Origin: a virus
DNA: 64,000 bases
Reading direction: 5' to 3' (one strand)
IMG/VR virus record: IMGVR_UViG_3300016471_000988
Location: 1 to 64,000 of that record
The notes under the pieces were generated by a model that saw only the letters and a program-made list of their open reading frames with translations, searched no databases and was not told the origin of the DNA. Numbering within the stretch: the first letter of the stretch is position 1; each line of letters opens with the position of its first letter. Shown piece by piece: positions 1-64,000 of this stretch. Both the position numbers and the translations under genes were made by a program.

Positions 1-2001
1 TTACCGGCTCGGTTTGAGATAATTAACTTACCACAAACCGGCAAGTTACTTCAAGGTAATAAAATAAACATACTAGCCAGCAACACTATTGCTAATTCTG
101 CTATATTAGTTAATGTAAAAAAAGCATCAACCCCACAAGGTCCTTTCTTTAATATGACCCCCCCGGTATCTGCCCGTCTTCTTCCATTTAGTAATCCAGC
201 TGCTAATACAGGGTTTATTTATAATTTTGATGGTAATGGTAATAATACCGGTAAAATTAAACCTAATAATGATTTTAGAAGTGTTGCTGCAATAGGCGCG
301 GGGGCAACTTATTCTAATTTTTCTAAATTTGGTACTGGTAGCGTTTCACTCTCTATGACCCCTGCACTACAATTTAGCAGCAATTCCACCTTCAAACCTG
401 GAATAAGAATTTACGGTAACTTTTACTATACGGGCGCTTTTAATAATAGTTATATGGCAGGTGATTTTTGTATTGAAGGTTTTTTCTACTTCACCGATTT
501 TAGATCGTCAACTTATATTCATTACCCTTACGCTAATACTGCTACTATATTGGATCCAATATTATTTGGACTTTTTGATTATAATTATTTCAGTAATCGG
601 GACGTAGAAAACTACGGTCTTAATGTTAGAGCACATAGAACCTCAGGAAGTACTACTTTTATTAAAGCTAGTTTTGGTGAGTCAGTCAGTTCTTTTTCGC
701 AAGCACTAACTTCAAATACTCAATGTCTTAGTCTTAACACCTGGCACCATGTAGCCCTACAAAGATCCAACAATACATCTAAGGTTTTTGTAGATGGAGT
801 TCCTGTAATAACCAAAACGAATGATATATCTGTTTATACTTTTAGCGGTTACAACCCTATTAATTTTGGCGGGTACCCTTACATGTACGGAAGTTCCGGT
901 GAAAATTTTTGTAATTCTATGGTTCTTATAGATGAAATAAGAGGTGTATTTGGCGCTACCGTATATGACCCTGAAGGATTTTCTCCACCTACATCATCCT
1001 TAACTACATCAACATTTACAGTCTCTTCCTTTTATCTTAACCATACCATACAAAAAGATATAAAAGAAACAGAAAATGATTATTATAAAGTTTTTACTCT
1101 ACCTAACAACAGTATTCCTTATGTAAGGGAAATACCTTCTATACAAACTTTAGTAAGTACTGCTTCTACCATATCAGTTAGTCCTTCTGCAACTTTTATG
1201 ATACCCAGTTCAGGGAGACTTTTATTAGGATCTGAATATATTCATTACTCTAAAGTAGCCACAAAACCTTCAGGAGAACAAGTTCTTGAGATAAAAAACC
1301 GTAATGTAGGGGGTCTCGCTTCTCCTGGAGATATTAACCTTTACACAAACAACACATATACAAACATTTTTTCAATTAATAATAACTGCTCCCCTGCTCT
1401 TTCTCATTGGGGTACTTCTGTTATTATGGATGGATTATTTACTGAGGATAAATCTTATTTGTTTACAGCTTCCATGTCGGCGTTTGCATTTCCCGAGTCT
1501 ACCTTGATAGATGTTCCTTTGGTATCCATTAGACTTGCACCTGCAGCAGATTATGGGTTGGGGTCACCACTGGGCATAAGAAACCTTATCAACAGGTCAA
1601 TTATAACATTAAATGATATTCAGATAGTCACCAGACAAGCTGTAAGTATTACCGTGAAAGTAAATGCAGACTCACCTCTTTGGGCACAGTCCTCAAAATG
1701 GTTACCGGCCGGTAACGGTAGTATTTCACAATATATGGATCACTCCTTGCCTAGTAATGTAGCTCCAATTAGTGGTGGAGTTGTGGTATTCGGGTTTCTC
1801 GCCGGAGAACAAGAGGTAGGAAGAAACCAGGTCACACAATATCCTATAAGTATAATTAGAAATCTTGGAAATTCTATTCTTGGGGGAGATCGAGTTTATC
1901 CTGATGGTCCAGACATATTAACAGTTTTTGCTAGACCATTTACTAGCAGTTTAAGCAATAGAACGTTGGCTAAAATAAGCTGGCTTGAAGCTCAAGGTTA
2001 A
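1..2001 (+). CDS. 5'-truncated virion structural/fibre protein with LamG (concanavalin A-like) domain
   Basis: Frame is open from base 1 (LPARFEIINLP...), so the ATG at 154 is internal. WHHVALQRSNNTSKVFVDG and IDEIR are LamG motifs. The C-terminal SHWGTSVIMDG..DKSYLFT..PLVSIRLAP segment resembles T4-like cyanophage virion proteins as I recall them. Confidence 0.7.
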   Translation, partial: LPARFEIINLPQTGKLLQGNKINILASNTIANSAILVNVKKASTPQGPFFNMTPPVSARLLPFSNPAANTGFIYNFDGNGNNTGKIKPNNDFRSVAAIGAGATYSNFSKFGTGSVSLSMTPALQFSSNSTFKPGIRIYGNFYYTGAFNNSYMAGDFCIEGFFYFTDFRSSTYIHYPYANTATILDPILFGLFDYNYFSNRDVENYGLNVRAHRTSGSTTFIKASFGESVSSFSQALTSNTQCLSLNTWHHVALQRSNNTSKVFVDGVPVITKTNDISVYTFSGYNPINFGGYPYMYGSSGENFCNSMVLIDEIRGVFGATVYDPEGFSPPTSSLTTSTFTVSSFYLNHTIQKDIKETENDYYKVFTLPNNSIPYVREIPSIQTLVSTASTISVSPSATFMIPSSGRLLLGSEYIHYSKVATKPSGEQVLEIKNRNVGGLASPGDINLYTNNTYTNIFSINNNCSPALSHWGTSVIMDGLFTEDKSYLFTASMSAFAFPESTLIDVPLVSIRLAPAADYGLGSPLGIRNLINRSIITLNDIQIVTRQAVSITVKVNADSPLWAQSSKWLPAGNGSISQYMDHSLPSNVAPISGGVVVFGFLAGEQEVGRNQVTQYPISIIRNLGNSILGGDRVYPDGPDILTVFARPFTSSLSNRTLAKISWLEAQG

Positions 2002-2819
2002 TGATATTTACATGTCATTTTAATTTTTTTAAAAACCCTTACAGAGAGCAATTACTAAATAAGTTTACATCAACCTACCCGAAATGTAAGGTTATAGAAT
2101 ATAGCGATCTTAATAATATAATTTTTATTAAGGAAAACCTCCTTAACAATTTAATTAGTCAATGGATTGAAGAGACAGATTACGTTTTTTGGGTAGATTA
2201 TGATGTAGAGTTTATTGATAAGGATTGGTATAACAAGGCTATAGATAAATTAAATGAAGGTTTTGATATAATTCAGCCCTTTGATATGACGTTTCATGAA
2301 AATAAGCACTCAATATTAATACAGAAACAGCCTGGGTATGTATCCACAAAAAAAACTTGCAACACAATTTATGGGCATTGCGGGTTTGCATGGGGAATGA
2401 CAAAGAAAACGTTTTTACATTTAAAAGGACTTTATGAGTATAATATTTTTGGTACAAGCGATGGTGTTATGTCTAGTTGTTTTACACAATCACCTATTCC
2501 TTTGTTCCAAGACATTGAGCCATCTACACGAAAACTACCTTTTTACCCTTTTTCACAAGGTCACTGTAATACTATTCAAGAATATTATAAAATGTGTAGA
2601 GATCTTAAAAGTTCTTTTATCCAAGGAACCGTAATTCATAGATATCATGGGGAGTTGTGGAGACGAAACTATATTAATAGATATAAATTGTATGAGCAAA
2701 ATAATTTTGATCCCCAGCAAATGCTATTCAAAGAAAACAATATACTCAAAATAAAACCTGAATTTAGTAGTCTAAAAAAAGATGCAGAGGCATTTCTTAA
2801 ATTTAAGGAAACTATTTAA
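2001..2819 (+). CDS. GT-A fold glycosyltransferase-like protein
   Basis: YVFWVDYDVEF (DxD motif), IIQPF, GHCGFAWG, GTSDGVM, HRYHG; TAATG coupling to upstream gene. Confidence 0.7.
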   Translation: MIFTCHFNFFKNPYREQLLNKFTSTYPKCKVIEYSDLNNIIFIKENLLNNLISQWIEETDYVFWVDYDVEFIDKDWYNKAIDKLNEGFDIIQPFDMTFHENKHSILIQKQPGYVSTKKTCNTIYGHCGFAWGMTKKTFLHLKGLYEYNIFGTSDGVMSSCFTQSPIPLFQDIEPSTRKLPFYPFSQGHCNTIQEYYKMCRDLKSSFIQGTVIHRYHGELWRRNYINRYKLYEQNNFDPQQMLFKENNILKIKPEFSSLKKDAEAFLKFKETI

Positions 2820-3673
2820 TGATTGGTATTGTTATTAATACTGGTTATCATAACGCAACCGGGCTCTGTTTATACAAAATATTAAATGATTTAGGGGTAG
2901 ATGTCTCTTTTAAAATACTTAATAATAGGTTTAATTTTAGAGGCTTATGCGAAAAATATAACCTTAAAGTATCTGATTATGAAAAATACGATATGTGTTT
3001 TGTAGTGACAGAAAAAGAACAGGATTATGTACCTAATTTCTCATCACCTACTCTTAAAAATAATAAATTAATTTTTATTAATCATCGACCATTAAAAACG
3101 AATAATATTACACAAAAGTTTTTTCCTAAAAGCTTGAATTTAGCTAACGGTATCTATGAATCACCCTACAGTGATAATTATTTTTTGCAAGTTGAGTATC
3201 CATTTGCAGTAAATTCTCTTAAGACGGAATCTATAGGAGTAACCTGTAATTTCTTAAATAAAGGAGCTGACTTAAATCTTGTAGAAAATCTTAGGCACAA
3301 GCTTTCTTTGCCGATGACATTTATAGGTAGAGGAAGTAAAAACTTATCTGACAATTCTTATCAAGATTTGTCTCATGTAGAGCTGTTTGATTTGCTGAGC
3401 CGTCAAAAATTTTTATTATTACCTTATACTAATAATGAATATATTGATACTAAAATTAGCGAGACATATACTCATAGTATATCCTTAGAAATACCTTTAA
3501 TATGCTATTCAAAATTTATGACACCCTATAATTTGCCGCATTTAAGTTTAGATAATAAACTAGATTTAAATAGCTTTGACTATAATAATTTCTGCAAACA
3601 GGTAAAAAAATTTAAAGAAGACGCAGCTGTCTATAATAAAAATATAATCACAAAATATCTTGAAATGCTCTAG
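2819..3673 (+). CDS. putative glycosyltransferase (GT-B-like), hypothetical
   Basis: 284 aa. C-terminal KFLLLPY...SETYTHSISLEIPLI resembles a GT-B donor-binding region; context is a glycosylation cluster. Confidence 0.4.
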   Translation: MIGIVINTGYHNATGLCLYKILNDLGVDVSFKILNNRFNFRGLCEKYNLKVSDYEKYDMCFVVTEKEQDYVPNFSSPTLKNNKLIFINHRPLKTNNITQKFFPKSLNLANGIYESPYSDNYFLQVEYPFAVNSLKTESIGVTCNFLNKGADLNLVENLRHKLSLPMTFIGRGSKNLSDNSYQDLSHVELFDLLSRQKFLLLPYTNNEYIDTKISETYTHSISLEIPLICYSKFMTPYNLPHLSLDNKLDLNSFDYNNFCKQVKKFKEDAAVYNKNIITKYLEML

Positions 3674-4346
3674 TTAAGTCTATCTTATAATCAGTCTTTA
3701 TATTACTAAAGTTTATAAAAATATCTTTTAAATTTCTTGTTTCGCTTTTAATTGTTTTTGGAACTTCATTTTTATACTCTAAACCTATAAAATTAAAAAT
3801 TTTTTTTAAATTTTTATTGATAGAGTTATACTCATATACTTGATAATTTATTTTATGTTTTTTAATAAAATTTATTATAGTCATAATAGCTCTTCTCATA
3901 TTAAAGATATAATTATTAAACAAAAGATTGTTAAAAAAAAGTCTTTTACTAGACTTTAATTTTTTAATTTCTTTAGTATCATTAAAAGAATTAAAGATTT
4001 TTGCTAACTCATTTGAGCTGTATTGCTCTAAAATATTTTCTCTATATAAAAAAAGTATCTTAGTAGGTAAAATAAGATTAATTAAATTAAAATTTTCTAA
4101 ATTAATTATATCTTCTGCACTAACTGTATAGAGATAGCAAGTTTTTTCACCTAATTCGTCGATACGAAGTATAATGTTTTGTACAGTACTGGTATAAGCC
4201 TCTTTTTTCTTGTCTATACTTAAATTAATAAACGGTCTAAAGACTTCATTTTCAACCACTATATTGTTATTTTGTTGCAGTACAGATCTTAACATTGTCG
4301 ACCCACATCTCCGGGTAATAGCTAGCATTATAACGTCTTTAGCCAT
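3648..4346 (-). CDS. sulfotransferase (Stf0/NodH-like)
   Basis: 5'-PSB loop TRRCGSTML, ENEVF, and 3'-PB motif LFLYRENILEQYSS. Confidence 0.75.
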   Translation of the reverse strand: MAKDVIMLAITRRCGSTMLRSVLQQNNNIVVENEVFRPFINLSIDKKKEAYTSTVQNIILRIDELGEKTCYLYTVSAEDIINLENFNLINLILPTKILFLYRENILEQYSSNELAKIFNSFNDTKEIKKLKSSKRLFFNNLLFNNYIFNMRRAIMTIINFIKKHKINYQVYEYNSINKNLKKIFNFIGLEYKNEVPKTIKSETRNLKDIFINFSNIKTDYKIDLTRAFQDIL

Positions 4347-4361
4347 AATTAATAATAATTT

Positions 4362-5168
4362 ATGCGAGGATTAGAAATAACAACAGTTACAGGGTGTGGT
4401 ATAAACTGCTCTTACTGTCCGCAAGACGTTTTTGTAAAAGCTTATAATTCTAAGCAAAAAAAATTATCATTTGAAAACTTTAAGCATATAATAGATAAGC
4501 TTCCCAAAGATATTAACCTTCACTTTACAGGGTTTTCAGAACCTTTTTTTAATACAGACTGCTATAAAATGGCCGCGTACGCAAAAGATAAAAATTTTTA
4601 TACAAAAATATCCACCACCCTCTACAAAGCTAGTAGCGATAATATTAATTCTCTTATTGTAAGAAAAAGACTGTATGATAAAGTAATACTACATCTACCA
4701 GCAGACAATAACAATATGAATATAGTTGTTGATGAGAATTATATTAATAATGTAGAGAGAGTCATAAGCTCGTTAATACCTAGTGATTCAATAGTAATTT
4801 TTGGTAAAAAAATAAATCCTAAACTAAAATTTACTAGAAATTTAGCAAATATAAGTTATCTTTCCCTAGATTATAATAAATGGACTGGTAGAGCCGGTCA
4901 TTTAGAATATGAGCATAAAATTAACCATACTCATTTAGAAAAAATTAAATGCTCTAAAAACAGAACAACACAAAATGTTTTACTACCAAACGGTGATGTT
5001 GTATTATGTTGTATGGATTGGAAGCTGGAGTATAAATTGGGAAATCTTTTAACTCAAGATTATGAAGATCTTCATAATTCTGATGTATATAAATATATTA
5101 TTAAATCAATGTCAGATAATACAGCTAAAACTTTATGCTGGAAATGTGAGTATGCAACAGCCGCCTAA
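4362..5168 (+). CDS. radical SAM protein with SPASM/twitch C-terminus
   Basis: CGINCSYC, GFSEPFF, C-terminal C..VLLPNGDVVLCCMDW...CWKC. Confidence 0.85.
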   Translation: MRGLEITTVTGCGINCSYCPQDVFVKAYNSKQKKLSFENFKHIIDKLPKDINLHFTGFSEPFFNTDCYKMAAYAKDKNFYTKISTTLYKASSDNINSLIVRKRLYDKVILHLPADNNNMNIVVDENYINNVERVISSLIPSDSIVIFGKKINPKLKFTRNLANISYLSLDYNKWTGRAGHLEYEHKINHTHLEKIKCSKNRTTQNVLLPNGDVVLCCMDWKLEYKLGNLLTQDYEDLHNSDVYKYIIKSMSDNTAKTLCWKCEYATAA

Positions 5169-6114
5169 TTTTCCAGTAATTAAAAGTATATCTAATGATA
5201 TATTTGGAATTAATTTTGTTATTAATACTAAATGTAATCAGAGATGCAAATACTGTCATCCAAACTTTTATGAAGGTAGGTTTCCTGGGATTTTACCCGA
5301 AACTTATATTAATTTTTTTAATAATCTTGTAGTAGACAATCCTGTAATTCAGCAAAAAGCACAAAGAAAGATTACTATAACAGGCGGTGAACCCAGTTTC
5401 TATAAAGGCGTAGAAGATGTTATTAAGTGTCTCAAATCTCTCAATTTTCTAGTAGCTATGAACACCAATTTAGGAAATAATTTTGATTTTTGGGATAGAG
5501 TATCAGATACTATGGATATATTATACCCAAGTTTTCATCCTAGATATGCAAACATAGATCATTTTGAGAAAATAATTAATCTTTTTCTTAAAAAAAATAA
5601 ATTTGTTGAACTACATGTATTAATGGATCCGGAATATTGGGATAAAGCTGTAGAGGCTTCTAATTATTTTTTTAAAATGGATAATATAACCGTTAACAAT
5701 AAAGGAATTTTAGATATTAATATTAATAAAAAATATTTTATCAACACATACACAGAAGATCAAATTAATTTTATAAAAAATAATCCTTCAAATAAAAAAT
5801 TTGCTGTAAAAACTGATCATATAGTGGTAGAATGGTTTGATGGTAGAAAAACCAATTTAGATGCTCAGGAAATACTTGTAAATAATTATCATAACTTTAA
5901 TAAAATTTTTTGTCATGCTGGTAAGAACGCTTTAAATATAAAAGAAAGCGGCTCGATATATGGGGCCTGTTGTGGAATGAAGTATTTTGGTAATTTGCAT
6001 GAGACACCAAATTTAAGAATTAAGCTTAATAATCGACCAGTTCAATGCACTAAAACCGCTTGTCCTCATATTTTTGATATGAAAATACATAAATCATATG
6101 ATTTCTCTGTATAG
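5152..6114 (+). CDS. radical SAM protein with Cys-rich C-terminus
   Basis: CNQRCKYC, TGGEPS, NTNLG, SFHP; C-terminal CHAG..ACC..CTKTAC. Start reassigned to ATG 5152 (MQQPPNF), in frame with track ORF 5062. Confidence 0.85.
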   Translation: MQQPPNFPVIKSISNDIFGINFVINTKCNQRCKYCHPNFYEGRFPGILPETYINFFNNLVVDNPVIQQKAQRKITITGGEPSFYKGVEDVIKCLKSLNFLVAMNTNLGNNFDFWDRVSDTMDILYPSFHPRYANIDHFEKIINLFLKKNKFVELHVLMDPEYWDKAVEASNYFFKMDNITVNNKGILDININKKYFINTYTEDQINFIKNNPSNKKFAVKTDHIVVEWFDGRKTNLDAQEILVNNYHNFNKIFCHAGKNALNIKESGSIYGACCGMKYFGNLHETPNLRIKLNNRPVQCTKTACPHIFDMKIHKSYDFSV

Positions 6115-6720
6115 TGGGTTTATATCTTTAATTATCATTTTTCTGCAATCTCTATAATTAACTATAGGGGTGTAGTATTCACCTACTGTGATATATTCTT
6201 TTAACTTCAAAAGACCATTTATACATTCTCTATTATTAAGTTTATAATGATATCCAATGTCAAAATATATTTGTTGTTCTTTTTCTATTGTTTTATTATT
6301 AATATTTCTACCGTCAAATCTTAATTTATTAAGCTGTTTGTATTTTTCCTCATTATCGAGCAAAATTGCCCCGCCTCGACCTAAATCTAACGGTTTATTC
6401 TCGCCAAAACTTAAGCAAATATAGCTATCAGGAATATACATATTAGGAGTAAATTTTCTAGCACTATCCCATATGCTTGTATTGTGAAATTTATACATTC
6501 CGCTCCATTTTTCGAATATTAGATTAAATGATACATTTAAGTTTTTTAATAACATTGGTATACCAACATAAGTAAAACAAGTAAATTTAACAAAACTTGG
6601 ATTTAAAACTCTAAAACATAGTTCTAAGGCCTGTGTACATGAGCATGTCGTAATTACATATGGAGCTCCTGTAAATTTTGATATTTCTTCTTCAAATTTA
6701 AATATATCTTTAAATTTCAT
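6094..6720 (-). CDS. short DegT/DnrJ/EryC1/StrS-family PLP aminotransferase
   Basis: FEEEISKFTGAPYVITTCSCTQALELC, WDSA (PLP Asp), SFGENK (catalytic Lys), GRGGAILLD. Confidence 0.85.
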   Translation of the reverse strand: MKFKDIFKFEEEISKFTGAPYVITTCSCTQALELCFRVLNPSFVKFTCFTYVGIPMLLKNLNVSFNLIFEKWSGMYKFHNTSIWDSARKFTPNMYIPDSYICLSFGENKPLDLGRGGAILLDNEEKYKQLNKLRFDGRNINNKTIEKEQQIYFDIGYHYKLNNRECINGLLKLKEYITVGEYYTPIVNYRDCRKMIIKDINPLYREII

Positions 6721-7603
6721 AACTCAATATTTTGTTTTTAAATAATAAAAATTGGTTCAATCCATAATTTTCTTCTATTAATTTTCGGTATAAGTTTGAA
6801 TTATAAGTGGAGTTTAAATGTTTTTCTATTTCTCTTAAAGAATTATATGAAAATTTCTCAAAAACACAGCCTGGGTAATTTCTAACAATAGGTTTTATAC
6901 CTTTTACTAGTGCCTCTAAAACACAATTTGGTAGACCTTCAGATATTGATGTTGTTATCAAGTAATTTTTATCGTTTAAAAAAGTATTCATTTGTTCCTG
7001 TGTTTTAATGTTTTCATGGAGAGTTATATTCTTTAGATCATAGTGTTTTATAAAATCTAAATAAAGCTCTTTCGAAGGACCAGGCGATATGGCGCAGTGA
7101 AACTCATAGGCTTTAAAATGATTTGCCACCTCTATCAAGAAGTCTGGTGCTTTTCTATCTTTTAGCTCACCAACCCACGCAATTTTATTTCCAGGTTGCC
7201 TTGTCTTAAAATCCCATAAGCGTTCATCAATATAATTTTTTTCAATCTCTGAATCTATATTATATTTTATTTTTAATTTATTTTGTAAAAAATTATTTAA
7301 AGTATATACTTTTGTAAACTTATGTTTTGATTGAATAATTAGTGACTGTAAATTATCATAAAGTTCATGCCGTCTGAAAAATATAATATTTTTTCCCTTG
7401 CCGTTTGCTTTTAATATATATTGTAAACTATTACGTTCCGCAAATAAAAATATTTTGTTTGCATCAGGTGACATACTGTTTATTTCATCACTCTTACAAG
7501 GATCGATGAGCTTTGCATTGAATTCATTACAAAAGATGTCTTTATAAAAATGTTTGTAGGGAGCTACTATATAGTCAATAATCATTAATGTATTACTTAG
7601 CAT
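6710..7603 (-). CDS. GT4-family glycosyltransferase
   Basis: WVGELKDRKAP and TSISEGLPNCVLEALVKG (EX7E motif). Confidence 0.85.
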   Translation of the reverse strand: MLSNTLMIIDYIVAPYKHFYKDIFCNEFNAKLIDPCKSDEINSMSPDANKIFLFAERNSLQYILKANGKGKNIIFFRRHELYDNLQSLIIQSKHKFTKVYTLNNFLQNKLKIKYNIDSEIEKNYIDERLWDFKTRQPGNKIAWVGELKDRKAPDFLIEVANHFKAYEFHCAISPGPSKELYLDFIKHYDLKNITLHENIKTQEQMNTFLNDKNYLITTSISEGLPNCVLEALVKGIKPIVRNYPGCVFEKFSYNSLREIEKHLNSTYNSNLYRKLIEENYGLNQFLLFKNKILSYEI

Positions 7604-7609
7604 GAAATA

Positions 7610-7617
7610 TATAAATA
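7610..7617 (+). promoter_or_regulatory. T4-type late promoter TATAAATA
   Basis: Exact motif 6 nt before ATG 7624. Confidence 0.75.
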
Positions 7618-7623
7618 ATCAAT

Positions 7624-7839
7624 ATGGCCATTATACCTGTATCCACCTTGAAAGCAGCATTTGAATCCGGAGACACTCCCACCGGTTCAGATTTTGCCAA
7701 CTTGATTGATACCACCTACAACTTTCCTAATTCTGCAACGGGAGTGGTAACCGGGCTTACTCTAACGGTATCAACCTCAGGGATCCCTGTGTTATTGAAC
7801 GGGCAAACACTGTATATTCCACTGTTCACAGCTAGTTAA
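7624..7839 (+). CDS. small late protein, probable virion component
   Basis: 71 aa behind a late promoter; LKAAFESGDTPTGSDFANLIDT N-terminal motif; beta-rich C-terminus. Confidence 0.65.
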   Translation: MAIIPVSTLKAAFESGDTPTGSDFANLIDTTYNFPNSATGVVTGLTLTVSTSGIPVLLNGQTLYIPLFTAS

Positions 7840-7865
7840 ACTAGTCTTTTTTTATATTTTTAACC

Positions 7866-7894
7866 AAAAAAAGAGGCCCTTGCGGGCCTCTTTT
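7866..7894 (-). terminator. intrinsic (probably bidirectional) terminator downstream of gp23
   Basis: On the minus strand AAAAGAGGCCC-GCAA-GGGCCTCTTTT followed by more T; GNRA loop; T tracts on both sides. Confidence 0.9.
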
Positions 7895-7939
7895 AAACCA
7901 GGACATACTGGAAATTTTTTTGTCTCTACCGAGATTCGC

Positions 7940-9391
7940 TTAGAAGTACACCGACGTTGTCGCAGGTGTAAATCCTTGACCGAGTCCACTCAACAGAATG
8001 GTGTGGTAATACAGATTAGCGCCGAAGATATTATCGACAACGCCATAACGTGTTAGCAAGCCAACACGAGGACTGAAGTCGTTCGGGCCAATTGTACGCT
8101 GTACCATTACTGGAATGTATGGGCAATAAATGATACCGGTGTCATAGAACTCCGGACCCTTATAACCCAACAGAGCGTATTCAACGCGTGTTTGACGCAA
8201 GCCGCCCTCAAATTGGGCTTCTGTGCGTGTATCACGATAAACGTTGAATCTGCCACCTAGGTTACCAACCTTAGCCACGCCTACGGGTTGCGTATTGACG
8301 TTGCCTTGGACTGGTACCCATTGAAACTCAGGAAGCATCTCGAGGATCGCGCAAACGCGAGGTGTGGCAACTACAAAGTTGGCAGCACCACGACGGTTAC
8401 GAACCGCGATACGGTTGGCCTCGATGATTAGTCTCTGATAGAAGTCGCGATTGCGCTCTACCAACCAACGACCGTCCGCAGAAGCGGGCGACCAGATGGA
8501 ATACCCAGTGCCGAAACCGGCATTGAGGGAAACTTGGATCATGCGAACAATCATTTCACGGTCGATTTCGGCCTGCAGCTCATACGACATAGCGTTGGTG
8601 AGCTCGGTATCGATATCGATGCCGTTCATGTTCTTAAGATCCTGTTCGAGTTCTACCGACCAGCGGGCGGCGAGTCTACGAGTACCGGCCTCTACGGCTG
8701 TCTTCTCGAAGCTAACTTCGATCTGAGGGATTTTACCCGTCAGCTCGAATTGGCTGAGAAGTTGAGCAACGCCCTTATCTTGATCTACAAAAGAGAACAA
8801 GTTGCCATAAGGTCCAACAGAACCAGATAGCTGTGTTGAGGACGTACCCGTATAACGGGTGTCGAGGTACTGATAACCAAGCTCTCTTCCGTTCGAGGCA
8901 AGCTGCGGATTATGCAGATTGGCAGTTACGGAACCGTCAAGGTTACCTGTGGTATTGTAGCCCAGCGCATCGCTGAGATACTTGTAACGTAGAGCAAAGG
9001 CTAGTCCTACTGGACCACCCATTGGCTGTACGCCTACAATTTCATTGGTGATTAACTCGGGGAAGGTACGACGAATCATGGGAATGAGAATCTTGGGCAA
9101 ACGGGCATCGCCTGTAGCATACCAATCTCCGGCGCCACCAGGGGCTGCGTTACCGTAAGCACCTGTTGCATTACCGCCGAAAACTGAGCCTGTACCACCA
9201 GCAACGTTCGCTTCGTTTACACACCAAGCTTCTTGGTTTTCCAATAGCATAGCTGTGTTTAAACGAGTGTGATCGTCTTGGATGGCTTTGACGTTGTCAG
9301 AAGTATAGTCCAGAACTGGCTTCCACTTCTCAAGCAACGCTTGCGCACGACTCTCATCAATGTAAGACTGTGTAGGTCTGATTGATTTCAT
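7940..9391 (-). CDS. gp23: major capsid protein
   Basis: LLEKW, MLLENQE, IVGVQPMGGPVGLAFALRYKY, EKTAVEAGTRRLAARWSVELEQDLKNMNGIDIDTELTN, FYCPYIP-like IYCPYIP, TRYG; biased high-expression codon usage. Confidence 0.98.
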   Translation of the reverse strand: MKSIRPTQSYIDESRAQALLEKWKPVLDYTSDNVKAIQDDHTRLNTAMLLENQEAWCVNEANVAGGTGSVFGGNATGAYGNAAPGGAGDWYATGDARLPKILIPMIRRTFPELITNEIVGVQPMGGPVGLAFALRYKYLSDALGYNTTGNLDGSVTANLHNPQLASNGRELGYQYLDTRYTGTSSTQLSGSVGPYGNLFSFVDQDKGVAQLLSQFELTGKIPQIEVSFEKTAVEAGTRRLAARWSVELEQDLKNMNGIDIDTELTNAMSYELQAEIDREMIVRMIQVSLNAGFGTGYSIWSPASADGRWLVERNRDFYQRLIIEANRIAVRNRRGAANFVVATPRVCAILEMLPEFQWVPVQGNVNTQPVGVAKVGNLGGRFNVYRDTRTEAQFEGGLRQTRVEYALLGYKGPEFYDTGIIYCPYIPVMVQRTIGPNDFSPRVGLLTRYGVVDNIFGANLYYHTILLSGLGQGFTPATTSVYF

Positions 9392-9474
9392 AATAAGTGT
9401 TATTTCTCCTTGTTTTATTTCGACCTGCAGAATATATCTGCAATATTATTCAGGCTTAAGCCTCGACACCAAAA
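9392..9474 (-). promoter_or_regulatory. structured gp22-gp23 intergenic leader with SD AAGGAG
   Basis: Palindrome AGGCTTAAGCCT (9452-9463), hairpin TGCAGA-N5-TCTGCA (9426-9442), SD at 9406-9411. Confidence 0.55.
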
Positions 9475-10344
9475 TTAGTATTTGGATAGTTCTTTAAGGT
9501 AAGGAGACATCACAACATCATCAGAAGGCTGTACACTCTCTTCAACGACTGGGCGATCGACGTGTGTAGCAGCTGTTTCTGTTACTGCCTCTTCCTTAAT
9601 ATTTTGAAGCCGCTCTTTTTCTGTTTTATCAAACAGGCTTAGCGCATAATCAACATTTTCAGTAATAAATTGAGCAGACTTGCTCTTCATTACCTTGTTG
9701 ATGTAGTCCTTCTTGCGAGGCGTCAGGCCGGCCGTCTTCTTTTCTAAAGTAAGTTCGGCATCCTTAACCGCAAGTTGAGACTTATACTGCGCTAATTCTT
9801 TAGTAGCAGCTTCAAGCTTCTGAGAAGCTTCTTCAATTTGACGCTTTCCGTCTTGTACGGCTTCGCGAATACTTTCTTTCGCTAGGGCAGCATCAACGCC
9901 CAAAATACTACGAAGTTGATCCAGAACTTCTAAAGCCTTACGATTCTTAACAGCATCCTTGACTTCTTCAGCAGGTATAGCCTCATCAAGATAAGCCTCT
10001 AGATATGTACTAATATTGTTAATAGTATTGTCCTTAAATTCTTTTGCTTCTTTATTGAGAGCCGCGGCATACTTTTCGACAAGCTTCTTTAGCTTTTCAG
10101 TATGATTAGCATCAATAGCTTCAACAACTTTTTCTAGCTTTTTAGTATGATCAGCATCGATAGCTTCAAGAAGATGCTCTAGCTTCTTGCTATAATCTTC
10201 ATCTTGTTCTGTTAGAGCTTTTGTTACATGTATCTGTACTTTTTCAGAAACAGTAGAATTAAAAGCCTCTTCTATTTCCTTTAAAACTTCCTCTGAGAGG
10301 AGATCTTGTGTTGCTTCCTTTAGAATAGATTTAATATCTTTCAT
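9475..10344 (-). CDS. gp22: prohead core scaffold protein
   Basis: Acidic coiled-coil protein between gp21 and gp23; ISTYLEAYLDE and VDYALSLF-type motifs. Confidence 0.85.
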   Translation of the reverse strand: MKDIKSILKEATQDLLSEEVLKEIEEAFNSTVSEKVQIHVTKALTEQDEDYSKKLEHLLEAIDADHTKKLEKVVEAIDANHTEKLKKLVEKYAAALNKEAKEFKDNTINNISTYLEAYLDEAIPAEEVKDAVKNRKALEVLDQLRSILGVDAALAKESIREAVQDGKRQIEEASQKLEAATKELAQYKSQLAVKDAELTLEKKTAGLTPRKKDYINKVMKSKSAQFITENVDYALSLFDKTEKERLQNIKEEAVTETAATHVDRPVVEESVQPSDDVVMSPYLKELSKY

Positions 10345-10347
10345 AAA

Positions 10348-10680
10348 TTAGAAAAGCTTCACTCCTTTGTTTGCCGCGATGCGACGAGCTAATTTAGTCT
10401 CCATAATTTGCTTTAAATATTTATGGGCCTCGGCATAATTTTTTTCATTAATTGCCTTTAAAAATCTTACAACAAAAGCTTTCTCTTGCATACTTTTATA
10501 TTTATTCTCTTCTTGCTCGAAATTCCCGGCTTTTTTTAGACATTTTTTACAAGGGACCATGTTACCCTCTTCATCTTCATAACATTCCTCGTCCGCACCA
10601 ATAGCAGATTTTGTCTGTAATTTGTCGGCCAAGCTCGGGCTTGCACAAGGGGTGGTGACTTTTACAGCGATAGGTATCAT
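10348..10680 (-). CDS. small prohead core protein (gp67-like C-terminal helix), with a nested start at 10491
   Basis: FLKAINEKNYAEAHKYLKQIMETKLARRI is helical and lies between gp21 and gp22. TAATG coupling at 10680; AATAAATA 7 nt before internal ATG 10491. Confidence 0.55.
   Translation of the reverse strand: MIPIAVKVTTPCASPSLADKLQTKSAIGADEECYEDEEGNMVPCKKCLKKAGNFEQEENKYKSMQEKAFVVRFLKAINEKNYAEAHKYLKQIMETKLARRIAANKGVKLF
10499..10506 (-). promoter_or_regulatory. late promoter AATAAATA, internal to ORF 10348-10680
   Basis: 7 nt before in-frame ATG 10491. Confidence 0.6.
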
Positions 10681-11354
10681 TATAGTACTGTTTTAATTTT
10701 ATTAAAGAACTCTAGTATTTGTTCTTTCAAGTACCCCTCAACATCCTTTTTCGGTAAATTGCGGAGCTTGTCACTAAATGAATCGTAATATTCTTCATAA
10801 TGACCGTCTTGTGTTACTACAAATTGTTTTGATTCTAATATACCATTTACAAAAGCCTTAGGAAAGCTTGGATCAGCTACACAATCAACAGCTACCAATC
10901 TAAATTCTTTAACTTTGTTAATGCCGTTGCCACATTCCTCTAGCTTACCCAAAGCGCGTGAACTCATACCCACTCTTACCCCATCGTTAATTAAACTTCT
11001 AACTATTTGACCCATAGGGGTTGTTAGAACTTTTGATTTACCATAATAAACATTTCCAGAGCGATTGAGCTCTGTTACAAGGTGGCATGCACGCTCAAGA
11101 TTTACCTCTGCCTGTGTGGGGTGATTTAACTCGCCCATCGATCTCTTGCTGTTCACCATTTCAGCGATATAACGATTTACTTCTCTATCCATTTCGTGTG
11201 AGTCATATATTCTTTTGTTTTTATTAACCTCTTCACATTGCATGTAAGGGCCTTTAATATACATGGTACTGGGTTGATTACCGCTCTTTTCTTCAACCAC
11301 GTATTCGTATTGATCTTCAGGCGCTGGTGTCTCGACTAATAAACGTAAAGGCAT
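10680..11354 (-). CDS. gp21: prohead protease
   Basis: YIKGPYMQCEEVNKNKRIY, GELNHP, GKSKVLTTPMGQIV, GMSSRALG, DCVADPS. Confidence 0.97.
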   Translation of the reverse strand: MPLRLLVETPAPEDQYEYVVEEKSGNQPSTMYIKGPYMQCEEVNKNKRIYDSHEMDREVNRYIAEMVNSKRSMGELNHPTQAEVNLERACHLVTELNRSGNVYYGKSKVLTTPMGQIVRSLINDGVRVGMSSRALGKLEECGNGINKVKEFRLVAVDCVADPSFPKAFVNGILESKQFVVTQDGHYEEYYDSFSDKLRNLPKKDVEGYLKEQILEFFNKIKTVL

Positions 11355-11359
11355 ATTAA

Positions 11360-11367
11360 TATTTATA
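11360..11367 (-). promoter_or_regulatory. late promoter TATAAATA
   Basis: 5 nt before gp21 ATG. Confidence 0.8.
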
Positions 11368-11378
11368 CGTTTTTCCGA

Positions 11379-11834
11379 CTATTTTCTTAACTCTTTTTCC
11401 GTTAAAATGGTAAATTCTATACCTCTAGACTTGCACCACTGGCGAGCAGCCTCCCATTTTGCCTGGTTTTGAATATATGTTAATTGTTCATATAATAAAG
11501 CTTTCTTATGTTTGCCAGGTGTCTCAGTTGGCTTTATTGTCTGCTTATAAGGTTTGACTTCAACCAAAAACTTTTTAATACCTTCCGAGGTTTTTAACTT
11601 AATTACTGCGTCAACAATATACCTGTGAATTTTGTGGTCTAAAGGATTTTCATAAGGTATGATAACTGTCTCACTACCCCACTCTATTACATTGGGATTA
11701 GTATCGCACCACCTAAACAATTTTAATTCCCAACTACTCATGTACCTAGGCAAATCATGCCCTTTATATTTTTCAGTATGTATAGGTTTGAAAATACCTT
11801 GAATATATTTTGAATTTTTAAGCTGCAGCTTCAT
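11379..11834 (-). CDS. gp4: head completion protein (TnsA-like endonuclease fold)
   Basis: QGIFKP..EKYKG, SSWE, WCDTNPNVIEWGSE, IPY, HRY..D, VEVKP..QT, NQAKWEAA. Confidence 0.93.
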   Translation of the reverse strand: MKLQLKNSKYIQGIFKPIHTEKYKGHDLPRYMSSWELKLFRWCDTNPNVIEWGSETVIIPYENPLDHKIHRYIVDAVIKLKTSEGIKKFLVEVKPYKQTIKPTETPGKHKKALLYEQLTYIQNQAKWEAARQWCKSRGIEFTILTEKELRK

Positions 11835-12823
11835 TAGCCAACAAAAAATTCTGGTGGTGCTGCATCACCAAACCCTGGAGCACTTTCATATAATTTCTTT
11901 TCAAGAGCTTCTCTTTCATTTATACCGTCTGTTAGTATAGCTGCATTAATTGTTCCGCCACCAAACATAGAAGTGTTTTGGTATTTGCCTCGAATATTGC
12001 CTATAGCAATTTTTGTCAAAGCTAAAGCGTACTGATAAACCCATGGCTCTTTAATTACATCTACCAGAGGTCTCTCCACATAACAAGTAACAATACCATA
12101 GAAATGAGTTGTACGTGGTTCAGGAAACATTTGCATGTATTGTGTACGCGGATCAAATCTGATATCACGGCGCAATGCAAGAACCTTTTCGCGAGTATCG
12201 AGCCAGTTCTTCAAGGTATACCAGCTAATTAAATCAAACCCATAGTTGCCAAGAGAGTAGCTAAAATAGGTTTGTTGTGCTAAGCTTTGTTCAATTGTAA
12301 ATAAGGTATTGACACCGCTAGAGCTTCCTTCCTCAAAATCAATTACATCTGTTACCCGTCTATAATCACCAATTAAATAATCGTAGCTGTTTAGAAGCTC
12401 TATTTCGTTGGGATTGTTCTGGTCAAATACCTGATAAAGATATGGGCTCGTTGGATCGCCAATAACCATTTTACCCACGCTGTATAAATCTTTTATGCCG
12501 TTAGAAACATTTTTAAATTTTGCTCTAAAATTAAAATCTTTTGTTAAGCTAAACAAAACATCTAACCGTAATCCCTTGCCTTCTTCATATAAATCACTAT
12601 CAAACACCAAATATTCTTGAGTATATCCAGCAAATTTTGTAAACATCTCACATGCAATTCCTATAAATTCGTTAAGCTGGTCTGCGTGAACTTCAATATT
12701 AACAAGCGGTGCGCCGAGTGCTCGGCAAATTCGTTGCCCCAGACGATCATACCCGTCAATTTTAGATTGCAGATTGGTACTGTAAAAGGCACTTACAGGT
12801 TCAACATCGCTACATACCATCAT
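11834..12823 (-). CDS. gp13: neck protein
   Basis: RICRALGAPLVNIEVHADQL, WVYQYALALTKIAIGNIRGKY, GGTINAA..DG..E. Confidence 0.9.
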   Translation of the reverse strand: MMVCSDVEPVSAFYSTNLQSKIDGYDRLGQRICRALGAPLVNIEVHADQLNEFIGIACEMFTKFAGYTQEYLVFDSDLYEEGKGLRLDVLFSLTKDFNFRAKFKNVSNGIKDLYSVGKMVIGDPTSPYLYQVFDQNNPNEIELLNSYDYLIGDYRRVTDVIDFEEGSSSGVNTLFTIEQSLAQQTYFSYSLGNYGFDLISWYTLKNWLDTREKVLALRRDIRFDPRTQYMQMFPEPRTTHFYGIVTCYVERPLVDVIKEPWVYQYALALTKIAIGNIRGKYQNTSMFGGGTINAAILTDGINEREALEKKLYESAPGFGDAAPPEFFVG

Positions 12824-12827
12824 ATAT

Positions 12828-12835
12828 TAGTTATG
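12828..12835 (-). promoter_or_regulatory. late promoter variant CATAACTA
   Basis: 4 nt before gp13 ATG. Confidence 0.55.
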
Positions 12836-12836
12836 G

Positions 12837-14993
12837 CTACCTCCCTGGAATCCCTAGTGAAATGTTAAGCCCACCTGCATTCACATAAAGACTCGCAGGT
12901 AAAACAACACCCTGTACAATTATACCTCCACGTGGTATAAGTCGTTCGTTTATATATAATTCTGCAGGGTTAGGGTTAATTGTGATTCCAGTACCAGCAA
13001 AATATGTTACAATTGGATCGCGAATAAAATAATATTGTGTGGGTTTACCAAATAATTTTTGACCATCACATGTAAAACGGATAACCGTTATACTGGTAGC
13101 TGTTAAAGAGACAATTTCACTGCTTATTGGACCAGAAATAATATAATCAACAACAGGGCTTGAACCAATACTCGTGATATAGTTTCCATTAAAATGACTA
13201 AAAGTAGATTGCCACTGACCTGTAACAGGTACAAGATTGCTTTGATTTGCTGTTGACCCAATACCAAGCTGACCAACAGAATTTAACCCTGCAACATATA
13301 GAACTTTTGTATCTGCACTTAACATAGCGGTATGATTTGCCCCACATGTTACGCTGTCCCAGCTTCCGGTTAGCGCGACAAACGTAATACGAGAAATAGT
13401 ATCACCTGTGGCTAGTTGACCGTAAGCATTATCACCAGTTCTAGACCAGTTTTTTGTATTTGCTTCCCGGGCAAAGGTAAAGTTATGCCCACATACCATA
13501 GTATCCCAAAAACCAGAAATTACTTGTGTAAAAATATATCTGTTGTTTACACCTGAGTTTAACCCCAACTGACCGTCTATATTATCACCGGTACCGAACC
13601 ATCTGTTGGTACCTGCGCTCTGTGCCATTGTATGATTACTACCACAAACTATAGCGTCCCAAGTACCTGGTAATTGAGTTAAAAGTTCAGATTGAGATAC
13701 AAAGGCGCCAAGACCTAACTGCCCGAATGTATTATCGCCAGCTCCAAACCAAAAATTTGTATCTGCACTCTTAGCAACCGTATGACTAGTACCGCATTTT
13801 ACAGTGTCCCAAGTACCAGTTATAGGTATAAAGGTATTACTACTAGTAGTATCGCCTGTTCCAAACTGACCTACAGCGTTATTCCCTGCTACATACCACA
13901 ATTTTGTATTTGAACTTAATGCAAATGTAAATCCATCCCCACATACCATTTCATCCCAGTTACCTTCAATAGGTACGAGCTGACCACGAGCAATATTATC
14001 ACCCAACCCTAATTGGCCGCTATTATTATTACCACCACCGTACCATTTCGTGGTAAACGCACTTTTTGCTAGGACGTATGTTGTGCCGCCCACGACCTTC
14101 TCCCATACGCCAGTCAAAACGGTAAAGCTTGAGCTGTTAATAATATCGCCAAAAGCTGTAGTAATATTACCGGCAGCGTAAGAAACTGGTAATCCGTATA
14201 CGACTGTACCGCGCGCGCGTATATCTGTTAGAGAATTGGATCCAAACACGTAATCATTTTCAAAATCTATGGTATGGCTACCAAAACCATCTTGTTGAAT
14301 TATTAGTGTATAGTCGCCGCCTTTGAGTTTGCCGACCGGCGGAATAACATTTTTAAATACTGTATTACCAGTAAGAAAGCAAAAACCAGATTGTGCCGCA
14401 CTAAGATCCCAAAACGCTGAATTCGCTATAAAAGTCACATCAGCACCGGCAAAAATCTTTGTACCTGTACTTTCCTGTGCTGTATGAAGCCGAAGGGTAT
14501 TTGCGAGAAATGGCCAGCTAGAACTTAATGCACTTACAACACTAAAAGTAGAAAAGATATTTGCGCTGTTATTTTGATTTAAAGTAAGATAGGAGCTATA
14601 TCCTAAATTCCAATTATTAGACAGCGGATTTGTTGTTGTGTAGCTTGTAAGATATAAGTTGTACCCACCGCTAAGATTTGAAATATTGTTATGAACCGAA
14701 TACCATTGATAACTATCACTTGTAACAGCCGCAGTAATATTTTCAAAAATACTAGATATAGTTACAGCTGAAGCACCGGAAAATGATGTTATAGGTAAGC
14801 TTGCAAACGTTTGAATGTTAACTACGTTAACCTCTAGTTGAGCTACTACCCATTGTAAGTAGTTAAAAAAGATATCTTTAAAAGGCGAGGAAAACGATGC
14901 AATCGGGTCAGTTGCACTATCTGGATACCCTGGTGAGGAAACAGTATGGTGATTAGACCTATGAAATTTATCGTGAAATAGAAAGTTGCTCAT
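12837..14993 (-). CDS. fibre/spike-like virion protein with RCC1-repeat propeller
   Basis: Six clear RCC1 repeats (G.N..GQLG.G...W..VCG..HT) plus a partial seventh. The N-terminus is paralogous to ORF 14990-15745. Confidence 0.8.
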   Translation of the reverse strand: MSNFLFHDKFHRSNHHTVSSPGYPDSATDPIASFSSPFKDIFFNYLQWVVAQLEVNVVNIQTFASLPITSFSGASAVTISSIFENITAAVTSDSYQWYSVHNNISNLSGGYNLYLTSYTTTNPLSNNWNLGYSSYLTLNQNNSANIFSTFSVVSALSSSWPFLANTLRLHTAQESTGTKIFAGADVTFIANSAFWDLSAAQSGFCFLTGNTVFKNVIPPVGKLKGGDYTLIIQQDGFGSHTIDFENDYVFGSNSLTDIRARGTVVYGLPVSYAAGNITTAFGDIINSSSFTVLTGVWEKVVGGTTYVLAKSAFTTKWYGGGNNNSGQLGLGDNIARGQLVPIEGNWDEMVCGDGFTFALSSNTKLWYVAGNNAVGQFGTGDTTSSNTFIPITGTWDTVKCGTSHTVAKSADTNFWFGAGDNTFGQLGLGAFVSQSELLTQLPGTWDAIVCGSNHTMAQSAGTNRWFGTGDNIDGQLGLNSGVNNRYIFTQVISGFWDTMVCGHNFTFAREANTKNWSRTGDNAYGQLATGDTISRITFVALTGSWDSVTCGANHTAMLSADTKVLYVAGLNSVGQLGIGSTANQSNLVPVTGQWQSTFSHFNGNYITSIGSSPVVDYIISGPISSEIVSLTATSITVIRFTCDGQKLFGKPTQYYFIRDPIVTYFAGTGITINPNPAELYINERLIPRGGIIVQGVVLPASLYVNAGGLNISLGIPGR

Positions 14994-15745
14994 TCAGAGT
15001 AAAAAACTCTATCACCATAAAGCAATAATCCATCAGAAACGAAGGAAATAACCGTTCTTCCCCCTGCTGAAAGGTTGATAACCCCTGTTAAGTCGATTGT
15101 GCCGTTGAATCTGTACGCAGAGTCAAATGCAATATCATGGTTACCACTAACATCTTGCTTTATACTTAAGATGTATGTTCCTCCTTTACGTCTGTTTGTT
15201 GGGTTTAAAAATCTTACATCACCAGTCAATGTGATAAATGTGACTTGATTGTAATCTAAATCCCAGGATACTGTACTTGGAGCAGTTGTAATAGTTAAGT
15301 CTGTACCTGAAAATGTCTTTGATCTTGTATATTGCTGGGCTCTGTTTGTATACATTATGAATGGTGAGTTCCATTCCCCGCTATATGTTCTTACAGTAGT
15401 ATAAACAGAAACGTACAGCCCACTTAAATTAGAATAATTTAAATAACCGCTATACCCAAAATTCCAATTATTGGACAGGGAATTAATTGTTGTATATAAT
15501 GACAGTGTGGGTGCCCAGTTACCAGATAAAGCATTTACAGTATACCAGGTAGACCACCAATCAAAACTATTTGAGGTTATGACTAGATTACCACTCAAAT
15601 CTGGCAAAATAGTATAGAAAGTGCCCATAAAAGGCTCTTCCATAGAGGCAATTGGGTCGAGACCTGCGTCCGGTACGCCTGTACCTGTTAGAGTATGGTG
15701 ACTAGCTCTATGTAGTTTATTGTGAAATGTAAAGGATCCTGCCAT
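14990..15745 (-). CDS. fibre-like virion protein, paralog of 12837-14993 without RCC1
   Basis: FHNKLHRASHHT..GVPDAGLDPIAS; W.S.YTTV..LS..W repeats; C-terminal WDL..QVTFITLTGD..NPTN..GGTYIL.IKQD domain. Confidence 0.7.
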   Translation of the reverse strand: MAGSFTFHNKLHRASHHTLTGTGVPDAGLDPIASMEEPFMGTFYTILPDLSGNLVITSNSFDWWSTWYTVNALSGNWAPTLSLYTTINSLSNNWNFGYSGYLNYSNLSGLYVSVYTTVRTYSGEWNSPFIMYTNRAQQYTRSKTFSGTDLTITTAPSTVSWDLDYNQVTFITLTGDVRFLNPTNRRKGGTYILSIKQDVSGNHDIAFDSAYRFNGTIDLTGVINLSAGGRTVISFVSDGLLLYGDRVFYSE

Positions 15746-15796
15746 ATTATTGACCTATATAATAGTTATTCATTTTTTGACTGTTGATCACGGTCT

Positions 15797-17596
15797 TCAT
15801 AGATTATTAGCAGTATAAAAGTCTAGATTGTTTAAGAAGCCCTTTATTGCCGCGCCTTTAAAGTCTACTTCTGGTACTTCTAGTACCATAAACGGTACAA
15901 ACACATTTTCTTGCATTGCTACTGTATAATCCTGAGAAACCGGAACTCTCGGTTCAAATTCAAACGGATCATACTGATAATCTGTGGTATTTCTAGGTGT
16001 TAAGTCAATCAACACTGGCTTATTACTGATAATTTGTGTCAAAATAGTGCTTTGATAGTCAAATAGTAACTTAAACGCACGGTTTATGGTCTCAGCTTGG
16101 AAATTTTCATTGATATACACATTACTAAACGTATTTGTATCTAAAACAGTGTTAGTATTAAAGAAATTATTGTACCCTCTGTACAAATATACGGGTGTTC
16201 CAACAGAGTTTTCACCAGCATAAAACCTATAACCAACATTGCCTATAAGAACACCTAAATTATACAGCAATTTGCGAAAACTTTTGTTATAAACCCAAGA
16301 GGTATTATATTCAAACGGATTAATCTTTACATCATCTTTAGAATAGATCGATAATTCGTCATTTGATTTCAAAAGAGATATTAACCCTAAGTTATCCCAG
16401 TATACTGCCGCATAATTTAATGAATCGTCCGGTGATAATGCAGAAATATAGAGAACATCTGCGTTTCCCTTGTTAGAAATTGCTAGCCATTTAAAATTAT
16501 CATTGTTAAACACGGTTGAATCTAACACACCAATGTTTTTTTGAGGTTTTGTAATCCATTTTTTAATCAATTGCTTTTGTGATAACATGTAAAAAATATC
16601 CGGATCGTATTTTGCAAATTTTATGTCTATAAATTTGTCACTACTCTCCAATAAATCTACAAAATTATAGCTTTTTGCTGAAATAATATCGTAAGTTGTA
16701 GTTAGATCAAACAATACCAATTCCTTATCACCACATACATATAGTTTGTGATCCCTTTCACTATATGTCATCGCATTTATAGAAGAAATTTTATTAAAAA
16801 ATGTATTTGCAGGCGACGTATTTACCCAGTTTAATTCTTTGTCATAGATTTTAAAGCATTTATTACCAGCGTCTTCTACTACTAATACATCTCTTGCAAG
16901 TGTAATTTTACCAATACCGTTAAACTTAAGCTTATCTTTACTAGTTCCTCTGCCACCAATAAAATTATTTAAAAATAAAAATCGGGATTTTATATAATCA
17001 TTGCTTATCGCATCTTTTAAATTGTAGCTAAACAAACTATTGTATTTTCTATCGCTAACATAAAGTATTTGATTACTGTAAGTTGCTAACCCGGCTATTT
17101 CTTGAAAGGTAAATGAACCGGAAAGTGGATCTATATATGTTTGTTCATGGAGTTTGACAGGATTATAACAATCAAACGTTCCGTACACCACTATATAATC
17201 GTTAGATGCGTACGCAAATGTACTAAAAAATTCAGATGTGGGAGGATCGAATGCTATAGCCTGTTGGCTTCTGGCAAACGTTGATGAAAGGACTGATTGT
17301 GCAAATTGTGTGCTGTAGTTTATATCGTAGTATTGTAAGTCTTGCTCGCCAAATGCATATCCTATCCAGCCTTCATATTTTCTTGGAATATTAAAATCTG
17401 CAACAAAGCAAAGCCCGTAAAGATAAATTAGATTATCATATAATTTTTCAATTTTCCTATTAAATGTTTTTGCAACTGCTAGTTCATTAGGCTGTATTTT
17501 TATAGATTCAAAATTATAAGGCAGCGCAAAACTATCTGATACCATTCTATCATAGTTTAAGTTAGCTTTTTGAAACTCTGTATCAAATGTCGTCAT
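15797..17596 (-). CDS. virion structural protein with NHL-like beta-propeller segment
   Basis: ILYVSDRKYNSLF, GGRGTSKDKLKFNGI, VLVVEDAGNKCFKIYD. Confidence 0.55.
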   Translation of the reverse strand: MTTFDTEFQKANLNYDRMVSDSFALPYNFESIKIQPNELAVAKTFNRKIEKLYDNLIYLYGLCFVADFNIPRKYEGWIGYAFGEQDLQYYDINYSTQFAQSVLSSTFARSQQAIAFDPPTSEFFSTFAYASNDYIVVYGTFDCYNPVKLHEQTYIDPLSGSFTFQEIAGLATYSNQILYVSDRKYNSLFSYNLKDAISNDYIKSRFLFLNNFIGGRGTSKDKLKFNGIGKITLARDVLVVEDAGNKCFKIYDKELNWVNTSPANTFFNKISSINAMTYSERDHKLYVCGDKELVLFDLTTTYDIISAKSYNFVDLLESSDKFIDIKFAKYDPDIFYMLSQKQLIKKWITKPQKNIGVLDSTVFNNDNFKWLAISNKGNADVLYISALSPDDSLNYAAVYWDNLGLISLLKSNDELSIYSKDDVKINPFEYNTSWVYNKSFRKLLYNLGVLIGNVGYRFYAGENSVGTPVYLYRGYNNFFNTNTVLDTNTFSNVYINENFQAETINRAFKLLFDYQSTILTQIISNKPVLIDLTPRNTTDYQYDPFEFEPRVPVSQDYTVAMQENVFVPFMVLEVPEVDFKGAAIKGFLNNLDFYTANNL

Positions 17597-20500
17597 GGTG
17601 CTAACCCCGCATTAGTCAATGTATTTCCAGGGAAATACGGTTGTAAGAATTCGCCGCTTACAGCTGGTTGATTGGTTACCCACGATAATTTATTTAATTT
17701 CGTATACGCAGGCGCAATATCAGATATCTTTTTAATAATAGCTGTTTGAATATAGTCCTTACATTGTTGATCCATTAAATTATCATTAATGTAGATATTA
17801 TAAAGAGTGCTCTTTGCACCTGGTATTCTTTGAGTAAAATACCTTGAAACCGTATCAATGAAATTACGTCTACCGCTTGGAACATCCCAAACAAGCTTTT
17901 GAGGAGAAATTTTTTCTTTAAAATGCATATTAATATCAAAATAGTTTAATTCTTTATTGTAAAAGTATAGATTTTGTAAAGTTAAATCTTTAACAAAATA
18001 ATAATCGTTAATTTTCTTAGAATTTAAGAAATTACTAAATGAAATACCACTGTAAAAGGGACATGTACCTACTAAAATCTTCTCGGTTAAAAGCGGTGTG
18101 TAGCAATATTTTCTTGGAGTAAAGGGCACTGTATTATAGAGACTACCGTCTAAATATACTTTAGCATACCCCTCAATAGCATTAACCACAATAGCAAAAT
18201 GATGATAACCTGTGCTTAAATCTTTTGCTAAAATAATAGGCTCAGGAATTTCAAGATCTTCTGTGTTGAGCTGGTTATACAATCTTATCTTAAATGAATA
18301 GTTGTTGTTACCAAAAGACTTGTTGTATATGTATGCATAATTGTAGTTGTGGTTTGATGGATCAGAATTTGTATTGAATGTCGAATCTGCGTCAATCAAA
18401 ACGCTTTTAATTACATTACCAGAATAATCTAGTTTTGTTAGTAACAATTTATTTAATTGTGATCCGCTAGCTGCAATAATTACATCTGAATGAAGGTTGC
18501 CTGCCTTAAAATTCTCCATATATGTAATATTTTGTATCTTCAATGGAATTTTTGACTGAGTTGATGTCGCTGATAACGTTTTTGTAAACAGTAATTTTTG
18601 ATATTCACCGTAAACGCTTATTGTATTGCCTTTTGCCGTCCACGCGTTATCAAATTTATCTATATTAAAGCAATCAAACTTATTATTGTTATTACCTACA
18701 AACCCTGTTATTATTTTTGTTTGTGTATCCCAAAATTGTATTTGACCGCTACTAAGAAAATACACTCTTGTGCCGCGTACTACAGACTGGTTACCGTCAA
18801 TAAGCGCAAGCTGATCACCAACTCGTCTTATTTGCTTATACTGACCAGACTCAGTTACGAAGGCTGTTGCACTAACTTTAAACATTAAATTTGAGGTTAG
18901 ATTTAATTCTCGAATGCTATTATCACCGAGCAAGATGTACGCATAATCAGTATCGTTAGAAACATCGATTATTGGAAGGCTTTCTGGGCGAAAATTTTCT
19001 GGATTTTCACCTGGCATGTATGCCGCCATGTTTGTTAGTAACCCTGAAACACTGTCTACTATAGCTTCTTGAAGGTTAATCTCAGCAATTGTTCGACTAT
19101 CTGTAATAACGTGAAACGAATTTAACGGGTCACGGCGTATATAGTAAACAGCTTTTTGATTGAAAGTCTGCAAGCTGTTGTAATTATTAATAGGTTCTAA
19201 GTCACTATTATAAGTTATGATATTTCCCTGACACAAGAAAAATAGTTGCGGAGTAACTAGCTGGTAGTTATATATTCCCATCCCGTATTCGTTGTAGTTA
19301 CCTGCAATTTGATAGCCAATAGGAACTGTCCAATCTGTACGGCTAGCCCAAAAGGTAACAGTAAAGACATTTTCTGATGGCTTGAACGAAGTAATATCAA
19401 TAGTACCGTAATTATTGCCGATAAAAGAATACGTATTAAAGATGCCGCTATCTAGTGTCGGCCCTAACAATGAACCGTTAATACGCTGATAAGAAGTTAA
19501 ATTTTTAGCCTGTAGGTAGGGAGATAGAGCTTTAATATTCTGTTGTGCATCTATTTGACCTATATGCGAGTAAGCATATAAACACCCAGGCTCAAACGTA
19601 AGATTTGACGGTACATCGGTAATTCCAGGTGTCAAATCTAAACATTCAAAAGAAGTTTTGTACGTGACATTGCTTTGTGGTGCAGTTATTGCTTGATATG
19701 GTGTTACAGTATTGGAGTTATAGTACCGATCAACCCATACAGGTTTAATGGAAATATCTGGCGCTGCTGATAGCCAGCTGCACAACCATTGCCCGGTTGT
19801 TTCACCGGTAGAATCTCCTTCATTACTAGTGTATTTGTACGCACCAAGTTTTTTGTAAATGCGATCACTACGCAAAGGATGGTCACCGCCTATGGCTCCA
19901 GCTTCAACTAATTTACTTGATGTTACATTTAGCCGGTCATATGGGTATATATTCTGGGGCATATGAAACCAGGTGGTTTTGCCTGCATCAAATGTATAAG
20001 GTGTTGAGTAAGATTCATATTGCAGATGCAACTTTTCGAAGCCTCTTTCTTGACGATTACCTGAAAATATAGAGACATAATTTCTATAATTTACCGGTTC
20101 TTCATCTGGAAACACATTACCTCTTCCTTGTAAATTATGTGTATTTAACTGCGACTTAAGAGTAAGAAAATTAGCCTTTAATCCTTCTTTTTCTAAATTA
20201 AAATATTCCGCGTGAACTAATAAATTACTCTTTATATCAAAAAAACTTTTCTCCTTATCAATATCTATATTGTTTTGATTAAAGTTTCGTAAATAGCTAC
20301 CCCAGTCTATTGTTGCTTTAGGTACTTTAGGTGGTGCAAATGCAGTTAAATAAAAAATACCTCTTGTATCGGTAAAGCTTATGCTATCTACTGCGCAGAG
20401 CGCTAGGCGCCTTGTATTATTATCGCGAATAACCTGCCAGGCTTGACCTGCAGCTCTTACTTGTAATGTTAGTGAGTTATCCTCCTTATTATATGTGTAG

Positions 20501-21051
20501 AAAAATCGTCTATTATATTCTGTGCTCGATGAAAACCCCGATAGAATTACAAAATTAAGATTGAGATTTGTGGGGTTAAATGATAAGAAATAATCCTGAT
20601 TTGCAAAATTGTGTGCAAGGGTGCACGTAAACGGATCCGTCAAATCAAAATTAAAATAAAACAAATCATTTACACTAGAAATTCTGCCTGTAAAAGTATG
20701 ATCATAAATTAAAGTATATTGTAAGTTGTCATCAATGCGGCCACTAAATCTAAGAAATTCTGCTTGCCCGCTACCAGATAAATAATTGTATACGTTACAA
20801 AAATATTGTCTTACATTATTTTTTGGTTCTTGAAATACTGTAACGTCTGATAATTTTACAGGTTTAGTTAAGAATAATAAACTATAATTATTTTTATAGA
20901 AATCATTCGAGCCTGAAAAAAGCGGCGAAAAACTTGTTGATAGACGTCCATCAATTGATATTTTTTTACATAAAAAATCTACTTGTGAATCAAATTGATA
21001 TGTTGCACTAAGTCCTATGTAATTTCTTGTTGAGAGATAGCTAGTAAACAT
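17593..21051 (-). CDS. large virion structural protein with LamG-like domain(s)
   Basis: FTVTFWASRTDW and GYHHFAIVVNAIEGYAKVYLDG; beta-rich; in baseplate/fibre operon. Confidence 0.6.
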   Translation of the reverse strand: MFTSYLSTRNYIGLSATYQFDSQVDFLCKKISIDGRLSTSFSPLFSGSNDFYKNNYSLLFLTKPVKLSDVTVFQEPKNNVRQYFCNVYNYLSGSGQAEFLRFSGRIDDNLQYTLIYDHTFTGRISSVNDLFYFNFDLTDPFTCTLAHNFANQDYFLSFNPTNLNLNFVILSGFSSSTEYNRRFFYTYNKEDNSLTLQVRAAGQAWQVIRDNNTRRLALCAVDSISFTDTRGIFYLTAFAPPKVPKATIDWGSYLRNFNQNNIDIDKEKSFFDIKSNLLVHAEYFNLEKEGLKANFLTLKSQLNTHNLQGRGNVFPDEEPVNYRNYVSIFSGNRQERGFEKLHLQYESYSTPYTFDAGKTTWFHMPQNIYPYDRLNVTSSKLVEAGAIGGDHPLRSDRIYKKLGAYKYTSNEGDSTGETTGQWLCSWLSAAPDISIKPVWVDRYYNSNTVTPYQAITAPQSNVTYKTSFECLDLTPGITDVPSNLTFEPGCLYAYSHIGQIDAQQNIKALSPYLQAKNLTSYQRINGSLLGPTLDSGIFNTYSFIGNNYGTIDITSFKPSENVFTVTFWASRTDWTVPIGYQIAGNYNEYGMGIYNYQLVTPQLFFLCQGNIITYNSDLEPINNYNSLQTFNQKAVYYIRRDPLNSFHVITDSRTIAEINLQEAIVDSVSGLLTNMAAYMPGENPENFRPESLPIIDVSNDTDYAYILLGDNSIRELNLTSNLMFKVSATAFVTESGQYKQIRRVGDQLALIDGNQSVVRGTRVYFLSSGQIQFWDTQTKIITGFVGNNNNKFDCFNIDKFDNAWTAKGNTISVYGEYQKLLFTKTLSATSTQSKIPLKIQNITYMENFKAGNLHSDVIIAASGSQLNKLLLTKLDYSGNVIKSVLIDADSTFNTNSDPSNHNYNYAYIYNKSFGNNNYSFKIRLYNQLNTEDLEIPEPIILAKDLSTGYHHFAIVVNAIEGYAKVYLDGSLYNTVPFTPRKYCYTPLLTEKILVGTCPFYSGISFSNFLNSKKINDYYFVKDLTLQNLYFYNKELNYFDINMHFKEKISPQKLVWDVPSGRRNFIDTVSRYFTQRIPGAKSTLYNIYINDNLMDQQCKDYIQTAIIKKISDIAPAYTKLNKLSWVTNQPAVSGEFLQPYFPGNTLTNAGLAP

Positions 21052-21058
21052 AAAATAT

Positions 21059-22063
21059 TTAAGCTTGGATTATTATTCCAGGGCCTCCTAGGTACGGCGC
21101 ACCGTGATCTGTAGTTGGTGAATTACTACTCAGGGTAATGCCTGAAGTATCAGCTATAGCGATAAACTGATCTTTTAGCAATAGTTCTGGTGCATTTGGA
21201 TTTAAATCTATACCTGGTCCTTCAATATATATAAATGTTGGGATAGGTGGTTTGATAGGGCTTCTTCTCGCGCGCTGCGCTGTAAGCCCACGACGAAGCG
21301 TAATTCTAGGTTCGACTTGTGGAACAGGCTCTAAGACATTAGGTAATGCAGATAAATATGGCACAGGTTCATTTAAATCCAAGACATTATCAAATATTTG
21401 ACGTCTAGGCAAATTCTCCATAGTAAAGATAATATTGTTCGAGTCTTTCGACTGCGTTGCATCAAGTAAATAGGTATCTTCGTACATATCTAGAATGCCG
21501 CATCTATACGAGCAAAGAACGTTTGTATACGTATTAATACAGCAATTATTGTAGAGTACGCTTATTGATGCTGTGAAGGTCGTAACAACTTTTTCTGTTG
21601 GATAGTAATCATGACTAACAATAATATTTTTTGGTGATATAGCATCAATTTTACCAGCCTTATAATCGTTAAAGAAAATGGGACTACCATCACCAAAATC
21701 ATAAACTATTTTAATAATATCCGAAACACTATCGTCTAGAGCTGTCAAAACAAAGTTTACTGTAGTTATGCAATAGATAGTTACAGGTGTTAGCTCAATT
21801 TTTTGATAGCAAAAATCCTGATAGCATGTATCAGCTAGCGGCCCACCAGATACAACACTATCATATGTTATTACTGGATTAATCGGCCCACCGCTTAAAG
21901 GCCCACCGTATGCTGTTAATGGATAAAAGAAATCATAACCAGTAGGACTCAAGCTTGTATCGCGAAAAATGTAGTGATCTAGCCAGGTACAAAAATTATA
22001 CGAGGATAGCTCACGTACATTTGACGGTACAATAAAGGTTGTATTGCTTAAAGCGTAGTTCAT
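21059..22063 (-). CDS. virion protein with PKD-like domain
   Basis: IVYDFGDGS..HDY PKD motif. Start reassigned to ATG 22063 (ATGA overlap with upstream stop). Confidence 0.6.
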   Translation of the reverse strand: MNYALSNTTFIVPSNVRELSSYNFCTWLDHYIFRDTSLSPTGYDFFYPLTAYGGPLSGGPINPVITYDSVVSGGPLADTCYQDFCYQKIELTPVTIYCITTVNFVLTALDDSVSDIIKIVYDFGDGSPIFFNDYKAGKIDAISPKNIIVSHDYYPTEKVVTTFTASISVLYNNCCINTYTNVLCSYRCGILDMYEDTYLLDATQSKDSNNIIFTMENLPRRQIFDNVLDLNEPVPYLSALPNVLEPVPQVEPRITLRRGLTAQRARRSPIKPPIPTFIYIEGPGIDLNPNAPELLLKDQFIAIADTSGITLSSNSPTTDHGAPYLGGPGIIIQA

Positions 22064-24078
22064 GGTGGTCCTTGTGGTATATTGTCTGGCTGGAAGGTCG
22101 GGTACCCAAGCTCGCAAGAATAAGATACCATATAATCGTTGTTGATAAGATCGATAATGAATCCGCTGTCGTCGGATAGACGTAGCGCACAAGGCGGAAT
22201 TGGTACATGAAGTGGAGGCAGAGCAAAACGACAGTCTAATCTGTAGATTGATAGGTAGGATTTATTATCGACCTCTGCAAAAGGTGACAGTACCCCTAAT
22301 AAATTTCCGTATATAGATACTGCTGCACCGAAAGCCATATTCTCTTGTCTTATAGCGTCTTCAGGCGCAATAATATTTGCTTGAGTGAAAATACCGGACT
22401 TAGTTTTTTGAAAAACATAAACTCTACCTATGTTAGCAACCTCATTACTACTAGTTGGATCTTCTCTGTAAGGTTCAAACGGTGCTGCAATAGCACAGTA
22501 ATTTTCATAGAGTTTTATTGAACTTCCAAAATTACCATTAGGGGTATTAATATCGAAGAAACTACCCATTGTCATCACCAAGCGCCAGCGGCCTGTACTA
22601 CTTTCGTAGACATAATGGAATGCTTCGCCTTGACCGGGTTGTGGATATTGTTCTTTGTAGGAATTAGGTGCGCCTATTACAGCATCATCCCCATCTAGGG
22701 ATATTACACCGCCAAATCTTGTATTGCCACCGTTACTTGGAATAGGACACGAGAGGGTCTGTATGTATGACCAGTTTTCGTTAATATCTTTTCTAAAAGC
22801 ATGTACAGTAAGATTTGTATCACCAACAAGCATATTTCGTCCGCTAATTTGAACAGCCGCACCCATTTGCCGGGCGGATCCGCTAGGCACATTTGTTGAG
22901 CCGTATAGTGTTTGGTACAATGACCATGTACCATACTGAGATAAATTAGCCGAACTTCTATTGTACGCATATATGTATGCGGTACCTTGATTAGAAGGCG
23001 TGCATATTACAAGAGAGTTTCCAGCTATATCTGCACTAGTAGCGATTTGATTATCTGGGGTGATGAACCTGTTAACCGTTGTAGGTACGATACGAGCTGT
23101 CTTCTGTCCAAGATATTTATATATTAAAACTTGTGGAGAATTGTCTACCCGTGCAATAATACTTACAGAATCATCACCAAACAAAGTAATGCCTGAACCA
23201 GTATTAATAGCATTAGAGAGACTAAATTTTACTGTATCTGATGTATATGTGATAACTTTTCGATATTCTGTGGTTGTAATATACTCGTCTCCCATTGCAA
23301 GAATATTATTGAATAACCCGTAGCCTCCTTTTCGAATTTGCTGTGAGCAATTAGCTAATCGACGTGAAGTAGGAATACCCGGATAACCAGCCACATTAAA
23401 ATTACGAACTTTAAATTTTGTTGCGCCTTCTGCAGTTGTATGTGTCAGTCCTACTTTTAAAGCAGTCCTATCTTTCAAGGGAATGTTTACAACCGCTATA
23501 GTTACAAATTGTTCATTATTTGCATCATCTTTTACTTGAATTTTTAGTTCAGTCGCACTTTTACTAAGAATAATACGTACAGCTCTATAGTGTGCATCAT
23601 TAGCGTTCTGTATGTTTTCAGAGATAGCAAAATCTTTTGCCCCGGGAACGCTTGATATTAGCTTACTCAACGCACTATAGTATAAAACTCTATAATCCGC
23701 GTCTACCCCGCCGCGTACAGCAAGAGTAGGTTCTAAGCTAACTGCTGAGATAGGCAAACCATTAATATAGGGCTGCTCTATAACAAAAAAACCTGTTGGA
23801 TCAAACCCCACACCCAGTACAGCAGATTGCAGCCCACTATATCCGCCCTGTAAACAATATGAAATTCCATCGTTAGGTGTATACCCTAAGCTATAATCAC
23901 GCCCCCCACCTCTTGGACTATCTGAAATACTATCAAAAAACACAACTGCAAAACCACCCGACGGTGCAGTATCTACAGCAAAACGAGCATATTCAAAGCT
24001 TATAATTATATCTTGCCATGTATCTAGGGCCTGGTCATTCCAGTATGCTATATTTTTATCTTGAAGGGGTTGATTCAT
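22060..24078 (-). CDS. L-type lectin plus FG-GAP propeller virion protein
   Basis: GGFAVVFFD..GGRDYSLGY..VGFD (legume-lectin-like); FGGVISLDGDDAVIGAP, FGSSIKL..AIAAPFE, FGAAVSIYG (FG-GAP). Confidence 0.75.
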   Translation of the reverse strand: MNQPLQDKNIAYWNDQALDTWQDIIISFEYARFAVDTAPSGGFAVVFFDSISDSPRGGGRDYSLGYTPNDGISYCLQGGYSGLQSAVLGVGFDPTGFFVIEQPYINGLPISAVSLEPTLAVRGGVDADYRVLYYSALSKLISSVPGAKDFAISENIQNANDAHYRAVRIILSKSATELKIQVKDDANNEQFVTIAVVNIPLKDRTALKVGLTHTTAEGATKFKVRNFNVAGYPGIPTSRRLANCSQQIRKGGYGLFNNILAMGDEYITTTEYRKVITYTSDTVKFSLSNAINTGSGITLFGDDSVSIIARVDNSPQVLIYKYLGQKTARIVPTTVNRFITPDNQIATSADIAGNSLVICTPSNQGTAYIYAYNRSSANLSQYGTWSLYQTLYGSTNVPSGSARQMGAAVQISGRNMLVGDTNLTVHAFRKDINENWSYIQTLSCPIPSNGGNTRFGGVISLDGDDAVIGAPNSYKEQYPQPGQGEAFHYVYESSTGRWRLVMTMGSFFDINTPNGNFGSSIKLYENYCAIAAPFEPYREDPTSSNEVANIGRVYVFQKTKSGIFTQANIIAPEDAIRQENMAFGAAVSIYGNLLGVLSPFAEVDNKSYLSIYRLDCRFALPPLHVPIPPCALRLSDDSGFIIDLINNDYMVSYSCELGYPTFQPDNIPQGPP

Positions 24079-24079
24079 G

Positions 24080-27000
24080 TTATGCTGTTATAGCTGATAC
24101 ACTCCTATCTTGTGTCATTAACACAAATGCATCTCCTATCGATACTGTTACACCTTCCCCGCTAAAGTACGGGGCACCACCTTCACCTAAAAACAAGCTA
24201 TCATCTGTAAGACCAAATGATTCACTGCTAAGCAGTGTAACTAGAGTACCATTAAAGTATTGAGAGCCACCGGTAAATGCGATACCACCTCCGCCAGAAT
24301 ACCCATAATAAACACCATCACCTATAAACGTATCTACATAGCACGTTTCAGTGGGGTTAAGTTGAGTCAAACGAACAAATTTTCCTTGTGGGAATATAGC
24401 TTGACATGTTGCTCCGCAGTCAATACCACCAAGTATACCTTCAGGGATACTTGAAACTGATAATGTTCCGCATGTTGATAGATTGACTGTCAATGTATAA
24501 TATTTACCAGTCGATAGTATTGCAATGAGAGTTTCATCTCGATCAAATCTCATTACACATGAGTCAACATCGAAAATAGGGTTACAAAATCTACTCGATA
24601 ATCCCAACACACGATTACCGTAATACCCAGAGGCTCGTAACGTGAGTGTTGTACCGCTTAAAATTTTATACGTGGATGAACTAAAGAGATTGCAGTTTTC
24701 ATAATTAACTGCAGGGTCTTCATCACTGTAAATTCTGCCGCAACCATCACCAGACATTAAGATGGTTAATGTATAATAGCCAACGTCAAATAAAGCTGTA
24801 ACAGCCACGTTTTCTGTTATAGTGAATCTGCACGGGTTATTAGCATTAACATCGACGTTACCAGGTACAACTTTACCTAAGCCTTCTGTTGTGCTAGCAC
24901 AGGGCGACCCAAGCCATTTTACAAGTCTATAGCCAGGCATCGGTCTTGCACTAAGTGTGACTGTTGAGCCGCCCAGCACAACTGATCCTGTTCCAGTAAA
25001 GGTTGCAGTTTTAGTTGTTATAAGCTCACTACCCGATAGTGTTGGAACAACAATGCCACCTGTCTTATTACCTATACCACCTGTGCTTAAAGGTATAGTT
25101 GCAACATAACCGTAGTTAATACCGGATAGAGAAGCAGACAGTACACCGACCGTCAGGGTTACTGAAAAGTCATAATATCTTACAAAGTTAGCAATAGCTT
25201 CAATATCACTACGCACAATAAAAGTTACAATGTTGCTTTCAGTGCTTCTAAAAGTACCTATCCAACCCCTATACTCCCACCCAGAAATAGGCGCAACTGT
25301 AGATAATGTTACTATACTGTTAGCAAGATATAAAAACCCCTCACCTATTACAGGCTGCGTTATATCGATCCTGCTATCTTGGCTACGAACCCGTGATGCT
25401 GGTGTTGTTACACTTACAATGTAATACGGTAACAATGAAAATACCGCTGTAATGCTCTGGTCAGTGGTCACAGTAAATAAGCAATCGCTATTTCCAGCAT
25501 ATGAACACTCGGTACCCTCCCAACGGTCGAAATAGCTTAGATAATTACCGCTCGCTATTAATGATACTTCTGTTCCTCGACCGAAAGATTCTGTGCATCT
25601 AAATGAGCTTATTGTACAATTAATACAAAACGGATCTGATAAAACTATACCACGGCCAGGTCCAGTTTTTACTATCTCAATTCTTTTATAAATTGCGTCA
25701 CTAGGATCGCATATAGGACCAGTTGGTGCGTTTAATGTACCAGTCATATTAATTTCAACAACACTTGGATCTGGGTATGTCGGTCTTCTTACACTAACAT
25801 TAAAGAATGTAGGAACGCCGGAAACAGTAAAATAATCTGCAGCTCCTAATACACTTACCCCGTATCCGTCGAGTAATTTAGCCTGTGATGTATCAGCTGC
25901 CCATACCAAGTCATTTTCAACTCTCCTAACCCTGAATCCCGAACAGCCAATAAATACTGTAGTCTCAATATATGATTCCCAATCAAACTGTATTACATAA
26001 TTACCTACATAATTAATTTGCACAGGAGTAATACCGTCGTGAAAAAGATAAGTTACGTAGTTTGAATCTTGTTCTCCAGTGTCAAAGACACCTTCTCGAT
26101 ATTTGTTAGCGCCCATGACACCAGAGATCGAACCTCTATACTTTACAAAAAATGGTAGAAGCGGGTTAGCATAATTATTATCGTAGGTAAAATAAAACGG
26201 TTTAAACAGTTCAGGTGTATATGTTATATAATAAGGGTCTTGCTTGACTATTTGTTCATTAATAAAATGCGGAATACTATTTAAATTTTTAGCTAAATAT
26301 GTTATATTAAACAAATTAGTTTTATCTAATCGACTAAAACTTATACCGTCAATTTTAAACAAATCAATTTGAGGTGGATCGATAAATCCACTACTTAGAG
26401 AATAAATTTGATTGAGATCTGAAGCAGGATCAGGATATACTTGCAGTAGTTTGAGCAAATCTAATTTAGTTTTATAGATCAGCGGGTATAGAGCGCGATA
26501 ATTAGAAGCTGATAAATGTGGTCTAAGAACTAAAAAGCATAAGTATAGCTCTTGATCTGCTTCTGAAAACCATTCCCCTGCAAACCGCTCAAGATTTTTA
26601 TCTAAATTAAATTTACGTATATATGTACCAGAATTGTTATTAATGAGAATTTTCTTTGTATCATAATCGTAAATTACCGTATCCATTATTACATAAGTTT
26701 CAGTCTCCATCACAAAAATATCTTGATATATAGCAAAATATGTCAAGCTGCTATTAATTTCATCACGCACATCTTGAGGATATTTGTAGAGAACAGCGCT
26801 TAATGCAGCGCTACCTGGAGTTACTGTATCAGTAGAAATATCCCTAAAATACAAAGTACCTGGTACCTTGTATCGTTTTTCAAAAACGGTTTTATAATCA
26901 ATCTTAGTTTTTGGAGAAGCAGCGACCGTCTCGCTATTTAAAATTATACTACCATCATAAGCTACACCAGATATAGCTTTTAATGCATTAACTCTTTTTA

Positions 27001-28579
27001 GTAGCCCGTACTCATTACCGTAAATATCATTACCCCAATACACAGGAGTCATATCTGTAGCCATAATTGAGGCTTGTCTTTGATCAATGGGCAGATAATC
27101 ACCCGTACGAAGACCCGGCCAGATATCTGAATCTGCCCATTTTTCCTGCGCTAACCCTTCCCAGAACTGTACATTATCATAAGTTTTGCTTATTCCAGCT
27201 ACACTTATATCAACATCTTGTTCGCGACTCTGATAACCATAGTATAGCGGGGCATAGTTTGTTGCAAACACATCACCAAACGCGTATTGATCGCTTCTAG
27301 TTCGCTTATTCCAAGAAACATCTACTGTATACACAAAAGGAACCAATACATTATCACTATCGCTATTAAACGACACATTACCTATAATTTTTGGATCTGG
27401 AAATGCATAGACTGTGTTTGGCTTTAGCTGGTCTGTATCGACAGCAAAATATTTTCTAGGTGTATTGTGAATAAGAACACCTTGATGTTGAGGTAGAAAG
27501 AATCTACCTATCTCTTGCTCTATATATAATGATTCTAGACTTGGTACTGTAGCTGTACTAGGATATTGCCTGTTTAACAGGTTTAATGTTGTTGCACCAG
27601 ATAATGACTGTGTGGAGAATAACACCCCCGAAACATAATCTGTAACAGTTGAGCCAGTGCTTAGATAATAAAAATCATTACCCAAATATTTCGGAGCCAG
27701 TCTTTTGAGTAAATTAATTTTTAAGTCCGCAACACCCCCGCTAACATATGTAATGAAATCACGATTTTTTAAATAATGTAATTCGGTGCCTGACAAAACT
27801 GGATTAATTGTAAAGTTATTTGTGCCTAATGATTGAATGAAAAACGGGTATTGCTTAATCGCATCAATTATTGCAAGCTTAATATCTAGATATAACTTTG
27901 AATCTACAACATTAACGTTAGCACTACTCATAGTGGCTCTCATTGATGTTGAGTCTTTTGAAATAACTGTATCTGTAGCAATATTAAAATAATGGTCTTC
28001 TAGATCATACAATTCTTCAACATATACACTTAAATCACGGGCAAGTGCAGACACAGGGGGGAATTCACATGGCGCGGACGTGTACACAACTTGATCGGTT
28101 TGCGCTGCATCAAAAATAATTTTTTTGATTAACCTTTCGATACCCCTGTTTGTACCTCGAATATTATGCTGAATTGCTGCTGTTTTGACTTCTTCACGTT
28201 TATTCGCATAAAACAAGCATACCTGTTTGATTTTTGAAATAAAAAACGGTAAAATAATATCTAAATCGCTTGGGTTAGTTAAATTAGCGTTCGTAACAAA
28301 CCGTCTTTCCTCTTCTGTACTATAGGTGATGACTAGCTCTCGCAATACTTGTATGTAGGAGTCGCGTACGGTTTGTTGTGTCTGCTCCTTAGTTTGCTTC
28401 TTTTTCTTGCCCCACGCAATTACATAGCTTTTATATTGTTCAAAAATTATGTCAAGGTTTAAAGTTGTTGTTGTCTTTTGATTAAACCAAACTAAAAAAG
28501 TGGCTGGTGCTAAATTGTCAAGAGCTTCTGAACTATTGTTCAATATACTTTTTGAAAATGAATATTCTACTAAGTTCAT
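24080..28579 (-). CDS. very large virion protein with five C-terminal InlB-B-like (divergent) repeats
   Basis: Repeats Y.LTV...G.G....G..V.L.A....Y.F..W.G..C....C.FT.....TA.F. Confidence 0.7.
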   Translation of the reverse strand: MNLVEYSFSKSILNNSSEALDNLAPATFLVWFNQKTTTTLNLDIIFEQYKSYVIAWGKKKKQTKEQTQQTVRDSYIQVLRELVITYSTEEERRFVTNANLTNPSDLDIILPFFISKIKQVCLFYANKREEVKTAAIQHNIRGTNRGIERLIKKIIFDAAQTDQVVYTSAPCEFPPVSALARDLSVYVEELYDLEDHYFNIATDTVISKDSTSMRATMSSANVNVVDSKLYLDIKLAIIDAIKQYPFFIQSLGTNNFTINPVLSGTELHYLKNRDFITYVSGGVADLKINLLKRLAPKYLGNDFYYLSTGSTVTDYVSGVLFSTQSLSGATTLNLLNRQYPSTATVPSLESLYIEQEIGRFFLPQHQGVLIHNTPRKYFAVDTDQLKPNTVYAFPDPKIIGNVSFNSDSDNVLVPFVYTVDVSWNKRTRSDQYAFGDVFATNYAPLYYGYQSREQDVDISVAGISKTYDNVQFWEGLAQEKWADSDIWPGLRTGDYLPIDQRQASIMATDMTPVYWGNDIYGNEYGLLKRVNALKAISGVAYDGSIILNSETVAASPKTKIDYKTVFEKRYKVPGTLYFRDISTDTVTPGSAALSAVLYKYPQDVRDEINSSLTYFAIYQDIFVMETETYVIMDTVIYDYDTKKILINNNSGTYIRKFNLDKNLERFAGEWFSEADQELYLCFLVLRPHLSASNYRALYPLIYKTKLDLLKLLQVYPDPASDLNQIYSLSSGFIDPPQIDLFKIDGISFSRLDKTNLFNITYLAKNLNSIPHFINEQIVKQDPYYITYTPELFKPFYFTYDNNYANPLLPFFVKYRGSISGVMGANKYREGVFDTGEQDSNYVTYLFHDGITPVQINYVGNYVIQFDWESYIETTVFIGCSGFRVRRVENDLVWAADTSQAKLLDGYGVSVLGAADYFTVSGVPTFFNVSVRRPTYPDPSVVEINMTGTLNAPTGPICDPSDAIYKRIEIVKTGPGRGIVLSDPFCINCTISSFRCTESFGRGTEVSLIASGNYLSYFDRWEGTECSYAGNSDCLFTVTTDQSITAVFSLLPYYIVSVTTPASRVRSQDSRIDITQPVIGEGFLYLANSIVTLSTVAPISGWEYRGWIGTFRSTESNIVTFIVRSDIEAIANFVRYYDFSVTLTVGVLSASLSGINYGYVATIPLSTGGIGNKTGGIVVPTLSGSELITTKTATFTGTGSVVLGGSTVTLSARPMPGYRLVKWLGSPCASTTEGLGKVVPGNVDVNANNPCRFTITENVAVTALFDVGYYTLTILMSGDGCGRIYSDEDPAVNYENCNLFSSSTYKILSGTTLTLRASGYYGNRVLGLSSRFCNPIFDVDSCVMRFDRDETLIAILSTGKYYTLTVNLSTCGTLSVSSIPEGILGGIDCGATCQAIFPQGKFVRLTQLNPTETCYVDTFIGDGVYYGYSGGGGIAFTGGSQYFNGTLVTLLSSESFGLTDDSLFLGEGGAPYFSGEGVTVSIGDAFVLMTQDRSVSAITA

Positions 28580-31500
28580 AATTCTAAGCCTTCATAAAAT
28601 GATCGAGCAATAATAGTTTCCATGCCACCGGCAAAGCCAGTCCAGTCGCCATAGCTGCTCAATGTAGGATTTAGTATAGTTAAAGGGTTTTTAAAGTCTA
28701 TAATCCCGTCTACCATATTTGTATTTTTGTATGGTTTATATCTGTAAAAACGATAGTAAGGCTTTATATCAAGACCAGCTTGTTCAATATTTCCTGTAAC
28801 CAGGCCCCATCCCCAATTATAATTTACCCCGCTAAGAGGGTATGGTTGGCCTATTACAGGTACCTTGTTATTTGTAGTCGGTATTACTGTATTGAAAACT
28901 AACTTATAGTTTTCACTAAAATTTTCATATGTTACGACGGGTTCGCCGACAATAAAAGTGCCTGTTTCAATATCTATTTCTTCGCCTAAGTTTTTACCAG
29001 CATTAAAATCATATGCACTTAAACCAAAGCTATATTGAGTAACTGCCCTAGTTCCAAAAAGCTTAGACTTATTAACACTCAACAAATCTATAGCACGTCT
29101 TAAGCCTGGGGGATAGTCAGAAGTAAAATCAATGTAATCAAGCCCCTGCTGGATAAACATGCTCTTCAGGCTCTTAATATTACAAGTCTCAGGGTCAGAA
29201 ACATTACTGACATAATTAGCAATTTTTTCGTATACCGTTTTGCCAAGAACTTCAGGCGGGGCATCAGCATTACCGACAATCTGTCCTAAAAATTCCTCCA
29301 ATAGCATTTTTTTATCAAAAAGACTTTCTTGTAAGATGTAGCTTTTAAACGACGCAGCTTGATCAAAATTTTCATTTACTTTGTTAGCTATTGGACCGCG
29401 CTTTAATATCTTAAAGTAGTTGCTGCTTCCTCTTATAATGCGCGGAAGTGGATCAGTTTCTGTGACATATTTATTGACCCACCTTACACCCGTCCAGTCA
29501 CCAAACACACTGTAAAACGCTTGCGATCGATCTGAAATTGTTTGTTCTATATCTGGCAAATTGCCATCAAACAGGCTCGATAGTGGAGTTTGAGTGGTAC
29601 TAGAAGTTGGTAGAAAATAAATTTTGCCATTGTAATTATGGATTATCCAGACATATCCTTCAACATCACAGCCTATGCCACCTATAGGTTGTGTGTAGAA
29701 TTCATCTGGTGTGGTTGTGTCTAAAATAAATGTTGTTACACCACCTGTGGGTGTAATTTTACTAACAAGAGAATATCCTGAATTAACCCAGAGATTTTGC
29801 TTGAGATCTATTGTTAGATTACCGGCACCTCTTATAGTTTGAATAGGGAACCCTGGTATTAAATTAAAATCACTATCCCACTTATAAATTAAATCTGGAG
29901 ATTCATAAGGATTTGGAGATCGCGGACCAACATATTTAAATACAGCCCAGGTAAAATTGCCCCTATCAACAACTATTTCTTGCACTGAATAAAGCGGATC
30001 TATTCCGTAAACATTTAATACTGTCCCGCTAGCATCATATTTAAAGATATACCCGCTAACAGGGTGGCTGTACCCAACAAAAATATTGTCATCAAGATCT
30101 GTATCAACACACGTTGGCAGTAATGAATTTTGGCCGGTAAATCCGCTCAACGATTTTAAAACAGAATATAATCTAGTATTGCTGTAGTCTGCATTTTGTA
30201 AAGTTGGTTCTGCGCTAGCACAGATTGTTAGTGTGTTATAATCTAACTTTATTGTTTTTACAGCATCATATAAAGTTACCCATGCGTTGCCCATACTATC
30301 AATAGCCACGTTCGAAGGGCTAGCACTATTAAGGTTTGCTCTTAAATCGACAAACACTGGTGTAGACTCAGCAATCCTACGTATAACAGGCACGTTGGTA
30401 AGATCAACAGTATTAATTAATGCGCCCTCAACACTATACACATAAATTTTGTCATTATCAGAGTCAGTAATGTATACTCGACTTTGTCCGCGATTATAAA
30501 TCTCCAAGGGTACATAACTAATACCTAAGTTTGATGTTTGGTTATTTGTATAGATGTCACAGTTAATATCGTACGAAAACGATATTTCCTCTTGTAAACA
30601 ATTATCGAAGGTAGCTCTTTTTGAAAATCTTTTTACATTGCTTTTACCGGGTTGTGCAGCAAAGCCAAACGATATTCCTAAATTTAGCTTAGGATCATCT
30701 AATATTAAAGCAGCTGCACTTATATATGCAATTTCGGTTTCTTGCGGTATAGTTACAGTCCCTGCAAAATACCCACCGCTTCGTGAATAATTAGGTACAT
30801 CAGGGTTACGTACAAACGTTGCATCATCGATTCTATACGAACTAACATCATTAGTGGCTGTGAACGGGTCATTATCCACAACTCTGTATACTCCTAAACT
30901 AATAGTATTAAGATCTGTAGGATCTTGCCCATCAGTTCTAAACCCAGTTATAGGTGGATAGCATTTTGTTGTAAAGTAATCCTTGTCTTTGAACGTACAG
31001 CAAAAAGCAATTTCAGTATCTGTCCATTTGACAGGGTATATATTAAAAGAATGTAAAAGCTGCCCAGTTAAAGGCCCGAGCGTTTGTTGAGTACCTTCTA
31101 CAGTAATTCCATTGCTTGTTATAGCTATAGTTTCAGCTGGGTTAAAAATTGATTTTAACGGCTGTACAGCCCAAGGATAATTTATATACCCGTAGGAGGG
31201 ATATGAAATACTAGGATAGTAATCGTTATAGATTTGATTAAAATCATAATATCTGGTTGTTTTAGGGTGCGCGTACAAGAATATTAACGCTGGCCCATCG
31301 TCATTAGATGGGGTTTGATCAATGTAACTTACTGTCCTATCATCGAGGCTACTGCCAGTTGTTCCCGCAAATGCTGTATTTTCATTTGGTGTTCCAACAA
31401 AATTTAATTCTATTTCCCAGGAGTTTTCTTTTCTCACTCTTTCTGCGTAGACGCTCACCGCAGTTGTACGGGTACTATCAACCAATCGTGTAGAAATATT

Positions 31501-32124
31501 ACCGCTTGGGGAAACATACGTTTCAATAAATCCAAAATATTTTCTCAGGTGAGCATATTTGTCCGTGTAGTAACTATTTGGTGAAAGAAAATCGCTCTTA
31601 CTACCAGAGGCATAAAGATTAATAGTGTAATTATCTTCTCTTAAAAAGCTGTCGTTTTGCCAGCTATTGAAACGACATATATCTAATGGTATGCTTTTTT
31701 TTCCAGCCGGTAACTGATAGACACCAGGTCGGCCTTCTGGCAATAGCCCTCTAAAAACTATTTTATCTGGCATTGCATTGAACGCAGTTAATGTCGCGTA
31801 AACCAAGGATCCGGACGTTGAATCTGTTGTAGTGTTAATTGTCTGTGCATTACCTTCAATGTTATAAAACGTCGCGGTTACATTGTATACGCCTGGATAT
31901 TTGTAATAGTGCTGTGCGCTAAGCCCTGTAGTATGTGTTCCATCACCAAAATCCCATAATATTTGATACTGGCTGTAAAGCAAAAATTCATTTCCAGAAT
32001 CGGCAGCCCAAATAGGTCTAAAATAAAAGGGTGTATTTGAAAGTGTATAGCTTGTATAGACGTTTGCTGAGTCTGGAGAATTTATAACCGTGACGCCGAT
32101 TTGAACAGCCGTAAGCGCCAACAT
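28576..32124 (-). CDS. baseplate-associated protein (gp7 position) with PKD and NHL-like domains
   Basis: Directly after gp6. LWDFGDG..HYYKYPGVYNV (PKD); AIDSMGNAWV, IDLKQNLWV (propeller); helical LGKTVYEKIANY segment. Confidence 0.6.
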   Translation of the reverse strand: MLALTAVQIGVTVINSPDSANVYTSYTLSNTPFYFRPIWAADSGNEFLLYSQYQILWDFGDGTHTTGLSAQHYYKYPGVYNVTATFYNIEGNAQTINTTTDSTSGSLVYATLTAFNAMPDKIVFRGLLPEGRPGVYQLPAGKKSIPLDICRFNSWQNDSFLREDNYTINLYASGSKSDFLSPNSYYTDKYAHLRKYFGFIETYVSPSGNISTRLVDSTRTTAVSVYAERVRKENSWEIELNFVGTPNENTAFAGTTGSSLDDRTVSYIDQTPSNDDGPALIFLYAHPKTTRYYDFNQIYNDYYPSISYPSYGYINYPWAVQPLKSIFNPAETIAITSNGITVEGTQQTLGPLTGQLLHSFNIYPVKWTDTEIAFCCTFKDKDYFTTKCYPPITGFRTDGQDPTDLNTISLGVYRVVDNDPFTATNDVSSYRIDDATFVRNPDVPNYSRSGGYFAGTVTIPQETEIAYISAAALILDDPKLNLGISFGFAAQPGKSNVKRFSKRATFDNCLQEEISFSYDINCDIYTNNQTSNLGISYVPLEIYNRGQSRVYITDSDNDKIYVYSVEGALINTVDLTNVPVIRRIAESTPVFVDLRANLNSASPSNVAIDSMGNAWVTLYDAVKTIKLDYNTLTICASAEPTLQNADYSNTRLYSVLKSLSGFTGQNSLLPTCVDTDLDDNIFVGYSHPVSGYIFKYDASGTVLNVYGIDPLYSVQEIVVDRGNFTWAVFKYVGPRSPNPYESPDLIYKWDSDFNLIPGFPIQTIRGAGNLTIDLKQNLWVNSGYSLVSKITPTGGVTTFILDTTTPDEFYTQPIGGIGCDVEGYVWIIHNYNGKIYFLPTSSTTQTPLSSLFDGNLPDIEQTISDRSQAFYSVFGDWTGVRWVNKYVTETDPLPRIIRGSSNYFKILKRGPIANKVNENFDQAASFKSYILQESLFDKKMLLEEFLGQIVGNADAPPEVLGKTVYEKIANYVSNVSDPETCNIKSLKSMFIQQGLDYIDFTSDYPPGLRRAIDLLSVNKSKLFGTRAVTQYSFGLSAYDFNAGKNLGEEIDIETGTFIVGEPVVTYENFSENYKLVFNTVIPTTNNKVPVIGQPYPLSGVNYNWGWGLVTGNIEQAGLDIKPYYRFYRYKPYKNTNMVDGIIDFKNPLTILNPTLSSYGDWTGFAGGMETIIARSFYEGLEL

Positions 32125-32127
32125 AAA

Positions 32128-33996
32128 TTAATATTCCCTCAAGCTTGCGCCTTGAATATCCGGCGTTACCACCTCAATGCTCTTAAGTATACCTTCAGGA
32201 TTATACAAATATGGTATTTTAAAATACGGTAAAACATTACTTTGGGTTATAATGGAAATATCTTCGCTAGGGTTACTGTAAACAGGATTAAATACAAGAA
32301 AGCTAAGACCATTTCTATTAATTTGCTGATCATTGATAATACGAGAGCTTGTTATAGATGTAACACCTGCAATCTTCAGGATATCACTTGCTAGTGCACT
32401 TAAATCAATTGTTTGTCCAAGCTTAACGTTCGAAGGTTTAAAATAATTAACAATAATATTTGCAACTTGCAATTTAATTTCATTCTCTGAATATAAACTA
32501 TCCGGAGCCCGGCCAATTACTAACTTGGTTTGCTCAATAATATCTGGTGTTAATTGTAAATTGTTAATTTCCTCGCTACTAGCAACACCTAGTCCCACAG
32601 CAAGATAAACCGGGTCCATCATTACTATCTCTGCAGTTGTCAATTTTATGTTTTGTAATGAGTTTATAATATTATCTTTTAACCCTGTACCGATAAAATT
32701 ATTTTTAATTTTTCCACTCTCTAATGTTTGTATTTTTGGAACTATGTAAATATAGATATTGTTGAAGTCGCAACTATCAGCAAAAGTAACTTGGTTGAAG
32801 AGAATTCTACTATCACTATTAGGTGCTTTTAGCCCTATATTGTACAAATATCGAACATGCTCTGCTAGGTATTCCCAGTTATTAACCACTCTGACGTCAG
32901 CAATAATGTTGCTAAAAGTATTTTTAATGTATGTTTCAAAGTCACGTGTCGTTACAAGTCGGTATTGAGTTTTAAAAACATTTGCAGCGTTATTTCGTAT
33001 ACCAATAGTATCTTCGAGGGGTGAAAATGATGTGCTAGCCACTGGATTCGTAAAAACAAGCGATGCCGCTTGTGTACTGTTAATGTAATTTAAATTGCTC
33101 TTAATATCAGAAAATATTTGATTAAAAGCCTGGACGTTAAATGTAAAGAGTTTGTTACTGTCGAGAACCCCAGGTCCTATCTCGCCCTGAACACCATCGC
33201 TTCTAAGGTAGTATACTGCTACTACATAACCGGCTTTGAGTTGTTTGCCGTTTACATCGTTACCAAATTTTATACTATATCTCTGATTTTCGTTAAACCT
33301 ACACTCAAAACTTTTTCCGCTTGAATCTTCTAAATATAAGTTGTTTACGCGCCTCCATTCAGTATATTTGCCTGTTTCATCTAAAACATATACATGAATA
33401 TTATTATGGTCTATAAGCTCATTATCACCGTTTTCTTTTAATACAGCTAAAGAAAATTCTTCAAACGGTGCCCCGTTTGCAATGTAAAGAGGGTACGGAA
33501 CAAACGAGCCTTGATATAAAAGAGCAGAATTATCAAGCTGGGTTAAATCTTCACTATCATCACTAGTTTTTGTAAAGGTTATATCATTAGCAAATGAATA
33601 GTTAATTCCATTTACTGTAAAATATGAATACCGCGGGATTGTATAGGCACCTGCAGGAAGAGATGCTGGTGCACTCGATTTAAAGCTAAGAACAGCTGAC
33701 TGATTTCCAATTGGATTATAATTGAGAATCTTTACTATACGATTCATATTCTCATATAACTGTGCTTGGCTATACAAGCTTTCGTTAGCTGTTCTATTTA
33801 AATAAAATAATAATACGTTATAGCTGTAAGCTATAATATCTAATAAACTATTAAAATTACTCCCCTCATAAATTTGATCAGTAAAGACGCCACCTTGAGT
33901 CAGGCGCTGTATCATTAATGATTTGAGATTCGATGCATCAAACGCGGCATACGCGTTTAAAGGCATATTAAAAGGATTGCTAGTTATATCTGCCAT
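32128..33996 (-). CDS. gp6: baseplate wedge protein
   Basis: FTDQIYEGSNFNSLLDIIAY, NESLYSQAQL..N..RIVKILNYNP, FGNDVNG, YLRSDG..G, RLVTTRDFE. Confidence 0.93.
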   Translation of the reverse strand: MADITSNPFNMPLNAYAAFDASNLKSLMIQRLTQGGVFTDQIYEGSNFNSLLDIIAYSYNVLLFYLNRTANESLYSQAQLYENMNRIVKILNYNPIGNQSAVLSFKSSAPASLPAGAYTIPRYSYFTVNGINYSFANDITFTKTSDDSEDLTQLDNSALLYQGSFVPYPLYIANGAPFEEFSLAVLKENGDNELIDHNNIHVYVLDETGKYTEWRRVNNLYLEDSSGKSFECRFNENQRYSIKFGNDVNGKQLKAGYVVAVYYLRSDGVQGEIGPGVLDSNKLFTFNVQAFNQIFSDIKSNLNYINSTQAASLVFTNPVASTSFSPLEDTIGIRNNAANVFKTQYRLVTTRDFETYIKNTFSNIIADVRVVNNWEYLAEHVRYLYNIGLKAPNSDSRILFNQVTFADSCDFNNIYIYIVPKIQTLESGKIKNNFIGTGLKDNIINSLQNIKLTTAEIVMMDPVYLAVGLGVASSEEINNLQLTPDIIEQTKLVIGRAPDSLYSENEIKLQVANIIVNYFKPSNVKLGQTIDLSALASDILKIAGVTSITSSRIINDQQINRNGLSFLVFNPVYSNPSEDISIITQSNVLPYFKIPYLYNPEGILKSIEVVTPDIQGASLREY

Positions 33997-33998
33997 AA

Positions 33999-34466
33999 TT
34001 AATCAAAGTAGTATCCTGACTCGCTGAGTACTCCCTTGAGTCCGAATCCTTGTATATTTAGCGACGGAACATTAATGATCATGAATATATTATATTGATT
34101 ATTATCATAATCAGTTTCAACGTTTACCCTTTCCACTTGTACTCTAGGTTCAAATCGTCTTATACCCGTAAAGATTGACTCGCCTATAATCTGAGCTTGA
34201 GTTACAGATATAGGTACGAACAAGTACTGTGCCAAGTTTAACCCGTAAATCGGGTTTAAGATCTTTTGTCCAGGCATAGTCGTAAACAAATTAAACAAGC
34301 TGTTCTTTATTGCACCAACATCAAGTGATGCTTGTATATCTTTAATTTCTCTACGCTTTAAAAGCTGTGTATTTTGTGTATAATTTAGTTTTAAATCTAA
34401 AGATAAATCCTTGTATAGAGCACCAGATACTACTGATCCTATAGTACTAACGACAATGGCGGCCAT
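33999..34466 (-). CDS. gp25: baseplate wedge protein
   Basis: YKDLSLDL, AIKNSLFNLFTT.PGQKILNP.YG, IRRFEPRV. Confidence 0.93.
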   Translation of the reverse strand: MAAIVVSTIGSVVSGALYKDLSLDLKLNYTQNTQLLKRREIKDIQASLDVGAIKNSLFNLFTTMPGQKILNPIYGLNLAQYLFVPISVTQAQIIGESIFTGIRRFEPRVQVERVNVETDYDNNQYNIFMIINVPSLNIQGFGLKGVLSESGYYFD

Positions 34467-34471
34467 AAAAT

Positions 34472-34479
34472 TATTTATA
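34472..34479 (-). promoter_or_regulatory. late promoter TATAAATA
   Basis: 5 nt before gp25 ATG; drives the long baseplate/fibre operon. Confidence 0.8.
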
Positions 34480-34512
34480 ACATGGTAATTGTTCTAAAAT
34501 AAGCTTAGAAAA

Positions 34513-34520
34513 CATAAGTA
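34513..34520 (+). promoter_or_regulatory. late promoter variant CATAAGTA
   Basis: 6 nt before ATG 34527; divergent from the gp25 promoter. Confidence 0.6.
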
Positions 34521-34526
34521 TTTAAT

Positions 34527-35129
34527 ATGAACAAATTTGTCAAGTTATATGAATCCGCAATAAGCAGATTTACAAGAGGCGGGTTTTTAACTGGTGATTT
34601 AGTCAAATTTACTGATAATGCATTAAGAGATGAGTTTTTTGGTCAGCAAGCACCTAACTACCTAGCTAAAGTAAAATCCTTTATCGATAGTGGGTTAAAC
34701 ATGCGTGTTAGTGCTGTCAAACCAGTAAGACCCTCGACACAACCTGGAAACATACAGAACGAAGCTAGCGGATTTTTAATAGACATTACGTTAGAATTAG
34801 CACCAGGTCTCTATAAAGATTTTATAACATTGCCCGCACATGTCTTACAACATATTGACACTGGCACCAATCTTGCGCCTGTTCCAGATAGCTTGAAAAA
34901 AACAGACAATGTCAACATTAAACCAAAAGAAGTAGACATTAAAAGTGAAGATGAATTAATGCTATCACCACACAGACAAACAGGTACTAGCGACCAGGGA
35001 GATAAAAAAGATTCAGAAGGAGATAGAACACTTAACAATTTTAATACTGCAATACCTAGCTCACCTGCTGTTGGAGAAAAAAGCCCTGCTGTAGAGAAAG
35101 GTACTGCAAGATATCTACCTAAGCAGTAA
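34527..35129 (+). CDS. hypothetical late protein (candidate head-internal protein)
   Basis: 200 aa, starts MNKFVKLYES; charged low-complexity C-terminus. Confidence 0.6.
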   Translation: MNKFVKLYESAISRFTRGGFLTGDLVKFTDNALRDEFFGQQAPNYLAKVKSFIDSGLNMRVSAVKPVRPSTQPGNIQNEASGFLIDITLELAPGLYKDFITLPAHVLQHIDTGTNLAPVPDSLKKTDNVNIKPKEVDIKSEDELMLSPHRQTGTSDQGDKKDSEGDRTLNNFNTAIPSSPAVGEKSPAVEKGTARYLPKQ

Positions 35130-36051
35130 TCTCTGATAAAGCAATTAATAAACAATAGAAATTAATCTCTTGATCTAATGCAAAAGCTGATCGGTACATG
35201 TACTCTCCAATAGTTACTAACCATAATTTCTTTTGAGCTTCATTGAGCGAGTAATTACCGGTGTATACAGCATCAAACAATGCCTTCATTAACATACCAT
35301 AATCACCGTTAAATGTCGATTCGTTTTCAATAATGACCTTTCTTACTATCAAGACCTTTTTACTGACTACCAATTGTATAATTTTTGCAGCAAATTCATC
35401 TTTAATATTTAAATCCGGTATTTCTAGAGTTTTTGAAGTGCTGTATTTTTGAAGCTCATTAACACATTTACGGATGTCCGGAAAATATCGTCGAACTAGC
35501 CCTATAAGCTTTTTCTTAGATTCCTCTGTAACAGATACATTCTCACTCTTCAATATATTGTAACATCTCTTAACAACTTCTTGAAGCTGAGGATCCAAGT
35601 CTATAGACTGGCAACGACTTTGCAGAGGTACTATAACCCTATGCTTGTAATTACAAGTTAAGATAAACCTACAATGCCCAGCATATTCCTCCAGAACATT
35701 TCTTAATGACCGCTGAGCTTCAGTTGATGCCATGCCGTCTACCTCATCGAGCAATACAATTTTCTTTTTACCGTTGAAACTTTTAGTACGGCTAAAGCCA
35801 GTAATATCATTTCTTACAATATCTATACCAACTTCAGAACAATTTTTATATATATTTTCTGCATCCAAAGTTTGAATAAGAACTTTTGCAGTTGTTGTCT
35901 TTCCTATTCCTGCATGGCCACAAAACAGTAAATTAGGTATCTCATCATCCTTAATAAAGGATTTAAGGATTTTTCTAGTATCATCAGATAAAACAATATC
36001 ATCTAATGTATTAGGTCTATATTTTTCTGTCCAAACCTTATTTACGTCCAT
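35119..36051 (-). CDS. gp44: sliding clamp loader large subunit (RFC-like AAA+)
   Basis: WTEKYRP, GHAGIGKTT, LLDEVDG, FILTCN, SRC. Start reassigned to ATG 36051. Confidence 0.95.
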   Translation of the reverse strand: MDVNKVWTEKYRPNTLDDIVLSDDTRKILKSFIKDDEIPNLLFCGHAGIGKTTTAKVLIQTLDAENIYKNCSEVGIDIVRNDITGFSRTKSFNGKKKIVLLDEVDGMASTEAQRSLRNVLEEYAGHCRFILTCNYKHRVIVPLQSRCQSIDLDPQLQEVVKRCYNILKSENVSVTEESKKKLIGLVRRYFPDIRKCVNELQKYSTSKTLEIPDLNIKDEFAAKIIQLVVSKKVLIVRKVIIENESTFNGDYGMLMKALFDAVYTGNYSLNEAQKKLWLVTIGEYMYRSAFALDQEINFYCLLIALSEITA

Positions 36052-36052
36052 C

Positions 36053-36502
36053 TTATTTACCGCTACTGCCGAACCCTTGCGCGCCACGATCTGTCGGTTG
36101 GACTACTCCCCAACCGGTTTGCATATGAATATTATAGTAAACAACTAGCTGTGCTATCCTATCACCCTTTGCAACAGTATAATCTTCATGACCGTGGTTA
36201 TACAAAAGTACACCTAAATCGCCTCTGTAATTTTGGTCGATTACCCCTGGATGAGCTAAAATATTTTGTTTAAAACTCAACCCAGATCTAGACTCAACAC
36301 GAATCCAATAGCCAGGCTCTAGGTATGCTAATTTTAGCCCAACAGGCACCATTGCAGTGTGGAGACCTGGTATGAACTGCGATTCAACTGCAAATAAATC
36401 CCAACCAGCATCACTATCGAAGTTTTTTTTCGGTAGCTGAGCATCAGGGTGTGTCTTTTCAAACACCATTTTAGGTAGAAATGCTGGTAATGAAGGTTCC
36501 AT
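36053..36502 (-). CDS. dut: trimeric dUTPase
   Basis: Motifs AGWDL, RSGLS, GVIDQNYRG, GDRIAQL, RGAQGFGSSG. Confidence 0.97.
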   Translation of the reverse strand: MEPSLPAFLPKMVFEKTHPDAQLPKKNFDSDAGWDLFAVESQFIPGLHTAMVPVGLKLAYLEPGYWIRVESRSGLSFKQNILAHPGVIDQNYRGDLGVLLYNHGHEDYTVAKGDRIAQLVVYYNIHMQTGWGVVQPTDRGAQGFGSSGK

Positions 36503-36508
36503 ATCATT

Positions 36509-36536
36509 AATATAACATATTGCTTAGTAATATCAA
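36509..36536 (-). promoter_or_regulatory. sigma70-like promoter TTGATA-N16-TATATT
   Basis: TG extension; 6 nt before dut ATG. Confidence 0.55.
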
Positions 36537-36538
36537 TA

Positions 36539-36546
36539 GATAAATA
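36539..36546 (+). promoter_or_regulatory. late promoter GATAAATA
   Basis: 4 nt before GTG 36551. Confidence 0.7.
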
Positions 36547-36550
36547 TATT

Positions 36551-37039
36551 GTGGAAGAAAAAGAATTTAGCGTAAACGATCTTATAAAGGAGCTTAATAT
36601 TAGCACCAAAGCCAGTAAAGATTTAGCAGAAAAGCAAGACCCAACAATAACAAGGGCTAATTTAGAGGATTTTGTACTTAATAGTACAGGAAAACTCGTA
36701 ACCCAAGGTCTTGAAATTGTTGAGGGCGTCAAGGATTATGTAATGAATAATCCAGAGAGTAGAGAAGTTGAAGCGCTTTCCGAGGCGCTTAAAGCGGTGG
36801 CAAGCGCCCTGTCCGTAATTAAAGATATTCATGTTACCCAAGTAAAAATGGAAGGTACAAAAGAACTTAAAATTATGGATATACAGTCCCGAAAAGCTCT
36901 GAAAGAAGTAGACCGTCAAGAAAAAATTTTAATGAGTCGCGATGAAATTTTTAAGAAAATCTTAGAAGAAGCTAATGTAATCGAAGCAGAAGCTACAAAA
37001 GCTATTAATATTACGCTCCCAGCACTTTCCGCGAAGTAA
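36551..37039 (+). CDS. gp16: terminase small subunit-like protein
   Basis: LVTQGLEIVEGVKDYVMNNPESREVEALSEALKAVASAL matches the helical G..A...PR.YEV...L.K pattern of T4-like small terminases; late promoter. Confidence 0.6.
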   Translation: MEEKEFSVNDLIKELNISTKASKDLAEKQDPTITRANLEDFVLNSTGKLVTQGLEIVEGVKDYVMNNPESREVEALSEALKAVASALSVIKDIHVTQVKMEGTKELKIMDIQSRKALKEVDRQEKILMSRDEIFKKILEEANVIEAEATKAINITLPALSAK

Positions 37040-37853
37040 GCTTGCTCTGTGTATCTTGAAGTTGGTTTGCAAGTAAATCCTGGTTAACAGGATTACCTTC
37101 AATACTCATTGTAATGTTATAATTGGGCACATACTGTAAGTTTTGCGGGGCACTTTTAGGGTTATAATTACAATAAAGATCAATAACTTTGTATAGTTGC
37201 TTATATTCGCCTTGAATTTTCTGTGTAATAGTTGGCATGATGCCTTTCATACGCGTAAAATGCTCAGTATCTGGTACTAGGTTATCGCCATGCGCTTTTT
37301 TGCTAGTTGAAACACTGGACTGAATACTCTGAAGATTTTTTCTAAAAACTAGATTAGTTTTTTTACTTACTTCTCCTAAAAGCAGCAATGTTGCAGGGTG
37401 TATTTTGTTAGATAACGAGCTGCCATATCGTAATGGCGCCATCATGTTTTGACTATTAACATCGCTAACCAGCTGCGTGCTATCGTCAAAATAATTTTCC
37501 ATCCTTGCAAGGCCACCTATACTATCACTGAACTGCCTATAAAAAGTACCATCGCCTATTTGCATACGAACTTCTTTTCGAACTGCATTTAAACTATTAT
37601 TGAACTGATTAATCCAATGTGCAGCAAACTGTGGTTCCATAGATCCCATTTTTTTATCCATTTTAACAAAAAAATCTTTTTGTGCTGTTATCGGATCATT
37701 TTTAACCTTGCTTAAATTATACTCAATAGCAGTTTCTATTTCAGGTGTATAGTTTTGCATTGTGCTCAAAAAATTCGACGCTTTCTCGTAAAATTCTTTT
37801 TTGTAGAAAAGATTTATGCTTGTTAATTGTGGATCTGTAGTAATTTTATTCAT
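37011..37853 (-). CDS. hypothetical protein downstream of baseplate hub
   Basis: 280 aa helical ORF, ATGA-coupled to the gp27-like gene. Confidence 0.6.
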   Translation of the reverse strand: MNKITTDPQLTSINLFYKKEFYEKASNFLSTMQNYTPEIETAIEYNLSKVKNDPITAQKDFFVKMDKKMGSMEPQFAAHWINQFNNSLNAVRKEVRMQIGDGTFYRQFSDSIGGLARMENYFDDSTQLVSDVNSQNMMAPLRYGSSLSNKIHPATLLLLGEVSKKTNLVFRKNLQSIQSSVSTSKKAHGDNLVPDTEHFTRMKGIMPTITQKIQGEYKQLYKVIDLYCNYNPKSAPQNLQYVPNYNITMSIEGNPVNQDLLANQLQDTQSKLTSRKVLGA

Positions 37854-39439
37854 ACAACTGTTGAGGATTGCTTAGTCGATTCTGCAACATAAGGCTTTGT
37901 ACATACAAGATAATTATAATATTGATCGTTTTTAAACACGTGATCGACACGAACAACTAAGTAACTTCCCATAATTTTGTTATCGAAAGCAGATTCGTTT
38001 TGAGAATTATTTCTTTTTATTGTTATAAATTTACCGGCTTCACGGGCTGTTGATCCTCTAGCTCTAAAGGCAATAGTATTGTTATTAAAAATGCTATTTA
38101 AAATAATTTTGTTGCTACCGGAATTTAATCGTGAATTTGGATCAGTGTTAGGGTTAAAAGAATGCACAACATTTTGATTTTGTGTTCTAGTTTGATTTAA
38201 AACTATATTTGTACTAGGTGACTTACCTGCAAGCCCTTTTTGTGTCTGTACTATGTTTTTATTAAACTTTTTCATGCTTTCTTGTATGTTATTTTCTTTT
38301 GCGTCTATTGAAAATGTCTTTGTCGCTGGATCGTAGTTATGAACTATATGTGAAACGACACCAAAAGTACTTGCGTCTGCGGTCATCCCTGCATTTTCGA
38401 AGTTTTCTGCATAAGAATAATCAGGTAAATTATTAGCAAAAATTGATACTTGTGGATTGCGCTGTGGGCTAGTAGTTCCGCCAGAACCACTATTAGGACG
38501 AGCAATAATAAAATTCTCACTCATTCCAGGTCCACCTAAGTCTCCAAAACCTGCATTTCCCTTATAATATGCTCCCTGAAATAGGTCTGTTATTGGAATA
38601 AGACTCCATGCACCGTTTCTATTTTTTCTAAGTAACGCTGGTGGGCAAGAAGGATCTGATTCGCTTACATGATAATCTAGCAAATAGTATAAATCGTCTA
38701 TAGCTTTGTTGTTTGCAGGGCTACTATAAAAAAGCTTAGTTTTGCCAGTATCCCATTTACTTGAAAATTTCGGTGGCGTTAGATCATTAGATAGAGTATT
38801 GGTTAATAGCTCCTTTATTGCTGAGCCTGTATCAATACTACGTTCAGTATTTCCGATTAAACGCTTTGAAGAGCTTGAAGCTTGATTTTTTTGCTGAGAT
38901 TTCATCGTACTAAAATAAGCATTACGTTCATTTAATGTTTGAAAAGATTGCTCGTGAAACATTAGCTTTTTCAACTTTACATTTTTATCTTTATCTGACA
39001 CTATATCCTGAGTCTCATAAATCGAAAATATGTAATTTAATTCGAACTGTGTTCCGACAGAATTACTTCTCGATGTGTTAAATCCTTGATCGTCATTTAC
39101 GCCCATTGCGGGTTTAATATTTACTAATAATAAGTCACGGCCGTCACCTCTAAATCGAAATGGTGTAAAGGCTTGCTCAGGCATGCCCCTAACATCAGTA
39201 GATATACTTTGAGAGCTTTCTAGTGCATCTAAATTATTCTGAAACGTCAAGTATCCAGTCGCAAAAAATGAAGCTAATTCGTCTGTAATAGCAAAATCTA
39301 CTACACTGGCAAATTTAATTCCAGCGCTATCGCCATCGCTGTTAAGAAGTTGAACGTTAAATTCGTAGTGTGTATCTCCTATAGAAACGGAATCGCTCTT
39401 ACCGCTAAACGATAGATTTTTTAAAACCGGATTTTCCAT
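37850..39439 (-). CDS. gp27: baseplate hub protein (gp27/gpD-like)
   Basis: N-terminal FAITDELASFFATG; C-terminal RGSTAREAGKFI..GSYLVVRVDHVF..YYNYLVCTK; follows gp53. Confidence 0.65.
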   Translation of the reverse strand: MENPVLKNLSFSGKSDSVSIGDTHYEFNVQLLNSDGDSAGIKFASVVDFAITDELASFFATGYLTFQNNLDALESSQSISTDVRGMPEQAFTPFRFRGDGRDLLLVNIKPAMGVNDDQGFNTSRSNSVGTQFELNYIFSIYETQDIVSDKDKNVKLKKLMFHEQSFQTLNERNAYFSTMKSQQKNQASSSSKRLIGNTERSIDTGSAIKELLTNTLSNDLTPPKFSSKWDTGKTKLFYSSPANNKAIDDLYYLLDYHVSESDPSCPPALLRKNRNGAWSLIPITDLFQGAYYKGNAGFGDLGGPGMSENFIIARPNSGSGGTTSPQRNPQVSIFANNLPDYSYAENFENAGMTADASTFGVVSHIVHNYDPATKTFSIDAKENNIQESMKKFNKNIVQTQKGLAGKSPSTNIVLNQTRTQNQNVVHSFNPNTDPNSRLNSGSNKIILNSIFNNNTIAFRARGSTAREAGKFITIKRNNSQNESAFDNKIMGSYLVVRVDHVFKNDQYYNYLVCTKPYVAESTKQSSTVV

Positions 39440-39440
39440 G

Positions 39441-39833
39441 TTATAAAGTTAATTTAAAGTTAATTTCGTTAATAATATCTTGGACTAACTCTGGTTTAAT
39501 TATTTTTAAGGTTGTGCCTGGTGCTGGGTATTGTATAGGGTTGTCTATACCGTTAGCGAGAGCAATCAACCACCATAAGTCTATTGTTCGATATTCATTG
39601 TAACTTATAGCCGTCCAAGGCATAATTCTGTTAATGGTAATAGTATAATAGGAATCCACCGTAAGCTGGCCAGGCAAATAAACACTATTTAACAAATTAA
39701 AATACAAAAAATTAGATTGATCGTTATTTTCAGTTGTATAGACTCGAAATATATTTTCATAACTTATTTCAGGATTATCTCCCAGGACTTTAACGTCCCT
39801 TCTAAAGATTCCTAGTGCACTCAAACCTATCAT
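39441..39833 (-). CDS. gp53: baseplate wedge protein (LysM-like)
   Basis: ISYNEYRTIDLWWLIALANGIDNP..PGTTLKI. Confidence 0.85.
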   Translation of the reverse strand: MIGLSALGIFRRDVKVLGDNPEISYENIFRVYTTENNDQSNFLYFNLLNSVYLPGQLTVDSYYTITINRIMPWTAISYNEYRTIDLWWLIALANGIDNPIQYPAPGTTLKIIKPELVQDIINEINFKLTL

Positions 39834-41299
39834 TGATCAATTCCTGTTTTTGGTAAAAATCTACTTAGCTGACCGCCTAGGAACTGCGCACCAGACTGTC
39901 TTGACGTTTCACCGCTATTTAGTTGCGTATTCAAATTGACTTGATTCCAAGATCTAGACATCTCACGGGCTGCAATATCTAAGAAGTTATTGTTATCAGT
40001 GACCGTGACTACGTTTTGTCTATCTCGCAAGGTCGAATATAGGAAATTTTGAGTCTCCGAAACAAGTGTTCGTAACGTTATATTTACCATGTATGCATCA
40101 GGTATAATTGTATTAATTGTCGTTATTCCTCCACCTAGCGGTACCGGTATATTCATTCTTCTACGTGCTCCAACAAAATTTATTCGCATTTCTTGAATAT
40201 AACAGAAGGGATAGTATCTTAGACCTGGTATTGTAACTTCATATATACATGCCGGGTCAATTAAATCTCTACTACGCCTGTTGGGTCTATTTTGATATGT
40301 AAGTAAGAATAATAATTGCCAGTTTCTAGAAACATCATTAAAATTTGACCACCCGGTATTAATTAAAGGAAAACTAAAGGAAACCAATTCACCTTCTGCG
40401 GCAAAATTATAGAATTTAGGCTTTTCTATGTAAATACCAGGCGCGTCAAAGTTTGCCATTCCGGAAATAAAACCAGCAACACCGCGAGCTCCTTGCGCTA
40501 AGGCATTTAAATTTAGCGGATCTATATTAGTAAAAACCTCGTCCTGATCGCCAAACATATTTGATATCATATTTTGTGTATCGCTGAAATACGGAAAATT
40601 ATATAGAAATTTTGTATCTTCAGTAATATACAATCCTTCATATGGGCTCAAGATACTGCTTCCCAAACTATCAATATTAAATTGCTGAGGTAATGACTTA
40701 CCGAGGTTACCAGCGTTATTAATAAACCAATTTATACCAGCTGCAGGCGTATCTACTCCTAAATTATATCCTAGTGCGGCACCCGCTAAAGTTGCACCTG
40801 TTGCAATACTTCCACCAGCAGCCGCACCAATTGCAGAGAACGCTGCAGCTGCTTGTGGGTTTTGTGAAAATAATCCTCCCAGCGTTCCAACTAAGTTGGC
40901 TGTACCAGAACTGACTAATTGTCCTGCTTTAAACGCGCCCAACCCAACGAGTGCACCTAAAGCAGCTCTTTGAAATTCTTGGGGCAAGCCGCGCAGGCCT
41001 GCAGCAGAGCCAGCGGCAATATTTCCAATTGCTAAACTATAATATATACCTTGAGCTATCATTGCATTGGTTTTTAATCGCTTCTCTTTCAAAAATATTG
41101 CCGGTACCTCTTGTCGACCTGTTTTTGGTGTTGTTGTCCATTCAAATTCATTAATAACATCAACCATTTGATAACCTGGACTATCTTGTGAAAGATAATT
41201 TGCCCCGTTACCGGCAATAGGACCTACTGGTACAACGCGGGGTGCACCTTGAAGCTGTGGAAAAGGTTCTGAAAAATTTCTAAATGTATATAAGTTCAT
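39830..41299 (-). CDS. gp48: baseplate tail-tube cap-like protein
   Basis: Tube-fold elements (SFSFPL, CIYEVTIPG..CYIQEMRINFVG, VNITLRTL) with a Gly/Ala-rich insert; position before gp53. Confidence 0.55.
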   Translation of the reverse strand: MNLYTFRNFSEPFPQLQGAPRVVPVGPIAGNGANYLSQDSPGYQMVDVINEFEWTTTPKTGRQEVPAIFLKEKRLKTNAMIAQGIYYSLAIGNIAAGSAAGLRGLPQEFQRAALGALVGLGAFKAGQLVSSGTANLVGTLGGLFSQNPQAAAAFSAIGAAAGGSIATGATLAGAALGYNLGVDTPAAGINWFINNAGNLGKSLPQQFNIDSLGSSILSPYEGLYITEDTKFLYNFPYFSDTQNMISNMFGDQDEVFTNIDPLNLNALAQGARGVAGFISGMANFDAPGIYIEKPKFYNFAAEGELVSFSFPLINTGWSNFNDVSRNWQLLFLLTYQNRPNRRSRDLIDPACIYEVTIPGLRYYPFCYIQEMRINFVGARRRMNIPVPLGGGITTINTIIPDAYMVNITLRTLVSETQNFLYSTLRDRQNVVTVTDNNNFLDIAAREMSRSWNQVNLNTQLNSGETSRQSGAQFLGGQLSRFLPKTGIDQ

Positions 41300-42654
41300 G
41301 TTATACTGTTATTTCCTGGAAAAATCGTATTACGCACATAGCCTTTTGTAGTAAGGCCCAGGCGTTCACGATAATTGCCTATCATATTGGTGTTGTCTAG
41401 TGTCGTTGTTTTACCTCCAGGTTTATTTAATGACTCTGTTGAACCTTCTGATTTTAATGCTGGAAGCATTTTTAAAATTTCGCTAGCAGTATCTGCGAGT
41501 TGACCTATAGATGCAGTTAATTTTTCATTATACTGCTTTATTGACAAAGCTAAGCTATCAATACTCTTACTTATATTAATAAGATTTTCATCAGAAGAAG
41601 TTAAAGGAGAGGCTGTAGGTTTGGCTTCTGTTTCTGCAATCATCTTGGGAATTTCTGTTTGTATAGGAGGTTGCTCTGTTGCAGTAAAAGGCTGTTCTGT
41701 GTTTTCTGGCTCAATCGGTGCTTCTGTTATAGTTGGCTCTTGAATACCAAGGTTGGGTTCTATTGTCCTTGGTGGGGGTATTTGAGGAGCAGGCGGTACA
41801 ATTACTGAAGTTGGCGGTTGCTGCGACACTGGTGGTATTGTAGGAGCCTCTAGCTTTGGTGTAGAGATTTCCGGTATTTTTATTTCAGGTACATTAACAT
41901 TAATCTCAGGTATTTCAGTTACAGACTCGACATTAGAAATATCTGGTACAGTGGTTGGTGGCGGTTCAATTTTTGGTTGCGATGTCTCGAACATCGGAAT
42001 TTGAAGGTCAGGTAAAGGTTGTTCGGGTGTGGGTAACGGTGTAGGTTCTATCTGCGCAACAGGTTCAATAGCAGGTGGCAAGGGCAATGGCGCTGGTAAT
42101 GGTGTTATGGCGTCTGCAGCTAGGGGCTCTGGCATAACTTCTGGAATTGGATTTACAGGAGCCGCTTCAATTGTGTTGTTAGTTACAAAATTATTATTAC
42201 TAGTAACATTAGCATCTGGGGTTGGAAGCTCTGGCATTAAAGCGTTAGAGATTTCTTTTTCGATTATTCTCTCAACAACTTGAGGCTGTGGGTTGTTGGT
42301 TAACGCTTCTTCAGGTTGCTGTTGCGGAGGTAGTATAGGTGCTGGTGAAACCATAGCTGCTGGCTCTTCAGGCTGTGGTGGCAATTGTGGTAATTCTTCG
42401 TACAAAGGCTCTTCCGGCGCAACATTTATAGGTTTAATAGTTGCTGTTACGGGAGATTCTTTTGGTGCTTCAGGGGTGGGCTTTTGTTCTGGCGGAGGTG
42501 GTCTTGGTAGTGATTTTGCTTGTTGCTTTTGTGCTTCTAAAAATCTAGATAGCTTAAGATTAAGTGATTTAGCCTCTTTACCGACGCCCTTCATTCGTTC
42601 GCTAAGCTGTGACATTACGTCCAAATCAGATTCTTGCGGTTTTTCTTCAGCCAT
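41296..42654 (-). CDS. proline-rich protein in tape-measure/gp29 position
   Basis: 452 aa; Pro/Glu-rich centre with coiled-coil-like ends; own late promoter. Confidence 0.5.
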   Translation of the reverse strand: MAEEKPQESDLDVMSQLSERMKGVGKEAKSLNLKLSRFLEAQKQQAKSLPRPPPPEQKPTPEAPKESPVTATIKPINVAPEEPLYEELPQLPPQPEEPAAMVSPAPILPPQQQPEEALTNNPQPQVVERIIEKEISNALMPELPTPDANVTSNNNFVTNNTIEAAPVNPIPEVMPEPLAADAITPLPAPLPLPPAIEPVAQIEPTPLPTPEQPLPDLQIPMFETSQPKIEPPPTTVPDISNVESVTEIPEINVNVPEIKIPEISTPKLEAPTIPPVSQQPPTSVIVPPAPQIPPPRTIEPNLGIQEPTITEAPIEPENTEQPFTATEQPPIQTEIPKMIAETEAKPTASPLTSSDENLINISKSIDSLALSIKQYNEKLTASIGQLADTASEILKMLPALKSEGSTESLNKPGGKTTTLDNTNMIGNYRERLGLTTKGYVRNTIFPGNNSIT

Positions 42655-42660
42655 ACGTAT

Positions 42661-42668
42661 TATTTATA
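42661..42668 (-). promoter_or_regulatory. late promoter TATAAATA
   Basis: 6 nt before ATG 42654. Confidence 0.75.
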
Positions 42669-42679
42669 ATCAGACATTA

Positions 42680-43489
42680 TTACCGATTATCTGCGTTTTT
42701 CTTAGCTTTTTTCTCAGCGTCCTCAGCAACATATTGATTGACAAAAATATCGCATTCCGCTGGAGTGAGTTGGCTTATACTTTTATAATCTAGACCAATA
42801 TGTTTTAATAATTTGTATCTTTTTGAATATTGCCCCTTACAAAATGGTAAATATATAGATCTTGTGTAAAAAAATAATGTATTATCAAAAAGCTTTAATG
42901 TTACACTTGATACATTAACTAGTGTGTTATCGTTTTTTATTAAATAAAAAGTATCAAGCTTTGTATCTTGGGTCTTTAAAAAGGTGTTAATTAATTCATA
43001 CAAGCTTATATTTTCAGTAAGTAAATTAGACGAAGGTAGCTGTACATTATCAACAGTCTCGAGTGCTTCAAACCCAGGAATAACAGTATAAAGCCTACTA
43101 GGTACTTTAAACTTAAATACTAAATCTTGAACGTTCAAAGGGTCAAAAACAGGTTCAACTTCAGATAGTTTGGTTAGTGTATCAAACAAATCTAACTCAA
43201 CATTACATGGTGCACCGCTAACAGTGGTTGTCTGTATATAGACAATAGGCGAAATATTTGCTGCTCTCAAAAAACAAAGAATAAACCACTTATCAAATTT
43301 GTTTAGTTGAGAAAACATTTCTTTATCTTGCAAGTTTTCCTCTATAATTTTTTCAAACGCTTCTCCGGTGCCCTCGTGATCTTCATTTAAAATAAACTTC
43401 GACAGTACGTCAAGCTGCGCCATTTTTAATTCGGAAATCTTTACATATTTTTTAAGACTCGGCACCCAACATTTTAGGTAAAATTCCAT
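42680..43489 (-). CDS. baseplate hub assembly chaperone, gp26-like with gp51-like C-terminus
   Basis: FDKWFILCFLRAANIS (gp26-like); RYKLLKHIGLDYKSISQLTPAECDIFVNQY (gp51-like). Confidence 0.6.
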   Translation of the reverse strand: MEFYLKCWVPSLKKYVKISELKMAQLDVLSKFILNEDHEGTGEAFEKIIEENLQDKEMFSQLNKFDKWFILCFLRAANISPIVYIQTTTVSGAPCNVELDLFDTLTKLSEVEPVFDPLNVQDLVFKFKVPSRLYTVIPGFEALETVDNVQLPSSNLLTENISLYELINTFLKTQDTKLDTFYLIKNDNTLVNVSSVTLKLFDNTLFFYTRSIYLPFCKGQYSKRYKLLKHIGLDYKSISQLTPAECDIFVNQYVAEDAEKKAKKNADNR

Positions 43490-43507
43490 ACATTATATAC
43501 AAACAGT

Positions 43508-44446
43508 TTAGAAGAAACCAGCCACGTTTTGAGGAGCATTAGAGCTTTGTTGAAGAGGGGATACTACGGGTGTATATTTGCCATTAACTGCGTTGCTAAC
43601 GGTTTGAATAATATCAGCAAGCGGGAAATACATACTATTTTGCACTGTATAATTAGTATAGGTAAAGTTTACAACTGATTCAACCGCTTGCGTAGGTTCA
43701 TTACCGTAGTCTAAATTAAAATTTTGAATATTTGTCGGAACAGCATTGTAAAAAGTAAAAACTTTTCGCGGAATTTGACTTACATTTTGATAGCTTCTTG
43801 TATAGCATAATATAGTAATATTTGATTTCACGTTAAAGTAATCTTTGCTGCCTGGTCGATCACCTGGACGAGCAACGTAACCGTAATGGCTTGCTAGCAT
43901 TACCCAAGGTCTAAAAACAAAATCAACTATACTCGTGTTAGTTTCTAGGAAGCCAAGCTGTAATTGATTTGCTGAGTATCCTTTTCTGTTACCGGAAATA
44001 ATACCCGGTATAAAACCTCTATTATTTTCTATACCCACATCAGACGCTTCATATTGTTCGCCCGGTATTTGAGCACCTTGCGCGAACACACAGCCAATAA
44101 CTTTTTGAAAAGGATAACTGGTTAAAAGCGTTTTTGCTTGACTAATATCAAATCCTTTTTTAGCTCCATCAGTTCTCTCTAACCCTTGTATTATATCAGA
44201 CCGTAGTGCATAGGGAAAACTATCAATTACAGCGATCCATTGTGTTTGAAGCGGTATTGAAGTAAGCCAGCTTTGAAGTTGTAGTAGAAAATAATCACGA
44301 GTGCTGATTAATGGTACGCCTGGAATATTAAACCCCAGTAAACTAGTAATTTGCGGTTGACTTAAAGGATTGGTGCCTCTACCTATCCCAACTACATTAT
44401 TAGTTAGCCCCTGAAAAGCTTCGGATAACGGGTTTGCTAGTGACAT
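43508..44446 (-). CDS. gp54: tail tube initiator-like (gp54/gp19 fold)
   Basis: FAQGAQIPG, FLETN..DFVFRPW, FTFYNAVPT, VNFTYTNY; follows gp19. Confidence 0.6.
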   Translation of the reverse strand: MSLANPLSEAFQGLTNNVVGIGRGTNPLSQPQITSLLGFNIPGVPLISTRDYFLLQLQSWLTSIPLQTQWIAVIDSFPYALRSDIIQGLERTDGAKKGFDISQAKTLLTSYPFQKVIGCVFAQGAQIPGEQYEASDVGIENNRGFIPGIISGNRKGYSANQLQLGFLETNTSIVDFVFRPWVMLASHYGYVARPGDRPGSKDYFNVKSNITILCYTRSYQNVSQIPRKVFTFYNAVPTNIQNFNLDYGNEPTQAVESVVNFTYTNYTVQNSMYFPLADIIQTVSNAVNGKYTPVVSPLQQSSNAPQNVAGFF

Positions 44447-44451
44447 CTAGA

Positions 44452-44459
44452 TATTTATT
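44452..44459 (-). promoter_or_regulatory. late promoter AATAAATA
   Basis: 5 nt before ATG 44446. Confidence 0.75.
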
Positions 44460-44477
44460 ACTAGATTATAATTCGTA

Positions 44478-45029
44478 TTAACTAATTTGTTTGCGTGTAA
44501 AATAATGATATGCTAAAGTTACTGGAAAACTAACAATATCTCCAGTACCAGCACCGATTTTGTAATCAATGGCACCTACATTGCGTATGCTTACACCTAC
44601 TAACTGATACTGTGCGACTCTATTCATCTGTGTGTCAAGCTGTACCAAGTCAATAGTACTGGCTTGTGTTGGTGTGAAATAGTTACCTGTGCTGTTGGCG
44701 TCGTTAAAAGTATCTCTTGACCAATCTTCAAATTTTTGACGAAGATTGTTTTTTGCGTCGTTATAAAACTCTAATTGATATTGTTCACTGTTAGGGTAAT
44801 TGACTAGACCAGGAATATTAAAATTCAACCCCATATACTTTGCATTAACATTGGTAATTGCTCTCGCGGGTAAAGAGGCCGCTCTAGCATATACTAAATC
44901 ATTTTCATCAAATGTTACGCTTGTACCGCCAGGTGTGATGCTTAATACGCGAAATTGAATATCGCGTTGAAAATCCCGCGCAGCAGCTACTCTATAAAAA
45001 TCGGAAATTAATTGTTTTACGTCGGCCAT
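44478..45029 (-). CDS. gp19: tail tube protein
   Basis: YARAASLPAR, YMG..IPG, FYND..LRQKFEDW, QLD, FPVTLAYHYF. Confidence 0.9.
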   Translation of the reverse strand: MADVKQLISDFYRVAAARDFQRDIQFRVLSITPGGTSVTFDENDLVYARAASLPARAITNVNAKYMGLNFNIPGLVNYPNSEQYQLEFYNDAKNNLRQKFEDWSRDTFNDANSTGNYFTPTQASTIDLVQLDTQMNRVAQYQLVGVSIRNVGAIDYKIGAGTGDIVSFPVTLAYHYFTRKQIS

Positions 45030-45036
45030 GGTAAGT

Positions 45037-45044
45037 TATTTATT
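45037..45044 (-). promoter_or_regulatory. late promoter AATAAATA
   Basis: 7 nt before gp19 ATG. Confidence 0.75.
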
Positions 45045-45056
45045 CTCCAATTTTTT

Positions 45057-47471
45057 TTACGCTACTATCTCCTGGAAGTTTTGGCTAGTACGTGTAGCGT
45101 AGAAGCTTACCAATATAAACTCCGCCGCGCGTACTGGCTTTAGATAGATATCGACCTTCAATTCATTATTATCTATAACTTCAGGTGTGTTGTTACGCTC
45201 GTCACATATGATCAAATAGTCATATACACCCTCAGTATTCTTAGCATTTTCAAATATTGGGGTAAGAACATTTGTGACTTGAGTACGAGTAAACAGGGTA
45301 TTAGGTTCGAAGATAAAGAACTTAACTGTATCTCTGGTTGCAATCTCGAGATTTAAGAACAATCTACGTACATTAATACGGTCAAACGCACTAGGCTTTT
45401 TCAAGAGCGTCTTCTGACCGAATATTACAAACCCTTCTACAGGGAAGAAAGCTACAGGGTTTAAGCTAATCTTATACAATTGATCGCGCTGTTTTTGTTT
45501 GGGATATAATCCTAAGTCATTAACACCGGTTAGTACGCCGCGGGTAAATCCGGCCGGGGCAAACCAAGGCTGGAAGTTAGCATCTGTATTACCCATAGCT
45601 GCTGCAGCAAATCCAGAGAATGGTACCCAAGTTTGACGGTTCGTTACTGTGTCAAGTACTTGAGCACAATTTGCATAAGTACAGGCATAGCTTGTATTAA
45701 GTAAGCTAAATTGATGGCGTAATGGCCAGTATATGTGTTGACTGAAGTTAGTTGCTACGTAGCCAGGAGCATAAGGGTCACTACCAACTCCAGCGTTAGG
45801 GCTCCATAGCTTTTTAGTATTAATAACTTTGCTATTCTCTCCTTGAATAAAGATATTTCTAATTGGATCTAGAATAGCTAAGAAGTCCTTGCGCTGATTT
45901 TGAGCTTGATTTACAAATATGCTTGCAATAGCATTGTAATTTGAACGTATTCTAAGCCCATCATCATTGAGTAGTTCAGTATTTGTAGTAAAGAGAGCAC
46001 TAAGCGTATTTACAGGAGTCGATTCAATAAATGGACCGCATGCAGAAACTGCTTTACCAGTAGCGTATGCCTCTTCTGCAGCATTTACAAATATCGTACC
46101 AAGACCAGCTTCACAAGCAAGATTAATTGGATAGATATCAGGATTTTCAACCAATTCAAACGCTCTTTCAAGCTTTGCAGGTAGATCGCCAACGTTTTTA
46201 TTAGATGTTACTGTGTTAGTATATATACCAATCGGATAAAGATTGCTTGTTGCACCTAGCTGACCAACCATATTACCAACGAAGGCTGAAGCCGCGCCTA
46301 CCCGTGTCACATAAGATGTGTGAGTATCAACAAAGCCTGGGGCATTAAACGGCCTGGCTAGGTTGTTCGAAAGCATTCTAACCTTCTTGGTTGGTAGACC
46401 ATCATTTCCAAGCCAAGTATCAGCATATTGATTGCTGATCCAAGGATTGACTATTACTCTAATGTTAGGCGATGTTGAACCGACTTGACCACCTAAAAAG
46501 AATCCAACTGCAGGACCGCCTTGTTGAGAAGCAATTTGCCTATGATAGTCAAGTGAACCGGCATAGCTTTCTGATAAGGTATAATCCAGCGCAATAACAT
46601 CTGGTGAAAATACACTTTGACGGATTTTAAATAATCCTAGCGAAAGTGTATCACTAAAGGAAGCATTACCAAGATCATAATTACTAACATTCTCCATGAC
46701 CTCACTAACACTATTACCATCACCGAACTTAGTTGCACTTAAAGTAAAGTTTAATCTAGTTTCAGGTACAGCGATGTAATTATTAATTGATGTTTGATCG
46801 CTTCCAATAGCTTTTAGCCCGAGAATACCATCAAAATTTGTTGCAGGGTTGTTATTATTATTGTCTGTTAAGCCAATATACTGCCCCTCAAACTTATTAT
46901 TAACCGTTGTTTGTGCGCGGTTTAAAATAATTACACCAGCCTGGCCGAGGGTATTGTAAGCAAATGTAGAGCCGGAATTACCACCGGTGAGAGAAGGATT
47001 ATTGGACCAGTCTAGATTATTATTAAGTAATTCTTGATACTGCTCTAGATCTAATTCTAAGTGTGTTGGATTGCCTAGCAAATAGGTGTTTGCCGCAGAT
47101 AGAGAATACGAAGGTGTCGAATTTAATCCAGATGTGGTTACACCCACAACAGGATAAACTAAGGCACTATATCTCCAGGCAGCAAACCCCTCACCTCTTG
47201 CTTCGCCATAAGGTAGACGGGTTACTTTGAGTTGAATAGGGGCCTGAAGAGCTGCTTTAACTGTATGGTAAAAATATCTTTCTGCAGCATTTGTTGGCTG
47301 CCCGTAAACTTGTTCAAAGTCGCTAATGCTGGTAGGCTGTAAAATTTCATCTACAGGTCCTTGATTTGCAAAGCCTGCTATAAATATACTAGTTCCTTGG
47401 TTGACTACAGGTCTTAATGCAAGATCTACTTCTCTTATCTCAACTCCGGGACTTTGAATAGTTCTTGCCAT
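45057..47471 (-). CDS. gp18: tail sheath protein
   Basis: SPGVEIREVDL, WFAPAGFTRG, RDQLYKISLNPV, FGQKTL..SAFDRINVRRLF, IYLKPVRAAEFI. Start at ATG 47471 (SD AGGAGGTG 9 nt upstream). Confidence 0.98.
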   Translation of the reverse strand: MARTIQSPGVEIREVDLALRPVVNQGTSIFIAGFANQGPVDEILQPTSISDFEQVYGQPTNAAERYFYHTVKAALQAPIQLKVTRLPYGEARGEGFAAWRYSALVYPVVGVTTSGLNSTPSYSLSAANTYLLGNPTHLELDLEQYQELLNNNLDWSNNPSLTGGNSGSTFAYNTLGQAGVIILNRAQTTVNNKFEGQYIGLTDNNNNNPATNFDGILGLKAIGSDQTSINNYIAVPETRLNFTLSATKFGDGNSVSEVMENVSNYDLGNASFSDTLSLGLFKIRQSVFSPDVIALDYTLSESYAGSLDYHRQIASQQGGPAVGFFLGGQVGSTSPNIRVIVNPWISNQYADTWLGNDGLPTKKVRMLSNNLARPFNAPGFVDTHTSYVTRVGAASAFVGNMVGQLGATSNLYPIGIYTNTVTSNKNVGDLPAKLERAFELVENPDIYPINLACEAGLGTIFVNAAEEAYATGKAVSACGPFIESTPVNTLSALFTTNTELLNDDGLRIRSNYNAIASIFVNQAQNQRKDFLAILDPIRNIFIQGENSKVINTKKLWSPNAGVGSDPYAPGYVATNFSQHIYWPLRHQFSLLNTSYACTYANCAQVLDTVTNRQTWVPFSGFAAAAMGNTDANFQPWFAPAGFTRGVLTGVNDLGLYPKQKQRDQLYKISLNPVAFFPVEGFVIFGQKTLLKKPSAFDRINVRRLFLNLEIATRDTVKFFIFEPNTLFTRTQVTNVLTPIFENAKNTEGVYDYLIICDERNNTPEVIDNNELKVDIYLKPVRAAEFILVSFYATRTSQNFQEIVA

Positions 47472-47480
47472 ATTAGTTAA

Positions 47481-47524
47481 CACCTCCTACGGGAAAAAAT
47501 TGACTCATATCGTTTATATTTATA
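47481..47524 (-). promoter_or_regulatory. late promoter TATAAATA (47517-47524) plus strong SD AGGAGGTG (47481-47488)
   Basis: Promoter is 45 nt from the gp18 start, giving a leadered transcript. Confidence 0.75.
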
Positions 47525-47562
47525 TCTTTACCGACTGACTTTTGCTAAAATTTTTTTCTTTT

Positions 47563-48147
47563 TTACAGCAATACCATTTTTAGCTGATGATATGCAAATT
47601 CAAACCCACATTCCATTTCACCAGCATCTCTATCATTATAATCAATACCTTCCAAGGCTATTGGAAAGGCACGAATATAGTCAAACCGTACGGTTTTTTT
47701 GTTATATTCGTCCAAACCATATACGCTAATATCAGTCATGTATTCATTAGCAAAGGAATCTGATACCGGTGCTGTGGGGTCAAATATACTTTGAGTTGAG
47801 TTATTGAAGACTTCTAACCATTTAAATATGACCCAGTAGTTATTAAACAAATTATCCACAGTGAAATCAATCTTTAAATGTGGAAAAGAAGGCCTATTAT
47901 ATGATGTCACTTTAAAAGTTTGGCCAGCGTAAGGTATTTGTACAGGTGGTATTTCTATGGGCGGTGCAACTGCACCGTATATACTAAATTGAATAGAATC
48001 AAAATTAACAGAAGTATTTCTTCGAGCTATATCTTTGACTTGGTCTCTTAATACATTAGGTATTGTCAAGACACAAATAAATTTATCTTTACGCTGTTTG
48101 TTTAGCGGGCTCTGAAAAATTGGTTCCTTGTTTGTCGGGGTAGGCAT
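47563..48147 (-). CDS. gp3: tail completion / sheath stabiliser
   Basis: FSIYGAVAPPIEIP, LKIDFTVDN..NY..IFKW, FDYIRAFPIALEGIDY, FAYHQL. Confidence 0.65.
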   Translation of the reverse strand: MPTPTNKEPIFQSPLNKQRKDKFICVLTIPNVLRDQVKDIARRNTSVNFDSIQFSIYGAVAPPIEIPPVQIPYAGQTFKVTSYNRPSFPHLKIDFTVDNLFNNYWVIFKWLEVFNNSTQSIFDPTAPVSDSFANEYMTDISVYGLDEYNKKTVRFDYIRAFPIALEGIDYNDRDAGEMECGFEFAYHQLKMVLL

Positions 48148-48151
48148 ATAT

Positions 48152-48159
48152 TATTTATA
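48152..48159 (-). promoter_or_regulatory. late promoter TATAAATA
   Basis: 4 nt before ATG 48147. Confidence 0.75.
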
Positions 48160-49861
48160 TCTTGTCTTTCTCTCCAGGTAATCTCCACCCCTGTGCCTTT
48201 AATTGATCTATTTCATCTAGCGCTGGTTCATCAGTAAACATTACAGGCAATACACTCGATGCCTCTGTATCTTTTTCGTTAGTATAGATGCTTAACGGGC
48301 TTATAACACCTCTCAAGCCATAGTCAAGAGGCTTTATGACAAGAGGACGATCGCAGTCATCAAGCTTAACTACATCATAATACCGGGTACAAATTTCATT
48401 TTCTAAAATAATTAAAGCCCACACCATAGCCATAACGCGATCATCCCAGCTATCGGATCCCGGTCTCGCGCCCCATGTATTGTTAGGGAACCTAATAAAA
48501 TTCTTGAACTCCTGTAAAGTGTGCCTATCACGCATAACAACACTTTTGAGCTCATTAACCCAATAGCGCATATTCATAATACCCCTATACTTTGTGTTAG
48601 TATGAGAGAGAATGCCTACTCTTTTATATTCTGTCTTATCTCCTGCTTTAGCTCCCCACGAAACAATATTTTCATATCCATGAGTAAATTTGAGCTGCTC
48701 TACTACTTGTGCACCCATGCTATTCCGCTCTATACATACTGGTGGACGGCCCCACTGATTTAAAATTTCTAATAGCTTAGTAGTAAATTGAAAAGGTATA
48801 GTAGTCCGTGTATGATACACAGCTACTTGCTCGATGTTTGTTAGATCTGTAATATCAAGTATTTGTGCGACACTCGCAGCTTCGCCAACCCCCTCGCTTA
48901 TATCAACACCTACAGTGTATAACCGATTTTCTTTTGGTTCTTCAAAAACTGTGTATTTACCTTCATCAAATACATATTCAGGCTCTCTAATTCCGCGTAA
49001 CAACTTATGAAAAAGCTCCTCATTAATAGTACTCTCACCTCCCTGTAGAAACTCATTACCGAACTCCTGTGCAAATATTTCTGCACTACCTAGGGTACGT
49101 ATTGTATCTTCCTTCCACTTTTCATCACGACCAGGTATCTCCCACCAGTCTATTCGCTCAGCTTTCCAATTATTTTCTCCTTGTAGTGCACCTTGATATA
49201 GCCTGTAAAAAAGATTATCTGTTCCATTGGGTGTACTCGCTATAAAAATTTTTGATTTTTTTGAACTAGATATAATTGGGTAGACTGATTCCCAGAATTT
49301 CTCTACAATATGATTATCTATAAATGCTAGCTCATCCAATATAGTAACGTTTACGGATTCTCCTCTACCAGCATCGCTACTAGTTGTACTAATACCTATA
49401 CTACTGCCGTTTGTTAATGTCATGCTTGTTTGTCCGTACTCGACGACCCCTGGCTTTAAATAGTTTGGAAGTTGCTCGTACGCGAGTCTTACTCGTTTAA
49501 AAATATTTTTTGCTGTTTGCTCTTTATTTGCAACGATCAAAATTCTTTGATCTTCATTAAAACATGCGTTCCATAAACAATAAATGGTCATCATAGTTGT
49601 TTTACCAGCCTGTCGGCTAGATAATAATATTACGAAGCGATTATCTCTTAAATCCCTAAGTACCCTTTTTTGGCAAGAAAAAAGATTAATTTTTTCCTTA
49701 CCTCTATCTAGGTTTATAATAGTAAAATAATTTTCAGCGAAGTGAATAAGGTTTTTTTTACATTTTTTTAATTCAATCACCATTTCCGGGGTATATTCGA
49801 ATTTCGTTTCAACCGTCGGGAGGTTTTGATTACCAAGATAATATTTTTCTTTATCTACCAC
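48155..49861 (-). CDS. gp17: terminase large subunit
   Basis: SRQAGKTT (Walker A), LDELAF, STPNG, QEFGNEF, VGVDISEG, DDRVMA. Start reassigned to GTG 49861, 5 nt after GATAAATA. Confidence 0.97.
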   Translation of the reverse strand: MVDKEKYYLGNQNLPTVETKFEYTPEMVIELKKCKKNLIHFAENYFTIINLDRGKEKINLFSCQKRVLRDLRDNRFVILLSSRQAGKTTMMTIYCLWNACFNEDQRILIVANKEQTAKNIFKRVRLAYEQLPNYLKPGVVEYGQTSMTLTNGSSIGISTTSSDAGRGESVNVTILDELAFIDNHIVEKFWESVYPIISSSKKSKIFIASTPNGTDNLFYRLYQGALQGENNWKAERIDWWEIPGRDEKWKEDTIRTLGSAEIFAQEFGNEFLQGGESTINEELFHKLLRGIREPEYVFDEGKYTVFEEPKENRLYTVGVDISEGVGEAASVAQILDITDLTNIEQVAVYHTRTTIPFQFTTKLLEILNQWGRPPVCIERNSMGAQVVEQLKFTHGYENIVSWGAKAGDKTEYKRVGILSHTNTKYRGIMNMRYWVNELKSVVMRDRHTLQEFKNFIRFPNNTWGARPGSDSWDDRVMAMVWALIILENEICTRYYDVVKLDDCDRPLVIKPLDYGLRGVISPLSIYTNEKDTEASSVLPVMFTDEPALDEIDQLKAQGWRLPGEKDKI

Positions 49862-49866
49862 TTTAT

Positions 49867-49887
49867 TATTTATCAGAAACATAAATA
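49867..49887. promoter_or_regulatory. back-to-back late promoters (GATAAATA minus 49867-49874; CATAAATA plus 49880-49887)
   Basis: Each is 5 nt from a start codon (GTG 49861, ATG 49893). Confidence 0.75.
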
Positions 49888-49892
49888 CATAT

Positions 49893-50837
49893 ATGACGCG
49901 CAAAAGAAGCATCTTAGATATTGCCAACGTTTATTGCGAAATGAAGTCTAAAGAAGCTGAAGCTAAAGCCCCTCAATCCACAGAAGTCGTTGAGGAAAAA
50001 GTGGTTAAAAAACTTGAAACTTTTCCTAAAGCAACTGACAAAAAGATCAACACAAAAAAGACAACAGCAATTGGTTCGGATACAAAAGCATTTTTTCATA
50101 AAAATTCCGGTCCAGAAGCGGCCGAAGGATTCAATCCTAATATAATCGATCCAAAGACTGCTAAGACTGGAAAAAAAGAAAATCACTACCAACCACAAAA
50201 ATTTTCTTCAGCCCTTGAAAAAACGGAAACGACTAGTATAAATAATAACATGAGCAACAAATCTATTTTTGATAAACTTTATGAAGATGTAATGAAGGAC
50301 GACGCCCTTGATCTCGGCATTCAGGCTGGCCCAGAGGGCGATGCCGCAGATAAGACCGACGATCTCGGTGGTGGTGAAGAGTCTAGCGATGTAACACTAA
50401 CTCTTCCTCGTGATGTTGCTCAAAAACTTCATGATCTTCTAGTGGATGTACTTGGTGCTGATGAAGAGCCCGCTTCTGATGAGGATGCTGGTGCTGATGA
50501 TTTAGGCCTGAAGTCTGATGAAGATGAACAAAGCAAGGCTGAGAAGGAAGATAAGAAAGACGAAGATAAGAAGGATGAAGATCAAGAAGAAGTAGCCGGT
50601 GAGGCTACAGAGCTTGAAGAGCTTCCTGACAGCAAGGGTCTTTCCCTAACAGGTAAGAATAACAAGGTCCCGGGTAAGCTCGGCCATGCTAAAGGCGGTA
50701 AAGCTTCCGGTGACGTCAAGGGCGTAACAGTAGATGGTAAGCCTTCTGCACTTCCTGACAGCAAAGGTCATTCCTTGACAAGCAAGAATAACAAGGTTAA
50801 TGCCCCTGGCTACAAGGCCGGTGACTTCTTTAAATAA
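49893..50837 (+). CDS. highly charged late protein (candidate prohead core/internal protein) with nested in-frame start at 50250
   Basis: Acidic centre, repeated basic C-terminus; C-ending codon bias after 50250. Confidence 0.7.
   Translation: MTRKRSILDIANVYCEMKSKEAEAKAPQSTEVVEEKVVKKLETFPKATDKKINTKKTTAIGSDTKAFFHKNSGPEAAEGFNPNIIDPKTAKTGKKENHYQPQKFSSALEKTETTSINNNMSNKSIFDKLYEDVMKDDALDLGIQAGPEGDAADKTDDLGGGEESSDVTLTLPRDVAQKLHDLLVDVLGADEEPASDEDAGADDLGLKSDEDEQSKAEKEDKKDEDKKDEDQEEVAGEATELEELPDSKGLSLTGKNNKVPGKLGHAKGGKASGDVKGVTVDGKPSALPDSKGHSLTSKNNKVNAPGYKAGDFFK
50237..50244 (+). promoter_or_regulatory. intragenic late promoter TATAAATA
   Basis: Exact motif 5 nt before in-frame ATG 50250. Confidence 0.75.
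50622..50797 (+). repeat. 47-bp imperfect direct repeat (LPDSKGxSLTxKNNKV x2)
   Basis: Copies at 50622-50668 and 50751-50797. Confidence 0.9.
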
Positions 50838-50855
50838 GCCTTAAAAAATTGACTT

Positions 50856-50886
50856 AAAAAAGCCGCCATATGGCGGCTTTTTTTTT
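50856..50886 (+). terminator. intrinsic terminator (perfect palindrome)
   Basis: AAAAAAGCCGCC-ATAT-GGCGGC followed by T9. Confidence 0.92.
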
Positions 50887-50893
50887 ATAAATA
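50886..50893 (+). promoter_or_regulatory. late promoter TATAAATA
   Basis: Shares the last T of the terminator; 4 nt before ATG 50898. Confidence 0.75.
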
Positions 50894-50897
50894 ACGT

Positions 50898-51317
50898 ATG
50901 AGTATGTTCGCTCGATTGTACACAAAGCAATTAAACGAAGAAATTCATTCTATAAATGAGTTCTCCACTTGGAATCAGGGACTCTTAACAACTACTATTG
51001 GACCTAACTTTTTTAAAGCATCAGGCATGAAACCCACACAAAGACATAGACAACACATTCCAAAAGACCCAGGATTTAGAAAGCATGCACAAACTGTGCC
51101 AGATATGCACAAAATAGATCCAAAATCATTACAAATGTTAGATGACTTAAAAGTATCTAATTCCGGACGAAAGGTTCTTAGTCAAGATGAACTCCAGAAA
51201 GTTTGTACACAATATGGGGTCTCTCAACTTAATCCTTCGGCGCCAAAAAAACTAGGCAATACAGGTATTCTCTTAAAATTTGACCCCAACGTCAGGGGGT
51301 ATGTGTTAGAAAAATGA
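50898..51317 (+). CDS. hypothetical late protein
   Basis: 139 aa, starts MSMFARLYTKQLNEE. Confidence 0.6.
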   Translation: MSMFARLYTKQLNEEIHSINEFSTWNQGLLTTTIGPNFFKASGMKPTQRHRQHIPKDPGFRKHAQTVPDMHKIDPKSLQMLDDLKVSNSGRKVLSQDELQKVCTQYGVSQLNPSAPKKLGNTGILLKFDPNVRGYVLEK

Positions 51318-52069
51318 ATAGTATAGACAAATATACTGGTTCTAATTGCATTCGAAAATATCCTTTACAGTATACCACATCCTCGCTTCGTTTTACCAAC
51401 AAAGAAAATAATGAAAATGAAAGAATGCTATTTAGTAACTATTGGCGGGAGCAGATTGATTTATACGGACAAAAAGCACTTTACTATAGAAACACTTACA
51501 ATACCCTCTGCGCAGATAATGTTTATGGTGAACAGCCAACAGCCAGATTTCAAGATCCTCAACCCATAATAATGCTTGTAAAGCTATCCGAAAACGCTTT
51601 AATATTAAGCAAATTTGGGTATCAAAGTGATGAGCAGTGTACTGCGTACGTACACATAAGCTCATTTTATGCAGTGTTTTCTCCTGACACAGAGCCGAAA
51701 TCTGGAGATGTATTTAAACTTGTAGAGTATGGTAGTGACAGACCTGGTGAGCGAGATGGCAGATTATATGAAATAACAGAAAGATTAGATCAAGATAATG
51801 CCGAAATTAATCCTCTTATGGGACATTATGTATGGCGCTTACAGGCTAAGAGGTTTGATTTGTCCTTTGAACCTAACATCACTCCTGAACGCGGCAGTAG
51901 TCAGGTATTTGATGATGAAAGGTACGGAACAATTTCCACGATTATACCGGACGATACAACGTATTCAGTACGTACTACAGCTTACCCGGGTGCAGCTGAT
52001 GTTGTTAGTAAGGAGACTGTATTTAATATGGCCGTTAACAATACAGAAATTTACGGCGGTTATTATTAA
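51314..52069 (+). CDS. gp14: neck protein
   Basis: EQIDLYGQKALYYR, LSKFGYQSDEQCT, PKSGDVF, LYEIT, VWRLQAKRF. Confidence 0.85.
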   Translation: MNSIDKYTGSNCIRKYPLQYTTSSLRFTNKENNENERMLFSNYWREQIDLYGQKALYYRNTYNTLCADNVYGEQPTARFQDPQPIIMLVKLSENALILSKFGYQSDEQCTAYVHISSFYAVFSPDTEPKSGDVFKLVEYGSDRPGERDGRLYEITERLDQDNAEINPLMGHYVWRLQAKRFDLSFEPNITPERGSSQVFDDERYGTISTIIPDDTTYSVRTTAYPGAADVVSKETVFNMAVNNTEIYGGYY

Positions 52070-52413
52070 AACGAAGGCTCCTCTTCAGCTTCTTCCTTCG
52101 CAATAGCATCAACATCCTCAACCGATCCGGGTTTAAATAAATGCTTATTTGCAGCTATAGATGCATTTATCCCTATATTAAACTCCTCTCTATCGACATC
52201 TAAAATCATTGTTTCGAGTCGTTGGTCGATATATTTTTGAAAAGCTAATGGCTTGACCCAGAAATCATCTGATACCATATCAGTTTTTAATTCCTCAGCT
52301 TTCCGCTCAACTAAATCAATTGCTTCTATTAAGCAAAGCCATCTTGCATATTCAACCTTCCCCATTTTATGCTCTTTAGTCTTACACTGAACGGTTACTA
52401 AATTATTATTCAT
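52066..52413 (-). CDS. hypothetical protein
   Basis: 115 aa ORF preceded by TTGATA-N17-TATTTT. Confidence 0.65.
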   Translation of the reverse strand: MNNNLVTVQCKTKEHKMGKVEYARWLCLIEAIDLVERKAEELKTDMVSDDFWVKPLAFQKYIDQRLETMILDVDREEFNIGINASIAANKHLFKPGSVEDVDAIAKEEAEEEPSF

Positions 52414-52420
52414 ACCTTGT

Positions 52421-52449
52421 AAAATAAACGAATATTAAACAGTTATCAA
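52421..52449 (-). promoter_or_regulatory. sigma70-like promoter TTGATA-N17-TATTTT
   Basis: 7 nt before ATG 52413. Confidence 0.45.
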
Positions 52450-52451
52450 GC

Positions 52452-52853
52452 TTATTTTAACTTACCAAGAATAAAAGCAACGATAGTAGCAAAAAAGGTA
52501 GTTGGTTCAACCTTTACTCCTGCTTTGACAAGCAGGTTAAAAGCACTTTTTTGTATATTAAAAACTTCTTTAATAGCTATAGGTAGCTCCGAATTACCAG
52601 TCTCTCTTTGCTGTAATCTTATTGAATCTTCTAGAATATCAAAAAAGTCCGCAACAAAAGCTTCTGGTGAGGGCGATGTTCCCAGGGATGCCGTGAGTGC
52701 ATTTTTATATATCTTATAAGCTGTAGGCCCTTGGGAAAAAAAATGCTCTTCAACACGCTTTTTTACATCAGCTACACTCAGTGATTTAACTTGAAACCCA
52801 GACACAGGTTGTATTTGGCTTGCGGGTATATATTTTATATCAAAAGAATCCAT
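52452..52853 (-). CDS. hypothetical protein
   Basis: 133 aa helical ORF coupled to upstream gene. Confidence 0.6.
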   Translation of the reverse strand: MDSFDIKYIPASQIQPVSGFQVKSLSVADVKKRVEEHFFSQGPTAYKIYKNALTASLGTSPSPEAFVADFFDILEDSIRLQQRETGNSELPIAIKEVFNIQKSAFNLLVKAGVKVEPTTFFATIVAFILGKLK

Positions 52854-52854
52854 A

Positions 52855-53274
52855 TTAAGACTTCGGTAGATTGTGCTTTATTACTTCATCCGGCGACTCG
52901 ACTACAGGTGTTGTAACTAGTACGGTTTTAAGATTAACCAAAACATTTATATCTTTCTTGCACCCCGGGCAGGTGTATTCGTTCCTCTCATTCAACAAAA
53001 TAGGAACAAACGACTTAAATCCTCGATCACACGGGCATATTACTTCCGCACCTTGTTTGCTTAGCTCGGCTTCCCTCGCTAATATAAGAGCCTGCTCTTG
53101 AAGAGCTGCTTTACGGGTTATATACTCGTAATAAAAATAAAAACCTACAAACTGTAATACCGTTAAAAACGCAAGTGAACTAAAAAAGTTTATTCCTAAG
53201 TAAGTCAACGGCCAGGCACCAATACAGGCTACAAAAAAAGTTATTAGCAGACTAATTGCAGTACGACGAACCAT
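52855..53274 (-). CDS. membrane protein with C-terminal Cys cluster
   Basis: Two hydrophobic N-terminal segments, then CPC..CPGC. Confidence 0.65.
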   Translation of the reverse strand: MVRRTAISLLITFFVACIGAWPLTYLGINFFSSLAFLTVLQFVGFYFYYEYITRKAALQEQALILAREAELSKQGAEVICPCDRGFKSFVPILLNERNEYTCPGCKKDINVLVNLKTVLVTTPVVESPDEVIKHNLPKS

Positions 53275-53279
53275 AAGTT

Positions 53280-53308
53280 ATTATAGTATATAACTTATTA
53301 TTTTTCAA
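53280..53308 (-). promoter_or_regulatory. sigma70-like promoter TTGAAA-N17-TATAAT
   Basis: Near-consensus; 5 nt before ATG 53274. Confidence 0.7.
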
Positions 53309-53669
53309 CTATTTTATTTAGCTCTGCAGTACAACTCAACAGCTCGTCTTGAATTTTCTTAATTTTTTCGTTTAATAACCTAACTGCCTGTATTTTGTTT
53401 TTTGAATCTTTTATGATAGGATTATTGACACTACTTGCAAGTGTTCGTCTTAAATCAGCACATTTAACAAATAAATCACCTATAAAATCTAACATTTTGT
53501 CAAGCGGATATGGTAGAATGGGTGGCGCTTTGTCTGTATTACGAAATCTATTGATAATATCATCAATAGTAATTACTTCAGGTTGAAGGTCTCTTTTTGC
53601 TATACCGCTAACCCATTTATTATAAAGCATTGTTGAGTCTTCACTTAGAACACCAGGCCTTTTATTCAC
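53298..53669 (-). CDS. hypothetical protein
   Basis: 123 aa, GTG start 5 nt after ATTAAATA (53675-53682). Confidence 0.6.
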   Translation of the reverse strand: MNKRPGVLSEDSTMLYNKWVSGIAKRDLQPEVITIDDIINRFRNTDKAPPILPYPLDKMLDFIGDLFVKCADLRRTLASSVNNPIIKDSKNKIQAVRLLNEKIKKIQDELLSCTAELNKIVEK

Positions 53670-53707
53670 ATATATATTTAATATCGCGATTTAATAAATA
53701 TATAAAC

Positions 53708-53715
53708 AATAAATA
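53708..53715 (+). promoter_or_regulatory. late promoter AATAAATA
   Basis: 5 nt before ATG 53721; second copy at 53693-53700. Confidence 0.7.
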
Positions 53716-53720
53716 TCTTT

Positions 53721-54140
53721 ATGAGTATGTTTGAAAAGCGATTTTTAAGTATTTTAGAAGCAGATGATAGTGAAGCAGCAGCGCCACAGCCTGAAGTCTC
53801 TGATGCTCAAGCTATGCAGTCACAACTAGATACGGGCACTGATCCAAAAGCATTAGACGCACAAACACCACCGCCTGGTGTAGATCAGGCGATAGGCGCA
53901 CACAACGCAGCTCAAAAAAAGGTATTGTCAGGGTGGATAGATAGAATAGCTGAATTTGTAGGCTTCTTGAATGGTGTAGATGGCAATAGCGTGCAGTCAC
54001 AGCTTGCTGCAAGCAGCTGCGATACAATGTTCGAAAAAATCTCTACAAGTGAAAAGAAGCGCATCGCACGTGTTGCAATGGAATTAAGTTCTTTTAATGA
54101 ATCACTAAAAGGCTATTTAATTTCGAATGACGATCGCTAA
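53721..54140 (+). CDS. hypothetical late protein (candidate head-internal protein)
   Basis: 139 aa, starts MSMFEKRFLSILEA. Confidence 0.65.
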   Translation: MSMFEKRFLSILEADDSEAAAPQPEVSDAQAMQSQLDTGTDPKALDAQTPPPGVDQAIGAHNAAQKKVLSGWIDRIAEFVGFLNGVDGNSVQSQLAASSCDTMFEKISTSEKKRIARVAMELSSFNESLKGYLISNDDR

Positions 54141-55162
54141 GACACCTGAGCTAGTAGCAAATTAGCTTTTACGCCAGAGTATGTATTTTTTAGTATAAAA
54201 TTTTCAGTAATGCTATCTAATTTTGTATGTATACAAACTTCGTTTAAGTCCTTAAACTTTCTTAATTCAATAGGCCATATGAATATTTTATAACCGAGTT
54301 TTGCCAAGATAGCGGTCTTTTTCTTACTAGCAGTATCAATAAACTGATTATCTAATACCCATATTTTTTCATGCAAAGGAAATGACTGCAATTGCTCTTC
54401 TTGTCTTTTTGTAAAAATTTTTCCTTTACTTTCATTTATGCCTGCTACAGCTATTCCGTTTTTTAGAAAACAAGCATCTAGTGGGCCTTCTGTTATAAAG
54501 ATATTTTTTAAGCCACAGTCAATCCTATCTATGCCAAACAAAGTTTTTTCACTATTGAGCTTTGAAAGATATTTTGGATATGACTTACTCTCAACTATAG
54601 TTCGTGTCTGGTAGTGAGCTATATTACCGTTTGTATCGTAAAAAGGTATAATTAATCTATTCTTATGAGTGGGATCATTAAGACTTAACCATAATGTCTT
54701 GGGTTTGTTTATGGCTGTATCTAGTCTTCTATTTTTTATTAATTCTAACGCCTTGCTGACAATAGGTTCTTTCTTGTAGAACTGTACTTGAGTATTGTCA
54801 AAAAGGTTAATTGCATCTGTAGGTAAATCTGAAGGGGGTAGTTCCTTAACCTCAACTACTTTTTTTGGCTCTATTTCACATTCATCGCTCTTTAAAAACA
54901 TGCCATTCTCTTTTAAAACATCAAAATATGTTAGCCCAGTAACTTGTTGAACCCATTTAACTGGTCGCATACTCAAGCCGCAATTGTGACAGAAGATTAA
55001 ATTTTTCTTAGGTATGTAGTAAAGTCTACGCTTCTTACCCCATGATTTGCCCTCTCTACATGTTGGGCACGAACCGTTATATGCTTTTGAGAGTCTATTG
55101 TATTTTGGAGAGCCAGCAAATTGATAAAATTTAGAGACGATATAGTCCTCGTTGAGTAACAT
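54137..55162 (-). CDS. gp61: DNA primase
   Basis: CPTC..CHNC zinc finger, RLIIPFY, KYL, TOPRIM FITEGPLDACFL, KDLNE. Confidence 0.95.
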   Translation of the reverse strand: MLLNEDYIVSKFYQFAGSPKYNRLSKAYNGSCPTCREGKSWGKKRRLYYIPKKNLIFCHNCGLSMRPVKWVQQVTGLTYFDVLKENGMFLKSDECEIEPKKVVEVKELPPSDLPTDAINLFDNTQVQFYKKEPIVSKALELIKNRRLDTAINKPKTLWLSLNDPTHKNRLIIPFYDTNGNIAHYQTRTIVESKSYPKYLSKLNSEKTLFGIDRIDCGLKNIFITEGPLDACFLKNGIAVAGINESKGKIFTKRQEEQLQSFPLHEKIWVLDNQFIDTASKKKTAILAKLGYKIFIWPIELRKFKDLNEVCIHTKLDSITENFILKNTYSGVKANLLLAQVS

Positions 55163-55168
55163 TATATG

Positions 55169-55196
55169 ATAATATAAGAATTTAGAAAATAATCAA
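55169..55196 (-). promoter_or_regulatory. sigma70-like promoter TTGATT-N16-TATTAT
   Basis: 6 nt before primase ATG. Confidence 0.55.
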
Positions 55197-55381
55197 TCTT
55201 TTTTTTCAGATGGCAAATCTTCTACACTTAGTAACCCCTTACGAATAAAAGTACCGCTAGCCGGGTCAATCCAATGACATTCCTTATATAGCTTACCACC
55301 GTACACACGCTCAACAATCTTTGGTGCAACTGGCTGACCACTAATTGGGCTCGTTATCTGAACAGGTCTTACAAATTCCAT
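55193..55381 (-). CDS. small hypothetical protein
   Basis: 62 aa; CTAAATA 5 nt upstream. Confidence 0.65.
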   Translation of the reverse strand: MEFVRPVQITSPISGQPVAPKIVERVYGGKLYKECHWIDPASGTFIRKGLLSVEDLPSEKKD

Positions 55382-55389
55382 ATTAATAT

Positions 55390-55728
55390 TTAGGGCTTTC
55401 GCTTAGAATTCAATGAAAAAGGTGCTATTTTTAATTTATAATTCTTCTTAAATTGCATTTGGCACATCCCATATATAGGCTTAGGTAGTTTTTCAACAAA
55501 TACTAAAACCTTATTTTTAACACCATATTCAAAGGATTTTCTCGGCACAACAATAGGAATCATTTTTGGCAGGCTTAAAAAATGATAATCACCAGTTTTA
55601 GTTGTTTCAACGAAAACAAAAAACTGTCCTATAAAATCTCCATGCTCCACGGCATATATGCTTTGTAATGACGGGACTGGTTCAAACAAATTAAAGTTGC
55701 GTAGCCAATTTTGAAATATCTCTTTCAA
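55390..55728 (-). CDS. hypothetical protein
   Basis: 112 aa ORF filling the operon. Confidence 0.55.
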   Translation of the reverse strand: MKEIFQNWLRNFNLFEPVPSLQSIYAVEHGDFIGQFFVFVETTKTGDYHFLSLPKMIPIVVPRKSFEYGVKNKVLVFVEKLPKPIYGMCQMQFKKNYKLKIAPFSLNSKRKP

Positions 55729-56554
55729 GCGATTCTCTCACAGGGGGTAACTGAAGGTTAAATTCTCTTATCTTTTCTGTGCTTAAGACGCAATTACTTC
55801 TTTTTGCAACTGTGCTTAATGCATCGAGATCAATAAAATTCCATGCAGGGTTATTAATACCTGCTTTCTTAAGCATTTCAACTATCTCTTTTGCTGTAAT
55901 GCTACCTTCATTTACAACGTTAATAGGCCCAGGTCTAATAGATGTATAAAAGAATTTAAATTTTAGTAAAAATTCTTGCAGGTCAGTAATACTAGTTAGG
56001 CTATTTTCAAGACTTATTAACGAATCATAACTTACAAGTTTTTTGAGATAATTTTTTCTCGAGGTAGTCCCGTCGAACGGCATACGAATTCGTATACTGT
56101 ATGCATAACAATTTTGAAAGATTGTTTCACATGCATGCTTGCATTTACTGTAAAAACTACTGTTGTCACTGTATAACCCAAAATTAGGTTCATCCTCTTC
56201 TGTATATTGTTTTTCGTGTCCCGAATATATACACCCGCTATTAATTTGCACCACAGGTAATTCAAAGGCGTTTGCTGACAGCACAACATTTCTCGGAACA
56301 ATTACATTCCAAAACCAACATTCCTTTTTATTAGCCTCACAACCATCTACATTCGGGGTACCAGTATAGCCTGCGCAGTTAACAACTAAATCATATTTAT
56401 CTTTATTCTCTGTAAGGAATTTTTGCAACACAACTGGATCGGTGTAGTCAAGAGTGGACCTGGAAAAACTATCTACAAGCACATTATTTGCGCGATAAAA
56501 TTCATCAAGTGTTTTACCAACGTATCCGCGGCCTAGCAATAATATAGATTTCAT
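55691..56554 (-). CDS. NAD-dependent nucleotide-sugar reductase/epimerase (RmlD-like, NRS/ER-type motif)
   Basis: LLGRGYVG, NCAGYTGTPNVDGCE, SGCIY, YSKCK (YxxxK), IRMP. Confidence 0.85.
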   Translation of the reverse strand: MKSILLLGRGYVGKTLDEFYRANNVLVDSFSRSTLDYTDPVVLQKFLTENKDKYDLVVNCAGYTGTPNVDGCEANKKECWFWNVIVPRNVVLSANAFELPVVQINSGCIYSGHEKQYTEEDEPNFGLYSDNSSFYSKCKHACETIFQNCYAYSIRIRMPFDGTTSRKNYLKKLVSYDSLISLENSLTSITDLQEFLLKFKFFYTSIRPGPINVVNEGSITAKEIVEMLKKAGINNPAWNFIDLDALSTVAKRSNCVLSTEKIREFNLQLPPVRESLERDISKLATQL

Positions 56555-56862
56555 TTACCCTCAGGATTAATAGAATTTAGTATAAATTTATTAATAGCCG
56601 CTGATAGGGCATCAGCGTCCATTTGATTTGTTGCATGAACGAGGCTTATTGGTTCACGGTTTACATTGTAGCCTATAATAATAAATGCGCTCAAATATTC
56701 TGATATAAGTGCAGCCAGCGAACTTAGCGATTTTGCTTTCTCACTTTTTACATTAGACTGAACTGTAAGATATTCCTCCATGGCTGATTTGAGCAAACTT
56801 TCAATTTGCTTTCTATCCATTTTTACCATTTTCTGGAGATCTTTATCCTCAGGTGAATCCAT
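56551..56862 (-). CDS. hypothetical protein
   Basis: Start reassigned to ATG 56862, just after the upstream stop. Confidence 0.6.
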   Translation of the reverse strand: MDSPEDKDLQKMVKMDRKQIESLLKSAMEEYLTVQSNVKSEKAKSLSSLAALISEYLSAFIIIGYNVNREPISLVHATNQMDADALSAAINKFILNSINPEGK

Positions 56863-56866
56863 ACTA

Positions 56867-57241
56867 TTATTGGGCCGTTTGGGACGCTTCACTTGTATAT
56901 TTAGGCTTTTGCGTGTAATACGGGCTTTTTTCTGGCTTATTATTAATACCGCGTTGAATAAGATATTTGATAATAACTTCAATGCTATCCGTTTGAATAT
57001 TGTAGTTCTTATTAAAAAGCACACCGCCATCGTTTAGCTCGAACATAATATCACCATTAAATTCTTTATTAGTAAAACATGTAATAAAAACTGACGAGCC
57101 GCCTGGGTCGACTAAAACAGTCCATCGCCGAGGATCATGAATACCGTAACCATTAAACATTTTTAAAACGATAAAACCATTATCGCGCAATCTCTTTACA
57201 AAATACCCTGGTGTCTTAATTTTATTTTTTGGTGTATTCAT
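56867..57241 (-). CDS. hypothetical protein
   Basis: 124 aa ORF coupled to gp45. Confidence 0.65.
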   Translation of the reverse strand: MNTPKNKIKTPGYFVKRLRDNGFIVLKMFNGYGIHDPRRWTVLVDPGGSSVFITCFTNKEFNGDIMFELNDGGVLFNKNYNIQTDSIEVIIKYLIQRGINNKPEKSPYYTQKPKYTSEASQTAQ

Positions 57242-57966
57242 TTTACAAGAGACGATGCTATATATTTTGTTTTTACGATAGAGTCAGCAGTTTGAAACAC
57301 TACAATGCCTATCTTAGGATTTATCGTACATTCTAACTGCTTCACTCTCACACCGCTAATTATTCTAATAAGCTCAAAGTTCAAGCATAAACTCTGTAGA
57401 GGTGTGCCACTATATTCACACAAAGGTATGGACATACTGTCAACATTATGCCGGGCTTTGTCGGTTAAATCTCCAATAATCTTACCATTTTCCGAATACA
57501 AATAAAGCTTATTGCTTTCTGTGGTAAAGGTGCTACCTCGGAGTAATTCTAAAAGGGTTTTATACTGTAAAGTAAAAGTAATAGGAAAATCTAATGCACC
57601 GAGCTTCTCTACATTAATCTTAGGCTTGGTTACAATACCATCTTCTAGCAGATGATATTTAAAACGAATCTCCGTACCTGAATAGCTAATATTATTCTCA
57701 TTAACAGTAAATTTAAAACTATCTCCTGCAATACAATCAAACGCTTTTATAATTTTTTTAAGATCAGCAATATTTAAGTCTTTAGGTGTTTTGGTATCGG
57801 TTTCTGTTTTATATGTTGAGTGTAATATAACTGAAGAGTCAGATGTACAAACAACACTAGACAGTTCTTCTGGCGTTACTGTGATGACGCAGCTATCATT
57901 AATTTTACTTAAGGGTGATAGAAAATGATTAAGGAATAATTTTTTATCCAATACGTCTATATTCAC
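57238..57966 (-). CDS. gp45: sliding clamp
   Basis: 242 aa with clamp-like alternating pattern (LNIADLKKIIKAF, IRFKYHL, FTL..TLLELLRGS); replication context. Confidence 0.8.
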   Translation of the reverse strand: MNIDVLDKKLFLNHFLSPLSKINDSCVITVTPEELSSVVCTSDSSVILHSTYKTETDTKTPKDLNIADLKKIIKAFDCIAGDSFKFTVNENNISYSGTEIRFKYHLLEDGIVTKPKINVEKLGALDFPITFTLQYKTLLELLRGSTFTTESNKLYLYSENGKIIGDLTDKARHNVDSMSIPLCEYSGTPLQSLCLNFELIRIISGVRVKQLECTINPKIGIVVFQTADSIVKTKYIASSLVK

Positions 57967-57972
57967 TTAATT

Positions 57973-58000
57973 AGTATAAATTAAGTTTTTAAAATTGCAA
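57973..58000 (-). promoter_or_regulatory. sigma70-like promoter TTGCAA-N16-TATACT
   Basis: 6 nt before gp45 GTG. Confidence 0.6.
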
Positions 58001-58379
58001 TTATATCTCTTAATTTATCTAAGATGCTATCAAGCTTCGAATTAATTGTATCTGGTGTTATAGGTTGATTAAAGTCAAATACTAATTGATTAGGGTCCTG
58101 TTCTGCAGGTGGTACACTAACTACTTGTTGTACTTGTTGTACTGGTACTGACATGGGGACCGGGGCAGGCTGGTGATAAACAGGCGGCGGCGGTGGTGGT
58201 GGTGCCTGTACATTCGCTAAAACATTACGCAAATCCGTCTTTACCCCTCTAATATTGGAAGAACTTCCAACAATGTTTTTATCAATCTCATTTAACTGCG
58301 CGAGTGTAGAGCCAAGAAGGGATTTTAACGCTTCTTGAGCCTCAAGTGAATTAGGGTCTATTGGACGGAATGATTCCAT
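57981..58379 (-). CDS. hypothetical protein with polyproline linker and QLVFDF motif
   Basis: 132 aa, TAATG-coupled to gp32. Confidence 0.65.
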   Translation of the reverse strand: MESFRPIDPNSLEAQEALKSLLGSTLAQLNEIDKNIVGSSSNIRGVKTDLRNVLANVQAPPPPPPPVYHQPAPVPMSVPVQQVQQVVSVPPAEQDPNQLVFDFNQPITPDTINSKLDSILDKLRDIIAILKT

Positions 58380-59197
58380 TACTCAATGCCTTCTAGAAGC
58401 TTCTTAACAGTATCATCTTCTAGAAGATCTTCACCAGCATTGCTTGAAGTTTGTGGCTCTTTCTTAGGTGTAGCTGTAGGAGCGTCCTCAGTCTTATTGC
58501 AAAAATAATGTTCATTCAAAAGAGCTGTTAGCTCGTCATAGCTTTTAACAGTAAAGACTGACTCTAGATCTATAATATTCTTATAGATATCATCAATTTT
58601 AGATTTATCTAACCCCTCAATAGCCTTAGGAGTAGCAAACTTACTACTTACGTAAGTGGGGTAATCACCCTGTTGCTCGACCTTAATTTTTAAATTGCAC
58701 CCTTTGTCACTAAGATCGAAAATCTTAGGACCAAGCTCTTCAGCGTCTTCACCCTCTATGGCGTCAGTGATAATCTTATGCAACTGCTTACCATATCTGA
58801 GCACCATTGTCTTGCCGTTGTTTTCGCTGTTAGTCGGGTCGTTAACAACATACGCATTAACTAGCCACTTTTCTGCACGGACAATTGCCCTGGCCCTTGA
58901 CTTTTCGTCTTCTGTGCCAGTCTTTAACGTCTTATATCTAAACTCGGCGATAGGGTCTCGTGAGCCAAACGTCGAAGGACTAACAGCAGAAACATACTGA
59001 CCTGTGGCAAAACTAGTCCAGCCGAATGTATAGTAGTGAAAAAACGTTTTTGCGGGATTACTTACATTAGGTATAAGACGAACTGTGTATGTGTTGCCTG
59101 CTTCAAGCTTTAGGATGTCCTTATTACGATTTTGAGGTGTATTTTTGGAAAGAGCAGATTTAATGCTTTCAAACATGGTGTTAGTAATTGTACTCAT
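58379..59197 (-). CDS. gp32: single-stranded DNA-binding protein
   Basis: YTVRLIP, DPIAE, NAYVVNDPTNSENNGK..RYGKQL, IFDL..GCNLKIKV, YVSSKF; acidic tail. Confidence 0.93.
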   Translation of the reverse strand: MSTITNTMFESIKSALSKNTPQNRNKDILKLEAGNTYTVRLIPNVSNPAKTFFHYYTFGWTSFATGQYVSAVSPSTFGSRDPIAEFRYKTLKTGTEDEKSRARAIVRAEKWLVNAYVVNDPTNSENNGKTMVLRYGKQLHKIITDAIEGEDAEELGPKIFDLSDKGCNLKIKVEQQGDYPTYVSSKFATPKAIEGLDKSKIDDIYKNIIDLESVFTVKSYDELTALLNEHYFCNKTEDAPTATPKKEPQTSSNAGEDLLEDDTVKKLLEGIE

Positions 59198-59204
59198 ACA
59201 AAAT

Positions 59205-59232
59205 ATAATAATGGCTCTTTAAATTAAATCAA
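59205..59232 (-). promoter_or_regulatory. sigma70-like promoter TTGATT-N16-TATTAT
   Basis: 7 nt before gp32 ATG. Confidence 0.55.
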
Positions 59233-59912
59233 GAGGTTTTTTTAATTTTTATTAATCCATACATAGCGAGCTTTTTGGCTTTATCACTATTCAAAAATTT
59301 TGTTCTAAATACAGCTATTTGGTCGTAGATTTCGGGTATAGTGAAGCGAAGGATATCTGGGTCGTTTTCACTAAAGCATTTATCAAAATTTTCAAATGCA
59401 AACATATTGTATATGCTTATTTTGCGTTCTTTTAAATGAACAATGAAACTATTTTGAATACCGTTCTTATGTTGGGGGTAGTCAGTAGGGACAATGCCAT
59501 TTTGCTTGCAAAATTTTTGGATAAACTTTAACCCATTAGCTATAGCCATCAAATGATACAAATCATCAGGTGGTAGTAAGAGCTTCTTTTTTTGAGCTAA
59601 CGTATACACTTTAATAGCTTTAGGTGAAGAATAAAAAGCTAAATCAAACCCGCTTTCCCCCGGATAAATGGTATATGGCGCTTTAAAGTATTCAATCATA
59701 TCTACCGATTGGTTTCGAATAAAAAAGTTTTTAAGTCTCAGTACTAATGGGTAGTATTCAGTATTCTCAAATCCGTGCCATTGCTTCCGCAACTTGTATG
59801 GTAACCCACTTTGTGATCGAGAGATTTTTAAAAATGTATTGTAGATATTTTTTTCAGAAATTATTTTATTCTGTGGCTGTTCAAATATTTCATTATGTAT
59901 TTGCTCTTGCAT
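59229..59912 (-). CDS. hypothetical protein, positional gp59 (helicase loader) candidate
   Basis: Immediately upstream of gp32 as in T4; only weak resemblance (IYNTFLKI, LKNFF); start uncertain. Confidence 0.4.
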   Translation of the reverse strand: MQEQIHNEIFEQPQNKIISEKNIYNTFLKISRSQSGLPYKLRKQWHGFENTEYYPLVLRLKNFFIRNQSVDMIEYFKAPYTIYPGESGFDLAFYSSPKAIKVYTLAQKKKLLLPPDDLYHLMAIANGLKFIQKFCKQNGIVPTDYPQHKNGIQNSFIVHLKERKISIYNMFAFENFDKCFSENDPDILRFTIPEIYDQIAVFRTKFLNSDKAKKLAMYGLIKIKKTS

Positions 59913-60127
59913 AAAGAAGGATCGAAATCTAAAAAGATTCTAACTGCTGCAACATCACTATCAACATCTAAAACGTGCTTAAATAAATTTCTTACGTCCT
60001 TGTTTTGCAGATACAATAATAAGATATTTGCAAGGTTGTACTTCTTGTTCAAAACAATACAAACGTAACTACAGAATGAGCGAAATAAATGATCTGTTTC
60101 TTCTCTATAAATATTGTGAAAGTTCAT
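59861..60127 (-). CDS. small hypothetical protein
   Basis: 88 aa helical ORF between gp41 and the gp59-like gene. Confidence 0.6.
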   Translation of the reverse strand: MNFHNIYREETDHLFRSFCSYVCIVLNKKYNLANILLLYLQNKDVRNLFKHVLDVDSDVAAVRIFLDFDPSLCKSKYIMKYLNSHRIK

Positions 60128-60178
60128 GCTGTAGTAAGTAGTTACTAAAATTTATGTAACTGCAACATGAAATCACGG

Positions 60179-61534
60179 CTAATTATCGCCTAGAGCTGTC
60201 AACGTTTTCGAAAACTGTCGAGCCTCCTCACTTTCATTGATTGTGTCGTCTTCTGTTATCTGAAGCGTATTATAGTCTATCTTCAAAGCAATACTTCCGA
60301 AATTAGGACCGAATCGATTCTTAGTCATACCTATGTTTATAATACCTAGTTCTTTATCCTCCTCTTTTTGCCATATTGAAATAATAGCATCTGCTGTCGT
60401 TGCAAGACCTATACTTTCTGAGATAGTTTCAAGACCTGGGTTGTCGATATTGTACCCACTCCTGTTAAGTTGCGTAGCAGAAACGATAGGGCAATTTAAT
60501 TCATAGCTAAGTGCACGTATCTGCTGTGCACAATATAAAACTCTTTCATAACTATTATTGCCTATAGGGCTAGCAAGCAAATTAAGATAATCTAATACGA
60601 TAGCATCTGGTTTTATGCCTTTTTGGACAAGTTTTTTTACATATGCTTTTAATTGATGTGCGGTTAGCATAGAGGGTGGAAATTCTTTTATTATAATTTT
60701 TGGGCGCTTAGACTGCGCAAATTGCTTAACTAAGTTGCGAACTGTTTCGGATTCCTCTTTAAGATGGCTCAGGGGAACACTAGTTATAGCAGAAGATAGT
60801 CTTCTCGCATACATCATTTCACTCATTTCTAAAGAAATTAACAAAACGGTTTTACCTTCCATTGCAATATTTGTAGCTATGTTGCCTAAAAATATACTCT
60901 TACCAACATTAGTTTCGCCCGCAAAAACATATAGGGCGCGGCCATTCTCTAAAAACCCGCCGCCTAGTTTATTATCAAGCCACTTCCATCCCGTTTTTAC
61001 GTGAGGCTCTTCGGTGTGAAGCTCTTTAATAAAAATATCAATATCGGAAAATATCTCTAACCCTAAATGTTGTGACAGATTTATACCTACAGACTTTTCA
61101 ATTTTTTGAAGAAGATCCGCTGTATTCAAGTCCTTACTATCTAATTTTTCTGCAGCTTCAAGCAATGTATTGTAAACTGCCTTTTCTTTTAAAAACAATT
61201 CTGTATTTTCTGTAAGTTCTGCTTTATCAAATTTTTTATCTACATCGACAAACAACTCAACAACACGCTTGAATGAAGCGCGCTGCTCGTCATCTGTTAA
61301 ATATGCTTTAATTTCTGTGTGTGTTGGTACTGTGCCGCGTTCTTTAAAAAATTTAGCTATAATACCAACAATTAATTTTATATCTTTATTCTTAAAAAAC
61401 TTAGGCTCTATGTAATCAATAATCGATGCAAGGTACACTGAATCTAGCAAACAATTATAGATAATAATTGTCTCATAGAAATCTAAATCTAAAATCTTTT
61501 TCTTAGACTGACCACTTTTGCTTGAAATATTCAT
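60179..61534 (-). CDS. gp41: replicative DNA helicase
   Basis: TGWKWLD..LGGG, GETNVGKS, ISLEMSE, IIKEFP, LDYLNLL, ATQLNRSG, SESIGL, KNRFG. Confidence 0.97.
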   Translation of the reverse strand: MNISSKSGQSKKKILDLDFYETIIIYNCLLDSVYLASIIDYIEPKFFKNKDIKLIVGIIAKFFKERGTVPTHTEIKAYLTDDEQRASFKRVVELFVDVDKKFDKAELTENTELFLKEKAVYNTLLEAAEKLDSKDLNTADLLQKIEKSVGINLSQHLGLEIFSDIDIFIKELHTEEPHVKTGWKWLDNKLGGGFLENGRALYVFAGETNVGKSIFLGNIATNIAMEGKTVLLISLEMSEMMYARRLSSAITSVPLSHLKEESETVRNLVKQFAQSKRPKIIIKEFPPSMLTAHQLKAYVKKLVQKGIKPDAIVLDYLNLLASPIGNNSYERVLYCAQQIRALSYELNCPIVSATQLNRSGYNIDNPGLETISESIGLATTADAIISIWQKEEDKELGIINIGMTKNRFGPNFGSIALKIDYNTLQITEDDTINESEEARQFSKTLTALGDN

Positions 61535-62162
61535 TGCTCCTGTTCCATTCTATATCATTTATATCTCTTAATCCAGGACTTTCGTGATATAGAAATATAG
61601 GCCATACACCGAGTCTTAGCTTGTGCTTGTTGCAGGTTAAACTAAAGTCTATATCATAATGATGCCATTTAAAATTATTATCAAACCTGGCACCAGAATT
61701 GTGTATTTTATTAAACTCAAAGGCTAAAAACACACCGTCAAGTATTGCAACCCTATCTGGAAATGGTCCAAAGCTTGTCATAAGCATGTTGCCTCTGCCT
61801 GAGCTATGCGCGGCAATACCGCGATAGCTGGAAGGCTCCATCATCCAATGCCATAGATTTTTATCCTTAATAGTAGGCTCTCTCCCACCAGCAACGCCTA
61901 TAATATCGTACGATTTCAAGCCATCCTCTAAGCTATGATTTAAATTAGCATATCTTAAGGATATATCATGATGGCAAAATATAATATATCTGTATTTTTC
62001 ATTAGTCTTGTCATTTAAAACATTATTATAATATTCACAGAGCCCTACAGTTTTATTTTTATATAAAATGTTTAGCTCGACATCGTTAGTACCATGTAAG
62101 CTTCTTTCAAGCAAACAATCTGATTTTAAAGGACTTAAAGAAAATACCCCAATAGAACTCAC
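61503..62162 (-). CDS. GT2-like glycosyltransferase
   Basis: IFCHHDI, IIGVAG, LDGVFLA, FDNNFKWHHYDIDFS, HESPG. Start reassigned to GTG 62162. Confidence 0.8.
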   Translation of the reverse strand: MSSIGVFSLSPLKSDCLLERSLHGTNDVELNILYKNKTVGLCEYYNNVLNDKTNEKYRYIIFCHHDISLRYANLNHSLEDGLKSYDIIGVAGGREPTIKDKNLWHWMMEPSSYRGIAAHSSGRGNMLMTSFGPFPDRVAILDGVFLAFEFNKIHNSGARFDNNFKWHHYDIDFSLTCNKHKLRLGVWPIFLYHESPGLRDINDIEWNRSNEYFKQKWSV

Positions 62163-62168
62163 AATAAA

Positions 62169-62195
62169 ATTATAATACAAACTATAAATAATCAA
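62169..62195. promoter_or_regulatory. overlapping divergent promoters: TTGATT-N15-TATAAT (minus) and TATAAATA (plus, 62183-62190)
   Basis: Minus promoter is 6 nt before GTG 62162; late motif is 10 nt before ATG 62201. Confidence 0.55.
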
Positions 62196-62200
62196 GTATT

Positions 62201-63049
62201 ATGGATTTAGATTCAAAATTAATATTTGAAGCATATCAGTCAAGACTTGTCTCGGAAGCTCCTATTGAAATGGGTGGTAGTATAGACGTGACCCCTGTTG
62301 TAAAGAAAACTCTACCAGGTCAGGGTAAAGCATATGGCGCAGGCGCTATTGCTAAAATCGCTGCAGCAACAAATAAACCAGAAGCTGATATAGCTAAAGA
62401 TATGGCAACAACTATTCTCGGACATACAAAAGAGCGTAAAGTTGTAGATGGTAAAGAAGTATATTATTTTCCTGGCGATCCAAAAACATTTATAAACGAA
62501 CTCACCCCTATCTTTAACAAGAAGTATGGTATCCCTGCATCAATGGCAGGTTTTACAGTTAATTATATTTTAATATATCTGCTTAATGCAAAAAAGACAT
62601 CGGGCGGATTAAAAATGGATGCATCAAGAGTTAAAGCAGCAAAGGCAGCAACAGCTGCAGCTGCACCAAAAGTCAAGCTCGAAACGGTTTATGAGATAGA
62701 TAAATCTGTTAAGATCGCGGACAAGTCCTTAAAATCACTAGTACTCAGTTTACCGGATGAAGATGTACATGAAAGAGAGATTTTGAGTGTGCTTAAGACC
62801 GCATTAAGTGAATATAATGATAAACCTGGTATTGAACCAATAAAAGTAAAATCTTTCGATTTGCTGGATAAATTAAAAGCCATAGGAGTTGTAAAGGAAA
62901 AACAAGTCGAGAAGCCTGCCGCAGAGGGCGAAGGCACTGGCGAGGTAGAGACGATTGATGATTTTCCTGAGGGTGATGACGTTACGACAGTAGCTAGAGA
63001 GCTAGGTTTTGATTTAGGTCCGAAGAAATTTGATAGTTTTGATTATTAA
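62201..63049 (+). CDS. hypothetical late protein (candidate head-internal protein)
   Basis: 282 aa, starts MDLDSKLIFEAYQSRLVSEA. Confidence 0.65.
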   Translation: MDLDSKLIFEAYQSRLVSEAPIEMGGSIDVTPVVKKTLPGQGKAYGAGAIAKIAAATNKPEADIAKDMATTILGHTKERKVVDGKEVYYFPGDPKTFINELTPIFNKKYGIPASMAGFTVNYILIYLLNAKKTSGGLKMDASRVKAAKAATAAAAPKVKLETVYEIDKSVKIADKSLKSLVLSLPDEDVHEREILSVLKTALSEYNDKPGIEPIKVKSFDLLDKLKAIGVVKEKQVEKPAAEGEGTGEVETIDDFPEGDDVTTVARELGFDLGPKKFDSFDY

Positions 63050-63753
63050 GCAAAAAACGGACTGTCACAATCAAACATACCGATAGCAGTTATCCCTTCC
63101 GGTGTTATTTGAAATAAATGACCTTCAGGTAGTGGTTCTGAGTCTTTAAATTCTACACTACTAAATTCATTTTGTAAAGCATTTATAAAAACTGTACTAC
63201 CACACCGCGCTAAATATATATTTCGGTTATTTGCATTGAAGAGCCATAATCCAAAAGTACCCTGTAATAGGCCTAAGGTTTGACATAAAATATCCGTATG
63301 ATCATATTTGTGACCGAGTGTATCTAACATTGCTGCTACCATAAATGGTATAATGCTTGAATCAACAGGGTTAGGCCATTTTGGGTCAAAGTTTTCCTTT
63401 ATATCTTTAAAGTTTGTTAGCACACCATTATGTGCAACAACCCACTCACTAAAGCTAAATGGATGGGCTGTATCGCGTGAGTATTTTCTTTTTGCTGAAG
63501 TAGGTGCTTGAGTATGGCCGAGGTAAAATTTTGCTTCACATGGCACCTGAGTTTTTTGTTCTAATATTTTAAGACTGTTTACTAGCTCTTTTTCAGCCTC
63601 TTTTTTTGTTATAGAGCCGCTCCACCTGTGCACCACTAAATCACCTTGCGTAGTTAAAACACAAAGCGAGGTAGCGAACGTCCCTCGCTTTCTATTTAAA
63701 TCATATAATTCTAAATAGCGCTCTAATTCTCTAGCACCAAATATACCGCACAT
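63046..63753 (-). CDS. class II (Ntn) glutamine amidotransferase
   Basis: MCGIFG (N-terminal Cys nucleophile), LGHTQAPT, HPF, VAHNGVL, VDS. Confidence 0.9.
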   Translation of the reverse strand: MCGIFGARELERYLELYDLNRKRGTFATSLCVLTTQGDLVVHRWSGSITKKEAEKELVNSLKILEQKTQVPCEAKFYLGHTQAPTSAKRKYSRDTAHPFSFSEWVVAHNGVLTNFKDIKENFDPKWPNPVDSSIIPFMVAAMLDTLGHKYDHTDILCQTLGLLQGTFGLWLFNANNRNIYLARCGSTVFINALQNEFSSVEFKDSEPLPEGHLFQITPEGITAIGMFDCDSPFFA

Positions 63754-64000
63754 TTAGGTATTATAAGTGTCGTATTCAATTAATCTACAATTATACTTTT
63801 TCCAAATATTACTCAAATCCTGTTTGTAAGGTAGAGGGTCTATATAACCTGCTTTAGCAAACCCTTTGATTCGTAGCGCGCTGCTTGGAGAGTTAGCATC
63901 ACTTTTATTATTGCCTGAGTAGCACGTATAGGTTTTACTAAATTTTACCTTGAGTCTTATGCCTTCCTTGACAATATCAGCCTTATCTAAATCAATTAAA
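63754..64000 (-). CDS. queC: QueC (7-cyano-7-deazaguanine synthase)-like protein, C-terminal fragment, 5'-truncated by window
   Basis: Manual translation from 63999: LIDLDKADIVKEGIRLKVKFSKTYTCYSGNNKSDANSPSSALRIKGFAKAGYIDPLPYKQD... The stop TAA at 63756-63754 abuts the GATase ATG. Not in the ORF track. Confidence 0.85.
   Translation of the reverse strand, partial: LIDLDKADIVKEGIRLKVKFSKTYTCYSGNNKSDANSPSSALRIKGFAKAGYIDPLPYKQDLSNIWKKYNCRLIEYDTYNT

Follow-up and report, generated by a model that had tools for sequence, protein, structure and literature searches.

The locus carries a plus-strand open reading frame (ORF) for 314 amino acids, within which a box resembling a late promoter precedes an in-frame ATG that opens a second, 195-residue reading of the same frame. 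On the plus strand the long ORF is followed by a 139-aa ORF and a gp14-like head-closure gene, and on the minus strand it is flanked by the gp17 terminase gene (48155-49861), a tube-like gene, the sheath gene, and more tail genes. The order tube, gp17, long ORF, 139-aa ORF, and gp14-like gene is conserved among the relatives described below. All positions refer to the window, the 64-kb stretch of DNA that we analyzed, which is the first part of a source record of 126,790 bp with 36% G+C. The virus is a distant T4-like myovirus, uncultured and from fresh water; its large terminase has at most 38% identity to that of any GenBank phage, with the best match in Sinorhizobium phiM9. Genes for a gp21-like protease, a gp22-like coiled-coil protein, and the gp23 capsid protein lie at 7.9 to 11.4 kb, and a clamp-like (gp45) gene (phrog_223) lies at 57238-57966. 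A gp55 homologue is also encoded, with T4 gp55 matching the source record (G000) at 73031-73270 on the minus strand (E value of 1.7e-7, 36% identity, residues 39-118).

The features of the probable nested gene are collected in Table 1. An earlier reading of this DNA, made from the letters alone and called here the sequence-only reading, had pointed to an exact TATAAATA inside the long ORF and just ahead of an in-frame ATG, and we see this inner box (P2) as it was described. That reading had also held that the geometry equals that of the promoter of the full ORF, which agrees with the box that we find in front of the first ATG (P1), since both are separated from their ATGs by the same distance. 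In the frame of the long ORF, P2 is read as (AG)T ATA AAT A(AT), or Ser-Ile-Asn-Asn, in the context AGT ATA AAT AAT AAC ATG. The N terminus that restarts at the inner ATG, Met120, does resemble those of other late ORFs, as had been claimed, examples being MSMFARLYTKQLNEE at 50898, MSMFEKRFLSILE at 53721, and MNKFVKLYES at 34527.

Table 1. Features of the probable nested gene and its borders, with positions in the window
Feature	Position	Strand	Remarks
Long ORF, 314 aa, 33.8 kDa, pI 4.9	49893..50837 including stop	+	Intact frame
P1, CATAAATA, late-promoter-like box, spacer CATAT	49880..49887	+	5 nt before ATG 49893
P2, exact TATAAATA, spacer ATAAC	50237..50244	+	Inside the frame, 5 nt before in-frame ATG 50250
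Short in-frame ORF, 195 aa, 20.6 kDa, pI 4.4, N terminus MSNKSIFDKLYE	50250..50837	+	From Met120
N-terminal part, long form only, 119 aa, basic, pI 9.4	49893..50249	+	Predicted helix at residues 7-24
Predicted amphipathic helix, residues 125-138, N terminus of short form	50265..50306	+	Holds L-Y-E 129-131
Best-predicted helix, residues 173-187 (DVAQKLHDLL...), pLDDT of ~80	50409..50453	+	Conserved VTLTLPR before it
Basic Gly/Lys-rich tail, two LPDSKGxSLTxKNNKV copies, residues 244-259 and 287-302	50622..50798	+	
Intrinsic terminator, GCCGCC / ATAT / GGCGGC and nine T	50862..50886	+	Fold of -18.3 kcal/mol, z of -3.56
GATAAATA box of divergent gp17 gene	49867..49874	-	5 nt before probable GTG start 49861

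The gene ends at an intrinsic terminator that was recognized by folding and had been overlooked by the built-in terminator scan. The final T of the terminator doubles as the first base in the TATAAATA of the next gene (50886-50893), whose ATG at 50898 follows 4 nt on. A hairpin with a T-run stands 3' of the gene in all 27 relatives tested (27/27), with stem sequences that differ among them, and this conservation makes the locus a closed unit of P1, N-terminal part, P2, C-terminal part, and terminator. At the other border, the GATAAATA box of gp17 and the CATAAATA box of the long ORF stand back to back, and the start codons of the two genes are 31 nt apart. The gp17 N terminus read from GTG 49861 aligns with those of the relatives, which retain TTATTTAT(C) at the site of the box. 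The gp17 stop codon falls inside a TATAAATA at 48152-48159, and stop codons of this phage often sit within the late box of the next gene.

Conservation of the inner box and of the inner start

Relatives were gathered by two scans of viral contigs and one scan of metagenome contigs, which gave about 60 distinct versions of the gene at 70% to about 36% identity, almost throughout from freshwater samples, including lake samples of the Ga0194129/Ga0194133, Ga0214917-23, and Ga0172362-67 series. A search of 5.8 billion proteins returned 183 homologues, nearly all of them 270 to 320 aa long and unnamed, and a profile search returned 390 cluster representatives. The fused frame is complete in all of the roughly 60 distinct relatives but two, namely L108, a 1.5-kb contig with a 1-nt frameshift, and L081, which has an unrelated N terminus and looks chimeric. 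A stop codon upstream of the inner start in homologues had been named by the sequence-only reading as a sign of two ordinary genes; apart from these frameshifted and chimeric contigs, we find the frame open for at least 88 codons in every case.

In 58 of the 60 distinct relatives, a spacer of exactly 5 nt separates the box NATAAATA from the internal ATG, and the first base of the box is T in 45, A in 11, and C and G in 1 each; the exceptions are L017, with a spacer of 11, and L067, which lacks a box near the ATG. Counting back from that ATG, codon -4 is ATA and codon -3 is AAT in all of these sequences (58/58 for each), and codon -2 is either AAT (43) or ACT (15), an exchange of Asn for Thr that keeps the A with which the box ends. 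Codon -5 specifies at least eight different residues yet mostly ends in T (A in 11, C and G once each), and codon -1 varies freely. By comparison, a conserved Ile five residues downstream is written ATT 40 times and ATA 10 times, the other invariant Ile columns are a mixture of ATT, ATA, and ATC, and the nearby conserved Asp, Leu, Tyr, Glu, and Val codons are all variable. Among 13 closer sequences, 77 of the 91 columns with an invariant residue show synonymous variation. The box is therefore kept at synonymous sites, which is the outcome that the sequence-only reading had proposed to look for, and as judged from these codons, the inner box is constrained at the DNA level.

The protein alignments point the same way. 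When 24 sequences are aligned, just 17 columns are invariant; these include I116, N117, and M120, which lie inside an otherwise variable linker, and M1 is invariant as well. In the 218 family proteins, the residues at -4 and -3 are Ile-Asn in 191 and Leu-Asn in 17 ([IL]-N in 208 of 218), and the Leu-Asn variants would retain a TAAATA core if their Leu codon is TTA or CTA. A distant clade (L135 to L138) keeps the fused frame and the Met with the box absent, so the box is not indispensable. At P1, the relatives have T, A, C, or G followed by ATAAATA with spacers of mostly 5 to 7 nt, and both consensus and spacing are held more strictly at P2 than at this intergenic box.

As a word, TATAAATA is not over-represented in the window (14 copies observed versus 14.15 expected). 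Its placement is far from random, with a NATAAATA box 4 to 7 nt before the start of about 25 to 30 genes in the 126.8-kb record, and the box at 50237 is the only one that has a long open frame (136 codons) upstream. Seen in a single genome, an in-frame box with its ATG could be a coincidence, to which by a rough estimate we would give a low probability; its retention by 58 of 60 distinct relatives rules a coincidence out. The frames of the box itself bear on how it can be accommodated. One frame of TATAAATA contains TAA and a second gives TAT AAA TA(A/G); the only stop-free frame is xxT ATA AAT Axx, and since the 5-nt spacer places the ATG in that frame, the box can be buried in coding sequence. 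The strict spacing is partly forced by the reading frame, because indels of 1 or 2 nt would break the long form, and its informative part is the lack of 3-nt indels only. None of these is found between box and ATG in the 58 sequences, while indels are frequent immediately on both sides.

We also asked whether both proteins are real. When dN/dS was computed pairwise between nine diverse members, the median omega was 0.14 for the N-terminal 119 codons and 0.135 for the remainder, with dS >1 in all pairs. A value of this size at such divergence shows that the N-terminal part is translated and under purifying selection and thus that the long form is real. As for the short form, three or four syntenic contigs from larger phages (as long as 242 kb), L126 to L128 among them, encode it alone between gp17 and the gp14-like gene, as a gene of ~207 aa that starts MSNKSLFEKLFEEVM. 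These short-only genes have merely 5 to 10 open codons upstream of their start; their 5-nt-spaced box is the variant GTAAATA, and TATAAAAA stands ~28 nt upstream. The existence of syntenic orthologues with the short form alone means that Met120 is a genuine start. At the other extreme, L131 and L132 have an N-terminal part of 335 aa, with AATAAATA 5 nt before the first ATG and TATAAATA 5 nt before the inner ATG, so that the length of this part in the family runs from zero to about 335 aa. Together, the orthologues that lack it and those that have a longer one show that the C-terminal module is autonomous and carries a variable N-terminal addition. The gene probably arose by fusion, or by extension at the N terminus, with the ancestral promoter and start preserved.

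Promoter reading and its alternatives

The T4 late promoter is a box of 8 bp that precedes the start by roughly one helical turn; it runs from -13, its first base, to -6, and its main variant has A at -13 (PMC2988020). P2 is an exact copy of this 8-bp box, and among the relatives it varies mainly at the first base, as in T4. Carried over to this locus, the T4 numbering would place +1 six bases beyond the box, which after a 5-nt spacer is the A of the ATG. The next gene has its TATAAATA directly behind the terminator, a spot that offers no place for another promoter, and this speaks for the box being a promoter and for such mRNAs being leaderless. We infer that the box is a gp55-type promoter, that +1 would fall on the ATG to give a leaderless mRNA, and that P2 would be a stronger promoter than P1. 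In the window, position -13 of P1 is a C, and P1 and the divergent terminase promoter overlap.

Judged from the sequence and its conservation, the locus is probably a nested late gene whose 314-residue and 195-residue products come from two promoters. One frame with two late promoters would yield two co-terminal proteins, from transcripts that share a terminator. The 314-aa form would be made from a P1 mRNA with its 5' end at ATG 49893 or directly beside it, and the 195-aa form from a shorter mRNA that begins with the A of ATG 50250 and is driven by P2, which is spelled by codons of the long form. Internal translation initiation on the long mRNA may add to the short form.

The relative expression of the two forms was considered through codon usage, for which the sequence-only reading had claimed a switch to C-ending codons downstream of 50250. 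In the window, raw C3 rises from 0.17 to 0.215 from the first to the second half, but among pyrimidine-ending codons the two halves have the same C/(C+T) ratio, 0.34 (the major capsid gene has 0.49), so the apparent switch in the window reflects amino acid composition. A modest shift is present across the family, where the pooled ratio of 24 members, whose sequences are not independent of one another, is 0.22 in the N-terminal versus 0.33 in the C-terminal part. It is plausible that the short form is more abundant than the long one.

The best-surviving alternative to two promoters is that both proteins come from one P1 mRNA, on which ribosomes also initiate at AUG 50250 and the A/U-rich UAUAAAUAAU acts as an RNA-level enhancer and not as a promoter. 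The sequence ahead of the internal AUG is indeed A/U rich and unstructured, GAG or GGAG is found ~14 nt ahead of the ATG in roughly half of the relatives, and the major capsid gene of this phage carries AAGGAG, likewise 14 nt from its ATG; in T4, moreover, a shorter gp21 is annotated in RefSeq as "internal translation initiation of gene 21," a likeness to the present case. What makes us regard this alternative as unlikely is that the conserved element matches both the late-promoter word and the promoter distance exactly and is fixed on ATA, which is otherwise a minority Ile codon, although ATT would be tolerated by an A/U-rich enhancer. The identical word and spacing also recur at genes directly behind terminators, where a promoter is required, and the window is without an SD-like sequence before 50250.

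Alternatively, only the long protein might be initiated, with a short piece, if there is one, released by prohead-protease cleavage (for example, after the L-Y-E that ends at 131) and with the box a relic or a DNA-binding site. The protein has conserved [LIV]-x-E motifs at residues 32-34 (VVE), 129-131 (LYE), and 241-243 (LEE), a gp21-type protease is encoded, and the distant clade retains the fusion without the box. We nevertheless consider this explanation very improbable, since Met120 is invariant and is the sole start in the syntenic orthologues and since a relic would not remain invariant at dS >1 in 58 lineages.

The idea that two ordinary adjacent genes were joined by a lost stop or an assembly error, in an arrangement without function, draws on the existence of short-only orthologues and on the ease of fusion by frame change where stops often lie inside the next gene's box, as that of gp17 does, but it is already largely refuted and has next to no remaining likelihood, given a fused frame in about 60 independent contigs and 218 family proteins and purifying selection that spans the junction. 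An old fusion may well be the origin of the nested gene, with the arrangement maintained since.

Protein properties and a possible role in the head

Neither product belongs to a family known to Pfam or PHROGs (searched with the protein and its parts), to Pfam when searched with 24 family members, or to PDB sequences when searched with a profile. A tblastn search with three queries found no homologue in 50,697 GenBank phage records, and a megablast search of the locus gave no match to GenBank phages. In the ESM Atlas, the protein's own model has a pLDDT of 0.40 and its neighbours are unnamed. The AlphaFold model built from the 24-sequence alignment has a pLDDT of 53 and a pTM of 0.14; most of the chain is disordered, and only three helices are predicted (residues 7-24, 125-138, and 173-187). 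In this model, a short helix is predicted to open each isoform. Residues 132-240 are very acidic (pI 4.05), and the tail that follows is basic and carries a twofold repeat.

F126, L129, and E131 are invariant in the family, and the L-Y-E at 129-131, which forms residues 10-12 of the short form, is a possible gp21-type cleavage motif, to judge from its sequence. The long form has V-Y-E in relatives and Y-C-E in the window. N termini with a hydrophobic-x-Glu motif, which is a loose one, occur in 16 of 25 late genes versus 39 of 125 other genes (P = 0.003). The capsid protein appears to carry V-N-E/A where T4 gp23 is cut after L-T-E.

Several assignments were tried and rejected. The gene adjoins that of the large terminase, which had suggested a small terminase (T4 gp16), but hhalign against gp16 gave a probability of 0.5%, PF11053 is absent from the record, and the model is mostly disordered. 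A gp22 scaffold was set aside because a separate gp22-like coiled-coil gene occupies the canonical place between the protease and capsid genes, and a duplication relating the two halves of the protein had an hhalign probability of 0.2%.

The T4 internal proteins IPI, IPII, and IPIII carry a capsid-targeting sequence, an N-terminal tag of ~10 residues that ends in L/I-x-E and is cut by the prohead protease. They offer a likeness in that they have a short helical N terminus ending in hydrophobic-x-Glu; MKTYQEFIAE is the N terminus of IPII and IPIII and MSNKSIFDKLYE that of the short form, and a gp21-type protease is present in this phage as well. This likeness rests on a loose motif, and the T4 proteins are basic whereas the short form is acidic; no sequence homology to IPI, IPII, or IPIII was found in PHROGs, Pfam, PDB, or GenBank phages. 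T4 gp67, with a helix and then an acidic run, is nearer to the acidic short form. Our tentative guess, which we would expect to fail rather than to hold, is that the short acidic form might be an abundant prohead-core or head-internal protein and that the long form might bring in a variable basic N-terminal cargo along with it.

Comparison with known nested genes

The principle of such a gene is already known from T4 gene 17 and herpesvirus UL26/UL26.5. T4 gene 17 gives gp17 and three shorter co-terminal forms, described in RefSeq as "internal transcription and in-frame translation of gene 17," and T4 also has late boxes within coding sequence, in genes 68 and 22. In the T4 stretch examined, exact TATAAATA boxes lie 14 to 134 nt before the ATGs that they serve, which leaves room for a leader, while the distance here is 5 nt. 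The same stretch has no exact box upstream of the internal gene 17 starts, and the protein studied here, unlike gp17, is unrelated to terminase.

In herpesviruses, UL26.5 is a nested in-frame scaffold transcript of the protease-scaffold gene UL26, the products share their C terminus, and the short form is about tenfold more abundant (PMC11565193). The locus described here resembles this pair in placing a variable N-terminal part on a common C-terminal module. It differs in that the N-terminal part is disordered and basic and is not a protease, and in that protease and scaffold have genes of their own (gp21-like and gp22-like) in this phage; a head role for the present proteins is a guess. The C/Nu3 genes of phage lambda are a translational version of a nested in-frame capsid-assembly gene.

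We think it doubtful, though conceivable from the arrangement, that the box, the 5 nt, and the ATG might form a portable promoter-start cassette for loading cargo into the prohead, with a gp21-type protease freeing the cargo at L-Y-E. If this were true, the short acidic core protein would be abundant and would be accompanied by a minority long form with freely evolving cargo (absent, ~100 aa, or ~335 aa), and the gene would be a phage counterpart of UL26/UL26.5, evolved independently and working on leaderless mRNAs.

What is new in the nested late gene is a putative promoter that is wholly encoded in two frozen codons, abuts the start with no leader, and is kept across a large uncultured family. 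It would be a very clean natural case of a promoter spelled in codons, in which Ile-Asn is frozen down to its synonymous sites by a -10-type box. For a family of several hundred proteins, it implies a second product that gene callers have missed, the database entries being nearly all of the long form. The locus also provides an internal control for the wider claim of leaderless late mRNAs in these freshwater T4-like phages, since the box here is coding sequence too and not merely a leader signal. The arrangement would set the ratio of the two proteins through promoter strength, as in the herpesvirus scaffold genes, and the variable N-terminal part suggests a route by which such phages may acquire new virion cargo.

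Homologues with longer, absent or altered N-terminal parts

Among the relatives that carry homologues of the nested gene, we found two IMG/VR contigs, L131 (1501-3075) and L132, with lengths of 80 and 57 kb, in which the N-terminal part is 335 aa long, with an EF-hand-like loop (DLNKDGKLSEYE) and a basic Lys/Ala/Gly-rich stretch, and is followed by the same inner box (the putative late-promoter box within the coding frame) and the same start as in the nested gene. Syntenic orthologues on the IMG/VR contigs L126-L129 (242 kb or less) encode the short form only. These have the variant GTAAATA 5 nt before the ATG and TATAAAAA about 28 nt upstream; either of the two may be the promoter there. In a distant clade of about 28% identity (L135-L138), the frame is still fused and the inner Met is kept, but the late box before that Met is absent (AAT TTC AGA AGC AAC ACT ATG); the long form may be the sole product there.

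The pattern is broken in two relatives only. In L081 (OGVP01004459.1, 1854 bp), the sequence up to a point just past the inner start encodes an unrelated N-terminus, and the contig was probably assembled as a chimera. The N-terminal part of L108 (Ga0169931_10235411, 1514 bp) contains a 1-nt frameshift.

Starts of other late genes

We found that the major capsid gene does not belong to the type in which a late box lies a few nucleotides before the ATG. No late box was found near its start (window 9392-9450, minus strand), and a hairpin and AAGGAG are seen upstream of the ATG, with AAGGAG at a distance of 14 nt. Thus, some late genes of the phage have a leader, whereas others are apparently leaderless.

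Features in the window and, where stated, elsewhere in the record
Feature	Positions	Strand	Remark
ORF of 110 aa	10348-10680	-	between the gp21-like protease and gp22-like genes
gp17 stop codon within the following gene's TATAAATA box	48147-48159	-	..AAG ATA TAA ATA ATA T ATG
Back-to-back late boxes	49859-49895	-/+	GATAAATA (-) for gp17; CATAAATA (+) for the long isoform
Another late gene (whole record, outside the window)	80506-81039	-	protein begins MNRKRDLANLGEVYGES

A possible second nested start was observed inside the 110-aa ORF, where AATAAATA (10506-10499) lies 7 nt upstream of an in-frame ATG at 10491 that would open a predicted 47-aa product. The sole full-length relative found for this ORF, L124, carries AATAAGTA at identical spacing.

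The start of the late protein encoded outside the window closely resembles the N-terminus of the long isoform in this phage as well as in relatives (L056 has MNRKRDLIQIEEAY), and this likeness suggests an N-terminal tag common to several late proteins.

Divergent boxes and tight gene junctions

The late boxes of the long isoform and of gp17, the divergent large terminase gene, are separated by only 5 nt, and the two start codons are only 31 nt apart. Polymerases at these boxes should exclude one another, and such exclusion might keep the long isoform low. Packing is also very tight at the other end of gp17, so that a change of frame at a junction of this type would fuse neighboring genes. The nested gene could plausibly have arisen through such a fusion.
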